64,000 nt of DNA, taken from the NCBI RefSeq assembly GCF_037042905.1, contig NC_087251.1:1178001-1242000 (forward strand), read 5' to 3'. The DNA comes from Lytechinus pictus. Its lineage: Eukaryota. The translations under genes were made by a program, and so were the position numbers. The notes beneath the pieces were generated by a model, which had not been told where the DNA came from, ran no database searches, and saw nothing but the letters and a program-made list of their open reading frames with translations. Of the stretch, positions 1 through 64,000 are shown piece by piece (position 1 is the first letter of the stretch; each line of letters begins with the position of its first letter).

Positions 1-711
1 TTAAATTTTGAATTATAATATAAATTATTTTTTCTGTTGATTGAACGCAAAAGTGCTTTAGATATCCAAGGAAGTCTTGGTGATTTTTTGTTGTTAGTTT
101 GTCTATCTCTTACTTTTGGAATATGCTTATCTAATTCACTAATAAAAATATTCAGAATGTTATTGAAGCATATGTTTGCATCATTATTGTTATAAATAGG
201 TGACCAGTCAACAGACTCTAACGAAACACCCAGTCTTGCAAGATTCTCTGGAGTAGGTCTCCGCCTTGATGGCTTGGATGGATTAATACATGAGTGCTTA
301 AGGGTAAAATGTGACATAATGGGAAAGTGATCTGTCAAATCAGATAATATTATTTCAGAATCAGGAGTCGGCATGATGTTACAAAATATGTTATCAATAA
401 GTGTTGCAGAACGATCTGCAACGTGAGTGGGTTTTGATATTAATGGCAAATATGAAGAAGTCAAAAATGTTTCAAGAAATTCATGGGCAGTATTGTTGCT
501 GTCATGCTTCAATATATCGATATTAAAATCCCCTAATATAAAAACATCTTTGTTCACCAACAATGGATATCTAACTAAGTTAGAAAGGTAAAGTAAAAAA
601 TCATTATGGTTAGAATTTGGTGGTCTATATATAACACCTATAATTATATTTTTGGAATTTGGGACATTGATTTCGATAAAAAGTGACTCTACATATTCAT
701 TCATAATAGTG
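1..711 (-). mobile_element. CR1/L2-type non-LTR retrotransposon, ORF2 apurinic-endonuclease (APE) domain fragment; appears to run off the window edge
   Basis: Manual translation of the minus strand: ESLFIEINVPNSKNIIIGVIYRPPNS...VFILGDFNIDILK...LISKPTHVADRSATLIDNIF...IILSDLTDHFPI. This contains the YRPP, GDFN, LID and SDH-type APE motifs. Confidence 0.9.
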
Positions 712-1842
712 ATTGCGGCGATATTGTGTGACGCGGAGAGAACTCCTAGCCGTCGTCACATTGTCCATCATTTTCGTCATTATCTGCTGGGACACAAGTT
801 TACCATCCGCACCGACCATTCGTCACTTAGGCGGATCATGTCTTTCCGAGAGCCGACGGATCAGATGGCCCGTTGGCTCGAGATCCTTGCCCAATTCAAT
901 TTTGTCATGGAGCATCGATCAGGAAAGAGTCACGCCAATGCCTATGCACTGTCACGAATCCAGTGCAGCCCGGAATCATGCAGCTGTTATGACTTCGAAC
1001 CTATTTTGGATGCTTTGCCGTGTGGCGGCTGTACAGCTTGCAAGAGGAAGCACCTGGCATGGTCCAGCTTCATTGACTATGAAGATGTTGTGCCACTTAT
1101 AAAAATGCGACGAGTACAAGCAACAAAATCGACCTCAACTGACACTGAAGTCCAATTTCAAGAACCCGATGAAGAGAGTAAGATGTATTGTTCAGAACTA
1201 AGACTGATGATCTGGTATGTTTTAATGATTGTACATCTTGCTCTCTCTTTCTTTTCTAAGAATATACGATCCTTCTATCATTCAGTCAAATGTGTTTGTG
1301 TAAAAATGTGTAGCAGTACTAGTTGTCAATATGTTAGGCAAGTAACCACAAGAAGAAGGGCAAGAAATACTGCAAGCTCGAATGAATCGAACAAACCAAG
1401 TAATGGAAGACCAATTCTAGATAATTTAGGGGTGACTGCATCAAGCCTGTCAACAATTCAAAGGCAAGATAAAGATATTGGTGTTGTTTGGGTTTGGATG
1501 AAAGAATCAAATGTGAGACCTAATCGTGAAAAGATACAGGACAAGAGTCCAATAATCAGAAATCTGTGGTTATTGTGAGACCAGCTTGTATTAATTGATG
1601 ATGTATTATACAAGCGGTATGATGAAGGTCCATCCAAATCACACTTGACACTCGTCACACCTAAATCATTGATAAAGTTGATTTTGGAAAACAACCACGA
1701 TAATGTGATGTCAGGCCATTTGGGCATGAAGAAATCTTTGAGTCGAATCAGACATCACTATTACTGGTATAAGATGAAAGAACAAGTTTTATCAGGCAAG
1801 AACAGGACAACAAAGTCACGTACTGTCCAAACAATGTTTTAG
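712..1842 (+). mobile_element. Decayed Ty3/Gypsy pol fragment (RNase H C-terminus, linker, integrase zinc-binding start; integrase core deleted)
   Basis: YCVTRRELLAVV, then a frameshift to FRHYLLGHKFTIRTDHSSLR...MARWLEILAQFNF..EHRSGKSHANA.ALSR. In-frame stop at 1576-1578, then HDNVMSGHLGMKKSLSRIRHHYYW. Confidence 0.9.
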
Positions 1843-3658
1843 TTGGTATTTATGAGTATATGTTTTGTGTTGAGAAAGGGCTTGATCTTTTCTTCATTTT
1901 CTTTTTCTCTTCATTTTATTCTTATCCCTTGTTTTCTTCACTGGCTAACTTTCATCGAATATATGAATTATGTTTCCTTCCTGAATCCCCCCCCCCACTG
2001 CACAACCACCTCTTCCACTGATAATCGTTAAAGATTGTTTATTATTTTGACTGAAGTGAGAATAGACACCAAAATCCTAATTTGGGTTCATATTGCTTAT
2101 AGTTTAGTAACTGTTACTTATATTATATAGAGAACAAAGAAGTGTATCGGGGAATCAAGTGATCTCAATCTAACGTTGTGTTAATTACGACACCAAGTAA
2201 TTTGATGTGTATTGACGAGGTGATGGTTGTTTGTGATTTGGGATACAATAATGATGGAAGTCGCCAATTTGATGATGCCCTGCACCTACACAAAGGTGCC
2301 TGAGCTGGTGTTTCCAGGCCGTTTGATTCAAATTGTGCTGATTTATGTATATAACTAGCAACAATAAGTGTTGACTATTAGGATTGGGTATATCCCTGCA
2401 TGTTGGTTTCTACTGTTATCTATAATATATTTCCAGTTTATGAGTTGGTTAATCTTATGACTGACCCTAACCCCCCCCTTTCTCCCGTGAACAAAAAAAC
2501 ACTTTCCTTCCCACATCTTATTTTCATTATTTTTTTTTTTTTCACCTTTTCTATCTCTATCCTTCTTACCTCCAGCCTTAATGAATGTATACATATGTAC
2601 ATGTATATAGTTTTTTTTCCTTGCTTTCTTGTTCAAAATATATTTGTTCAGGAATAATGATTTATGTTGTTACTCTGAAGATGATGTAAAAGAAATTGTT
2701 CTGAGAATGTTGTACACTCATTGACTAATTTGGGTAAATGTTGGTTCATATCTGATTCTGTCAGTTTCCTTCTCAAATTCATGTATCCGCAGTCTATCTC
2801 TGCCTTTTTTTTCTATATTGTAGTCTTTCCTATTAGATCTAGAACTTACTCATGAAATACATATCAATTATATTCACCTTTCTTTGATTTCAGCTTCAAG
2901 ATAAAATGTTCTATTAGTTAAACAGTTGTTTTTATCAATGATTATAAAAAGTTTTATTTATTCATTTTTTGTTTTTCACTCTCTTCTGTTCTGGGTAGAA
3001 GTATATTGGTATGCATATTACGTAAGCAGTACAAGCACTGATTTCATAATTTACATTATTATTTGTCTTAAGTGTTGTTGTAATCATATTGGGTGTTTGG
3101 TTTTGATAGTTATGTAAATGCTTTTGTTGATGTTGTGGTTTTAATTCGATAGGTGAATTAATCCTCAGCTACATTCAATGCCTTTTATTAATTGAAATAA
3201 ATTCAGCAACCTCTTTTCCATAGTCTTGAGTATTGAACAATACTTCTTATAACATAAATACTTGTGATATTTGATTTGGTATTTCATTAGTTTATCACTT
3301 AAATACTCAATATCCAATGCAATGTATCAACCATCAATCATCTGTATATATGATAAGTTCCTAATTATTTTGTATTGGGTTTTGTCATTACTCGCATCTA
3401 AGGACATTGTATCTTAATTTACTATCTTTGTACATTCACATTTCCCTTTATCTTTTCTTTTTTCTTTCTCACGCTTTCAAACTGCTGTAAAAACTATATT
3501 ATAAGATGTGTGTATTGTTGTTACTGTTATTGTTTCAAACCTATACTACATAACATGTATATATAGCTATTGTTTTGGGGGTTTTTTTTTGGTTTTTATT
3601 TTTGGAATGCCACTATGTTTGTATTGAGGGCAATACATTTTTATTGGAGGGGGAGCAG

Positions 3659-4234
3659 TGTTATGGCCCAGAGTTTGTGTTTCATGACTTAGTTATTAAG
3701 CAGCTGTTATTCGCCCCATCTTATTGAAGTGTAAAGTCTGTTTGTTATTCCCAAGGGGTTTTAGTTCATGTAATATTATTAATGTTAGTAATATGGGAAT
3801 GACCACTGAGTCAATGCTCCCTTCCTGCTTAACAGGTTTACTCCAGCATTTGTTTGCATTTCCCATGGACTGTTCAGTTGTCTCCTCTCTTTCATGTATT
3901 CTGCTCTTTTGTACACTCCATGTGATTATCCTTTGTTTACTACTTAATTCTTGTTAAGCTTTCTGTTTTCAAGGGATTGCAATTGGGTGTATTGTTCCTT
4001 ATATAAACTGTTACAATTGTAGTCCCTGTGAGATCAGATCTGCTGGTACATGTAGGTTCAATACTAGATGATGGTGATTTGGACATATTGAGTGAGTCTT
4101 GATTTTGAAGTGAACAGGAGAACATCTTAACTTGTACCACGCTACCCTCGTAAAATAAAGCAGATGAAATCGTGAACTATATTGTGAAGAGTCTTTTGTG
4201 CGTCAAAACAAGTTAACCCAAAGAAAACGTAACA
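3659..4234 (+). mobile_element. Long terminal repeat (probably the 3' LTR of the Gypsy element at 712-1842)
   Basis: Begins TGTTA and ends TAACA (TG...CA inverted termini). Immediately preceded by the polypurine tract GGAGGGGGAGCAG, with an AATAAA near 4154. Confidence 0.7.
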
Positions 4235-4240
4235 ACACCT

Positions 4241-4615
4241 ATGTAAACGATTGCAAAGTGATGAATGGTATGCCATTCAAATAATACAATAGCTCTGATC
4301 AGCCTCTCGCATCGATTGTGTTGGTATGACTAACACACCGTAATGTACAGTATAGAATGTGCATGGTAATAGAAATGTATCTGATTCAGAAGGATGTAAA
4401 GGGAAAAAGGGTGTTTCTAGCTGTTACATCATAAAGAAATTTATTTATTGAAGTCTTTTGGAAACATTTATAAGATACACTAGCACTGCAGGTAATAGAG
4501 ATGAAGTTCTGACATATCAATACATAACTGAAAGGAACATGTCAAAGCTACCCCCACCTTATCTGTATTTTGAATCTATGGCCTGTATTCCAAAATCAGG
4601 TTTATTTTCCAACAC
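4241..4615 (+). repeat. Left arm of a ~375-bp imperfect inverted duplication (partner 8427-8805)
   Basis: AACGATTGCAAAGTGATGAATGGTATG...GGCCTGTATTCC.AAATCAGGTTTAT is the reverse complement of 8427-8805 throughout, with scattered mismatches. Confidence 0.9.
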
Positions 4616-4889
4616 GTTCTAACTCTTTTCTAAATTTATGAAGAGCCAATACTCTGTTTATTGTATATCTCTTATGTTTACAACTCTGTTCCGTTTGCTT
4701 TCATAATGAAGGAAAAAAACCTCAATTATCATTCTCAGACAACTATGAACCATTTGGGGGTCAATATTAATGGAATTTGCTCTCCACAGTAAAAATCATT
4801 GGGGGTAATTCTGTCGTCAGTCAAAAAGTGATCATAGTTGAAAACCATAACGTAGTTCAGATGACCAAAGATCTTACATGGTATGTGAT

Positions 4890-7345
4890 GGTCGTTTACC
4901 AAAACAAAAGAAATCACGATCAAAATCAAAACGTCGAAAGAACTAACCAATCAGCGAAATGGACACAGCACACGATACTATCACAGATCCTGATCATTAT
5001 CAGTCTAAAGGCAGTCTATCCAACTTTGCATAATTTGACATAATACATACCAATGGACCACACACAGTTGTAAATTCAGAAGGCACAGTAGCATTTGCTA
5101 ACATTTACATATGCCCACAGAGCCGGTCAACATAAGCTCTACCTAAGAGTTGACTCAAGTGCAAGTACTAACACTATCATAGTCCGTACGCCAAGGAAAT
5201 ATAAAGTTCAAAGTGGGAATCATTAGTGAAACAAACACCTGTAAAACTTGAAGCTTATGGTGAGATTCCAATTAAATGTAAAGGTACACTAATTTGACAT
5301 AAAATGTTACAGTCCAAAATGGTCAACATAGACATTCTATGTACCAGATGTCAAGGTTTCAGCTATCCTTGGGTTGTTAGGTTGCACTGACCTTGGAATT
5401 ATCACAATTTACTCAATGTACAATTATGACACACCAACACCTAACCCTAAACCTGAACAAATACTTATCACAAGTGATGAGGATCTCGAACAAGCATTTC
5501 CAGAGCAGTTCGATGCTATTGGTAGTTTCAAAGGAAAAATCGATGCTTCATGTCAAGGACATCGCTAAACCTACCATAGACGCACCACGCAAGTGCAGCA
5601 CATTAATTGAAGGACAAGATCAACGTGGAGGAACACGACAAGAATCGGTACTTGTTCATGGAGACGGCAAAGCAAGAAGGCTCAGTGTTCAACAGCTCCA
5701 AGTGCACAATCAAGAAAGAAGCTATCAACTTCTTTGGCTTTAAGTGCACTAGATCAGATATCTACTCAGATCCTAGCAAGGTAGAAGCCAACACATTACC
5801 CAAGTACTATTACCCAAGGACGAAGAGGATGATGTTCAGAAATGCCTAATATTGTTCAAATACCTAGCAGCATATATTTCTAATTTGTGGGAAAAGTCAG
5901 CACCACTTCGATAACTTCTCCACAAGGAAGTACCGTTCATCTGGGACGATGATCATGAACATTCCTAGAACAGCCTGAACTGTGCAGTATCATCAGGTGC
6001 ATGCCTACAGTTCTATGACCCAGAGAGAGAGGCCTGTCGAGATGGATACATCAATGAAAGATCTAGGAGCATGCCTTGCTTCAGGATGGTAACCTGCTGC
6101 GTTTGCATCCAAAGTCTTTCCACTGCACAGTCCAACTACTCAAACATAGAGGGAAATCTTAGTCCTAATGTTTGGTATCAAACGCTTCTATAATATCAGT
6201 TCGAGAAGGAATTCACAGTCATAATCAATCACAGACCACTGGAAATTATATGGAAAAAACTCTTACAAGTGCACTGCCGCATCTACAGCGATCGCTTATA
6301 ATCAAAGTCCAAGGAAACAGGTTTCAAGTCAATTACCGACCTGGAAACAACATGATTATTTCCGATTCATTGAGTTGACTTTGTAATCCCAAGGAAGCAT
6401 GCGATGTACCGTTAGGTGTCAGAGTTAAATCCATCTGCTCTTAGGAAAAAGATTCGCATATGCGATCGACTTATTACTCTTCGGAAAACAAAAGAGGACA
6501 GAACTTCAGAGAGAAACAGCTAATGATCAAATACCTAGATAATTATGGCAGATAGTTCCTAAGAGTTGGCCTGAAACAATCCAAGAGTTATTGAAATCCC
6601 TTATGCAGTATTGGTCGTATAGAGATAACATCGGATTATCACATGGAATACTCTTCACGGGAAGTCAAGTCATCGTACCGAAGTCACTGAGGAATGATAT
6701 CCTTCGACAGCTTCACCTAGGACACATGGGAATCGAAAGTACCAGCTGATTTGCTCGTGAGACAGTGTTCTTGTCAAACATCAACGAGGACATCGACCAG
6801 TTGATAAAGCAGAGTGAAACATGCCAGAAACATCAAGCAAGGCAGCAGAAAAAAAAGAAGTGGAATATCAAGCACATTACTTCTTCTCCACACTATCCAA
6901 GATCAAACGGATTAGCTCAGAGGATGGTTCGTACAGTCAAGAATCTGTTGACAAAATGTTCTCAGACTGGCCAAGACAGTCAACTAGCAATGATGAACCT
7001 GAGAGCAACACCAGTCGAAAGTTACTTTAGATTACCAGCAGAAATGTTATTTGGTAGACCCATCAGAACCACATTATCAAGTCACTATTTCTCGAGAGAT
7101 TCTACTGCCACTGATTTTCTCTTGAATAGGCAAGGCAAGGTGAAGGAAGTGCATTATCGACATGCAAGTTCTGATCTACCACCTCTGCATGTAGGACAGC
7201 CAGTGAGAGTTATACATCCAAGATAACACACTTGGATACCAGCTAAAGCATCCGAAGTCTGTGAGGAACCAAGGTCTTACGAAGTATCAAAGCCAAACGG
7301 AGGAATCTTGAGAAGGAACGGATCACACGTGAGGGAAATTCCATC
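4890..7345 (+). mobile_element. Decayed Ty3/Gypsy gag-pol relic (protease, partial RT, RNase H, integrase) with many frameshifts and deletions
   Basis: Protease-like LYLRVDSSASTNT; RT C-terminal EEHDKN...FNSSKC...INFFG...DPSKVEA; RNase H ...QVNYRPGNNMIISDSLS; integrase LHLGHMG and WNIKHITSSPHYPRSNGLAQRMVRTVKNLL...LRATP...PAEMLFGRPIRT. Confidence 0.9.
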
Positions 7346-8182
7346 CACCATCCCCACTCCAAAGCAGGAATCGAAATTAGCGGTCGCCCGGGTGACGTTG
7401 GCAACCAAAACTGCCATCATGGTTGCCCGGATGGCAACCAAGAAAATTCCATGGTTTTTTTTCTCAAAGAGAATAAAATTCTGACTCTTGAATTTTGCAG
7501 CACGCAAAATTGCTTTTCCAGTCCAAAGTTTACAACTTCTGGATCAGGAATATATCTTTCAAGATCACATTGGCACAACGTTTTAGCTCAAAAAGATCGC
7601 CCAAATGTAGCACATGAGCCTGCCAATGACTTCTAAGATTGACTGCCTGTTTGTCAAAGTCCTCCTTAAGAACCATAAAGCTTGCATTTTGACATGATAT
7701 AAGTTAATTGTTGGAAGTTGTAAAATGCAATTTACAGCAGGCCTTTTCCGTGGTACTGATTCGTCACCACATTTTCTACTTTTGAAAATATTAAATAGAT
7801 TAATAACACAGCCATACACATCTCAATGTTCCAAAATGCCTTCAACTTCTTTACATTGGTCAACAGAAAGAGGTTTTTGTCATTTTTGGCACTTTAATGA
7901 ATCAGAATTGTTTTATTTAAATTGTAAAGAATAAAGATAACCCACTCAATTAATTTCTCATACTCAGAATACCCTCAAAATATTTGTAAAAGTTCTTTTG
8001 TCAGAATCCAAGATGGCCGTCAAAGTGCCGGCCAAGGGACAATATTCAAGTTTTCAGAACATCAAAATAAATTCATTCAGTATACGACTCCAGGATTGAA
8101 AAGGTGAAGGTTAGAAAAACTTATCAATGTGGTGAAAAGGGGTGGTAAAGATAATGACAATATAGTAATTTAAGTCTGTAAA

Positions 8183-9556
8183 ATGCAGTAAAAAAATCAA
8201 TTTCTTAATAATTGTATATTAGGAAAGTTTTCTAGAAAGTTTCAAGGGAATTCCTTTATTTTTCTTAGATATATGGTAAATCAAGTATTTTGCAAATTTT
8301 CATTTTTGGGGAAAACAGTTTCAAAATGCACTTTTCTTATTAAGATCAGCCGAATTACCTTTTCATCACCTATGAATAATACCAACTTGTAGAAAATTTA
8401 TTCATATTTCATATGACACTAATTTTGTGTTCGAAGATAAACCTGATTTAGGAATACAGGCCATATATTCAAAATACAGATAAAGTGGGGGTAGCTTCGA
8501 CATATTCCTTTGAGCTGTGTATTGATGTGTAAGAACTTCATCTCTATTACCTGCAGTGCTAGTGTTATGTGTATCTTATAACTGTTTCCAAGAGACAATA
8601 TTTAATAAATTTCTTTATAATGTAACAGAAACACATTTTTTTGTCTTTGCATCCTTCTGAATCAGATACATTTCTATTACCATGCACATTACATACTGGA
8701 CATTACGGTGTGTTAGTCATACCTACATAATCGATGCGAGAGGCTGATCCAAGCTATTGTATTATTTGAATGACATACCATTCATCACTTTGCAATCGTT
8801 TTCATGGATGTGACTGCCACAATAAGGTTGTTTTTGGCCTGACTTTAGCGCAAAATCGCTTAATACATTCAGCATATTTTCCTTCTATTTGAAGCAAATG
8901 AAGATACTTATGGTGGCATGAAGCCTGCCAATATTCTCGTTGATACATCCTCTTTCATATCGAATGTTGAGATTGTGCATTTATTACTGATATTCATAAT
9001 AAATCTGATCAATAACAGTGCATATGCAATTTTTTTTACCAAAAACATACTAATTTTAGCCAAAAGTCTTAATTCTTTTAAAAACTATATCAACCGACTT
9101 GAAATCGAAGAATAAAGGGATTGTAGTAAATTCTACCAACAAAATAATAGATAATTTCGCATTTTATTAAGGCCTATTTCCATTTTCTGGGTTGAAAATG
9201 TGACAATATACATTATAGTGTATCTCCGATATGCAGTAAAAAAGCAAAATTTCTGAAAATTGAATTTTCAAGTTTGAGACATAATAAGTTTGTGACTAAA
9301 AACGACATCGATTTTGAATTTCGTCCACTTAATAATTGTATATTAGGAAAGTTTTCTAGAAATTTTCGGGACGATTCCTTTATTTTCTTTAGATTTATGG
9401 TAAATCATGTATTTCGCAATTTTTCAATTTTTGGGAAAAAAATCTCAAAATTGTGCTTTTCTTATTAAAATCTCAACTGAATTACCATTTCATCACCCCT
9501 GAAAAGTATCAACTTGTAGAAAATTTATTTATCTTTCATATGACACTAATTTTGTG
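8183..9556 (+). repeat. Dispersed direct duplication of ~250 bp (8183-8429 and 9231-9556)
   Basis: Both copies share CTTAATAATTGTATATTAGGAAAGTTTTCTAGAAA...CAACTTGTAGAAAATTTATT...TCATATGACACTAATTTTGTG. Confidence 0.85.
8427..8805 (-). repeat. Right arm of the inverted duplication (partner 4241-4615)
   Basis: Reverse complement of 4241-4615. Confidence 0.9.
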
Positions 9557-11453
9557 GCAAATGAATGTTTGTGTCGGAATCTATGTACGAAAATCCAACT
9601 CCCATGAATATGGCGGCCATTTTGGACGCCATCTTGAATTTGAACCCCATGGGACAATATTTCGTTTTGGGAACATCAAAATTCATTCACTACACATCTT
9701 ACGGATTAAAAAAATGTAGGTTAAAAAAATATATCATTCGGGTGCATGGGAACCCTATCTCTCTCCCCTACTACTGAAGCATTTCCAAAAACAAGCAATA
9801 AAGTAAAGAGCGCGAGATTGATGATAGGATCACTAGTGTAGTGTTCCTATGGACATTGCTCGGCCTTGGTTGACTATGTCACACAAACCGAGCAATGCCC
9901 ATACCTACTGGAATCAGGTGTACATATTAAGCAATTTACCTCCATACATTCTGAGAAAAAACAGTCAAAAATGGTAAATGTATGGATAACAAATTCATGC
10001 AACATACATAGCATTGAGTGCTTTAAAATAAAAAGTGAATCGCTCAACCAAAGGAACCGTAGACAATGCCCATGCCAACTAGGGTCTGGTTTTCAATTTC
10101 ACATTGATATTTAACAAATTACATCAATGCATGCTCATATATAAAAAGGCGTAATTATGCTATAAATATGAACAACATAAAGGCATGCAAAGAATAAATG
10201 CATACAAGTGAAAACATATATCAAAGCATCATGCACTGGATAACAGGAGTATCACCCAATCGAGGCAATGCCCAAAATTATACCAACAAGGGTCAACAAG
10301 GGTCATGTTTAAACAGATTACATCTATTCATGCTTAGTAAAAGCGATAATGATGTCATTATGAATATGAACAAAGTAAAGTCATGTGAATAAGATATTAT
10401 ATTCGTTTAGTTTGGCGATGGATCATTCAATGTTGAAATAGTATAAAACACGTGGGAAATTACTTAACAAATAGTTCCGAAAACCTGCATTAATGCATTA
10501 TAAAATACTTTCCGTTTTATGGTCTAAATATTAATATTTTCAGCTCACGCTGCTCGGTCGCATTATTTGATTTGCATAGGCCTACTTCTTTATAAATTCT
10601 TACAAACCGTCCTTAAAATGCATCTTAAATGAATTGTATACTATCATGATTGCCAATTTGTATAGAAAGTACACTGTATTTGATTATGTCATATTGTTTA
10701 CAATTTAGTAAATTTGGTACTTAATTTCCTTCTTAAATGTTTAATTGCTTTCACCCAAGAATAATACACACAAAAACACCTTGTAATTTACAAGGTTTTC
10801 TTGTGTGTATTATCTTTGCATAAAGTTTTTTAGCTTACTGTATTAAGTTATAAAGCCACATCTTAATCTGGAATGTGCACCAATTGTTTCATAATTCTTA
10901 GCTTCTTGTTAGTTGAACTGTTTTAAAATAACAGATTTAATTGGTCTACTTGACAGTGTTTTAGTTGCGTTATCTACTTTCAATATTTCTACCTATGAAG
11001 GTGTCTTGTTTACGTTTTATCTATTTGCCTGATTTCTTTCCTGAAATTAAACCCAAAATAAATATTTAAAATAATCAGATCCGTTGGAATCAGAGATATT
11101 CAGCATTTGTGATTATTATGACTAATCGTGTTCAATTGTTCTATGAAAACTTAGAATGAGGGCCAGTTTACAAATTTTCTGATGTATATATGCATAGCCA
11201 AACGGGAGGTTTCGGGTGCAAGCCCCCCCCCCCCATTTTTCATGATTCAGAAGGCGCCGCTAAACAAAAACAAAAAAGGAAAAAAGAAGAAAGTGAGAAA
11301 ACAGGAGAAAGAGCAATATAAAAGAGAAAGAAAAAGTTATTAACTTAAGATAAAGTAGAAAATATTTCGGAAACCTGTGCCACCGACCAAAACTTACAAT
11401 GGGTCCCGCTTAATTCTAACATTGATGCTGGAGAGAAGGGGGGATTTTCTGAA

Positions 11454-12374
11454 GGTAATTGTCCTGGGGTAGTTGTCCGGGGGGAAGTTATCCGGGGGGT
11501 AGTTGTCCGGGGGGTAATTGTCCGGGGGGTAATTGTCCGGGGAATAATTGTCCGGGGGGGTAGTTGTCCGGGGGGTAATTGTCCGGGGGGTAGTTGTCCG
11601 GGGGGTAGTTGTCCGGGGGGTAGTTGTCCGGGGTGTAATTGTCCGGGGTGTAATTGTCCGAGGGGTAATTGTCCTCGGGGGGTAGTTGTCCTCGGGGTGT
11701 AATTGTCCGGGGTGTAATTGTCCGGGGTGTAATTGTCTGGGGGGTAATTGTCCGGGGGGTAGTTGTCCGGGGTGTAATTGTCCGGGGTGTAATTGTCCGG
11801 GGGGTAATTGTCCTCGGGGTGTAATTGTCCGGGGGGTAATTGTCCGGGGGGTAATTGTCCGGGGGGTAGTTGTCCGGGGGGTAATTGTCCGGGGGGTAGT
11901 TGTCCGGGGTGTAATTGTCCGGGGTGTAATTGTCCGGGGGGTAATTGTCCGGGGGGTAGTTGTCCGGGGTGTAATTGTCCGGGGTGTAATTGTCCGGGGG
12001 GTAATTGTCCTCGGGGTGTAATTGTCCGGGGGGTAATTGTCCTCGGGGGGTAGTTGTCCTCGGGGGGTAATTGTCCGGGGGGTAATTGTCCGGGGGGTAA
12101 TTGTCCGGGGGGTAGTTGTCCAGGGGGTAGTTGTCCGGGGTGTAATTGTCCGGGGTGTAATTGTCCGGGGGGTAGTTGTCCGGGGGGTAGTTGTCCGGGG
12201 TGTAATTGTCCGGGGTGTAATTGTCCGGGGGGTAATTGTCCTTGGGGGGTAGTTGTCCTCGGGGGGTAATTGTCTGGGGGGTAATTGTCCGGGGGGTAAT
12301 TGTCCTCGGGGGGTAATTGTCCGGGGGGTAGTTGTCCGGGGGGTGATTGTCCAGGGGGTAGTTGTCCTAGAACC
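11454..12374 (+). repeat. G-rich 15-bp minisatellite (GGGGGGTAATTGTCC / GGGGTGTAATTGTCC / GGGGGGTAGTTGTCC), roughly 60 units, ending in a GTCCTAGAACC terminus; probably the subterminal array of a MULE/foldback-type transposon
   Basis: The tandem units are directly visible. The overlapping GGNCP/GVIVR ORFs are translations of this repeat. Confidence 0.9.
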
Positions 12375-13763
12375 TAGCAGAGTGAGACTATATTATTATA
12401 GGCGCCGCTTTTCCGACGGCGGCGGCGTCAACATCAATCTTAACCATAGGTTAAGTTTTTGAAATGACAGCATAACTTAAAAAGTATATATACCTAGTTC
12501 ATGAAACTTGGACAGAAGGTTAATCAACTATTATTAAATATCCTGCCTGAGTTTCAGGTCACATGACCAAGGTCGAATGTCATTTAGGGTCAATGAACTT
12601 AGACCATGTCAATTGATCAAAATCTTAACCTAAGGTGAAGTTTTTGAAATGTCATCATAACTTACAAAGTATATGGACCTAGTTCATGAAACTAATAAGC
12701 ATAATCAAATATTACTGAACATCATGCCTGAGTTTCAAGTCACATGACTAAGGTCAAAGGTCGTTTAAATGAACTTTGGCCATTCAGTTGGGGTATTTGT
12801 GGAATTACCATTATAACTATGAAATTGTATAGTTCATAAAACTTGGACATAAAATTGAGAGTATCATGATATCACTGAACATTTCAGGTCACATTACCAA
12901 AGTCAAAGGTCAATGAGCTTTGGCCATGTAGGAGGTATGTGTCATAACTTTCAAAGTTTATGGATATAGTTTATGAATTGTGGACATAGGGGTAATCAAG
13001 TATCACTGACAAGTCTTAAGTCACATGATTAAAGGAGAATGAAACCCTTGGAACCAGCTGAATCCATATCAAAGAGAAAAATAAAAGAAACATATTGTTG
13101 AAAGTTTGAGGAAGATTGAATGAATAATAAGAAAGTTATGAGCATTTGAATATTGAGATCACTAATGCCATGTAGATCCTCCCATTGGCAATGCGACCAA
13201 GATCAGTGATGTCACACACGTACAACTCCCTCATTACTTTAGTACTTATTTCACTTATATTCTCACTTTTATAGAGTCTATCACAATTAAGGTGAGGTGT
13301 TCTCTTTATGAGAGGACAAGTACAGAGGTTTCACAACATTATCGTTTGTCATATGATTAGAATGAGCAAGAAGAGATGTTTTGGGGTATATTTTCAGTGT
13401 CCAAAAGGGGAGAGTTGTTCATCTGTGACATCATAGATATTGGTCGCATTGCCAATGGGAGGATCTCCATAGCATTAGTGATCTCGACATTCAAATGCTC
13501 ATAACTCTTCTATTGCTAGTCCTATTTTACTCAAACTTTTGTTGATCTTATTCTTTGATTTTTCTGCTTTCACAAAAGCTAACTTGCTCCAAGAGTTTCA
13601 TTCTCCTTTAAGGTCAAATGCCATAGGGTCCATGAACATTATATTGTATCATTATATATGAATGGTGTTTTTTGTGAACCATTAGTTTTCAAAGTCTCGG
13701 CACTGCTGCTATATTGAATCGCGTAACCTGGTGAGACTGCCAGCTAGAGACGCTCTACTTGTT
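12375..13763 (+). mobile_element. HINE/DINE-1-like element, family A (5'-clipped copy), interrupted by a TTAA MITE
   Basis: Matches the full copy at 28872-30046: GGCGCCGCTTTTCCGACGGCGGCGGCGTCAACATC, GGTCACATGACCAAGGTC repeats, and a 3' GGTGAGACTGCCAG...ACTTGTT end. Confidence 0.8.
13033..13607. mobile_element. Non-autonomous DNA transposon (MITE) with TTAA TSD, Kolobok-like
   Basis: TTAA|AGGAGAATGAAACCCTTGG ... CCAAGAGTTTCATTCTCCT|TTAA, with a long internal inverted repeat. Removing it restores the host motif GTCACATGATTAAGGTCAAA. Confidence 0.85.
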
Positions 13764-14869
13764 ACTTTTCCAGTCCTGTCAACAAATTTTTGTAATCATA
13801 TACCCTTTTACCCTTAATTGTAATATCCCATATGTCATTTGTTGTCTTACCCCTGATGTCTTGACTCGATCATGATTGGCATCATTTCAGACCCCACTTT
13901 ACTAAAAATACATGCGTTCCTCATGTTTGTGATAGGCCTACTATTTTGCAGGGACGGCCACAGCCGGACAGCCACCTCATCAGTCAAGTCATAAAAAATG
14001 GGAACTTGGAAAATAAGAAGGGGGGGGGGGGAGTACTGTAAATAATTGGTTGAATTTTTACAATATAAGTTCCCACAAATGAAAAAAATATTGATATATG
14101 TTTTGTTTTTTCAAGCAAACAACATCTTCTTTCAAAATTAATACAATAATTTCATTTGCTAAATATTTCGATGTTGCATCATTAAAAATGGAGGGCTTTT
14201 ACCAATTTTGAACTAAACTGAGACTTGCTTTTGGTTATTTATGTTCAATTATTCATCTTCATTTTGCCGATTTTTTAAAATTATTTGGATGTATCTTGAT
14301 GTACACAATTATATTAATATTGTAATGTTACATTCGTGTGGAGCGAGGGTGCTGATCGCCGGGGCTGATCGATGCAAGATTTTTCTGGGGGTGCTGGCCG
14401 GGTCATAATGTTATGTTGTGTCACCCCCTGGAAATAAGGTGAACAGACCTTTTTTTCTTCTTTTGTTTTTCAATTTTTTTCTGACCAAACCCCCTTCAGT
14501 TTGAAGTGAAAACCTTTTTTGCTTGTCAAATTTTTCTTACCAATGACTTTCATTTTGTAGTGATTGTTTTTGTTTGCTTGTTAAAAAAACCAGCATCGTT
14601 CCCAGACTGACCCTTGTTCATTCGCTGATTTAATTCAATCATTCATTCCGATTTTGCTTAGCAGCAGTTATTCTGATAGCCTATGGTTAACAATAAAAAA
14701 TTAGACCATGGGCCTGCATGCTTAGACCCAATGATAAAGCCTATTTTTATCCACCTCAATTATAGACCACACTGTTTCATTTACTACATGAAGTAGTATA
14801 CTAAGATCGTATCTCTGTGGTAGTACTCTGAAATGGCACCCTCTCACGCTGATATGTCTACAGTCCAAC

Positions 14870-15700
14870 ATCGCGTATACGTAGGTACGTACAGGTACGT
14901 ACGTGTGTGTGCGTACGTACGTGTATTGCATGCAGTATTTGGGAAACAAATTTACACGAAAACGACCACCGACTCCTGCTGTAAATTAATTAGGCCTAGC
15001 CTTCATACTTTAGTCTGCAAAGCCAGCTAAAATCACTATTCAATTCAACGTTGGCTCGTCCAACTAACTTTCTATTCGTAGGTTATAACGCTAAAGGTGA
15101 GTTATATCCCCATATTTTCAACCCTTTTGTTTTGTATTAATTTAAATAAGCGAATGATGCGAACTGCACTACGGTACGGTACACTCTACAGAGTGAGAAC
15201 TTCCTTGATTGACGGATCGCGATCGGGTAGGCGTAGCCTGGCTGTACTGCTGTAGCGTAGACCTATTAAACATAAAGCCGTAAGCAGCCGGTCGGCGAGG
15301 CGCAGCGCGAGTCGGCCTTAGCTCAGGCCATGGTTCGTGTACTGTAGGCTCTGCTAGCCAGGCGGCTTCTAGAGAGTAAAAATCATTTACTAACGTAAGG
15401 TTACTCTCATACGAAGCCAGGCCTTCTATCTCATAGACCCACACAAAGGAAGCCAAAACCTGAAACTTTCACCCCCGAGATTTCTACTTTCCTTCTAAAA
15501 GATCTAGCTCTAAAAAGACTAAATCATGATTGATTGATGGTGATGTACATGGGATAAAACTTTATTTCCGACATTTCTACGCTCTCGTTATTTTTAAAAC
15601 AAGAATTCATCAAAAAAATGTAAAAATATTGTGAAAAGACGGAAGAGACTTGCCCGATGTTTACGCCGCCATCTTGTTTCTTATTGTACTTCCCCAACGT
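14870..15700. promoter_or_regulatory. CpG-rich putative promoter region with a candidate non-coding first exon ending at 15096 (AAG|GTGAGT)
   Basis: Locally CpG-rich versus the flanks, with a GTACGTAC cluster at ~14880-14925, a consensus 5' splice site at 15097 and a YY1-like GCCGCCATCTT at ~15665. The link to HEATR5 is inferred only. Confidence 0.4.
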
Positions 15701-15886
15701 TACGCTTTGAATTTGATTTGTACACTGTTTCAGTGTTTGAATGTGATTAGATGTCTGTACTCGACTGTAGACTATATATCTACATGTCTGCATACATTTC
15801 TGTTTTGATGATAGTCGTGAATGATATTCACATTTTTCAATGTAACAAATTTATGTGCTCTGTAGTTTTATATGGTCTATTGCATT

Positions 15887-16103
15887 AAACTTGGACTTGA
15901 GGGTAATCAAGTATCTCTGAATCTGATCATTTTGCACAAGTTTCAGGTCACATGATCAAGGTAAAGGGTCATTTAGGGTCATGAACTTCATATAAATGGT
16001 GTTTTGTGTGAATAATTATTCATCTTGTTTGTAAAGTCAGTACTGGTGCTATATATATTGATAATTGAAATGCAGGCGTAATGCCAGTGGCATTACACTT
16101 GTT
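15887..16103 (+). mobile_element. HINE family A, 3' fragment
   Basis: TTTCAGGTCACATGATCAAGG...TGCAGGCG..TGCCAG...CACTTGTT, similar to the 3' end of 28872-30046. Confidence 0.7.
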
Positions 16104-16104
16104 C

Positions 16105-17860
16105 TCCTTTATCACATGGCAGCCCAAGACTGAATTGGGTAAAATTTATATCGTATAATAAAATACATCAAATAAATCAATATACATATCAACCATAACA
16201 TCTTCAAATCATGATCAAAGATTAATAAAGGAAGGAGAAAGAGAGAAATTAACAGAACCTAGAAGGAATAAGTGACAGATAATACAGGGGGTGGTATAGA
16301 CAGGCAAATGAGTTGAAGGAGGTGTGGGGAGAGTACTCTGAAAGAAGAGGGATGTAATGGAAAGTGAGAAAAAATAAAACAAAGGCATATAAATCATACA
16401 TGGTATCATGGGTATGCAAATACAATTTTGAAGTAAGTATATAAATCAAGGTATAACACATGCGGTAAAAAACTCAAACATATTAATTTAAATTTAGGAA
16501 ACCACGCTGATGAGTATAATGGGAAATAGTGTGGAGAAAAGTAGTATAAGAGATTGCAGTTTAAGTCATTGGGTAAATTAAATTTAGAAGATTGGAGAGA
16601 CTTCAAAAGTACATAGTGACAAATTTGTATAATTTGAGTTAAAAGAAATATTGTGGTGCTTCATGCATGTAGTTTTACATCAAGAGTTTGGACGGGGTAG
16701 ATACAATTTACCAGCATAGAACAATAATTAATAAAAAGTTGATTACAATAAGTTGGCTGTACAAAAAAACACATTAAAATTGATTTACAACAGGCGTGAA
16801 AGATAGGGTATTGGACTGTTTCTACATTATGTCTTTGATTCCTGCTCCTCATGTTCACAAATTTGCCAGTGTGTTATACCTGTGTTTACTACGCGGGGGT
16901 AAGAAATGATGGAACTTTGAAGAAGAGTCAAGCATGGTCTCAGCAAACTTCACACTGAGAGTGTACCTTCTGTCACTGAGGGAAGATATGTTCAGATGTT
17001 CTCTAGCATCTGCATACCTTATATCATGGCCCAGTATAAACTGGCAGGCACGTTTCTAGATACGCTAAAATGATTCCTCCTGCATCTTCATAATACCGCT
17101 TGACCAGACTGGAACTGCATATCCAAGACGGGACGAAAGATGCTCAGGTATATGGTAAGTATATCAAGAGGGGGTAGGCCATGATGCTTTAGTCTGCGGA
17201 GTATGTAGTGGGGACTATTGCTTCTGCTGATCATAGAATTGATATGCGTGTCCCATTTGAGGTTGGAATGAATGAACACTCCGAGTAACTTGATCACATT
17301 GCAGTGCTGAATGGTGTGCTGATCAAGGACAAGGGAGGTGGGAACTAGACAAACTCTCGCAAAGCTGATGTCCATTGTCGCACATTTTTTGGGTTAAGTC
17401 ACATGTTATTCAACTTCGCACATTGGTGTAATTTATTCAGAGCTGATTGGAGTTGAGATGGCGTAGAAGACATATGACTTTCAATCAGTGTCAAGTCGTC
17501 GATATACTTGAAACAGCGTATGTTGCTACTCGCAAATGTGTCATCTTTATGGATCATCGCATCATTGATCATAGCAGAAAACGCCACAGGGCCCAGCTTT
17601 GTCCAATGAGGTATACCTGAGTTGAGATAACAAGGTCCAGAGAGAACACCTTTGTACCTCACTTGTTGCTGATTGGAGAGAAAGTCTGAAATCCATGCTC
17701 CAAGTGATGGAGCAATTCCCATGTTGACCAATTTCCTAATTGCAATTGAATGGTCGACAAGGTCAAAAGCTTTAGAAAAGTCTGTCAGGAGAGCTGTTGA
17801 TACAGACCGAGGTCGATCTGCGTGTGCATGAAGAGTGAAAGGACATCCACAAGGTGGTAG
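16105..17860 (-). mobile_element. 5'-truncated CR1/L2-group LINE: reverse transcriptase C-terminal half plus 3' UTR
   Basis: LLTDFSKAFDLVDH...WISDFLS.QQQV...SGIPHWTKLGP...KYIDDLT, then KLLGVFIHSNLKWDTHI...LRRLK...IYLSIFRPVL. The frame is broken by frameshifts. Confidence 0.88.
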
Positions 17861-17934
17861 ATACAGCTGGGAGATTGCCAAAGAGGGCGCATCATTCGAA
17901 GTACATTGCGGGCTATGAAGTGTTCTCCGATTTC

Positions 17935-18040
17935 CGGGTATTATCGACAATGAGAAAAAGTTTATCGATATCGCTAAGAGGCAAAAAACAAGCGATTATC
18001 AACAAGACTAGCGATAAAGAGGTTATCGATAACAGCACTA
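17935..18040 (-). mobile_element. hAT-like terminal fragment (second copy at ~20872-20976)
   Basis: Both copies end ...CTAGCGATAAAGA.GTTATCGATAACAGC(A/C)CTA, a TAGGG/TAGTG-type terminus with repeated TTATCGA motifs. Confidence 0.6.
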
Positions 18041-18945
18041 ATTGGGTTTGAAAATGATTCAAACTTGGACCAACACAGGTTTTTAGTTTAAAAGTGAGAA
18101 TCTCAATAATCTGTTCAGAGAATCCACTACGTATTGCAATAACATGGCATCATTGGAATTAAATTTGAATGTTGCTGGACACAATCCTAACTGATCCTAA
18201 ACAGATCATATCCAACTGATCGCACAATCACCCTAGGGTAGCATGCAATATGGATTCATGATATCTGTCTCTAGGATTTGTTTTAAAAGAGCTATACGAA
18301 TACATTGTAAGATTGTACAATGTAGCCCTTAAACACATGGTACGATCGCCACAGGGTCATCATAAACAATGTACAATGTCAACTAATGATGTTCCTTTAA
18401 ATCATACATGTACGTGTATATAATATCATAATTTGATGACTAGTAAATGAAATTAGGTGTGGTAGCAAAGAAAAAAAGGTACGTGTATTTCAATACAAGC
18501 ACTAGAGCGCAAGCATTATTAAATTCTTGTCTCCAACTGCATCTGCATATAAAATTGCTCACTTGTAGGATCCGTGGTATGCAATGCATGAATGATAAAG
18601 ATATTATATGCAAATTTTAGACTGCATGTTATGCCTTTTTGCTACATATTTTTCTGGTGCATCTTTAATAGCGCATAAATGATAAATGCATTTTTGACCC
18701 ATTGACTATGTATACTAATTTTAGAAATAAGAAAATACTACAAGTATATCAATGATATATGGTCATGTAAAATCGTTTTCAAAATATGCATACTTGGAAG
18801 AACATTATCTCAACAAAGCCAGGGTGGTATTCTGAGATCCAATTTATTTCATATAAAATAAAATATTTTATCTTCTTTAAATCAATGAGATAAAACGCCT
18901 CTAAAATCTCTCCAAATTGGTATTCTGAGAACCATTTTATCTTCA

Positions 18946-19142
18946 TTTTTGTCTCACCTGCTTGGCAGAGTGAGACTAAAGGCGCCGCTTTACCGATGGC
19001 AGTGGTGGCGGCGTCAACACCAAATATTAACCGAAGGTTACGTTTTTGAAATGGCAGCATAACATAGAAAGTATATGGACCTAGTTATAGCTATATTGAA
19101 TCATGTGATGCAGGTGAGACTGCCAAAGGCGCTCCACTTGTT
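18946..19142 (+). mobile_element. HINE family A, short internally deleted copy retaining both ends
   Basis: TTTTTGTCTCACCTGC...GCAGAGTGAGAC at the 5' end and GCAGGTGAGACTGCCAAAGGCGCTCCACTTGTT at the 3' end, inserted in a T run. Confidence 0.8.
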
Positions 19143-19393
19143 TTTTCTGTAAGATACACATATTTCTGAATCAATATCCAATGAGAAAGGCTGTTTTATA
19201 GCACTCTCATCTCAAGTGATCAACCAATAAAATTCCATTTCGTCAGGAGGTGTGGCAAAGGAGCAAGATTGCGTCATATTGCATTCAAATTGTGCTTCAA
19301 ATTACGGCTATTATCGTTGAGAAAATTTTCTGTTGATATCATGGTAAAAATATTTAACTGATATCGATAACTATCGACAAAAGAACATATGCA

Positions 19394-20226
19394 TTTTTAG
19401 CTCATCCTGCCCAAAGGGCCGGATGAGCTTATGCTGTGGCGTGGCGTCCGTCGTCTGTCGTCCGTCCACAATTTCAAAATGCTTCTTCTTCGCCATTTCA
19501 AATCCAATTTCAATTCTGTTTGCTTTATGTGATAGCACTAGGTGGGGGATTCAAAACTTCACAGAATTTTGAAACTCATTAAATATCCTAATTTATGTGC
19601 ATTTTTCAAAATTCACAAAAAATGCTTCTTTATTTGTTGACCGATTTTGAATTTTTTGCTTCCATCTGGTAGAGCTTCATGAGGTTAACCAAACTTGTAC
19701 ACAGAATTTTGAAATTTTCAGTAGGAGATTATTTATACTAATTTATGCAAAATTTATTCATAAATCACAAAAACGTTTTTTCTTCTTCATTTGTTGATCA
19801 ATTTAAATTTTGTTTGCTTTATATGATAGCTCGAGGTGGTGATACAAAATTTCAACACAGAAAATTGAAACTCGTTAAATATGCTACTTTATTTATATAT
19901 TTTCAACTCACAAAAAATATTTATTTGTTGATTGATTTTGATTATTTCTGTTCTATCTGAGAGCTACATGTACATGAGGTTCACCAAGGTTCTACACAGA
20001 GTTTAAAAATTTTGACTAGAAAATTATTTTATGCTTAATTTATTTGAAATTTATTCATAGATCACAAAAAATGCTTCTATGTCATCTCTTCATCAATTTC
20101 AATTTTATATCCTCAATGTATGTCACCAATATAATTTACTACAGTGTCAACCGGGCTGAAATTAAAATTGTGTTAAATTTCGTTGCGAGATGCCGGATGA
20201 GCTCCACATCATTGATGTGCTAGTTT
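19394..20226 (+). mobile_element. HINE/DINE-1-like element, family B (complete)
   Basis: 5' TTTTTAGCTCATCCTGCCC-AAA-GGGCCGGATGAGCT hairpin, CGTC microsatellite and internal diverged tandem repeats. 3' subTIR GCCGGATGAGCT followed by the palindrome CACATCATTGATGTG and CTAGTT. Confidence 0.85.
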
Positions 20227-20469
20227 ATGCATAGCGATGTCACATAATGGGGTGGTCAAAATTTGTATCTGCCACTGTACCAAGAACGCTTTAAAATCCG
20301 CATTCATCAGATGTAAATGACTACATATAAAACATCTTTTAACAAACATTTAGCATTAATACATCCTCACCTTTCACGTTATAAGCATTATTTTAGGGTT
20401 GGATGAAGTTTTATCGATTATTTTGGGGCTTTTTAAACATCGTTCTGAGAGGGCAACGTCTTTCGCCTA

Positions 20470-20863
20470 TCTGCCATTTTGATATCGTGCTGTACATCTT
20501 CGAATGTAGAGGGCAGCAACACATGGCTGTGTGCATGCTAGCTGCCTTCTACGTTAGTTGGTACTTTGCTAAAAAAAAATTGAGCTTGCGCTTGTGATGT
20601 TTTCGATCCGATCGAATGGAGTCGAATGCAGTCATGATGTTTGGATTGTCACGATCTCACCCCACTTCGCTATAATAATAGCGAATTGGAGGTGAGATCG
20701 TGTTTTGTGGCTAGTATTTTGTTGAGATTTTGGAGTAATTTCTGTTGCTGTTCTTTGCAGTTTGAGGAAAAATAAGTTTTCCATGATTTTCCGTTTGAAA
20801 AGCCACTTTCAAAGGGTCGTTTCCGTGAATTCCATGAAATCACGGAAAATCACTGTGTCCCTA
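20470..20863 (-). mobile_element. hAT-like element end (TAGGGACACAGTGATTTTCCGTG) with an internal dyad; related to 54000-55285
   Basis: TAGGG terminus with TTCCGTG subterminal repeats. The dyad GTAGAGGGCAGC...GCTGCCTTCTAC at ~20506-20552 matches the one at 54837-54872. Confidence 0.5.
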
Positions 20864-20979
20864 CATAATAGCCGGTATTATTGACAACGAGAGAAAGGTT
20901 ATCGATATCGCTAAGTGGCAAATACAAGCGATTATTGACAGGACTAGCGATAAAGACGTTATCGATAACAGCCCTACTT

Positions 20980-22270
20980 ATCTTAACCAAGGTTAAGTTT
21001 TTGAAATGTCATCATTACTTAGAAAGTATATGGACCTAGTTCATGAAACTTTGACTTCAGGGTAATCAAGTATTACTGAACATCCTGCCTGAGTTTCGGG
21101 TCACATGGTTAAGGGCAAAGGTCACTTAAATGTCAATGTACTGGCCATGTTGGGGTTATTTGAGGAATTGTCATCATAACTTTAAAAGTTTATGGATCTA
21201 GTTCATAAAACTTGGACATATGAGCATTAATGTATCCCTGAATATCATGTGCGAGTTTCAGGTCACATGACCAAGGTCAAAGGTCACTTAGGGTTAATGA
21301 ACTTTGGCCATGTTGGGGGTATTTGAGGAATTGTCATCATAACTTTGAAATTTTATGGATCTAGTTCATGGAACGTGGACATAAGAGCAACCATGTATCC
21401 TTAAACATCCTGTGCAAATTTCAGGTCACATGACCAAGGTCATAGGTCATTTAAAGGTCAATGAATAGTGGCCATATGTGTGGAATTGGCATCATGACAT
21501 AGAAAGTTTATGGATCTACATGTAGCTCATAGAACATATAACATCGACATAAGGGTTCTAAAGTGTTTAAATGAAAACTGAAATCTTATTTACTGAGTAA
21601 CTATGGAAGTGATTTTTCGTGTGTTATTTATCAGTTAATGCTAAATTATCAATACGTTTCATCCCCCCCCCCCTTTCCCGGGCCTGGCTGGTCTCTGTCC
21701 TCATGTCCCCTTTTTTTGTCCCTTTTGTACATAAATGTTTCCCTCTTCTCTCCCCGCCTCTCTCTTTAGTTATCATATTATATTGCCATTTCTGTGTTGT
21801 TTATCCAATGTTCTTTGAATTCGTAATGAGGAACCTTAATTTACAAGCATTGTTACACTTAGGTCTCCTCGTCTTCCTTTAAAATTATTTCTTTTCTGTC
21901 TTAAGCTGTATAATGTATTTAAAAACAATGTTTTCTGCATACTCTGTTTTATGTATACCTGTATGTTTTATCATGTACTCTGCTTATTGTTTCATACACA
22001 CTGTATGTTTGTCATGTATTCAAACTCAAAGTTGGAAGACAAATAAAATGAACTTATGAACTTAACTTATCAAGTATGAATGATTATTTTGCACATGTCT
22101 TAGGTCACATGATCATGGTCTAAGGTCATTTTGGGTTAATGGACATATTTTATTATCATATTAGTGTTTTCTTCTGTGAATGATTATTAATTAGCTATTT
22201 CTAAAGGCAGCACTGCTGCTATATCGAATTGCGTAATGCAGGCGAGACTGCCAGAGGCATTCCACTTGTT
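20980..22270 (+). mobile_element. HINE family A, 5'-truncated copy interrupted by a LINE-like 3' tail (~21560-22068)
   Basis: Repeated GGTCACATGACCAAGGTCAAAGGTCA units and a 3' ATGCAGGCGAGACTGCCAGAGGCATTCCACTTGTT end. The insert ends AATAAAATGAACTTATGAACTT. Confidence 0.75.
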
Positions 22271-25200
22271 ACATGTAGAGCTAATTCACTTTGCTGAGAT
22301 GAGCACCACAGGCACAGAGATAAAACAGCCCCACCCTATTTTCTTCCAAGTAACATGGGTGCAAGTACATCATCCGCATTGCAATGGTTTATACACCATG
22401 GCTATGTCTACTCAGGCACTGCTTTTTCACGTGTCATCTTTAGATATATATGCAAGATGAAACTTTATCACAGATAGAATTTGAAATTTTATCTGGGAGA
22501 TTAAATGTCAACTCAGCATACCAATTTCAAAGATAAAATAAAATACTGTATTTAACAATAAAATGACCTCAGAATACCACCCTAGGACATTGTGCACACA
22601 TGCCATGATGTACATGATCTCTGTTTAATTCCTGAATGTACCAAACAAAAGAGAATAAAGCTGTCTTTGTAATTCTGTGCATCTTTATGTCCTCTTTCAC
22701 TTATATATTTCACTATATTTATTAGTACTTTATAGAATGTGAGTTTGTTGGTAAATGTTCCCTGCTTTGTTTTATGTACTTTAGTCTTGATTTTGATTTG
22801 TTTTCCCCTTTTCCCTTTTGTTTTTACTCTATGTGCACGCATGTATACTCTTCGTTTTTCCCTGCCTGTTAAAAGTGTTTTCAAGTCAGGAGATAAAAGG
22901 ATGTTACTTGCTGCATGGTAACTTGACTCTTGACCCTGTCGCACTGAAAGAAAACTCCTAAAAGGCTGTGCTTCCGCTCTGCAAATCACATTCCTTTTCT
23001 GCTTGCTAGAAGGTATGTATGTGTCATTCATTTCATAAAGCTGAATAAATTGAGTCAAAGCAAGAACATTCCCCTAGGGAACCTACATGTATGCTCTTTC
23101 TGAATATTTAATTGGTGCATGTAGTGTCTGTGAATGCCTCAGATGACTGTCATGCTTTTACATTATTTGTATTGTCTGTTCACAATGACATTTGTGATAC
23201 ATGTACATGTATATGTTATTCTAAAGGTTTATGGAAAATATGACTTGATACAGTTGATGTGGCAGGATAAAAATCTATGACATTGTATTCCATTGGCTAA
23301 CATGCTATTTATAATGGTGTTATTGTAATCAGTCTTCCATAAGAATAAAATTACTGGAATCCAAACAAATCATAATTCATGTTTGTGATTATATGTTGCC
23401 TAAACAAAGCCTTTAGTAGATTTAGAATATAAGTGTAGAGATTTATCATCATGATTTCATAATTTGCATCAAGTTGGTTTAATGGAGTAAAGAACTATAT
23501 TTTGTAATCATCCATTCATGAACATGCTAACATCACATCCATTGGCAATGGTGAGAATGTGTGTTATGTTAAAGGTTAAAACAATCATAGTGAGTTTTCA
23601 TGTTCTTTTCATGTTATTTTGAAAGAATATCTTAAGAGGTCATCTACAAGGGATTGCTTTTCCTATGCCCTGACATAAAATAATATGCTCCCTCAAGAAA
23701 GTGATAAATTCTGATATAGTGGTAATTCACTTTATACAGCTATAGAATGCTAAGTACTGCTATCAGAAGGTGATGTCTCTACTTGTATCAAATTCTTCAG
23801 GGAATGAATATCCTGAACCGTACAGCTTGATAATCAAACTTAAAACATAAATTGAAACTTTTTGACCTTTCGCAATACAGAGCATTACAAGACGTTAAAA
23901 GCGTAATGTATGAATATTTGAAGCAGGGATTTTTATGTGGAAAGTCTGTATGAAAGAGAATGTAAAGGGTTTTGAGCTAGGCAGATACTAACTCATGAAA
24001 CCTGTTCATACATGGTACGCCAAAGCCTAGTGACGCAATTTGGTACATAATAATTAATGTAGACCTGCCCTTGTGGGTAACTGATGGCACAGAGGGTGAT
24101 TGCCATTGGTGCTCTCAGCAGTTGTTGCGGTGCTTCCCTTACATTTTCCCCATCACTGATGGCAGTCCACTGCTGTACTCTTATGAAACCGCTGTCTGTG
24201 TCATTTAAAAATAATGCTCTCCAAACTTTAATTTGCTCAATTACAATTCACATAGTATTAAGTATACACATTTAGTAACACAATGTAAAAGAACAATAAT
24301 TACGTATTTGGATGCACTAACAAACAGAAACAACAACTTCCTACGTAATCCAGCTGAGTTTGATAAATATGCGGTACGGTACCTGTACCCAACAGGCAGG
24401 GCATCAGCCGAAAAATACTGCATGTACATGTAGAACTGCCCAAGATTGCTGAGACTGTGTGCTTTAAGAATTCCAAGTCAATCTCCCCAAATGTTCCCTA
24501 GCAATATTGCCATTTTGGCTGAGTCCATTAGAAGCCGTAACATTTATGCGTACCGTGCCTGTGTTCACGAACAGAACACAGAACCATGTGCACTATTGAA
24601 AATTGCTGCGATTGCTTGCTTGCTCACTGTACAAAACACACACATTTCTGAGAGGGAACTGTAAAGACATGATTGCTCATTTATAGCATGGTGATAGGTT
24701 CCTTTTAAAATAGTTGATGAAAACTGTTTTTTCCTATGTGTACATGTTGAGCAAGCTACATAAACAGTTTTGTGTAATAACTTTTATGTGTTTTTTTTCC
24801 AAGGTGAAATAGCTGTGTATTTATCTTGTTGCCAAATGTACATATCATTTCCAATTTGGTGTGTACAATTTTAACATGTAAATAAAACAGGATGCTATTT
24901 GGAATTGGATGAAACACTAACGAATTTCATTGAGAGTCTACATCATACAACACACCAACAATTTATTTTGATTAGATAGGGTAGAATCATACAAGCTAGG
25001 TACTGACAGAACATAAGTATCTATGGCCTTTTGAAGTTCCATGTATTTGGAAGTACATGTATATGGAAATCCATCAATTTCATATTTTTTTCTTCTGGAA
25101 ATTTGCTCAATGTCCTTTAGAAACAAAGAGAAGCATACTGAATTGTCAAGAAAACGGTTAATGTATGAATGTATGTCATTTCTAGAAAATATTTTGAACA

Positions 25201-27252
25201 AACATGTATTTCAGATGTTGACATTGCTGGCTTTGTAAGACGGGCCCCTGGTCACTCTCAAAATGTTTCTAAAGAAATTCTGTCCTCCAATGATATAAAA
25301 CTTAGTTTGACTCTTAATGGAACTTACATGTGCATGTACCTCATTGAATTGATTGTGAATGTTGAAGTGCTCATAATCACCAAAATCTATAATAATCAAG
25401 TTACATCCATTTATACACTGTATACTGTATAGACATTGTAGAGGGTGTTTCTAAAAAAAGGTAACCGAAGTTCAAAGGTCAGCTATATCAAGAATACATA
25501 ATTTATTCTTGTGATTTTCATTCTACATGATTGAGTAACTCATCAAGTTTAATTTGACACCTTTCTTGCGTCACAATTGTCACAGGAGTTATGGTCCATC
25601 TAAGGGGAAGGGTGCACAACCCACTTTTTATGGTTTTAATGTACATACATGTATGAAACCGGCTGACTGTATTAAAGATAAAGACTCTTAAGAAGCAAAG
25701 TACAAGATGCAGATCAGCTAGAGCTCAAGCTTGTTGTAGTGGCATGGGTAGAGTCTATCCATAATTGAAGGAACATGGCTGGATGGCAGTATTAACATGA
25801 TGCTAGGAGGCCCAAAACTAGGGTACACGTTTTCTACTTTTCCATGAACCAAACATATAACCAGGAATACAAGTATGTGGGAGTGTTTTAATGAAGCTGT
25901 TACAAATGTAGGAAATATAAATCTCAATTGGAATATTTATGGAAGCAAAGTGCTGGCTTATATTCAATTATTTTGAATAAGATCAGAAAGCGAATACATA
26001 CTTTGTACATGTATGCAAATTATATTGGTGTTCACATAATTTAGAGTGTGATATAATTTGAATCCATGATTTTATTGAAATTATTAGACCCACAGTTATC
26101 TTCTCAATCAATGATTTCAAGAACTGTACTTTCTTTTGCACCAGTACAATGTATGTTTACATACCAAGGTGCACTTAGTGTCAAACCAATAAAGGCACAA
26201 GTAATTTTGCTGTTTTTTACTGAATATCATTCTTTGATAATATCACATAACCTTTTTGTACATTTCTAATGATTCATCCAATTTAATTTATGTATATTTT
26301 TATGCATAAAAAGGCTATTTTCTTTCATTATCTTATCCCTATATCATATACCGGTAGCCAATTTCATGTCTGGGTGAATATAATGATTAATAATGCATGT
26401 TGTGTAATAAAAGATACCCAACGTATCCCTGTGCAATTGACCATTGATTGGTTTTGTGTAAGCTATATCTTGAAATATAATCTGATCACACTGGGGACTA
26501 GACAATACAGGAATAAGGTTCCTTTTTGACAGGTCTACCTATTTGATAAAGGTTTAAAAAGGGGGCCAAAGTGTGGACACTAGAGTCTGTAGGCCTGATC
26601 ATAAAGCAGATTTTAATGTACAGTTATTTCTATATGGTTCATGAATATAAGAAATTGTGTTCTTTCCTGCCTTTTTGCTATTTGAATAATTGATTTCATT
26701 TTTTGTTCGTGTATTAATTTGAATTTCTAATATTAAAGGGGTTCCAAGTCCACTCTGATACTATTTTGGTTTAAAGTTTTTAAACAGAAAAAGGAAACAT
26801 GTATGAAGGTTGACAAAGAACCAAAGAATAACAATGTTCAGAATTTTGTAGGTTTCGATTGTGTGACGTCACATGTGAACAGCTACATGTACCTCGTATA
26901 TTATGGAATATAAAGTCCATAAAACCCCATTCTTTTATGGTTCATGATGCCTGAAATAAAAATCAGATTTTTTCATGTAAGTCTGCATATATGAAATAAT
27001 ATGTTTCGTGATCAATATACATGTATCAATATTGGTAATTTTCTTAGAAATAACATATAGGGTAGGCTACTAATGGCCTGTGACATCACAGAACTAATTA
27101 AAACTAACCCAATATCAGGATCAACTTACTATTTCTTTCACATTATTTTCATTTTATTTGTTATTCATTCATTTATTTTTGTGGCATTATACATTTAGTT
27201 TATTTCAGTCAAAATTTGATGCTCAGAAAAAAGTGCAAACTTTGTCAGATGT

Positions 27253-27755
27253 TTTTAGCAACACAATAGGGCCGTCTGCACCAGCCCGACTTTTAGCAAG
27301 ATAATAGGGCCGTCTGCACCGGCCCTAGTTTTAGCAACACAATAGGGCCGTCTGCACCAGCCCGACTTATCAAATTAACGCACTATTTCTGATTCGGCAA
27401 ATTATCTTGATCTGAACAATCTCGATATTATTTGTAATGGAGACGAAATTATCGCGCTAGTTCGCAGGATTAATCTCAAGATTGCAATCCCAAGTCAACT
27501 TTGGTTATTTGCCAAATAGCGCGCTATTTTACGAATAAGCCTGCTAATTGGCAAGTACAGACGCACTCAGGATTACAAGTATGCATTCACGGCATCAGAC
27601 CATAATGCATCGAAGCCTCGTTCGAGCGGGAATCGCTCTTCTTGTGATGGTGGAGACAGGGTTTCTTGAATCTGAAGATTAATCGCAAAGAGGGCCGATC
27701 GGGCTAACATCTCGAGATTGAGCAAATTTGGGCTGGTGCAGCACTGCCTATTATG
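27253..27755. mobile_element. Small TIR element whose left terminus is triplicated as a 38-bp tandem repeat (27253-27366)
   Basis: TTTTAGCAACACAATAGGGCCGTCTGCACCAGCCCGAC occurs three times. The inverted partner GGGCTGGTGCAGCACTGCCTATTATG is at 27730-27755. Confidence 0.65.
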
Positions 27756-27759
27756 TCTG

Positions 27760-30380
27760 CAGTGGCATAACAGGCGGGGGGCAGGAGGGGTGCAAGCTGC
27801 CCCCCCTGGCGGATTTCACCAGGAAAAAAACGGGAAAAAGAGCAAAGGGAGGGAGAAAGAAAGGGAAAGGGGAAGGAAAGGGGAAAAGGAAAGGAGGAAA
27901 AGGAAAGGGAAAAGTGAAAAGAAAACGAAGATGACAAAGTGGCAAACAATAGCGGGAAATGAAGGTAGAATGGAATTAGTCAAAAGCTAAATTGGAAAAC
28001 AAAGAAAAGGGAGAAAAAAAAAAACACTTAATAACACGACCGGGCTGCCGAGGATTGAAAATAAAGAGCGGGAAGAAAGATAGACAGCATACAACATTGT
28101 GCTATAAGCTTTCTAAATTTCATGCAAATAAGCTACCAGGGCTTTGCCCCAGCCCCCCCCCCCCTGAGTAGGGGCTCTTCATCTATAACCTTCAAATGGC
28201 TCTATAAGGCCCCCTTGTAGGGACCCTTCCTACATTAAGCTTTACGTGATCAATGGCGTACAGGCGCGGGGGAGGGGATCTTGGTTCCACACACAACAGG
28301 AAATAAAAGAAATTATAGGAGACAACGTATAATGAAATAAATGGAAACAACGAAATGTGTTATTTGCAGAATAGAATGGAAAATCTATCACATAATTAGA
28401 ATTTAATTTCAATAGGCAATTTTTTTTTCCAGCTCACTTTAATTGCTCGCAGGCGTTTTTTTTTTATACAAATTTTCCCACATTGCTATGTTTTGCCCCC
28501 TCAAAATATTTGGGTCATTACTGGGATGAATAAATGTGTTGTGTAAAAGCTATAAATTTTGTATATACCCGCGATTTTTGATTAAAAATAGCAGCAATCT
28601 GCGTTTAAATGGCTTTGATATCAACCGCATAGCACTGCCGTATGGAAGGGTTGGGCCATGGCCCCAACAGTTCTACAACCAAGAACAAAAAAAGGAGGAA
28701 AGAAAAGCAAAGCAAAAGTGTAGGGTATGATTTTATTTACTGAATATAATGTCAAAAAGGTATCTCAAAGTTAGTTTCTCATGAATAGGTGATTTTTTTT
28801 CTTGCTTGCTTCGCTCGCTCGGGACTTATATTAAGCAGCTTTTTAGCACATGCGCCATACTGCACCCCTCATTTTTTGTCTCGCCTGCATAGCAGAGCGA
28901 GAATATAGGCGCCGCTTTTCCGACGGCGTCAACATCAAATCTTAACCTAAGGTTAAGTTTTTGAAATGACATCATAACTTAAAAAGTATATGGACCTAGT
29001 TCATGAAACTTGGACATAAGGTTAATCAAGTATTACTGAACATCCTGCCTGAGTTTCAGGTCACATGACCAAGGTCAAAGGTCATTTAGGGTCAATGAAC
29101 TTAGACCATGTTGGGAAAATTATTTTCAAAATCTTAACCGAAGGTTAAGTTTTTGAAATGACATCATAACTTAAAAAGTATATGGACCTAGTTCATGAAA
29201 CTTGGGCATAAGGTTAATCAAGTATTAGTGAACATCCTGCTCGAGTTTCAGGTCACGTGACCAAGGTCAAAGGTCATTTAGGGTCAATGAACTTTGGTCA
29301 AGTTGGGGGCATTTGTTGAATTACTATCATAACTTTGAAAATTTATGGATCTAGTCCATGAAACTTGGACATTAGGTTAATCAAGTACCACTGAATATCC
29401 TGTGTGAGTTTCAGGTCACATGACCATGGTCAATGGTCATTTAAGGTCAATGAACTTTGGCCGTGTTGGGCGTATATGTTAAATTACCATCCTAACTCTG
29501 AAAGTTTATGGATCTAGTTCATAAAACTTGGACATAAGAGTAATCAAGTATCACTGAACATCCTGTACGAGTTTCAGGTCACATGACCATGGTCAAAGGT
29601 CATTAAAGGTCAATGAACTTTGGCCGTGTTGGGGGTATTTGTTGAATTACCATCCTAACTCTGAAAGTTTATGGATCTAGTTCATAAAACTTGGGATATA
29701 AGAGTAATCAAGCTTCACTGAACATCCCCTGTGAGTTTCAGGTCACAAAACCAAGTCAAAGGTCAGTTAAGGTCAATAAACTTAGGCCATGTTGGGGTAA
29801 TTGTTGAAGTGCCATCATAACTTTGAAAGTTTATGGATAGAGAATGAATGAAATGTGGACATGGGTGTAGTTGACAAGTCTTAAGTCACCGTTCAAATGT
29901 CATCTATGGTCAATGAACGTGGTATTATATCATTATATGAATGGTGTTTTTGTGAATGATTATTTTATAGTAGTTTTCAAAGTTAGCACTGCTGCTATGT
30001 TAAATTGCGTAATGCAGGCGAGACTGCCAGAGGCGTTCCACTTGTTTTTTACTCTTCACGCTACTGCCGCAAAGAATCCTGTTCACAGTGGCGTATAGAC
30101 CACAAAAAAAGAACGGAAAGAGAGAAGAGTGAAATATATTATTCTCTGGATATCATGTCAAAATCTATCACAAAATTGGATTTTTGTATTAAAATTGTCA
30201 AAAATTTTGCTCGCTCGCTCGCATTGTTTTTAAAAAAAAGATAGACTCTGCCCGATATTCAATATCTGGCCCTCTCAAAATCGTCGCCTCATTACACCAT
30301 TACGCCTGTTCATACCATGATATGACTGGGAAATTTTTGGCTCTTGCCCCCCCTGGCCACCGACCCCTGTTACGCCGCTG
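27760..30380. mobile_element. Non-autonomous hAT-like element with 8-bp TSD, hosting a HINE insertion
   Basis: TATGTCTG|CAGTGGCATAACAGG ... CCTGTTACGCCGCTG|TATGTCTG. Confidence 0.85.
28872..30046 (+). mobile_element. HINE/DINE-1-like (Helentron-associated) element, family A, full-length with a central ~163-192-bp tandem array
   Basis: 13-bp subTIRs GTCTCGCCTGCAT (28878-28890) and ATGCAGGCGAGAC (30012-30024), a 5' hairpin, T-rich ends with no TSD, and about five to six internal repeat units. Confidence 0.88.
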
Positions 30381-30948
30381 TATGTCTGCGGATTAGATTT
30401 TAATTTCAATTCATTCAAATTGCGAAAACCACAGGAACTATAAATCTGTCTATAGATGATGAGAGAAGAATTGATGATGCTTTTTTGCACTCAGGGTATT
30501 CATGAACTTGTAGAGTATTCTTAAATTTCAATATTTTCTAGACTCTTCATGAGTAATCTCCCTGAAATGAAATCTCATGATAGTACAATGTTCCAAAATA
30601 TACACAACAAAAAAAGTAAGTCCCCCCTAAATCAAATTGCTGTAACTTTCGAATGGAATTATTTTGAGATATGATATTTCGTAGGTGGTTTTCTCCATTC
30701 ATTAGGCAACTCCTGGAGAAAAATGAGATTGATCAGTTGAGTCTAACAAGAGTAATTAAAGATTGAATTAAAAATGACCATTTTTGAAAGTCACAAGAGT
30801 CGTTTTTCAGATTGTGCAAATACAAAGTTGGGCAAAAGTTGTTTTTATGTGAATTTTATGGTGTTATTGCTGTTTTACTATACATCATTTAGCCACTCCA
30901 CACACAATTTTGATATCGCATGTTCATGGTTGAGTGAGCACAATATTG

Positions 30949-31122
30949 CAGGGGCCGCGGAAGAGGGGTGGGGGGGCTCAGCCCCCCCCTTTTTTTCCAA
31001 AATCATGTACAAAAATGTAATAATGACCATATGATTGTGATTTTTTGCATGGTCAGCCCCCCTCCCCCCACTTTTGGCTCAGCCCCTCCCCCCACACTTT
31101 GAAAACCGTTCCACAGCCCCTG
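30949..31122. mobile_element. MITE with CAGGGG termini and 5-bp TSD (hAT5-like)
   Basis: TATTG|CAGGGGCCGCGGAA ... TTCCACAGCCCCTG|TATTG. Confidence 0.8.
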
Positions 31123-31679
31123 TATTGTGACGTATCATCATAGGTGTTTTTGGTAGTATCCTCTACAACTTGTTAGGTCATATTAAAATTTGAAAGTGTT
31201 GGTGGCTCCCCCGATTATAGGCCCCTCCCCCATTTTAAAATTCTGGCTCCACCACTGATTTGTCCATAAATTAAACTGATCATGAGAAATTGTTAGGAAA
31301 ATAATACATTTATGCAGTGTAAAGAGTATTCATTCCTAAGTTTTCGAATGTGCTCACTCAACCATGAAAATGTTTAAAGTTCGGAAAGTGTGTGGTGATA
31401 GAAATGATAGATGATAAAAACAACAGCAATTAAAGTCACATTTGAAACCGAATTTGCCCCCATATTCACCTTATTACCCTTTAAAATCAGTCTGTGACAT
31501 TGAAAATACAAATTTTCTCACTTTGATGCGTGCTCACTCATCCATAAATAAACAAATCGATTTAATTTTTGCACAGAATTCTGCCCATAGGTTGATAAAC
31601 ATTACTGCCAAATGACATTGCTAAAGACAGCCTTGACAAAAAGTTCCACCATATTGAATAAGGGGTTCCTTATTCTTAA

Positions 31680-32271
31680 AGGACAAGTCCACCGAAAAAC
31701 AAAAAGTTTATTTGAATAAAAAGAGAAAAATCCAACAAGCATAACACTGAAAATTTCATCAAAATCGGATGTAAAATAAGAAAGTTATGACATTTCAAAG
31801 TTTCGCTTAATTTCACAAAACAGTTATATGCACATCCTGGCTGGTATGCAAATGAGGAGACTATGACGTCATCCACTCACTATTTCTTTTGTATTTTATT
31901 ATATGAAATATGAAATATTCTAATTATGTCCTCATTGTCAAGTGAAAAACAATTAATTCCTCCCTGAACATGTGGAATTAGCATTGTTTAACACTATATG
32001 GTTCAGTCAAGTCGGTACTTATTGTCAAATCTATAAAAAATGAAATATTGCATAATTCAAACAATAAAAAACAAAAGAAATAGTGAGTGATGGACATCAT
32101 CAACTGACTCAACTAGTTGTGCATATCACTGTTTTGTGAAAAATAAGCGAAACTTTAAAATGTCATAACTTTCTTATTTTACATCCGATTTTGATGAAAT
32201 TTTCAGCAATATGCTAGTTTGATTTTTCTCTATTTATTCAAGTCAGCATTTTCCTGGGGTGGACTTGACCT
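31680..32271. mobile_element. Near-palindromic MITE with TTAA TSD, Kolobok-like
   Basis: TTAA|AGGACAAGTCCACC ... GGTGGACTTGACCT|TTAA, with long inverted arms (GAAAATTTCATCAAAATCGGATGTAAAATAAGAAAGTTATGACATTT and its complement). Confidence 0.88.
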
Positions 32272-35200
32272 TTAAACATATGCACCCATAATGAACACAA
32301 GTCTTTGAGAGAGGAAGTCAAAATTTTAATAAATATGAAATGAGGGTCTGTTTCATGGACGGTTTTTGTTACTTCTGCCAACAGTTATTTCATGAAACTT
32401 CGCACCTGGCTTCAGAGTAACACTATCCAAAAGGCGCGCACACCAAAATAACAAGTCGATACGGCACAGAGTGGGGCCAAGGCCTTGAACACTCGTCTCA
32501 TTTGCATAAATTTCGAATATTGTGTGCTCACTGATGCATTAAACATCGGGATTTTCATAAAAATCAAATCAAATGAACCATGCAAGGAGGTTTGTGACAG
32601 ATATCCATAGTTACAAATTGCATTTTCTTCCAATAACGTAAAAAAGAACTAATCACATTCCAAATGTTCATTCAAGCGTGAATGTTTAATTAAACGCCTT
32701 TGAATCATTGAAGCATGTTAATTGGTCATGAACATAACGAAAAAGTTGACAAAAGATCAGTTTCAGTTACCAAAATGAAACAATACTTGCCTATGATATT
32801 TGAAAATCATATTTTTTGTTTTCAATAAATGTTCATTGAACCGTGAAACGATGAATATTGTTGAAGATACTCTTCCCCAAAATAACTGTCATCATATTCT
32901 ATCATTTTTATTGATAAAAATGTGTAAAAAATCCAATTATAGCAAATTTGGACTTGTGTTAATTCAACCGTAAAATTTAGCCAAAAAAGTTGTATCTTTT
33001 TTTAGAAAGTACCTTTTACAAGCCTTTTGACTATTTTTTATGATGAGAATGTGGCATTACTTCCAATAAAATGGAATCAAAGTCATGATATTTGGCTTGT
33101 GACTTTTGAAAAGTGACATTTTTGCCTTCTGACGGTGCTCACTGAAGCATGACGTAAAATACGTCCATAACATTTACTCAGAGGGTAGCTTATAAAATTA
33201 CCTACACGCTCATGTAAAAATATATTAAAAACTCGCATTGGTTCGGAAATTATTGATGTTTGTTTAAGGGGGACTTACTTTTTTTGTTGTGTATATATAA
33301 AGCATTTTAAAAGTACAAGTAACCTGTGGGTTCATGGGGCAAGTGACTGTACATTGAGCATGTCCATTTACTTTCTATTTATTGAATGATCCAACGTGGT
33401 TTTATCCCCATGGACTATAGGAAAATTTGCAAATATTTACCTCACCTCATCTCCCCTCACAGGTACACATACATGTAGTGGTTCTTGCTACTGCAATTAA
33501 ATTGACTTCACCCAATTTATTATTAACAAAATTAGGAGCTGAGTAAAATGCTCTAATGAAGTCTTATGGATGAATCCACCAGATAGCAATATCGCCTGCA
33601 TGCCTGTCTATGCCTTGCAAGTACAGACTAGATAGATTACTGTAGTGTTTTGTGGTCTTCATTTTCTAATGATCATTTAGGCCACTATTATGTACAAAAT
33701 ACACATGTATTGTAAATTATCAGAAGAGATATTAACTTCAGATTGCAATTTTTGCATGGTTTTATAAACCAAAGGTTTTCTTATTTTCATTAAAATAAAA
33801 ATTGTATACTTTACAGTGGAGTCTGGCTTACCCATGTACAATATTTGTACCTATTCTCCACTTCCTGTGAAGCACTCTATTACTGAGTAGACAAAGTGAA
33901 ACTGTACATTGAGTTTGTATCTTATTGGGTACCTATTTATAACCAGGCTGGAGAGTGGAAAGTGAGAATTAGCCAGGGTTACTCCAGAACCACCCACCCC
34001 CCCCCTCCCCAAATACCCCCAAAATGATATGAGTAGGTCTGAATCTGCCCTGAATGCCTTCCTGAATCCAACCACATTTTATCTGAACACATCCCAAATG
34101 TTGCTTGAATGAAATTTGTCAAAGCCAAATTCAGGATTATTTTGGAGGGTATTTGGATGGTTTTGAACATTTCAAAACAAACCAAAGCCCTCCACAAATT
34201 TTCCAGAATCTCTACCAAATTTTTGCTCATTCGGGGAGGGAGAATGCTCCTGAATCTTCCGAATACAGTGTATGTGTTTTCGGGTGGATTTGTAGGTGAT
34301 TCGGGGTAATCGAGGCTTTTGCATCTTGCGAAAAAACTCTTGTGTTACTGTGTGATTTGAATCCCAGATCCTGTGCTTTGTAGTTGAGGGAATTATCCAT
34401 TAATCCTTACTTATTAAAGCACTCTGAATAGTACAAGGATAATCATGAAAAGCAGAGAAATATTGACACCTACTAACATGCAGATAAAGATTCAATTTGT
34501 GCAAATTGCTTTGTGGTTACATTCTATATTATGAAAAAGCAAAAGTAGATTTAATCAATTCAAACTTTAAGGAAGGTGATCATGCCCATATAGTTCAAAC
34601 CCTGTCAGAGTTGGATAGTACCCCAATGATTTACATATAAATCAAAGGAAATCAGATAGGGGAGTCATCAAAGGGGGATCTATAATGATGATGACTGTCT
34701 TATTAAATCCTTTAAATATTGCTTTCAGAATCAATCAATCATTGTTGAAGATTTAATTATATGGACATGATTCTGGAGTTTCTCCCAGAGTCATGCTACA
34801 TGACTACTACTGTAGTGAAATTTCACATCTTTTTTTAGTTTATCAGGACATCCTATCCATATTTTTTTCACAGTATTTTTCAATTTGGACTTGGAGAACA
34901 AAAAATATATAGAGCAGCGTAAATGATCAAAACTAAAAAATGTACATATACTCATGCAGTACAAGGAACAACTAATATTTAAGAGTAGATTTATTTTTTT
35001 CCATAAATGTCACCTTTGGATGTACATGACTGAACTTCAAATTTACCTATCTTAAACATCAATTTAGTCATTTTTATTCTACATGTAGCTAACAAAAAAA
35101 ACCCAAAAAACAATACACCACTCCGCCCCCCTTTCTTAACAAGAACTTTAGGGCCAGCCGAGCAGAATGAGAAATTTATGCGAAAGCATATGTCATACAC

Positions 35201-36244
35201 CTGAAAGAAGAAAAGGTCATTTTTAAAAACCAATGTAAACTTTAATGCCCTACTCTATATTGAGAAGAATGTTGATTTTTATCTTCTCTAATGGAACATG
35301 TAGGCGCATTGTCCAAGGGCTGTGTTTCAGCATAATTTTTGGGGCGAGAATCATAAACATGGATGGTGGATTAAAACACTGGTGGTGTATGATAGCAAAA
35401 GTACAGATATAGGAATAATTGAAGTTACACTGTATATAATCTAAAATATGGTACAAATGTAGTTTGTGCATAATAACAGTTGGGGGTTTGTGTCAGAGAT
35501 GGAAAAAAAAACGAAAGAAACAACAAAATTGGTATGTACTGTATCTACATGTACTTGTCAGCCTGAATGGAATGCTATGAGCACCTTAATGGTGGCAAAG
35601 ATCCATTCTGTGCAATCTATGTGTAAAATCCACCTGCAGTAAATGTGAGAGTGTGTCACATTCTATACAATCTCATTCAGAAATCAAATGTCAATTCCCA
35701 ATGCCTTCTGTAAAATGAAGGTCAAGATAGATGCAATTAAAGAGTAGCACTGTTTCTTCCTCATATGAATTCAATTTAGTCAATTTTCATACCCCAAGTA
35801 ATTTTTGTGATGTTGTCAAAGACCCTTTTCCTTATTTTATTCCAAGGAGATTAAACTTACCAATAACCTTCCTCATTTGTTGTAGAACTAGTTTTTACTT
35901 TAATTGTTCATCAGTATTTCACCTGACCAATGTTCATGTAGGCCTACATTTACCGGTACACCCAATTACATGTACATGTTTTTAGGCTATTTATTTTTTT
36001 TTGTACGTTTTATATCTAATATTAATCAGCAAAATAACATACATGTAGAACAAGATTGGAGTGTTCTAAAATTACAATAAACTGCATAAAATACAATTAC
36101 TCTCCCTACATGTATGAATGTACATGTACAGTACATCTACTAGATGATTTTTAAGTGATGTCATCATTGTGACGTGTACACATGTACTTTTTAAAACAAA
36201 ATACAATATGAAATTCAAAAATATATAGTAGAAAGTCAAAAGGG

Positions 36245-36283
36245 GCCTAAGCTTTCGATCCTAGCAGAATCTTCGTCGGAGGC
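36245..36283 (-). ncRNA. Minimal hammerhead-ribozyme-like motif of the Penelope-like retroelement terminal-repeat type
   Basis: The minus strand reads GCCT-CCGACGA-A-GATTC-TGCTA-GGATC-GAAA-GC-TT-AGGC. This gives stem I GCCU/AGGC, stem II GAUUC/GGAUC, GAAA and palindromic AAGCUU, with one core deviation (U4C). Confidence 0.55.
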
Positions 36284-38003
36284 AAAATATAGTTTCTATC
36301 AATGGAAATGCTGAAAGGTGTATGTTAACCAACAATGTAGCCAGAATTTTCAATTAGGGAGTTCAATTCCTTTTTCTTTCCTTGCTGAAAAAAATTGAGG
36401 AGTAAAAAAAAAGTCAAAGGTTTTGACCATTTCGTCTCAGAAAAAATTTGACAAGCAAAATAAAAACGGGTCATCGATCTGAAATGGACCCCCCCCCCCC
36501 CCCCCCGGCTACGGGCTTTTCAACCATATGCTGTGTGACTGAAGGTTGTGATATTTGTTGGTCATCATCAGTCAGTGAATGAAGGCGTAATATGAGTAAT
36601 CAGACTTTCTTCCCATAAATTAATGTTTTGATTGGCAGTATGAGTCATATTCATTGACAGCACTTGAAGGAAGGGGAATCATTCCTGATGAATCTATTCA
36701 AGGTCCTACATCGGAATAAATTTCATAGAATATCATCTCAAGTACACAAATATCAATGCTTATGCTGAATTTTTTTATAGGGGAAAATCATACACATTTC
36801 CATGGCAATATCTTTAGGTACCATTCATAATGTACATGTACATGTAATGTAGACTTTAGAGCAATCGTAGAAAGCCTAGTTTAGAGCCACAAATAGCCGT
36901 TGGCTAACCAGAATCCATTGCCCAAATGATGAGAGCTTTCCCCCTTTCATTCTTGCATAATATCTGTATGCCATTAACATGTCTCCCATGACATTTGGTT
37001 TCCGCGCTAGATGAGTCTTTGCATTCTTTGCACACCTTGACTGCACTCACAAGTATTTGGCCTCTTTCCATCACTTTCTTCATTCTTCTCTCTCTCTCTC
37101 TTTCTCTCTAAACTCTTTTCTTTCTATCATGCATCTTTGACTATTTTATATCCCAAAGAATCTTTCTCTCTCTTCCCCTTTTTTATCTCTTACTCACTCT
37201 GTCTCCGATTCTCTTTAGCCTCTCTGTCTTTCTATCATCTGTCTCCTTCTACGAGGCCTTTTGATCTGTACTTCTTTATCCAAACTTCTTTATTTTGCCT
37301 TTGCTACAATCATAGGTAGAACCTCATGTATAGGCCTATATTACCTTTTCACCCGAACATGTTTGTGTAGTATTTTTGTACACACAAAATGATAGTTCTT
37401 TTGAAAATATATATATATACTAGTATCTCGTACGACAATATATATATTTTTTCTATACCTGTAGATGCTTGCCTCAATATTCATTTTCCCATGCTATTAT
37501 TAGCCTCTATTTACATGTACATGTACATCTCCAATGTTTAAATTCATGAGTACAGCATCTAATCAAGTCTTGCAACAACTCATTGCTATTCATATGACAT
37601 TTAGATGTTATTAGATCATATACCAGGCTAATACGATTCATAATGCTGAGAATATTTTCATCTTAATACTCAATCATGAACATACTATAATGCAGACTAA
37701 TACATACATCTTGGGACAGGAGGCGCTATGCCACAGTAATTCAGTTAACTTTTTTTATACCTGGCGTTCCCATGGTTGGTATTTCTTATTTTGTATTGTT
37801 TATACTGAAATGTATTTTTGTATTATTTGCCAAATAAATATAATGATATTAATGATAATAGTTCATTCAGCCAGAGAAACTATAATAGGGCCCGAATTCA
37901 CAAAGGTGGTATTTAAAACTGTTTGGGTTTTTTTACAATGAAAGAGAAGAAAATTCACTCTTAAAAAAAGATCAACCCAAAATATCATGTCTTGTTGACT
38001 TAA

Positions 38004-38402
38004 GGCCACCGCACACCTTACGACTGTTCGCGATCCGATTTTGGAACAAATCGCATTTTGCTCATTTTCTGAAGATGTTAATGGAACATATCATTTTATT
38101 TGAGCTTAAAATTAATTGAAAGAATAATATTATAACCATTTTGAAAGATTGCAAGCCTTTATTTTGGAGGACAAAGTAGTTTCAAATCGTAGCCAATCGT
38201 ACGACTGCTATGACGTCATTACGACTAGATGTTAAATTCGCTAGAAGGGTGATACCATAGTCACAGATTTGATCATAGGTATTCGTACGATGATTTAGAA
38301 CATTACACAGTAAGATATTCCAAGTCTCAATATTAGCATCAAATTCTACTACATTTTATTCTGAAATCAGGTCGCAGATCAGTCGTAAGGTGTGCGGTCG
38401 CC
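38004..38402. mobile_element. TTAA-flanked MITE
   Basis: TTAA|GGCCACCGCACACCTTACGACTG ... CAGTCGTAAGGTGTGCGGTCGCC|TTAA. Confidence 0.85.
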
Positions 38403-38864
38403 TTAAGATGAGTTTCCCCAAATCATTCATCTGAAGGTACTTTTGGTCAGATGCCTTTTGAGAGGAGGGTCATTCCATGGGGTTGGGGCAAAAATTGTGA
38501 CATCATGGTCAAAAAATAGAAATGTAATAAATGAAAAGTTTTTTTTCTTATATGTTTCATGGGACAATTCTTCAACTAAATCCACTTACAGGCATTTCAT
38601 ACCACCCTGCATATTTGAGTAAATTGCGAAACAAGATTTGACAAAATACCACCGTTACACGGACATCATTTATCATCCTTACTTAGACTATACTCTCCCA
38701 CTGTCAAAATAAAAGGGTTGATCTCAATTCCTCTTAATAAATATTTTGCTAACAACATTTTTAGTCACTTTATTCAACATTTTCCAACATGGCATATATA
38801 TTTTGAAAGATTTAGCATCAATAAATGGAACTTGATGCTCTGTGTGTATACCAGTGCCATGTTC

Positions 38865-39645
38865 TGTGTCGCTCTTTTTTCTCACCAGTCAAGAAAATTC
38901 AATTTATGATGGCATGTAGAACTAAATAGTTGACAGAAGTCATGCCTCAACAGAATGGAATATTCTTTTTGGAAAAACTCAACTACTCTTTCTGGCCTAA
39001 CCTTCTATTTTTGGTGTTACCACCGTTACATGGACATCATGTCTCTGTAACAGAGGTATAATTTGAAGCATTGTAAGTTAAGGTCCATTAATGGTCATCA
39101 CATACCAAATTACACTTTCTGCCTTAAATTATTTGCACAAGATCAATTGATTATATTAGAAAAAAAAACATTTTGCATGTCAAATTCTTTGCAAATAAAA
39201 GAAATTTAAATTAGAGTTTAAACAAAGAAAAATGTACAAAATTATTGACAAATTATGTGTCGTTCTTTTTTCTCACCAGTCAAGAAAATTCAATTTATGA
39301 TGGCATGTAGAACTAAATAGTTGAGAGAAGTCATGCCTCAACAGAATGGAATATTCTCTTTGGAAAAACTCAACTACTCTCTCTGGCCTAACCTTCTATT
39401 TTTGTTTGGTGTTACCACCGTTACATGGACATCATGTCTCTGTAACAGAGGTATAATTTGAAGCATTGTAAGTTAAGATCCATTAATGGTCATTACATAC
39501 CAAATTACCCTTTCTGCCTTAGAATATTTGCACAAGTTCAATTGATTATACTAGAAGAAAAACATTTTGCATGTCAAATTCTTTGCAAGTAAAAGCACTT
39601 TAAATTAGAGTTTAAACAAGGAAAAATGTACAAAATTATTGACAT
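38865..39645 (+). repeat. Tandem duplication, two copies of a ~391-bp unit, inside the Sola2-like element
   Basis: TGTGTCG.TCTTTTTTCTCACCAGTCAAG... starts at both 38865 and 39256, and the copies are near-identical. Confidence 0.92.
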
Positions 39646-41039
39646 TATATTTAAAATCATACTAATCCTCAAGGTTCCACTTCCGTCTGTCTCTGGAAAC
39701 ATTTATGTTTCTGTCTAAGGGGGAAAAAACGAAACAGTGCTATCTTACGATCTCCAAATCTTTTATTACTTTGAAATATCTCCTTCAAGATATTACTTTC
39801 AAATGTAGATACCTCTGTTACACGGACATCATGTCCTTGTAATGGTCATATTGAATAGCATTACTTGAATATTTGACATATTTTTCTAGTATCAACACAC
39901 TAAATGCAAGTTAACTCATCTTACTCAAGTGTACAAATACAACATCTACAAGCAAGCTTCTGTAATTCATATCAATGAACAGGTAAAATGTTTTTTTTAT
40001 TCATACACAATTATACAATTTTTGATACAATATTCAGGTGAAAAATATGTAGGGAAAAGGTACTCGTTTAGTTCTTCTAAGCTATGGTTTTTCAAGATAA
40101 AACAAGGCAAAGTTGGCATGGAAGACATGGACAACGCATTTATACCTTACACATATAAACTGTTCAATTTGTTAACTCTAATTTGTTTTACCTCAGTTAC
40201 ATGGACATCATGTCCTCAAAATGGTAGTGTAGAATTGACATTAATTAAAATATAATCATGTCATCACTGGAACTTACATACATTAGATAAAACATTAAGT
40301 TCCAACATGCGAAATTAAAAGGACAATTGTAAAGTACTTAGTGGACAAATTTGATTTAAAAAACTCACCACCTTTATATCTTCTGTTTTTTAACAGAGTT
40401 GTAAGCGAGAAAGTAAAATGTACTAAGCTATTCTTATGTTAAAAAATAAAACTGCAAGAACTCTTTGGTAAACTTCTTACTGGCAAATGCAAAAAAATGT
40501 ATTACACTGTACACAAAACCTGACTATTAAAATTAACATGCAATATTTCTCTCTGCATTCAGGTTACAAGTTTATGAACTTCAAGAAGACTGGTGACCCA
40601 ATAAGAAATTTCAGTTTGGAAGAGGATTCTGTCAATGTCACAAAGTGGATGGAGGTAGAATTGTGCCTCGCCATCAGGCCAGGAGTACAGGTCACCAGAT
40701 TGACACTTCATGTACTGAAGATATACATTTTCACCTTGAACAGAGGCTACCTGTAGTTGAGAAAAATAGTATTTGGAAGTTTGACTATATTTTTAAAGCA
40801 ATAAGCAAATATTTGTTATATTATATCAAATCATTTACTTATTTATGTCTTGACATTTTCTCATTAAAGGGGGTGGATTACTAGGGACAATGAATCTGAT
40901 CTGTTCTTGCAAAATACACAGGAACCTTCACTTTGTATTTTTTCATAGCAAATAGAATTCATCATTTCATAGTTCATAAATTAAATATAAAGTTACGTTT
41001 TATAGAAGGTTTTTGTATTTGTGTTGTTGTGTTCTACTT

Positions 41040-41203
41040 TGTTTTCACAATACATTTAAGAAACATCTCAAGACTCTGCTTTTTAATCAATAATATTTAC
41101 ATGTATTAGTTATTATAATTTTCTATTGTGTAAAGCGCTGTGAAACGATGATATATTGTAAGAGCGCTATATAAATGAACATATTATTATATTATTATTA
41201 TAT
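41040..41203 (+). mobile_element. LINE/SINE 3' tail (CR1/L2-type) nested in the Sola2-like element
   Basis: TGTAAAGCGCTGTGAAACG...AAGAGCGCTATATAAAT followed by (ATT)n. Confidence 0.6.
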
Positions 41204-41863
41204 AATTACTTGCCCATTACCTTTTCATAAATTATCTGTACTTCAATTTCATTTCTCAATGGATCAATTTAATCTAATTTTATTCTGCATTCTAATCAAG
41301 GGTATAGTTATCTAGAGAATTCCATTTATTTTTTTATGACCATCCTATTTAATTTTCATCGCTGAAGTTTAATTGTTCAAGCAATTACATAATTTATGTA
41401 TGTTTTATTGGAATTAAATGAATTAATGGAATTCAAATCTGCAATTTACCTTCTGATACAGCAAATAAACTATTGTGAAACAAACTTGATTGTGTCACAT
41501 TTTCTTTTGTTCACTTGTACATGTTTTAAAAATCTCATTATATCGCAATAAAAAAAAATCACATTGAAAACAATCACACAGGCTTTTGCTTTCTGATAAA
41601 ACGAACCCCCCCCCCTCTCCTTACAATTGAATATATTGAAATCAAAATACAAAATATTGAGAGAAAAAAAGAATGTGCTGAAAAGTATAACATTCAACAA
41701 GATGAAAAGTTTTGGGAAGGTTAGGCCTACAGCCAAGAATTACTAGTAATTGGATTATGGCCATGCTTCATCATACACAAAGCACATGTACTATGTGTAG
41801 GGGGTAGTAACAGAAAAATTATTTTGCCCCCCCCCCCTTTTTTCGGATTGGGATCAGCTGACA

Positions 41864-41916
<53 letters not shown>

Positions 41917-43558
41917 GGGGGGGGGGGGGGGGGCGTGCCTCCCCCGTGGCGCTGCCACTGGTTCTAAACTCTCATTTTGGGGGGGAAATTCAAAATTGAT
42001 CATCAGGCCTTTGATACCCATATTACGTAGAATCAGTAGGAGCCAATTTAAACAAGGTGAGATTTTGGACCAAATCTGAGATGTCGGCATGATCATCGGT
42101 GATAGAGCAGTTTTGAGTATCCATTGGGCTATTGAAATAACATATTTCGGTGTTTAAAAAAATCAACTAAATTGCGATTGAATCATGTCAGCTAACATTC
42201 AAAACATGTTTGCACGGAATCACAGTAATAAAACATTATTTCTTTGGGGCCGTTTAGCAAATCTGGAACAAACACGGCGATGTCTCAATCACATATTTCA
42301 CTTAATGACTTACACGAAAAGATACATGTGGGACTGTAGTAAAAGACTATGGAAAATTAGCGAGATTTTTCAAACTTAAAAACACTTTCTGCATGATAAT
42401 ATAGTTTCACATTTTTAAGATAAGGTTTAACTGATTTAAAAATACGAGTATCGGGATAAATCTCCGTACTTACGTCGCTTTGAAAGGGAAAACATCGTGG
42501 AGATCCAATCCACCGTTACACGGACATTGCGGGAAGATTCCCAATTGCAATGCTGCAAAACACCCGATATCATAGCCGTTCGTGTGCACGTGGATTTCGG
42601 CTAACATCCCGTCCGTCTGATACAACGACGGTCTATTCTCCGGTCTCTCCTTTTTACATACGCGATGAAATGTGATCCACCGTTACAAATTTGGCCCGGA
42701 CATCGCCCAAAACATCGGCGACCCTCGATTAATTTACATGACATTAACATTGGTTTTCAAAGCTTATCTTTTGATGAAAAGTTGCTTACTGCCTGCCCTT
42801 TATTTCTGACACATAACTTTGGAAAGAATGATTTCTGACTTTTAGTTATTTACCACTTTACCGCCGTTACAGAAAAAAATAAACGCGGACATCGCATGTA
42901 ACGGTGGTATGCGATGTTGTAGGAATGATTTATGATATGAAGCCTCTTTTCATTTGCTATCCCATTACTGTCTTGTTATTAAACAAATGTTGCTTTATCA
43001 ATCATGGCCATTTGAATTTGACTAAGTTTATCTTTTAATTAGATATCTTCAACTGAAAATGACCATTTTGGATGTCACACCTGGTACCCCAAAAAAGAGT
43101 CTGGACATCATCATTTAAAGTCTCACCATCAAAAATACTTGAGGTTCAACATTTTTATTTCTGCATCAAGTAATTGCTTACATAACTGCCTTCCAACAAA
43201 ACCACATTGCAACATCCAAACGCCAAACACATTTTCAGGATAAAGCCAACAATTCATAGGGAACACAAAAAAGTGCTGTTGCCCCAACCCCGTGGAATGA
43301 CCCAGGAATAATTGTTTATTTGCTATATGGGAATATAATACTGTACATTTACTTTCATTGCATCTCAAGCAAAAGTCTATATTCCTAGACTGCATTTGAT
43401 AATTGACTAGATGAAGACTGAAGATCAGAAAAGTGTTTGTACAGTATGTACATGTAGTTCATATTATCAGTTTACTGCTTGCAAAGGCCTTTTCCATAAT
43501 TTGGAATGTGTTCTTTGTGTACATATGAATTAAAGCTTTGGTAGAAGCAGAACATGAT

Positions 43559-43752
43559 GGGTGTTTCATAAAGATATTCGTATTAAGTTAAGAGTGACTT
43601 TAAGAACAATGACTGGTGAACCTTTCTTATGGCATGCACTGAATAGTCACCAATGATCATTTATATAGTGAATATCATTTACCACAAGAAAGGATCACCA
43701 GCCGAACTTAAAGTCACTCTTAACTTACGAACAGCTTCATGAAACGGCCCCC
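43559..43752. mobile_element. Short palindromic MITE
   Basis: GTTTCATAAAG...TAAGTTAAGAGTGACTTTAAG versus CTTAAAGTCACTCTTAACTTA...CTTCATGAAAC. Confidence 0.75.
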
Positions 43753-44210
43753 GGTCTTATAGCACTTAAACTATACCTCTCTTGTTTGTTGATGATATTG
43801 TGTGAACTTCCTGTGACTCTGAAGTAATATAGCGTTTATTGAATAAAACTTTGTACCTATCATAAATTATAGTGTGCTTGGAATAGATTAGTTATGCTTT
43901 ACATGTAGATATGTGGTAAGTTGCCTGCCTATGTAGTATTATTGAAAAAAATATTTAACTTTATTATTACATACATGTATCATGAAGAGAAAAGTAAAAA
44001 TACATGTAGCTCTCAATAAAAGTACTAGATCTACATTCCTTTTATTGAGAGTTTGTCTGATAACTTGAGAGATTTTTGCTTTATATAATGTCACTGCTTT
44101 TATAAACAGGCATAAAATGATTTTCATTATTTTTTATTAATTTGAGAGTTTTTACAATATGTGCAACATTTTGTATAAATTACGTACTAAATTTTTCAAA
44201 TATGATTTGT

Positions 44211-44518
44211 GGAAGTGTTATGGTGTCATGGTTCGCCTTGTAAATCCCACTACTGCCTGGCGTCATTTGGCTATGCCACTCTCCTCCCAGGTGTTGAATG
44301 GGTGCTGGGTAGGATGCAAACGCCTATGAGGAATGCCTAGCAATTCAGTCTTGGAACTCTTGTTGGAATGCTCTCTAGGGAGTGGAGAAAGTACATACAA
44401 TGTGTGCATGCAATGGTCTAATGACCGGGGTAATAATAATTACAATGTAAAGCGTTTAGGAACACAAAGTATCATTAAAGCAACATAAAATGTTACAATT
44501 ATTATTATTATTATTATT
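44211..44518 (+). mobile_element. Degenerate tRNA-derived SINE with a conserved-core segment and L2/CR1-type tail
   Basis: A-box-like TGGTGTCATGG, core-like CTCCCAGGTGTTGAATGGGT, and the tail TGTAAAGCGTTTAGG...(ATT)n. Confidence 0.6.
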
Positions 44519-45506
44519 CTTTTCTTCTAAATATTCCAATGGGTATTAATAGAGAGCAAATGCTTAGGAGCATGTTTTTGCATGACAAGAATTGGTTTAT
44601 AAGATATTTATTATATACTCTTATGTAAATTTTATCTTTATCCTATGCCAAAACTAAATTATAGCACTAATATTGCTACAAAAATGCATAAGAGTAATAA
44701 AAATATCTCCTAAATAAAGCAACTATTTTACAAATAATGCAAAATTTAAGAAAAGTAGAATCAATTTACCTTGTAATATCAAGTACCGGCAAATTAGTTG
44801 CACTCAAATACATGTACTCCATGACCATTCTACTCTGAAGAAGTATACCAAGTGGTACTGTCAGAATTGTTTTGAAGATCCCCCAAGTTTCCATCCTGGC
44901 TATTCTCCATCAGCCAGAAATTTGCTCATTCTAAAGATTAAGATCCAATCAGCCCTCTTTCTTTCCGAATAGACTAGATGTTCCAAGATACACCCATAAA
45001 TCATCGGCCCAAGAAGAATTCTCACTTTGGTTATGTGACTGTGCACACTTCAGGTTTGAGTAGCTTGCCACTCTGGTATCATGAATGCAATATTAAGATC
45101 GTTTTTAATGGCCAAAATCTGAATGCATCTTCACATGTGAATTTACTGGATTAATATACCAAATGGCATACTCTTTGGCACAAATATGTAAAACAGTTGA
45201 CTCAGGATTATAATCTTGAGATAAAGCTTAGAAATGCCTGCTAATTGCATCTTTGCTTAATAAAAAAAAATCTTGGAATAATTTATGGATCAGAAATAGT
45301 GGGATTATTGTTATTTTTGGCTGGTGGAGATGGGTTTCATATGTCTTGTAATCGTAATGTAGTAATGGGCATTACAGATATAAAGGCATGTCAAAGGCAC
45401 AGAGGGGTCTATGTTCTCATGAGTGGGTAGTACATCAAACACATATCTCAAATAGTTCATTATATTCTAACAATTTGTTCATTCTCTCCTCCCCCCTCTG
45501 CTTTGA

Positions 45507-45842
<336 letters not shown>

Positions 45843-48800
45843 TAGATGACAGTTTTGACGGGTACTCATACATGTAAATATTCATCTGTATCTTGTAGAA
45901 GATCTACATCGTACATCTCATTTAGACATGTTCCATTGTTCTGTTCTGTTGAAAACAACAGACAAGGATCCTGTGACTCCAGGATGCAGTTATCCAAAGA
46001 CATTACTGTGACCATACAGACAATTTTAGCACCTCACAATATAGTAACCATGACACAAAGGTTTGTATTGCCAAATGAAAGCTCACTATTCTTTATTATT
46101 TGCATATTATAGTATTTAGTGACACCTAAAAAACAGTTGAACTTGATATGTTTGGTTCATTCAGTCAGTAGCAAAAATAGGGTTTTTTGTTTAACATCTA
46201 TATTTCCCATAATGTCTTGGATACTAATAATTTCTGCTTTCTGAGTAAGTTTACTCTTGATGGCTAAAAGCAAACTACAAAATTAATAATGATGTGACTA
46301 TATTAGTTTTGCCTTTCTCAAATAATGTATTAGAAATTGAAGTTTGACTGCAAACTCCAAGGCTATGTAACACAAAACTCAGTGATTGTTTTAAGATTGA
46401 TTGCCTTGATCATTATGTACAATCAATCATGCAGATCAACTGTACAATCAATCGCTAAGTTTCGTGTCATGCGGCCCAGAAATCCTTGTAAAGATTCAAA
46501 AGGCCCCTATACAAGGATATTCCAATCTGCAATAGTTGGGTGAGGTACTTACGAACGAATAGATGAGAAGAAAACCAATTTAATTAATGTTGACTAGTTA
46601 TATCAATAAGAGGCCTTCAGAAAGATGTGAGTCTCCAAATAGTTCATTGTAGGTCAATTGGTTTGGTTTGCCATATCTTGTAGAAATGTGTGATAAAGAA
46701 TAAATCCTGATTCCTAATTCTAAAAAAAAAAAAAAAGAGATATCAAGATTTTTATGGAATGAGAAAGAGAGAGAAACAGGAATAGGGGAGGGAGAGAGAG
46801 CAGAAAGATGATTCAATTTTTACATCATTCTTTTGAAATAAATGGTAATTCGTTTTAAGCTTAGATACAATACTGGATATTTTCATCTTTGCATTGAATC
46901 TAGAAGCATCTTTGTCAAGTAGATTTCCATTGATGGTAGGAGTGATTGATTTTGTGTTTAATCCATGTTTGATCTCTGGTTTTAGTATGCAGCATAGATG
47001 AATATCTGCAAAAGGTCAGACTGTCTGTGGCTCCTGCAGAATTGTATCTATTTATTGCCTCCCATTGGCAAATACTGATGCTACTCTAGATAATTAAAAT
47101 TCAAAGGATTTCTTGGTTCTGAATCAACATATTCATGTAGACACATGCAGTCTTCTCAATTATGCATTCAGCTAGAGATGAAAATGGCTGTACCTTCCTA
47201 CATCCCTCGATCACCCCCTCTCTCTCAGTGCTTTCATACCGATCTTATCACACAAATACCTTTATATTCTGATAGGGTATAATTCATATCAGGAACTTTC
47301 TCAGTGTGAAAATGATGTAGATATACATTGTAATACAACTGATAGAAAATAGAGTCAAAAGAGTAGATTCCTTTTCCAAAATGCAAGACCTGTCGCACAA
47401 GAATTTCTTCTAGGTTGCAGGTATTCCTACACAGTGTGAAAGCAAATTATGAGAACTTTATAGATCCTGTCCATCAGTAAAAACGTTCGAACTTAAACTA
47501 AAAACCTATCTTTTCAAATAATTTTTTTAATTTGTTCTCAAGCATTTCACTACCTCTTAATTGCAGCGCAGTAGAATATATGCACATAGTTTCTGCGCTA
47601 TATAAATCAGTATTATTATATTAGATGTGAGACAAGAATCATACTTTTAATTCAGATATGTGCAACTCTTTCTGGAGGCCGATAACTACATGTCTGGTTC
47701 CACTGGATGTGAATGCATTAAATGAATTATCATTTCCAGCAGCACAGAAACGTTGATACAGCTAACAGAGCACTAACAATAGGCCCAGTTACAACTTTCA
47801 GATGGTGACTTCAAACATTGATCCAAGATGTAAAAAGTGCATTTTTAAGTTATGACATTATGCATCGCTGTGACATTACCATTTGTAAGGTCCTCTGTTA
47901 GCGCATTGTTAGCACTAACAGTGCTTCTGTGTGGCCACTACAGGTATTTTGAGGCCTCTGCAAGTTCTCATGATTTGAGATTTTTTTGTGATTGGAGAGG
48001 TATGGACATTCCTTCTTGGGCGAGAAACCTCCCTCTTCTCCTCTGTAAATTGAACTTGTGCTGTCTTACAGGCCATGATGACTCATTTTACTCTTCAAAC
48101 ATGGCTCTGTGTGATGGCAAATAATAGAAATCAGAGGTCTGCCTTTAAACGAATGTCTTTGCACTGGCAGACATTTGATACATCATCCAAATATACCAGG
48201 ACTGGTGTTTCGTCAAGTAAGTGTAAGTTGTCATGAGCTCCTGATAGACAGTTTCCAGCAGTATTTCAGTTTTAAAAAACTGCACTTCTCAACGGTTGTA
48301 CAATATCTAGGGGTATTGGTGGTCACTTTCAGAGGATATAAAATACATGTAGTCCATCCCCTTCTAGAATGAACAACTAAGAAGCCACTGGTGTAGAAAA
48401 AGAGATGTAATTCCAACGTTCTCGCTACCACGCGTCACGGTTGGCGGGCGCCGACAACCCTGAAAATTTTCAGGGCAAATCCGCCAACCGTGAACTTCCC
48501 CGACAACCGTGGCCGACAACTGTAAAACAGGCCTAGATCTACACAAAAACTAAATAATATATATTTTTTTAAAATCTGCTTTTCAGATCCTAAAATAAAC
48601 TTGTCGATTATTTCGTCCACGATTTCTTCCCGGGATTTCTTTGACTCGCTACTATGCTGTATACGATACGACCTCGACTCCTCTCTGAAACGCGAAGATG
48701 TTTACCTCGCATTTGAGTATCGCATTGCTCTCATTATTTACGTCTTTAAAATGGTAGTAAATATGCTCAAAAATAAAGTGAAGAGAGAGGGGTACCGTGG

Positions 48801-49941
48801 GTTACTGGGTTGGGCAATGTAAAATTTAGATGTTACGAATTTCAGTTGATATTGTCACTTATTTTGTCAAAAGTAAAGTGTGTCAAAAATAATATAAAAA
48901 TTCGATCGAAATTTAGTTTCATCTCGTCCCAGGCCCCAGCCTTATATAGCTACATCTACATGAATTCATTGAATTCATTTCTGATGACACTGCCGTAGAG
49001 CGAATTGAGAAAATTATTAAAAGATCACATTAATAATGACAAAACCACATGAATGGATTGATATAATGTCCAACTCATTTACTTACAGCAAAATGATTTA
49101 TTCACATTTATATTCCAATTTTACTCCATAATTTCCAAAGTCTTGATCTCTACATCAATCTTTTGAAAGTGTTGATTAATTTCGCGACGGTGTGTCTACC
49201 AAGTTCTGTGTCACTGCACTTGCGCTCGCCACGGCCACATACAGAATACAAATCGCACATGGCATCAAAATCCTTGATCCGCGGGGATCCGAGTCTTCCA
49301 AAATTAGATGGGATCCAAAACTGATTTAATTGGAATGTTTTCGATTTATTTTCAGATATTCATTGAATCTGTTATAATTTTCATAAGTAATAATCTTTAT
49401 TAATATTATTCACACTTATCATATTACGACTCATTTTTTTATGTGAGTTATACGTAGGCCTACAGTGTATTTTCATTTGTATTGTTTATTACTCTTTGCC
49501 TGCCAATTAAATATTGAACGCACCTGTCACGGTCCTGAGAAATCTTTTCAGTCATCACAGTGAATGCTTCATGAATTTGTTGTACAATTGCTTAACAACT
49601 CCGGGTAACAACTACGATTTAAAATAAAATATTTGAAATTAATTTGTGTAAAGGAGAAAGAGAATAATGAGAGGTGGTCGTGGGCAATGTAAATGAAAAT
49701 GATGGGATGTTTGTGACTTTGTGGGGGAGCGAATTGGCGAAAAGAATTAAGTCAATGTTCGGAGCAAATGAAATTAATATTCATTTATGGATGTGTCTAC
49801 TGTGATTGTGGCTGCAAACCTTTATGGTGATTGGAAAATCAACCCTTGGTTGGGAGGCCGGGGGTACGTGATTCAATAGATTTCGATAGAAGTACACATT
49901 CAACAAAGTGGAATTGACAATTCATTCACAGATATTCATTT

Positions 49942-50099
49942 CAGGGGCCGTGGAAACAGGGGGAGGGGGGGCTGGGTGGGCTTCAGCTCCCCCACTTTTT
50001 TTTCCAAAACCGTGTACAAAAACATAAAATGGACCACCTGATTGTGTTTTTTGCATGGTCAGCCCCCCCCCCACTTTCAAGACCTTTCCGCGGCCCCTG
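49942..50099. mobile_element. MITE with CAGGGG termini and 5-bp TSD (same family as 30949-31122)
   Basis: CATTT|CAGGGGCCGTGGAA ... TTCCGCGGCCCCTG|CATTT. Confidence 0.82.
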
Positions 50100-51557
50100 C
50101 ATTTCAAGTACGAATTATTGAAGTTGATATGTGTGAACGTTTTAGAGGATATGTATTTCGTTTGTTCACGCCCACATGAGTTGCTAGTATAATTTGAATA
50201 TCGTTGGATGAATTTTTCAATTTCACTTATGTCTTTATATGTTACATCGGAATAATGTTTTATACAGAGTTATCTTTACAACGTCGTTAGCCTAATTACT
50301 GCGAGTGGATGATATGTATTAAATGAGTTGGAATGTGAACGAGACGCCCCAAAGCCGATGGCATGTGATCTAATTAATATTCACTTTCTGGTTGAGCCAA
50401 TCATTGTGCTTGAAAACGGGTTTCCCCCGAATTCCCGCCCTTGGAATGTGTGCCATGTGCATGACCTGTTAACCTGTTGTTTGAATGCGAATCAGCTGGT
50501 TTCGTGACCTCAAATATTCTTCATGTTGTTTACGCTGGATGGGGGCTATAAAATCAAGAAGATTTTTCTGACTTTTTTTTTCATTTTTAATAATCTGTTC
50601 GTGATTTTCTGTAACTTAAAAACTGATGCAATTTATTGAATCACGTACCTTGATCTCCCACTCATGGTGCAAGGAAATATTTTAAAAATCGCCAAAATAT
50701 ACATGTAAAGAAAGATTATTCAGCCGTCATCATCAGTAGTAGTATAGACATGTCTATAAATATGCATTCGCTTCGAATATTGACTTCTTCACCAATCCCA
50801 CACACACGTACGATCTCAACATCCCCTTGTCATTATCCACGCCACGACCCCTCCCCTTTCGCTCTCTCCCTTCGACCATCCTAGCTACAACCACTTCCTC
50901 TCTTCACACACGCTGTATTTGTAGGCCTACTTATAGTGCATTATTTAAAAATAGAAATCTGCTTTCCTGTCAATTAAGCTTTACTTTCAAAACATTTTAA
51001 ATCGCAATTAATTATGATAAGAACAAAATCGTAATATCAAAGTATTATGAATGACTAAAAATATTTCTCCCGCTCGTGATGGACACATTCATTATTTTAT
51101 AGGTGAGTATAGAACAATACAAATGAACATAGCAATAATTGACAGTGACAAACGAATCTTGATTGGATATTATTAGTATAAACATCATCAACAGAAGTCT
51201 TATGAGAGTTATAGTTTCAGTGAGTATCTGAAAACAAAACAAACAAACATGCAAATTATATAAGTTGGGGACCCCGTCTCATGAATACCGATGCCCATTA
51301 TTTGGAAGCCTCGGAAATTTTCTTCCGAGGCTTCCAAATAAAGTCAGAACAATCTTTGGATTTAGTAAGGGCGTGGCGCGGCGCAAGCTCAAAGGGCTAC
51401 GCATGCGGTCCGTAGATGTAGTCGGTCATTGACACGCATTCACAAAATTAATCGCACTTTCTATAAAGGACGTAGCGATCTAGACGTTCGAAAGTATGGA
51501 GTACATTTATCGATGTCATCGATGTGAATAAATCTATAAACTGTAAGTATAAAATGA

Positions 51558-51960
51558 CTTACTTACTTACTTACTGCCCATTATGCCGGGTGGGCACGTA
51601 GGGCAGCAACAAAAGTCCTCCACTCCACTCTGTCCAAAGCCAGGCGCCGTAGTGTCCCCCAGGTGCAGGTCAGGTCCCTCATTTCCCTCTCTACGGTCCT
51701 TCTCCAGGTGTTCTTGGGTCTCTTCCCTTCTGGAGTCCAATAGAGTGCCGTTTTGGTAATGCTACCATCCTCTTCCCTTAGCACATGGCCAATCCAGCTC
51801 CAGCATCTTCTTTGTATAATGCCTTCCATGCATCCCAATTGGCATCTATCATATAGTTCTTCGTTTGATATCATATTCGGCCAAAAAATGCGACATATTT
51901 TCCTTAGAGATTTGTTGTGGAAAACTGATACCTTATGAAGGTCTTTCATTGTAATTCTCC
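51558..51960 (-). mobile_element. 5'-truncated RTE-clade LINE (ORF C-terminus plus microsatellite tail)
   Basis: VFHNKSLRKICRIFWPNMISNEELY...RRCWSWIGHVLR...ALYWTPEGKRPKNTWRRTVEREM...W..LRRLALDRVEWRTFVAAL. It has a (TAAG)n tail and a 12-bp TSD AGTATAAAATGA (51546-51557 and 51961-51972). Confidence 0.92.
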
Positions 51961-52404
51961 AGTATAAAATGAGATTGAATTTAAATCATTTCCTTTGACC
52001 TAGCTTTTTCATCAGTACTTGCCTTTCTGCTTCAATCGCAATTCGCGCAACCGTTACGGCTTTAAAGCATTAAATAGACATAAAATTTGGTGCATTTAGC
52101 AGCAATCTACGCTTGTCGATATTGATATTTTCGATAGCTACCGCGCTTTGCGCGGGAGGGGGGACACCTCCCTCCCGCAACCCTCCCCCTGTGCGTGCTT
52201 CGCACGCACCGAGGCCGCTGCGCGGCTTGCGCCGCCAAGCATCAGAATGAACCTGGCGAGAACGTTGTGTAATTCTAGTGCTAGCTCTGGCATCAAATGT
52301 TGGAAGTTGGAGTGATACCCTGGTATCAAATGCAAGAAGATGGAGCGTTGCAGTGCTTGTCCTATTCATACTTTTTCTTGATACTCTATTGCTGCTCAGC
52401 AGAC

Positions 52405-53693
52405 CAGGGAAAAAAATAATTTTTTTTTCTCGGGGGCTCCATTTTCAATTTTTTGTAAAATTTCGGGGGCTCCATTTCTACCTTTCGGGGGCTACTTTTT
52501 GCATTTCTGGGGCTCTTTTCAAATGCTACTTTTTTGTATTTTGAGGAATACCTGTTCACTTATTAATGAATTATTGCTTATTTAATATTGTATGATTTTT
52601 TAAGTTATTTTTTTTCATGCTTAGAATCTTGGATGTGGGTGTGTGTGTTTGTGTGGGTGTGACTGTGAGTTGAATTTGGATATAAATGAATTCAATATCT
52701 AATTTCTACTCCATCTATTCCAGTACAATAAGCTGTACTTGGCCATGTTATAAAGGCCCACATACCCTAACTTTTCCTAAAGTTCTTTGAAAACGCAGAT
52801 CTCTACAAAAATTGCATTTCTCTATGGGGGAGTCTAAATTTGGTGAGAATGAACTCATTAATAACTTAAATATACATGACAATGAAGAAATAAAACTTTA
52901 TTGGCAGTTTTTAATAATATACCCGAAATGTAAACTCTGTCTGAAACAGAAAATCACCATCATTGAGGCCTTTACTGAGCGAATTGTCCCCCAGAGCTTT
53001 GGCAGAGAGACAGAGCTCAGACTGGCTAGCTAGTACACGCGCCAATGCGGGCGTGCGTGAGCCTCCCGCCGGCCTTGTAAAATAGATGGAGCTTTGTTTG
53101 ATGATTTATTGTCTGATATTTACCTCATCCCCTAGAAAAATAAAACAAATGATTTTTAAGTAATAATCAACAATTAAGGTAAGTTATTTTGGATGTTAAT
53201 AGGCCGTTTTGAAAAGCAAAGCCGAATGACAACTAACCAATGCGAGGTTACTAGACTCTGGGATTTATTTCCTGTGTAATTTGAATTATTTTATCACAGA
53301 ATTGTGATATCTGTAGGGGAAAATGTGCATTAGAAATTGCACATGGTGGTAGTAATAATGGACCCCTATACATGCAACTGTTTCCCGACCGTTGCGTTGA
53401 TTTTTTTTTTCATACCATGTGTATGGAAAAACGTAGTACAGATCAAAAGACGCAACTTCGGTATTTGAAACTGTGCTCCTCGCTACTTTCAAGGCTTGTT
53501 CATGATTTTGAGTGCGGATTTTTGATGATTTTTAAATGGTAAGCGGAGCTCGAGCATATGGCGCTCGTGGGCCGCTGAGTTGTTATTAAGATTTTATGTC
53601 GCCCCCGAAAGCATGATTTTGGGTGATTTCGAGGGCGACTTAAGGCATTTCCGGGGCGAATTCGCCCGCCGCCCCCGTGTATTTTTTTCGCTG
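52405..53693. mobile_element. Non-autonomous hAT-like element with 8-bp TSD
   Basis: CAGCAGAC|CAGGGAAAAAAATA ... TATTTTTTTCGCTG|CAGCAGAC, with subterminal CGGGGGCT and CGCCC repeats. Confidence 0.85.
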
Positions 53694-53999
53694 CAGCAGA
53701 CTATGGCATGCTACATGTATGTGGCTAATAAAAAACAAAATTCAGGGTATATCCCTTGTACTATCCTTGCTCAAAGTACTTCACTAAAAATCTTGACTTA
53801 GTTGACACATGCAACCACTTTGTTCTTGTTTGTTATAATTACATGTATATATTATGATGTGGTCAGCTTCCTGCATTCATGCATTGGTCTGGCGTACATT
53901 TTTCATGTATGGCTGGAAAATAGATATGCACACTCTGCCTTCATTTTTGTGAAAATGAGACGATGATGAAGATTATAAAGTACTTTCAGATGATTTTGT

Positions 54000-55285
54000 A
54001 GATGGTTTACTCTATTGGGAAGTTGGCTGTAAAAATCCTCTGAATCTTTCTCATTCTCCAAATAAACTGGGGAACTTTTCACAAAAAGTTTGGTCAGTGA
54101 TTTTCACTCACTTATTTGCTCCTGCAGCCAATTGGAAGTAAGGATTTCAGTAGCTTATAACAATGGTCATTTAATTATTTGTTTCTTGAAATGCAACCTG
54201 CTTCACCTATCTGGAGACTGGAGCTCTGTATACTGCCATCTTCACCATCATCCTGAGATTGGGTTTAATGTGGTCTTTAAAAACAATCCATCTAGTTTGA
54301 AGCAGACAGTAATAGCTATAGACATGGCCATTATAAGGTGTAAACAGCCATATCCATTATCTGGATCACTAGAAAGTAGTGCACCCCAAAGTTTTCATTG
54401 ATTTGCACTCTGCTTGCTGCATTAATAGTTGAAGAGATGCCCTTTTCATTCACGTCTCCATGTTTTACTTTTAGGTTTAAAATGTTCCTTCCACTTGATA
54501 ATGTGAAAGTGAATTAAAAGAATAACTATTTCATTGCTTATATAAAAGTTTCCCCTGATGTCTGCTTTCTAGACCTGAAATTCTGCTTTCTTCTCCTTTC
54601 TAAATTTCTTCACTTTGAAATTCTTCAAAAGCTCAGAAAAGACACTTAAAATTTTGAATGAGTAAAAACTGTAAAAATTCTTACCTGATTTCCCTTCCTA
54701 CGTACTCCAAAGCATGGGCGAATTCGCATTTAACTAAAGTCATATGCGCATGCAAGCAGAACGATCGAAACAACAACAGTGCACGTCACAGTACATACAT
54801 GTGCATATTGCGTGAACGAAAATGCATACCACAAACGTAGATGGCAGCAACACACTTGTTGCTGCCCTCTACATTCGTTGATGCATACATGCTACTATTA
54901 CGGGCGACCAAGCGTTCCATCACCGTAGTAACGTGATGTGCATGTGAATATTGCTTTCGCTATGCAAGGAAATTTCCAGAACGAATCGTGCACAAAGGCT
55001 GCTGGGATAGCTGCATTGCGTAAGTAGTACGTAGTGTTGTACTTATAAATTTATTGTGGGTCAAATCTGGTAAGGTGTGCGATCGCGATCGGTAGGCTGG
55101 TTTCACAGAGCTTAATTTATGCAATTCCTAGACTGGATTTTATAGACTGTATTATCAATTAGGATGCTTTTGGAACCAATTTTTATACTTTAAAACTAAG
55201 ATTTCTCACCGAATTCACTGTTTTTTTTTCAAAACTGTGTTTTTCCGCTTTCTACCCCGATTTCCGCGGAAAACTTAGGGCACTA
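54000..55285 (-). mobile_element. Possible hAT relic: 5' terminus, promoter-like segment, splice donor and degraded transposase N-terminus (CGGBP1-like group, tentative)
   Basis: The minus-strand terminus is TAGTGCCCTAAGTTTTCCGCGGAAAT, with a CAG|GTAAG donor near 54680. A broken minus-strand frame GNFYISNEI...HIIKWKEHF is only loosely reminiscent of the CGGBP1-type zinc finger. Confidence 0.35.
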
Positions 55286-58247
55286 AGGTCATGTATGTAC
55301 CTGTATATGAAAGGGGAAGGGAGAGGAAAAAGGGATGGGAGAAAATGAAAAGAGAGAAAAGGGTTTTATATAAAAGGTTAAACAGATACAGAAGGATGAA
55401 GAAAAAAAGGAAAGAAAGATTCTGTACTGTAGTCCTAATCTGTATATATTCAAGTGAAATATGTGGGGAAGTTTGAGGGGAAAGAGAGAGGGAGATCTTG
55501 CATGTCATAAAAACAGGCTGAAAATTTGATGAAAGAGAGAGAGAGGAGAGAAAAGTAAAGGAAAGAAAGATGGTGTCAGTGAGGGAAAGGGAGTTAGGTT
55601 ATAAAGCTTGGGGGATATATGAAGAGTGTGACCTATTTCTCCATCTGTGAATACTAAACACACCTATTCAAAGCACCTGCTATGAATACAACTCACAGCT
55701 TCATTTGATTCTACCTGCGCTGTGTGGTGAAGTATCATGATGATGGAGGAATACCAGTGTAGTGACGTCTACTCTACAACAAAATCTCACTGTATATTGA
55801 ATTCATTCAATGAATACCACTACGCTGACATTGCACTGTTTTGATTAAACTCCTTTTCAGAAGCAATGCAGGATATTTGAACTAAACTGTTTTTTCTGCA
55901 ACTGGTAGCCATGGTTACCAATGCTTGCCATGGAAATCAAGGTCAAGGCATATTACCATCTGGAAGGAATGTAGAGCAGCTTCTATCTCATTCAGTATAA
56001 AGAAAGTGATTTCATATACTTACATGTAGGCCTTTATCATGATCCCTTTCATATGTCATGATCGAAGTTATGATATTGATTATCCATTCTGTGACTTCCA
56101 TTAAAATGGGAAAATTGAAAAATGGGAAATCCACTACAAGTTTCCAGATTCTTTCCCTTTTTTCAATTCTTTATGACATTATAAGAAAAATTTACAGATA
56201 ATTCAGAATCATTTTCATGGGGGAAAAACGTTCTCGTGACTTTACTTGCAATACACTATGTGTGTGCAAAAAATGAAATGAATTGATAGACGTAGAGAAA
56301 GATCAATTGTTTCTGAATTTATGACTGTTGCAAAGTCAAATTGCACTAACAGAAAATCTAATACATTGTGTCAGACAGATATATGTACTACTACATACTT
56401 GATGGATGATATATTTGGTACTTTGCTTTTGATATATGAGAAGGGAATGAATGGGATTGTTTGAGATACTTCAGTCCGAGCAGCTTTCTGTAAACATTGC
56501 AATATTTTTTTTATTACTCTTTATTAGGGCTTTCACAATACATGTAGATAGCGTGTCTATTTGACTACCATTTGGGTACAATTCTTTTTTAAACAATAAC
56601 ATTTCATATGACCAATTGTAAAAACCCTTAATGTGATTTTAAAAATTGCACCGTAGTGTGGAACAGTACTTTATGTACATTTTAGATAGCTCAATCAGAC
56701 ATGCAGATATACAACCAAGGGCTGCATTTTTAGAACAAGCATGTATACAACATTACAAGATAAGTCTGGACTGTTTACAAAGTGCTTGTGATATGAGATA
56801 CAAGACAGACATTGCATTACATGCATGCACTTATCAAGTTCCTTTCTGCATGGACCTACACCATGCTTTCTGTTGTTAACAAGATTGCACTGTACTGAGA
56901 AACGGTCTCTGGAAAGACAATACAAATAATGCACTGTATGGTTGGACATTTATGACATCTTATAACCCACAAAATTTCATGTCAAGGGTCTACATGTACA
57001 TATATTAGAAGCCAATTCGTGGGCTTCAAAAGTTGAAACTGAATGAAAATGAGTATAATTGGGCCTGAGTGGCTGAGCCTACTATTATTTTTTGGTGCCC
57101 TGATTTTTTGGTGGACACAATTGGCCCAGTGAAATAAAGAAATACAAAGTCAATAAAGAAAATCATCAAAGACTGAAAATCATCAGATTTAAGAATTACA
57201 TGCTTTCTTAGACTTTCGCTTTATATTATATTTCAAACCTTTAATCACACAAGTAGGACTTTAGAAATAAGATTACCAAGCAGGATTTCTAAATTTGTCT
57301 TGCTTTAATTTGTCAGCATGTAACATTATGATACTGATGCATGATATTTGGGCATGGCCTTTTTTTTTTTTTTTGCAACAGAGAATTGATTAATTCATGA
57401 ATATGTACCAAAATTTATACTAGATGACTTTATTATAGTTTTGAGAGGTAATTTTCTAGAGTATTCCACAATTGATCAAAGAAGCATAAAAACCATACCT
57501 TAAAATTGATTGACAATTTCAAATATATTTTTAAAATTGGGAAAAATGGGGGGGGGGGGTGACATGAAGTTGTTTTCTACAGATTTATATTGCAATTAAT
57601 TGCACCTTTGATTTAATCAAACATCTTAGTCTCCGGATGACCACCTTGATACATGTTGTCCTTTTGTTTTCCATGGATATCCAGATTTAAGCTTCAGACA
57701 AGATAATTGGTCTGACTTTTTGACATTCATCTGGAATGACAGTAATACTCAACACAGCCAAGCCAAAACACCCGCTGATTAAATTTTCAGAGCGACCAAA
57801 TTGGATTCTAGATTGAATAACAAAAAGGCTGCGTGTCTATTGCTTTGTGAACTTTTTAGTGCTCAGTTTTGATAATGTGAAAGCCAGTTGTAAATGTTCA
57901 GTAAGATGTTCATTCCTTCAGATGTATTGTTAGTATGCAATTTGTTTGGAGAGAGCATCTTTGGTTGCTGATTGGAAGTTAAAAGGTCAAGACTACAGTA
58001 CTCAACAAAAACTTAATTTGAATAAAGGGAGGGAAAAAATCAAACAAGTTTTAACACTGAACAGTTTCATAAAAATCATATTTAAAATAAGAAAGTACCA
58101 GCTAGTAACTACATGTAGTTAGCCATTAGATCATGGACCATAGTTTCATCAGACATGTAAGCTTGGAACAGCCATGCAGAGAAATCATTCTTTATGAGAC
58201 CTCATAAGCAAGAATCATTTAAAACACAAACATAAATAACAGTAACT

Positions 58248-59546
58248 GCAGAATCAAGGTTTAATCGACCCTCTCTCCAACGACGTTTCTCCCTCACTTC
58301 AGGCCTAGCCATTGTGCATCGCAGTGCGCAGATAGGTCAACTTCAACGCGGGTTTAATTGCCAAAGGTACACAATGTTGATTTTCAAAACATGTGTACAT
58401 CTTGTAGCTTTGTGAAGCAAAAGCATAGAATATACCACTGGCAGCTCGCAGTCTGGCATGAACACGAAAGTATGCCGACACAGTGACGTCATAGAATCAT
58501 GATTGAAATCAAGTCTGACGTTTATTCAACCTTTTTCAAACGTGATTCTGCAGAAACGTCTTTCGAAATGCCCCCTTTTCTGTGTTTCATATTTGTGATT
58601 TCAAACACATTTACTTTTACTTTTGACTTAACGTAACCGTGATTCTGCAGAAACGTCTTTCTAGGGGTGCGTTTATCCGCCACTTTTTTACCCTAGAATC
58701 ATGATTTGAATCATGATTCAAATCATGATTCTGCAGAATCACGATTGCGTTTAGTCGAAATTGAATATAATCATGATTAGAATCACAAACATGAAACACG
58801 AAAAAAGGGGCGTTTGGAAAGACGTTTCTGCAGAATCACGTACGAAAATGTTCGAATTAACGATATCGTGATTACAATCATGATTATATGACCTCACTGT
58901 TGTGTAAGGCTACTTTCGGTTTGACTCTTGCCAAGCTCAAGGCGCTCTATATGCTCATTGTATGTACATGACTATGTACTATGAATTCATTTCTTGTCAT
59001 GTTCAAGTTCTGTGTTGGTCATCGCATCGTCCACTACTTTTCATTTTTTGGTCATGTCTTCAACTTCAAGTTCTAGTAAATGAATTAACTGGACAGACAA
59101 TGATCTCAGTTGTTGTTGAGTATACAGTATCAATATCAAATTGGATCTACGCTGAAATTTACTTCCGAACACCATTTTGGATAAACTAACAAGATGAATA
59201 GAAGCATATGGACCCTTTATGATAGAAGTAAACAAAATGAGGTATAGACTGAATTCTGATGGAAGCAAAATAATTTTCGAGAGCCGAAACACGTGCGAAA
59301 AACTTCCTCTGTCAAACTGCGCACTAGTGATGCGCACTGGATTGGCCCGAATCTGAGGAGAAACAGCATTGGAATGAAGGTCGTCTAAACGCTGATTCTG
59401 TGATATTGTGATTCATGTTTGTGTTTTGAATCATGATTCAAATCATGATTCAAATCATGATTCTGGCTTGAGGTCGCATAAACGCAGCCTAAACATGTTT
59501 CAAATCATGATTTTAGGTTAAAAAAGTGGTGCATAAATGCACCCTT
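58248..59546. mobile_element. Two related MITE copies head-to-head (inverted partial copy ~58248-58660; full copy ~58663-59546) forming a foldback
   Basis: TIRs GGGTGCGTTTAT.CGCCACTTTTTTA and TAAAAAAGTGGTGCATAAATGCACCC, with AATCATGATT repeats. 58479-58600 is inverted relative to 58780-58900, and 58248-58335 is inverted relative to 59316-59402. Confidence 0.75.
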
Positions 59547-60303
59547 TAGTGAGCATGTACTGTTTGCTAGCTTGTGATAGTTAATTGACTCACTATAATT
59601 TTTCTAACCCCATAAAAATACCCAGCTTTAATTTAATCTTCGTTACAAATAACTGTTCTGATAGAAATAATTTGGTAGATTACATTATCCTATAGCAGGA
59701 TAATGTAAAACACAGGCCAACAAAATAGTAATTTGTCATTATTTGATGGATTTGAACCAAAATTTCATTTATACTTGTTGGATTCTTTCATTCTGAATAC
59801 ATGATGCAAGGATGACCCCCCCCCCCCCCTTTAAGTTGAGATAATTTGTCCATTAATGCAACCATGGACCTATAGGTCCATGATGCAACTTTGGAGGTCT
59901 CTTTCCGTAGATAAACAACAACAAATATTAGTAATCACTTTGTCGGCTTTAGATTTTTTTGTGTTTATTGATCATTATTTTGCAGTTCAGTCATATATGA
60001 ATACTGCCACATAAAGTTACAGGTTTAAGATGCTGTGACTTCTTGTGCATTGGTATAACGCTCAGAGATCTAATGATATAAAGTCAGGCCTTCTGTGCAA
60101 TTACAAGTCATTTGGGTGAAAGCTTATTGAAAGTAATTTGATTATAGGTCAAACTATCCCTTATAATCAACTTAACTTCATGTACTTAATCTCTCTCAAC
60201 CTTTCTCTCTTCTGCTCTTTCCTTTACTCTATTTATCCTCTCCCTATATCTGGTTCCTCTATCACCTTATCTCTATCATCTTATTTTTATATTCTTTTCT
60301 CTT

Positions 60304-60336
<33 letters not shown>

Positions 60337-60358
60337 TTGCATCTTTATATCCATACAG

Positions 60359-60570
60359 TCGGACATCAAGGAATCACAGGCCAAGCTGGTTAAACAATTG
60401 ACTGCCCAGATATCCCAATCACCGGGCCCTCCGACCCGCAAACTCCTGGGCAAGTGCATCGCTACCGTGTTTCAAGTCGGTGACACCTTGGCTCTCTATC
60501 AAACCTTAAACTTTTGTAATGACATCATTAAGAGCAAAGATGACTCTCCAAGTTATCTGCCAACTCGATT
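60359..60570 (+). CDS. HEATR5B: HEATR5B-like, next coding exon (212 nt, phase 0 to phase 2); the gene continues beyond the window
   Basis: CT-rich tract and CAG acceptor. It translates as [70 protein letters not shown](L), matching the HEATR5 [24 protein letters not shown] region. TT|GTAAGT donor. Not present in the ORF track. Confidence 0.95.
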
Positions 60571-61649
60571 GTAAGTACCAAGGGAGGATGGAGGCCTTTA
60601 TGACCGGTAGATCATTTCTCCACATCACCTTAGCTCTATTCTTGGATATTCCTTTGAATTGTGTGTTACAAAATTAAATAATATTTTCCAGGGATGTCCA
60701 TTAACTTTTTATGATGTTCTTTAGAAAGAAGTCCCTTGGAGCTCATTCCATTTCATTTGATATTCTGTCCCAAGGTCAATTGTAGTCATGCATGTATTGT
60801 CATCTGATTATAATTTGTGCTTTGTATAATGGAAATTTGTAATTGTGTAGATAGCCAAACACCTAGAGAGATTGTGTTAAATGACTGGGAGTGATTATTA
60901 AAGTTTATTTCTTTTACATGAGTTCCTTCTAGATATTGGAATGAATGTGGCAAGGAATCCATTGAAGTTTGTGCATGTAGATACTGGATTCATTGGAATA
61001 TGAGGGGGATTTTAAGGGCAGTATGGTGTAAGAATATATTGTAAAACATGCTCATGTTCATATACACGATAAATGATGATACAGAATTTATATAATTATA
61101 TCAAAATTAGATTATTGAAATTGTATGTAATTCACTCATTGTTAATCATACGAAAATATGTGCAATTTTGATGCTTTCTAGCATTTTTGGAACAAAAAGG
61201 GATAATGGTGATAAAGAAATTACAAAGTCTTCGGTATCATTAATTAAGAATGGAAAACTATTGATTTTCATTGGGGAATATTTCTTGAAATTGACCCAAG
61301 GAAGGACGGAGAGTATTAGACAATTTCCAACACAAATGATTGTTTTCATCCTACTAAAAATTTTCTCCTGTGTAAAGCGTAGCACATTAAAATAATGCTT
61401 TACAAAAGGACCTCAAGGAACCCACAGCCCTATCATTTCCAGTTCAATGCTTAAGATCATACACACTTCTTTCACGCCTTGGGGTTAAGAATGCTATTGG
61501 TTCACCATCTTGTATTATTGAGATGATGTTTTATAGATTAACATGTCTGACAGTAGTATGCTTGGTGTGATGAATCATGGGGATGGTAGTACCCAAGGCT
61601 GAATTTACCAACTTCACACATAGTTATAGTTGAGTGTGGTAGGCCTGTA

Positions 61650-62157
61650 CCCGGGGGGGGGGGGGGGGGGGGGGGGGGCACTCAGTATATAATGCATAGT
61701 GGGTATGTGCCGCGGAGGGGACCCCCATTTTTACACTCAAATTTCCGTTCCGAGGCATAGCATTTTTGTCTTATTGAGAAAAAGAACAAAGAAAGCCGCT
61801 CCAAAGCATAGCATTTTCTTCTCGAGAAAAAAGAAGAAAAAAATCCGCTCCAGGGCTTCGCATATTTTCCATTACGCCGTTCCGGTCGCGACCATCGCCT
61901 CTGCGCTAGCGCGCCCGGCAGTCGTGCCACCGGGCTAGCTGCATGCACGTTCCATGGGGATGCATACGCACTCGCACGCAGGCGACCCGTTCCAAGGACC
62001 CCCGTTTTCACAAACATTTGTAGTTCCGAAGCCCGTTCCGAGAACCCTCCTTTTTACAATAAGCCCGCTCCAAGGCCCCCGTTTTTGGTCTCGCCCGCGG
62101 CACACCCCTACCACTTTTTTGGTCGAGTGCCCCCCCCCCCCCCCCCCCCCCCCCGGG
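61650..62157. mobile_element. MITE with CCCGGG-poly(G)/poly(C) TIRs and 8-bp TSD
   Basis: GGCCTGTA|CCCG(n)CACTC ... GAGTGC(n)GGG|GGCCTGTA. Confidence 0.88.
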
Positions 62158-62343
62158 GGCCTGTATTCTTTCCTTTAAAACGTGCCATGAACACATCTGT
62201 GCATCCATTGGAGTGCCACAAACACATTTTTGTGCAATGTCATAGAGCTATTGTTATGCCTATTGCATTTTGAGGAGTGCATTGCATGCATGAGTGATTC
62301 AATTTTTTACTTCAGCTTATGGTCAAGAGGTTTAACATTAATA

Positions 62344-63149
62344 GGTGGTTTCAAACCGCCTCGATCACAAGAATCCCCGTTAAATTACGAGAACATTTAC
62401 ATGCTCAAAAATATCAGATAATTATTCACGCATTCAGACCGCCCCGAAACACACTCTTTGGGGAAATTTCTCGAAGTTATGAGCATGCGCAGTACTGTCT
62501 GGTAGCAGACGAAGAAGCGCGCGCTTTTAGTTGTACAATCGGGGGACGGCCGGGGCGGGAAATCTGCCTGCGGCCGGCGTAGCTCTAGCACGTACTAACT
62601 ATACTCGATCGTATGCGCAAATCATTTGTTCCCTTGATCATCTGCAATTGCACTAGATTTCTCTCCAGTACCGGTACCGGTAAATATCACCCTTAATTCG
62701 TAAAACTAATTTTTTAAGAAGAATCAACCGCCTAGTCAAAGTCGAACCCCGGGTCACGTCGCATGAAAAGTGTACGTATTTTTATCGCTGCATATGCACT
62801 GGCGCTGGCTTGCTGGTAGCTAGGCCTCACATCAGCTAGCCTCGCATATCCATGCATATCGAACAGTGCGGGCTATGAACCGGAAATTCACTTTTCGCGG
62901 TGATCGACGGGATACAAGTTCCCGTAGTTTGCTTTCAGATTGCCAAAATACCCACGACCTTGGAAAAATCCCCTCGAAAGTTCTCGTAATTTCGCCAAGT
63001 ACCCACTTTTTAGCAGGTATTTTCTTTCAGGGATATTACGCGTAGTTTGCTTTCACACCGCCAAAATACCTGGTATTTTCTGATCGGGGTAAATTTCCTG
63101 ATCAGAGAATACCTGGAACTGACGAACTTCGAGGCGGTCTGAAACCACC
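62344..63149. mobile_element. TA-flanked non-autonomous DNA transposon, CpG-rich (probably young)
   Basis: TA|GGTGGTTTCAAACCGCCTCGA ... TCGAGGCGGTCTGAAACCACC|TA. Confidence 0.85.
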
Positions 63150-64000
63150 TATTGTCTCAGGAGTGATTCCCTTTTTTTATAAATAAAACATTTAAATATA
63201 GACTCTTTGAAAAAAAAATGGCACTCGCTGATTACAGTGAATGGCACATTAAGAGTTTTATAAAATCCCTATAACAATGGTATTATAGTAATTACAACAA
63301 TGGTTATAATGATAATGATTACAACATCAACATAGAAAAATGTCAACAATAACAATTATAATACACAAGATTTTATACACAATTTATATCTTATTTTATA
63401 ATGCTCAAGGTGCTTCAGAGCAAATTAAAGAAAAATTACATTCAAATATTCATCCAATTTATTCAAACACGTACAAATGGCTATTACAGACAATTCATGG
63501 CAGTACATTGTATACATGTATAAGACTCTTTTGACAGAATTTTGTATATGACAGATACTGTCATATATCAACCTCTTTTACGTGTATAACAGATGATACA
63601 GGAATACATGTACATGTAATTGTTCTGTTAGTACAGGAATTTATTTTTATCCTTTTTTTCTTTTTTTACTTCTTCCTATACGTATTGAGAAATGTGTATG
63701 TACTGTACATGTACGTGACATGCACCTAGGCTAGCCATATGAATTAAGTGTAGGAATGAATTGCATTGGCTTTGTGCCAAGGAACTCTATGTGAAAATAT
63801 TCTACTAGGGCATTGAAATGAAATCCTATTTGTCTTATTCAATTATATTATTAGGTGATTATTGGCTGAGTGATTATTGGCAGGTGATTATATATGTACT
63901 ATTTCCACTATTACACCAAGGACATGTGGACATGGTGTACCTGTCACAGAGAAGTTAAGGTTTCAAATAACATTTCAGTCCAGAATATTTTTACTCTTGA

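Follow-up and report, generated by a model that had tools for sequence, protein, structure and literature searches.

Genomic context of the element

The window analysed here, a 64,000-nt stretch of the Lytechinus pictus genome, is repeat-rich animal DNA with a GC content of 31–41 %. It contains a 4,837-bp element (38467–43303) that carries the repeats described below, as well as two plus-strand exons (45590–45796 and 60350–60574) that we take to be HEATR5-like; neither exon returned a match in Pfam or the PDB. The element may lie in the first intron of, or upstream of, this HEATR5-like gene. Repeats of several other kinds are found elsewhere in the window, including an element of ~4.6 kb with interrupted inverted arms of roughly 380 bp (4235–8811), a 15-bp GC-rich tandem unit present in 60 copies and open in several frames (11454–12367), two arrays of one 163-bp tandem unit (21003–21465 and 28937–29838) and retroelement remnants with RT_RNaseH and RVT_1 Pfam matches (592–1575 and 17402–17995). 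A MITE of ~409 bp with 31-bp terminal inverted repeats (TIRs) between TTAA sites (37999–38407) lies 60 bp to the left of the element, and displays very high depth in four sequencing runs, with several hundred on both strands in the RNA run. To the right, a stretch of 144 bp with perfect 21-bp inverted ends (43584–43727) resembles a small MITE-like hairpin.

A gene-less copy with Sola2-type ends

The element has the appearance of a non-autonomous copy without genes (Table 1). Its two TIRs match at 24 of 25 positions, with similarity ending after 25 bp. The left edge coincides with that of a DNA contig from run X9, whose match begins exactly at 38467, the adjacent flank being without depth in the same run. 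A 4-bp target-site duplication (TSD), AGGA, is present on both sides of the single insertion examined.

Table 1. Features of the element and of its repeats, in window coordinates
Feature	Position	Strand	Basis
Left target-site duplication, AGGA	38463..38466	.	sequence
Left TIR, 25 bp, starts GGG	38467..38491	+	inverted-repeat match and X9 contig edge
Site 1: half-site only (A+B), no right arm	38647..38667	+	
Tandem duplication, ~395-bp unit, sites 2 and 3	38855..39644 (38855–39245 / 39246–39644)	+	
Site 2: full 41-bp imperfect palindrome	39018..39058	+	
Site 3: duplicate of site 2	39413..39453	+	
Site 4: palindrome, partly decayed right arm	39810..39850	+	
Site 5: half-site and strongly decayed right arm	40189..40229	+	
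Exon-like piece, opens with core GTTACA	40563..40790, right end approximate	+	splice acceptor AG 40561–40562
CpG-rich stretch (o/e 1.1–1.5) containing the right-end sites	42220..42960	.	
Site 6: half-site (A+B)	42508..42527	+	
Site 7: A, 9 extra bases, B	42675..42704	+	
Site 8: A, 14 extra bases, B, inverted A, forming a 51-bp palindrome	42859..42909	+	
Right TIR, 25 bp	43279..43303	-	inverted-repeat match
Right target-site duplication, AGGA	43304..43307	.	sequence

No open reading frame (ORF) of the element exceeds 121 aa, and no transposase is present in it, nor is there any Cas, integrase or recombinase gene (largest ORF ≤121 aa). Five element peptides and one peptide of the neighbouring gene gave no Pfam family, the element peptides gave no match in two homologue searches, and the best Atlas score of the element ORFs (0.78) was uninformative. 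A search of representatives with the element peptides returned three matches, two of which were artefacts of repeat-rich sequence and were set aside.

With regard to classification, Sola2 elements reportedly carry a 5′-GRG terminus, a rule that the GGG start of this element fits. The amoebozoan Sola2 families (DFa and PPa) have short TIRs and a 4-bp TSD, as does the urchin element, whilst differing from it in their AT-rich AWWT target, which AGGA does not match, and in the transposase that it lacks (PMC3627910); the AWWT rule may not cover all Sola2 elements. Sola transposases are described as having no Pfam domain (PMC5751038), and Repbase assigns an element to a classified family by alignment of its terminal 11 bp (PMC4455052). 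The earlier note had placed the repeats inside a Sola2-like transposon. A TIR transposon with Sola2-type ends is indeed present, but because the element has no transposase, membership is unproven, and Sola2 here denotes a structural likeness of the ends only. Features of Foldback or Muta1-type MULE elements are not shared, the TIR being only 25 bp and the TSD 4 bp. The terminal 10 bases (38467–38476) open with GGGTC, as does the Muta1 terminal motif, although TSD length differs.

A scan with the TIR pattern gave two matches in metagenome contigs of 59–60 % GC, otherwise dissimilar to the element, that were read as chance. Within the element, 150 bp at 41059–41208 are bypassed by contigs of runs X4 and X9 and constitute an insertion in this copy, and a poly-C/poly-A(47)/poly-G segment (41800–41965) resembles another small inserted element.

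Eight sites of a bipartite motif

A motif starting at 38647, 39018, 39413, 39810 and 40189, with spacings of 371, 395, 397 and 379 bp, had been reported in the earlier note, and all of these values were reproduced. Its description as an imperfect palindrome holds well at 39018, 39413 and 39810, where a second half-site is joined head to head to the first, but fails at 40189, which is badly decayed, and at 38647, which is without a right arm. The conserved unit is the left half, a bipartite stretch of 20–21 bp with an A part, TACCWCNGTTACA, and a B part, YGGACAT. Overlooked in that first reading were three sites at the right end (42508, 42675 and 42859–42909), as well as a possible remnant at 40563. 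The A-to-B unit lies on the plus strand at all eight sites, with a gap between A and B of 0, 9 or 14 bases, the extra bases of sites 7 and 8 falling exactly at the A/B junction. The palindromes combine two types of arm, ACC and TCT, either of which can come first. The sites form two clusters, one per end, the first site being 180 bp from the left end and the last 394 bp from the right; these clusters are direct, not inverted, in orientation, and the motif is outside the TIRs.

Across the 64-kb window the motif is specific to the element. The word GTTACAnGGACAT, a pattern picked after the data were seen, occurs five times in the duplication-collapsed element, and is absent from 300 dinucleotide shuffles and from the other 59,163 bp. 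In a profile scan of the window the nine best matches, comprising the seven training sites and two of their duplicates, were all within the element (23.7–34.3 bits), the best match outside scoring 11.6. The core GTTACA is found 12 times in the element, 11 of these being within the eight sites and the twelfth at 40563, 367 bp past the core of site 5 (in-phase P ~0.007, post hoc); this last example is possibly a decayed sixth unit. Scans with the motif pattern gave no match in viral or metagenome contigs, and two single matches in genome contigs, to bacterial records without an array, that were read as chance. That the palindromes might be marks left by another transposon, either excision scars or micro-insertions, with fused TIR ends, is scarcely credible: by eye, no site is flanked by a target duplication longer than TA, none is found in the other 59 kb, and independent scars would lack the even spacing of the left cluster.

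Changes amongst the five best left-arm half-sites are concentrated on CpGs, with 7 of 10 falling on the four CpG positions and five taking the form of CpG transitions. Despite this, CpGs persist in the motifs of the CpG-poor left arm, which hold 4 of its 13 CpGs in 144 of 1,675 bp (p = 0.02). These positions matter for a reading in which the sites recruit a host germline factor, such as Ovo/OVOL or A-MYB, with the array serving the element's gene as a germline enhancer or opener, kept from an autonomous parent. CCGTTA is the preferred and CNGTTA a tolerated Ovo site, common to A-MYB (PMC11789646), and CNGTTA is contained in the A part. Furthermore, CCGTTA occurs six times in the collapsed element compared to 1.0 in shuffles and three times in the other 59 kb, and the right cluster sits in a CpG-rich, promoter-like stretch. 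Against this, the conserved unit spans 20 bp including the B part, far beyond a hexamer, and CNGTTA by itself shows no clear enrichment (13 occurrences, with a shuffle mean of 6.8 and maximum of 15). The variable N of CNGTTA is a CpG position, and because 7 of the 10 half-site changes are on such positions, decay by deamination explains the degeneracy equally well. Sea urchins are not mentioned in PMC11789646. Recruitment of such a factor is accordingly regarded as unlikely.

Several resemblances of the palindrome centre were also considered and dropped. Look-alikes of p53 and RFX X-box sites, judged against the consensus sequences, have the wrong spacing, and a steroid-receptor IR3 look-alike was discarded; to our knowledge, the steroid receptors concerned with IR3 are absent from echinoderms. 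Site 4 was considered as an inversion of site 2, for which the arms fit, but the inverted flanks fail to align. A scan for sigma-70 promoters and terminators remained at chance level and is irrelevant to an animal.

Spacers and tandem duplication

Sites 2 and 3 stem from one tandem duplication whose copies are identical in 370 of 400 columns, and this leaves four independent left sites and three independent gaps (371, 397 and 379 bp). The breakpoints of this single event, 38855 and 39644, are close to the midpoints between neighbouring sites (38852 and 39631). When spacers were aligned on the plus strand, only pairs sharing the duplication aligned (z 30–100), all others giving z ≤2.6, and the spacers do not align as well as the motif. 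Compared in register, the four independent units reach an identity of 0.89 in the half-site, with 0.49 in the right arm and 0.22–0.37 in the other blocks. The motif has therefore been kept whilst the spacers diverged, in agreement with the earlier claim, and the array is not a simple homogeneous satellite. It is absent from the output of Tandem Repeats Finder, and a search for a second conserved motif in the spacers gave AT-rich k-mers alone.

The claim that the spacers are unrelated apart from the duplication needs some qualification: there is no local alignment between them, but a faint likeness is seen in the flanks of sites 4 and 5, which are 53 % identical compared to 46 ± 4 % for random pairs (p 0.009–0.047 by width). 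The flanks of sites 2 and 5 give p = 0.007 at one width only, and similarity 30–60 bp downstream of the sites gives p 0.03–0.09. With 12 pair and orientation tests per width, of which the values for sites 4 and 5 are the best, this likeness is weak; spacer homology is seen in at most two of six pairs.

This faint homology would be expected if the array were a neutral relic, i.e. an old satellite-like array of ~385-bp units in an ancestor of the element, in which conversion or strand switching had kept the palindromic part uniform whilst the rest decayed. Four points placed at random would seldom give gaps as even as the three independent ones (P ~0.001, post hoc), the duplication is one period long, and the in-phase GTTACA at 40563 is a further point in its favour. 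On the other side, the boundary of identity is sharp, falling from 0.89 to about 0.3, and the word is found again 2.3 kb away, with other spacings and split in two. Along with the retention of CpGs in the motifs of an otherwise CpG-poor arm, these features leave us giving the neutral relic little credence.

Copies in other sequencing runs

Evidence at the level of the family comes from four of 24 public runs (X4, X9, X15 and X23) mapped on 37900–41800; some part of 38467–41000 is present in 20 listed runs, carrying three organism labels and including one seawater sample. The X4 contigs (organism A) pass without a break through sites 1, 2, 4 and 5 together with their spacers, showing 3, 1, 2 and 5 differences; outside the duplication, depth in this run is 189–275. 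In X9 (organism B), one contig extends from the TIR through the first two sites and the spacer between them; its other 112 letters correspond exactly to the depth at 39558–39669, indicating one unit. X15 (organism C) harbours sites 1, 2/3 and 4, again accompanied by these spacers, with an identity of roughly 90–97 %. It has no depth at 40127–40519, a hole that a filter can also produce, and site 5 may be dispensable in this lineage.

The number of sites differs between lineages by one period-long duplication, since the duplicated unit is at 2.0–2.7 times baseline in X4, 1.1 times in X9 and 0.8–1.1 times in two spacer bin pairs of X15. These values are sums over homologous bins, contig depth is not copy number, and X4 and X15 may be either DNA or RNA runs. 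The X15 bins of motif 2/3 sum to 2.2 times baseline. That the duplication is private to the copy in the window was considered and is ruled out by the roughly twofold depth in X4. With regard to the conservation of motif relative to spacer across copies, X4, X9 and X15 share their spacers, but no excess conservation of the motif is apparent in X15, where none of the 12 listed differences lies within site 1 (p = 0.26, from a listing of 40 of the 201 difference rows).

The earlier note had likened the architecture to REP or CRISPR arrays and had suggested recombination sites for captured cargo. On this view the array would be built of cassettes, as in CRISPR or integrons, with cargo captured and exchanged between palindromes that act as recombination sites. 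Points in its favour are the repeat-spacer look, the ACC and TCT arms that combine both ways round and the A/B junction insertions of sites 7 and 8. In addition, the 2.2-fold motif bins of X15, together with the few X23 reads, which favour motif bins (4 of 5 compared to 2 of 9, p = 0.06), could mean that related elements exist with the motif and other spacers. However, X4, X9 and X15 agree in which spacer adjoins which motif, although rare variants would be invisible given that contigs drop them, and depth over the spacers is flat outside the duplication. The duplication breakpoints are mid-spacer, the X15 hole is not bounded by motifs, and the element has no ORF of recombinase or Cas size. 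Because this pairing of spacer and motif is constant in contigs of three organism labels, the spacers are a fixed body of the family and not acquired cargo; the comparison with REP/CRISPR arrays falls, and a cassette array is highly improbable.

Folding and RNA reads

Another suggestion of the earlier note was processed RNA hairpins; on this view, a transcript of the element would form hairpins, as RNA or single strands, that are cut out of it or recognised in place. Sites 2, 4 and 8 do fold beyond nearly all shuffles (z of -3.2, -3.2 and -4.5, respectively), and a mostly plus-strand transcript, by the usual convention, forms a small peak just downstream of the array in X23 (depth ~8–9, 40520–40781). 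Sites 1 and 5, however, fold no better than shuffles (z of -0.8 and -0.7), which leaves two of the four independent left sites unfolded, and no folding beyond shuffles was found for site 6. It is the left half alone that is kept, and differences between arms are mismatches, not compensatory changes. RNA depth over the array is 0–1.8 in ~6 % of one stranded total-RNA run (X23), no pile-ups of RNA ends are listed over it in this long-RNA run, and no Rfam match reaches the gathering score, the three obtained being sub-threshold and at chance level. The hairpin suggestion is thus not borne out, and we judge this origin of the repeats very unlikely.

The repeats as candidate docking sites

On balance, the repeats are best read as candidate protein-docking sites in the same orientation, with the binder most likely belonging to an autonomous partner. 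This reading is favoured by the long, element-specific word, by the decayed surroundings, by the clusters at both ends, by the variable gap between A and B and by the indifference of the motif to hairpin formation. The gaps of 0, 9 and 14 bases suit two binding modules, and not a hairpin or crossover site. Of the three options put forward in the earlier note, protein-binding sites fare best.

In the mechanism that we propose, the stretch would be the left arm of a non-autonomous cut-and-paste family with Sola2-type ends, each repeat acting as a docking site on double-stranded DNA whose half-sites can be paired head to head for a dimer. The left cluster may have grown through tandem duplication of ~385-bp units, the older of which, like the selection acting on the site, we infer. 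Spacers would then have drifted whilst the site was retained because copies with sites transpose better. Since mobilisation is all that selection can favour in a non-autonomous family, the partner's protein is the likeliest binder, putatively the DNA-binding domain of a transposase or an accessory protein, which might load or bridge the ends or keep the element open.

Some observations do count against docking sites. No binder was found in the element, which has no ORF of more than 121 aa, and the motif lies outside the TIR in direct clusters. Textbook subterminal repeats, unlike these clusters, are in inverted orientation at the two ends. The weakness of the spacer homology is also unfavourable, given that an origin by duplication predicts homology. 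The hole over site 5 in X15 and the absence of excess motif conservation amongst the X15 differences listed weigh in the same direction.

A stronger version holds that a Sola2-type animal transposon keeps a chromatin-phased docking array whose sites lie at multiples of ~190 bp counted from either end. The array would serve an accessory protein of the element's own, as an animal counterpart of VANC/TnpA anti-silencing in plants, and the spacing itself would be selected. This draws on the fit of seven gaps, including those to the ends, to multiples of 194 bp (P ~0.003, post hoc; P 0.025 when the three left gaps are treated as one), and on a duplication that has spread, is one period long and has its breakpoints midway between sites. 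We consider it rather unlikely. The earlier note had equated the ~390-bp period with two nucleosome repeats; published urchin values are 218 bp in gastrula and 240–250 bp in sperm and gonad (PMC12961432; bioRxiv 10.1101/2025.05.12.653534), and for this reason 385 bp is not two nucleosome repeats, being unlike both 2 × 218 and 2 × 240–250 bp. For a trimmed dinucleosome, a length of 400 bp is given (bioRxiv 10.1101/2025.05.12.653534).

Comparison with known systems

Close parallels are found in plants. VANC21 motifs of VANDAL21 in Arabidopsis are element-specific and non-coding, are arrayed in one orientation, have been gained via tandem repeat formation and differ in copy number between related elements (PMC5735166). 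They differ in being dense 9-bp motifs of a MULE that encodes its binder, with demethylation as the outcome (PMC5735166), whereas in the urchin array a partly palindromic 20-bp bipartite half-site recurs every ~385 bp, the element being an animal one with a 4-bp TSD and a putative binder. En/Spm TnpA is similar in having family-specific motif clusters towards the termini and an element-encoded binder, but its motifs are of 8–10 bp with at least four neighbours, in CACTA elements of plants (bioRxiv 10.64898/2026.08.24.746577). Features of the VANC and TnpA type that the urchin array displays are a motif confined to the element across the 64-kb window, the single orientation and a number changed by tandem duplication.

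In animals, the subterminal repeats of Muta1, a MULE of Aedes aegypti whose terminus begins GGGTC, lie inside the ends, can vary in number and raise binding and excision (PMC5499845). These are 12-bp tandem repeats with 3–4-bp linkers in a 145-bp TIR, inverted, with an 8–9-bp TSD (PMC5499845), in contrast to the direct sites of the urchin element, which are hundreds of bases apart and outside a 25-bp TIR with a 4-bp TSD. Sola1-1_Ec32 of Ectocarpus bears an accessory DNA-binding gene, ParB-like with a methyltransferase, for which self-binding is proposed (PMC12477816). It is, however, a 21.5-kb coding Sola1 element, and no such gene is found in the urchin copy; the string 'palindrom' does not occur in the main text (PMC12477816).

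Neither a binding study of Sola transposons nor internal arrays of spaced motifs in Sola elements were found in a literature search that left most subscription papers and Repbase outside its scope. DNA transposons with cis motif arrays have been described before, but the combination of wide, even spacing, unrelated spacers, a long bipartite site and a Sola2-type host was not encountered in the literature searched. The array is a well-known kind of feature in an uncommon arrangement, and not a new immune-like system. If the docking-site reading is true, it provides a concrete 20-bp candidate recognition site for the Sola superfamily, and array growth by one period could be compared between related species. 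Were the binder an accessory anti-silencing protein, a plant strategy would be extended to animals.

An exon-like piece downstream of the array

Over its first 23 codons, the exon-like piece at 40563–40790 agrees at 21 positions with the C-terminal 23 residues of the L. pictus profilin-like protein XP_063952826.1. This is a singleton 'profilin-like' model in L. pictus, in which similarity to profilin ends near residue 110. The match is not evidence of cargo capture; another copy of the family probably donated a terminal exon to the host gene model, replacing the normal profilin end.
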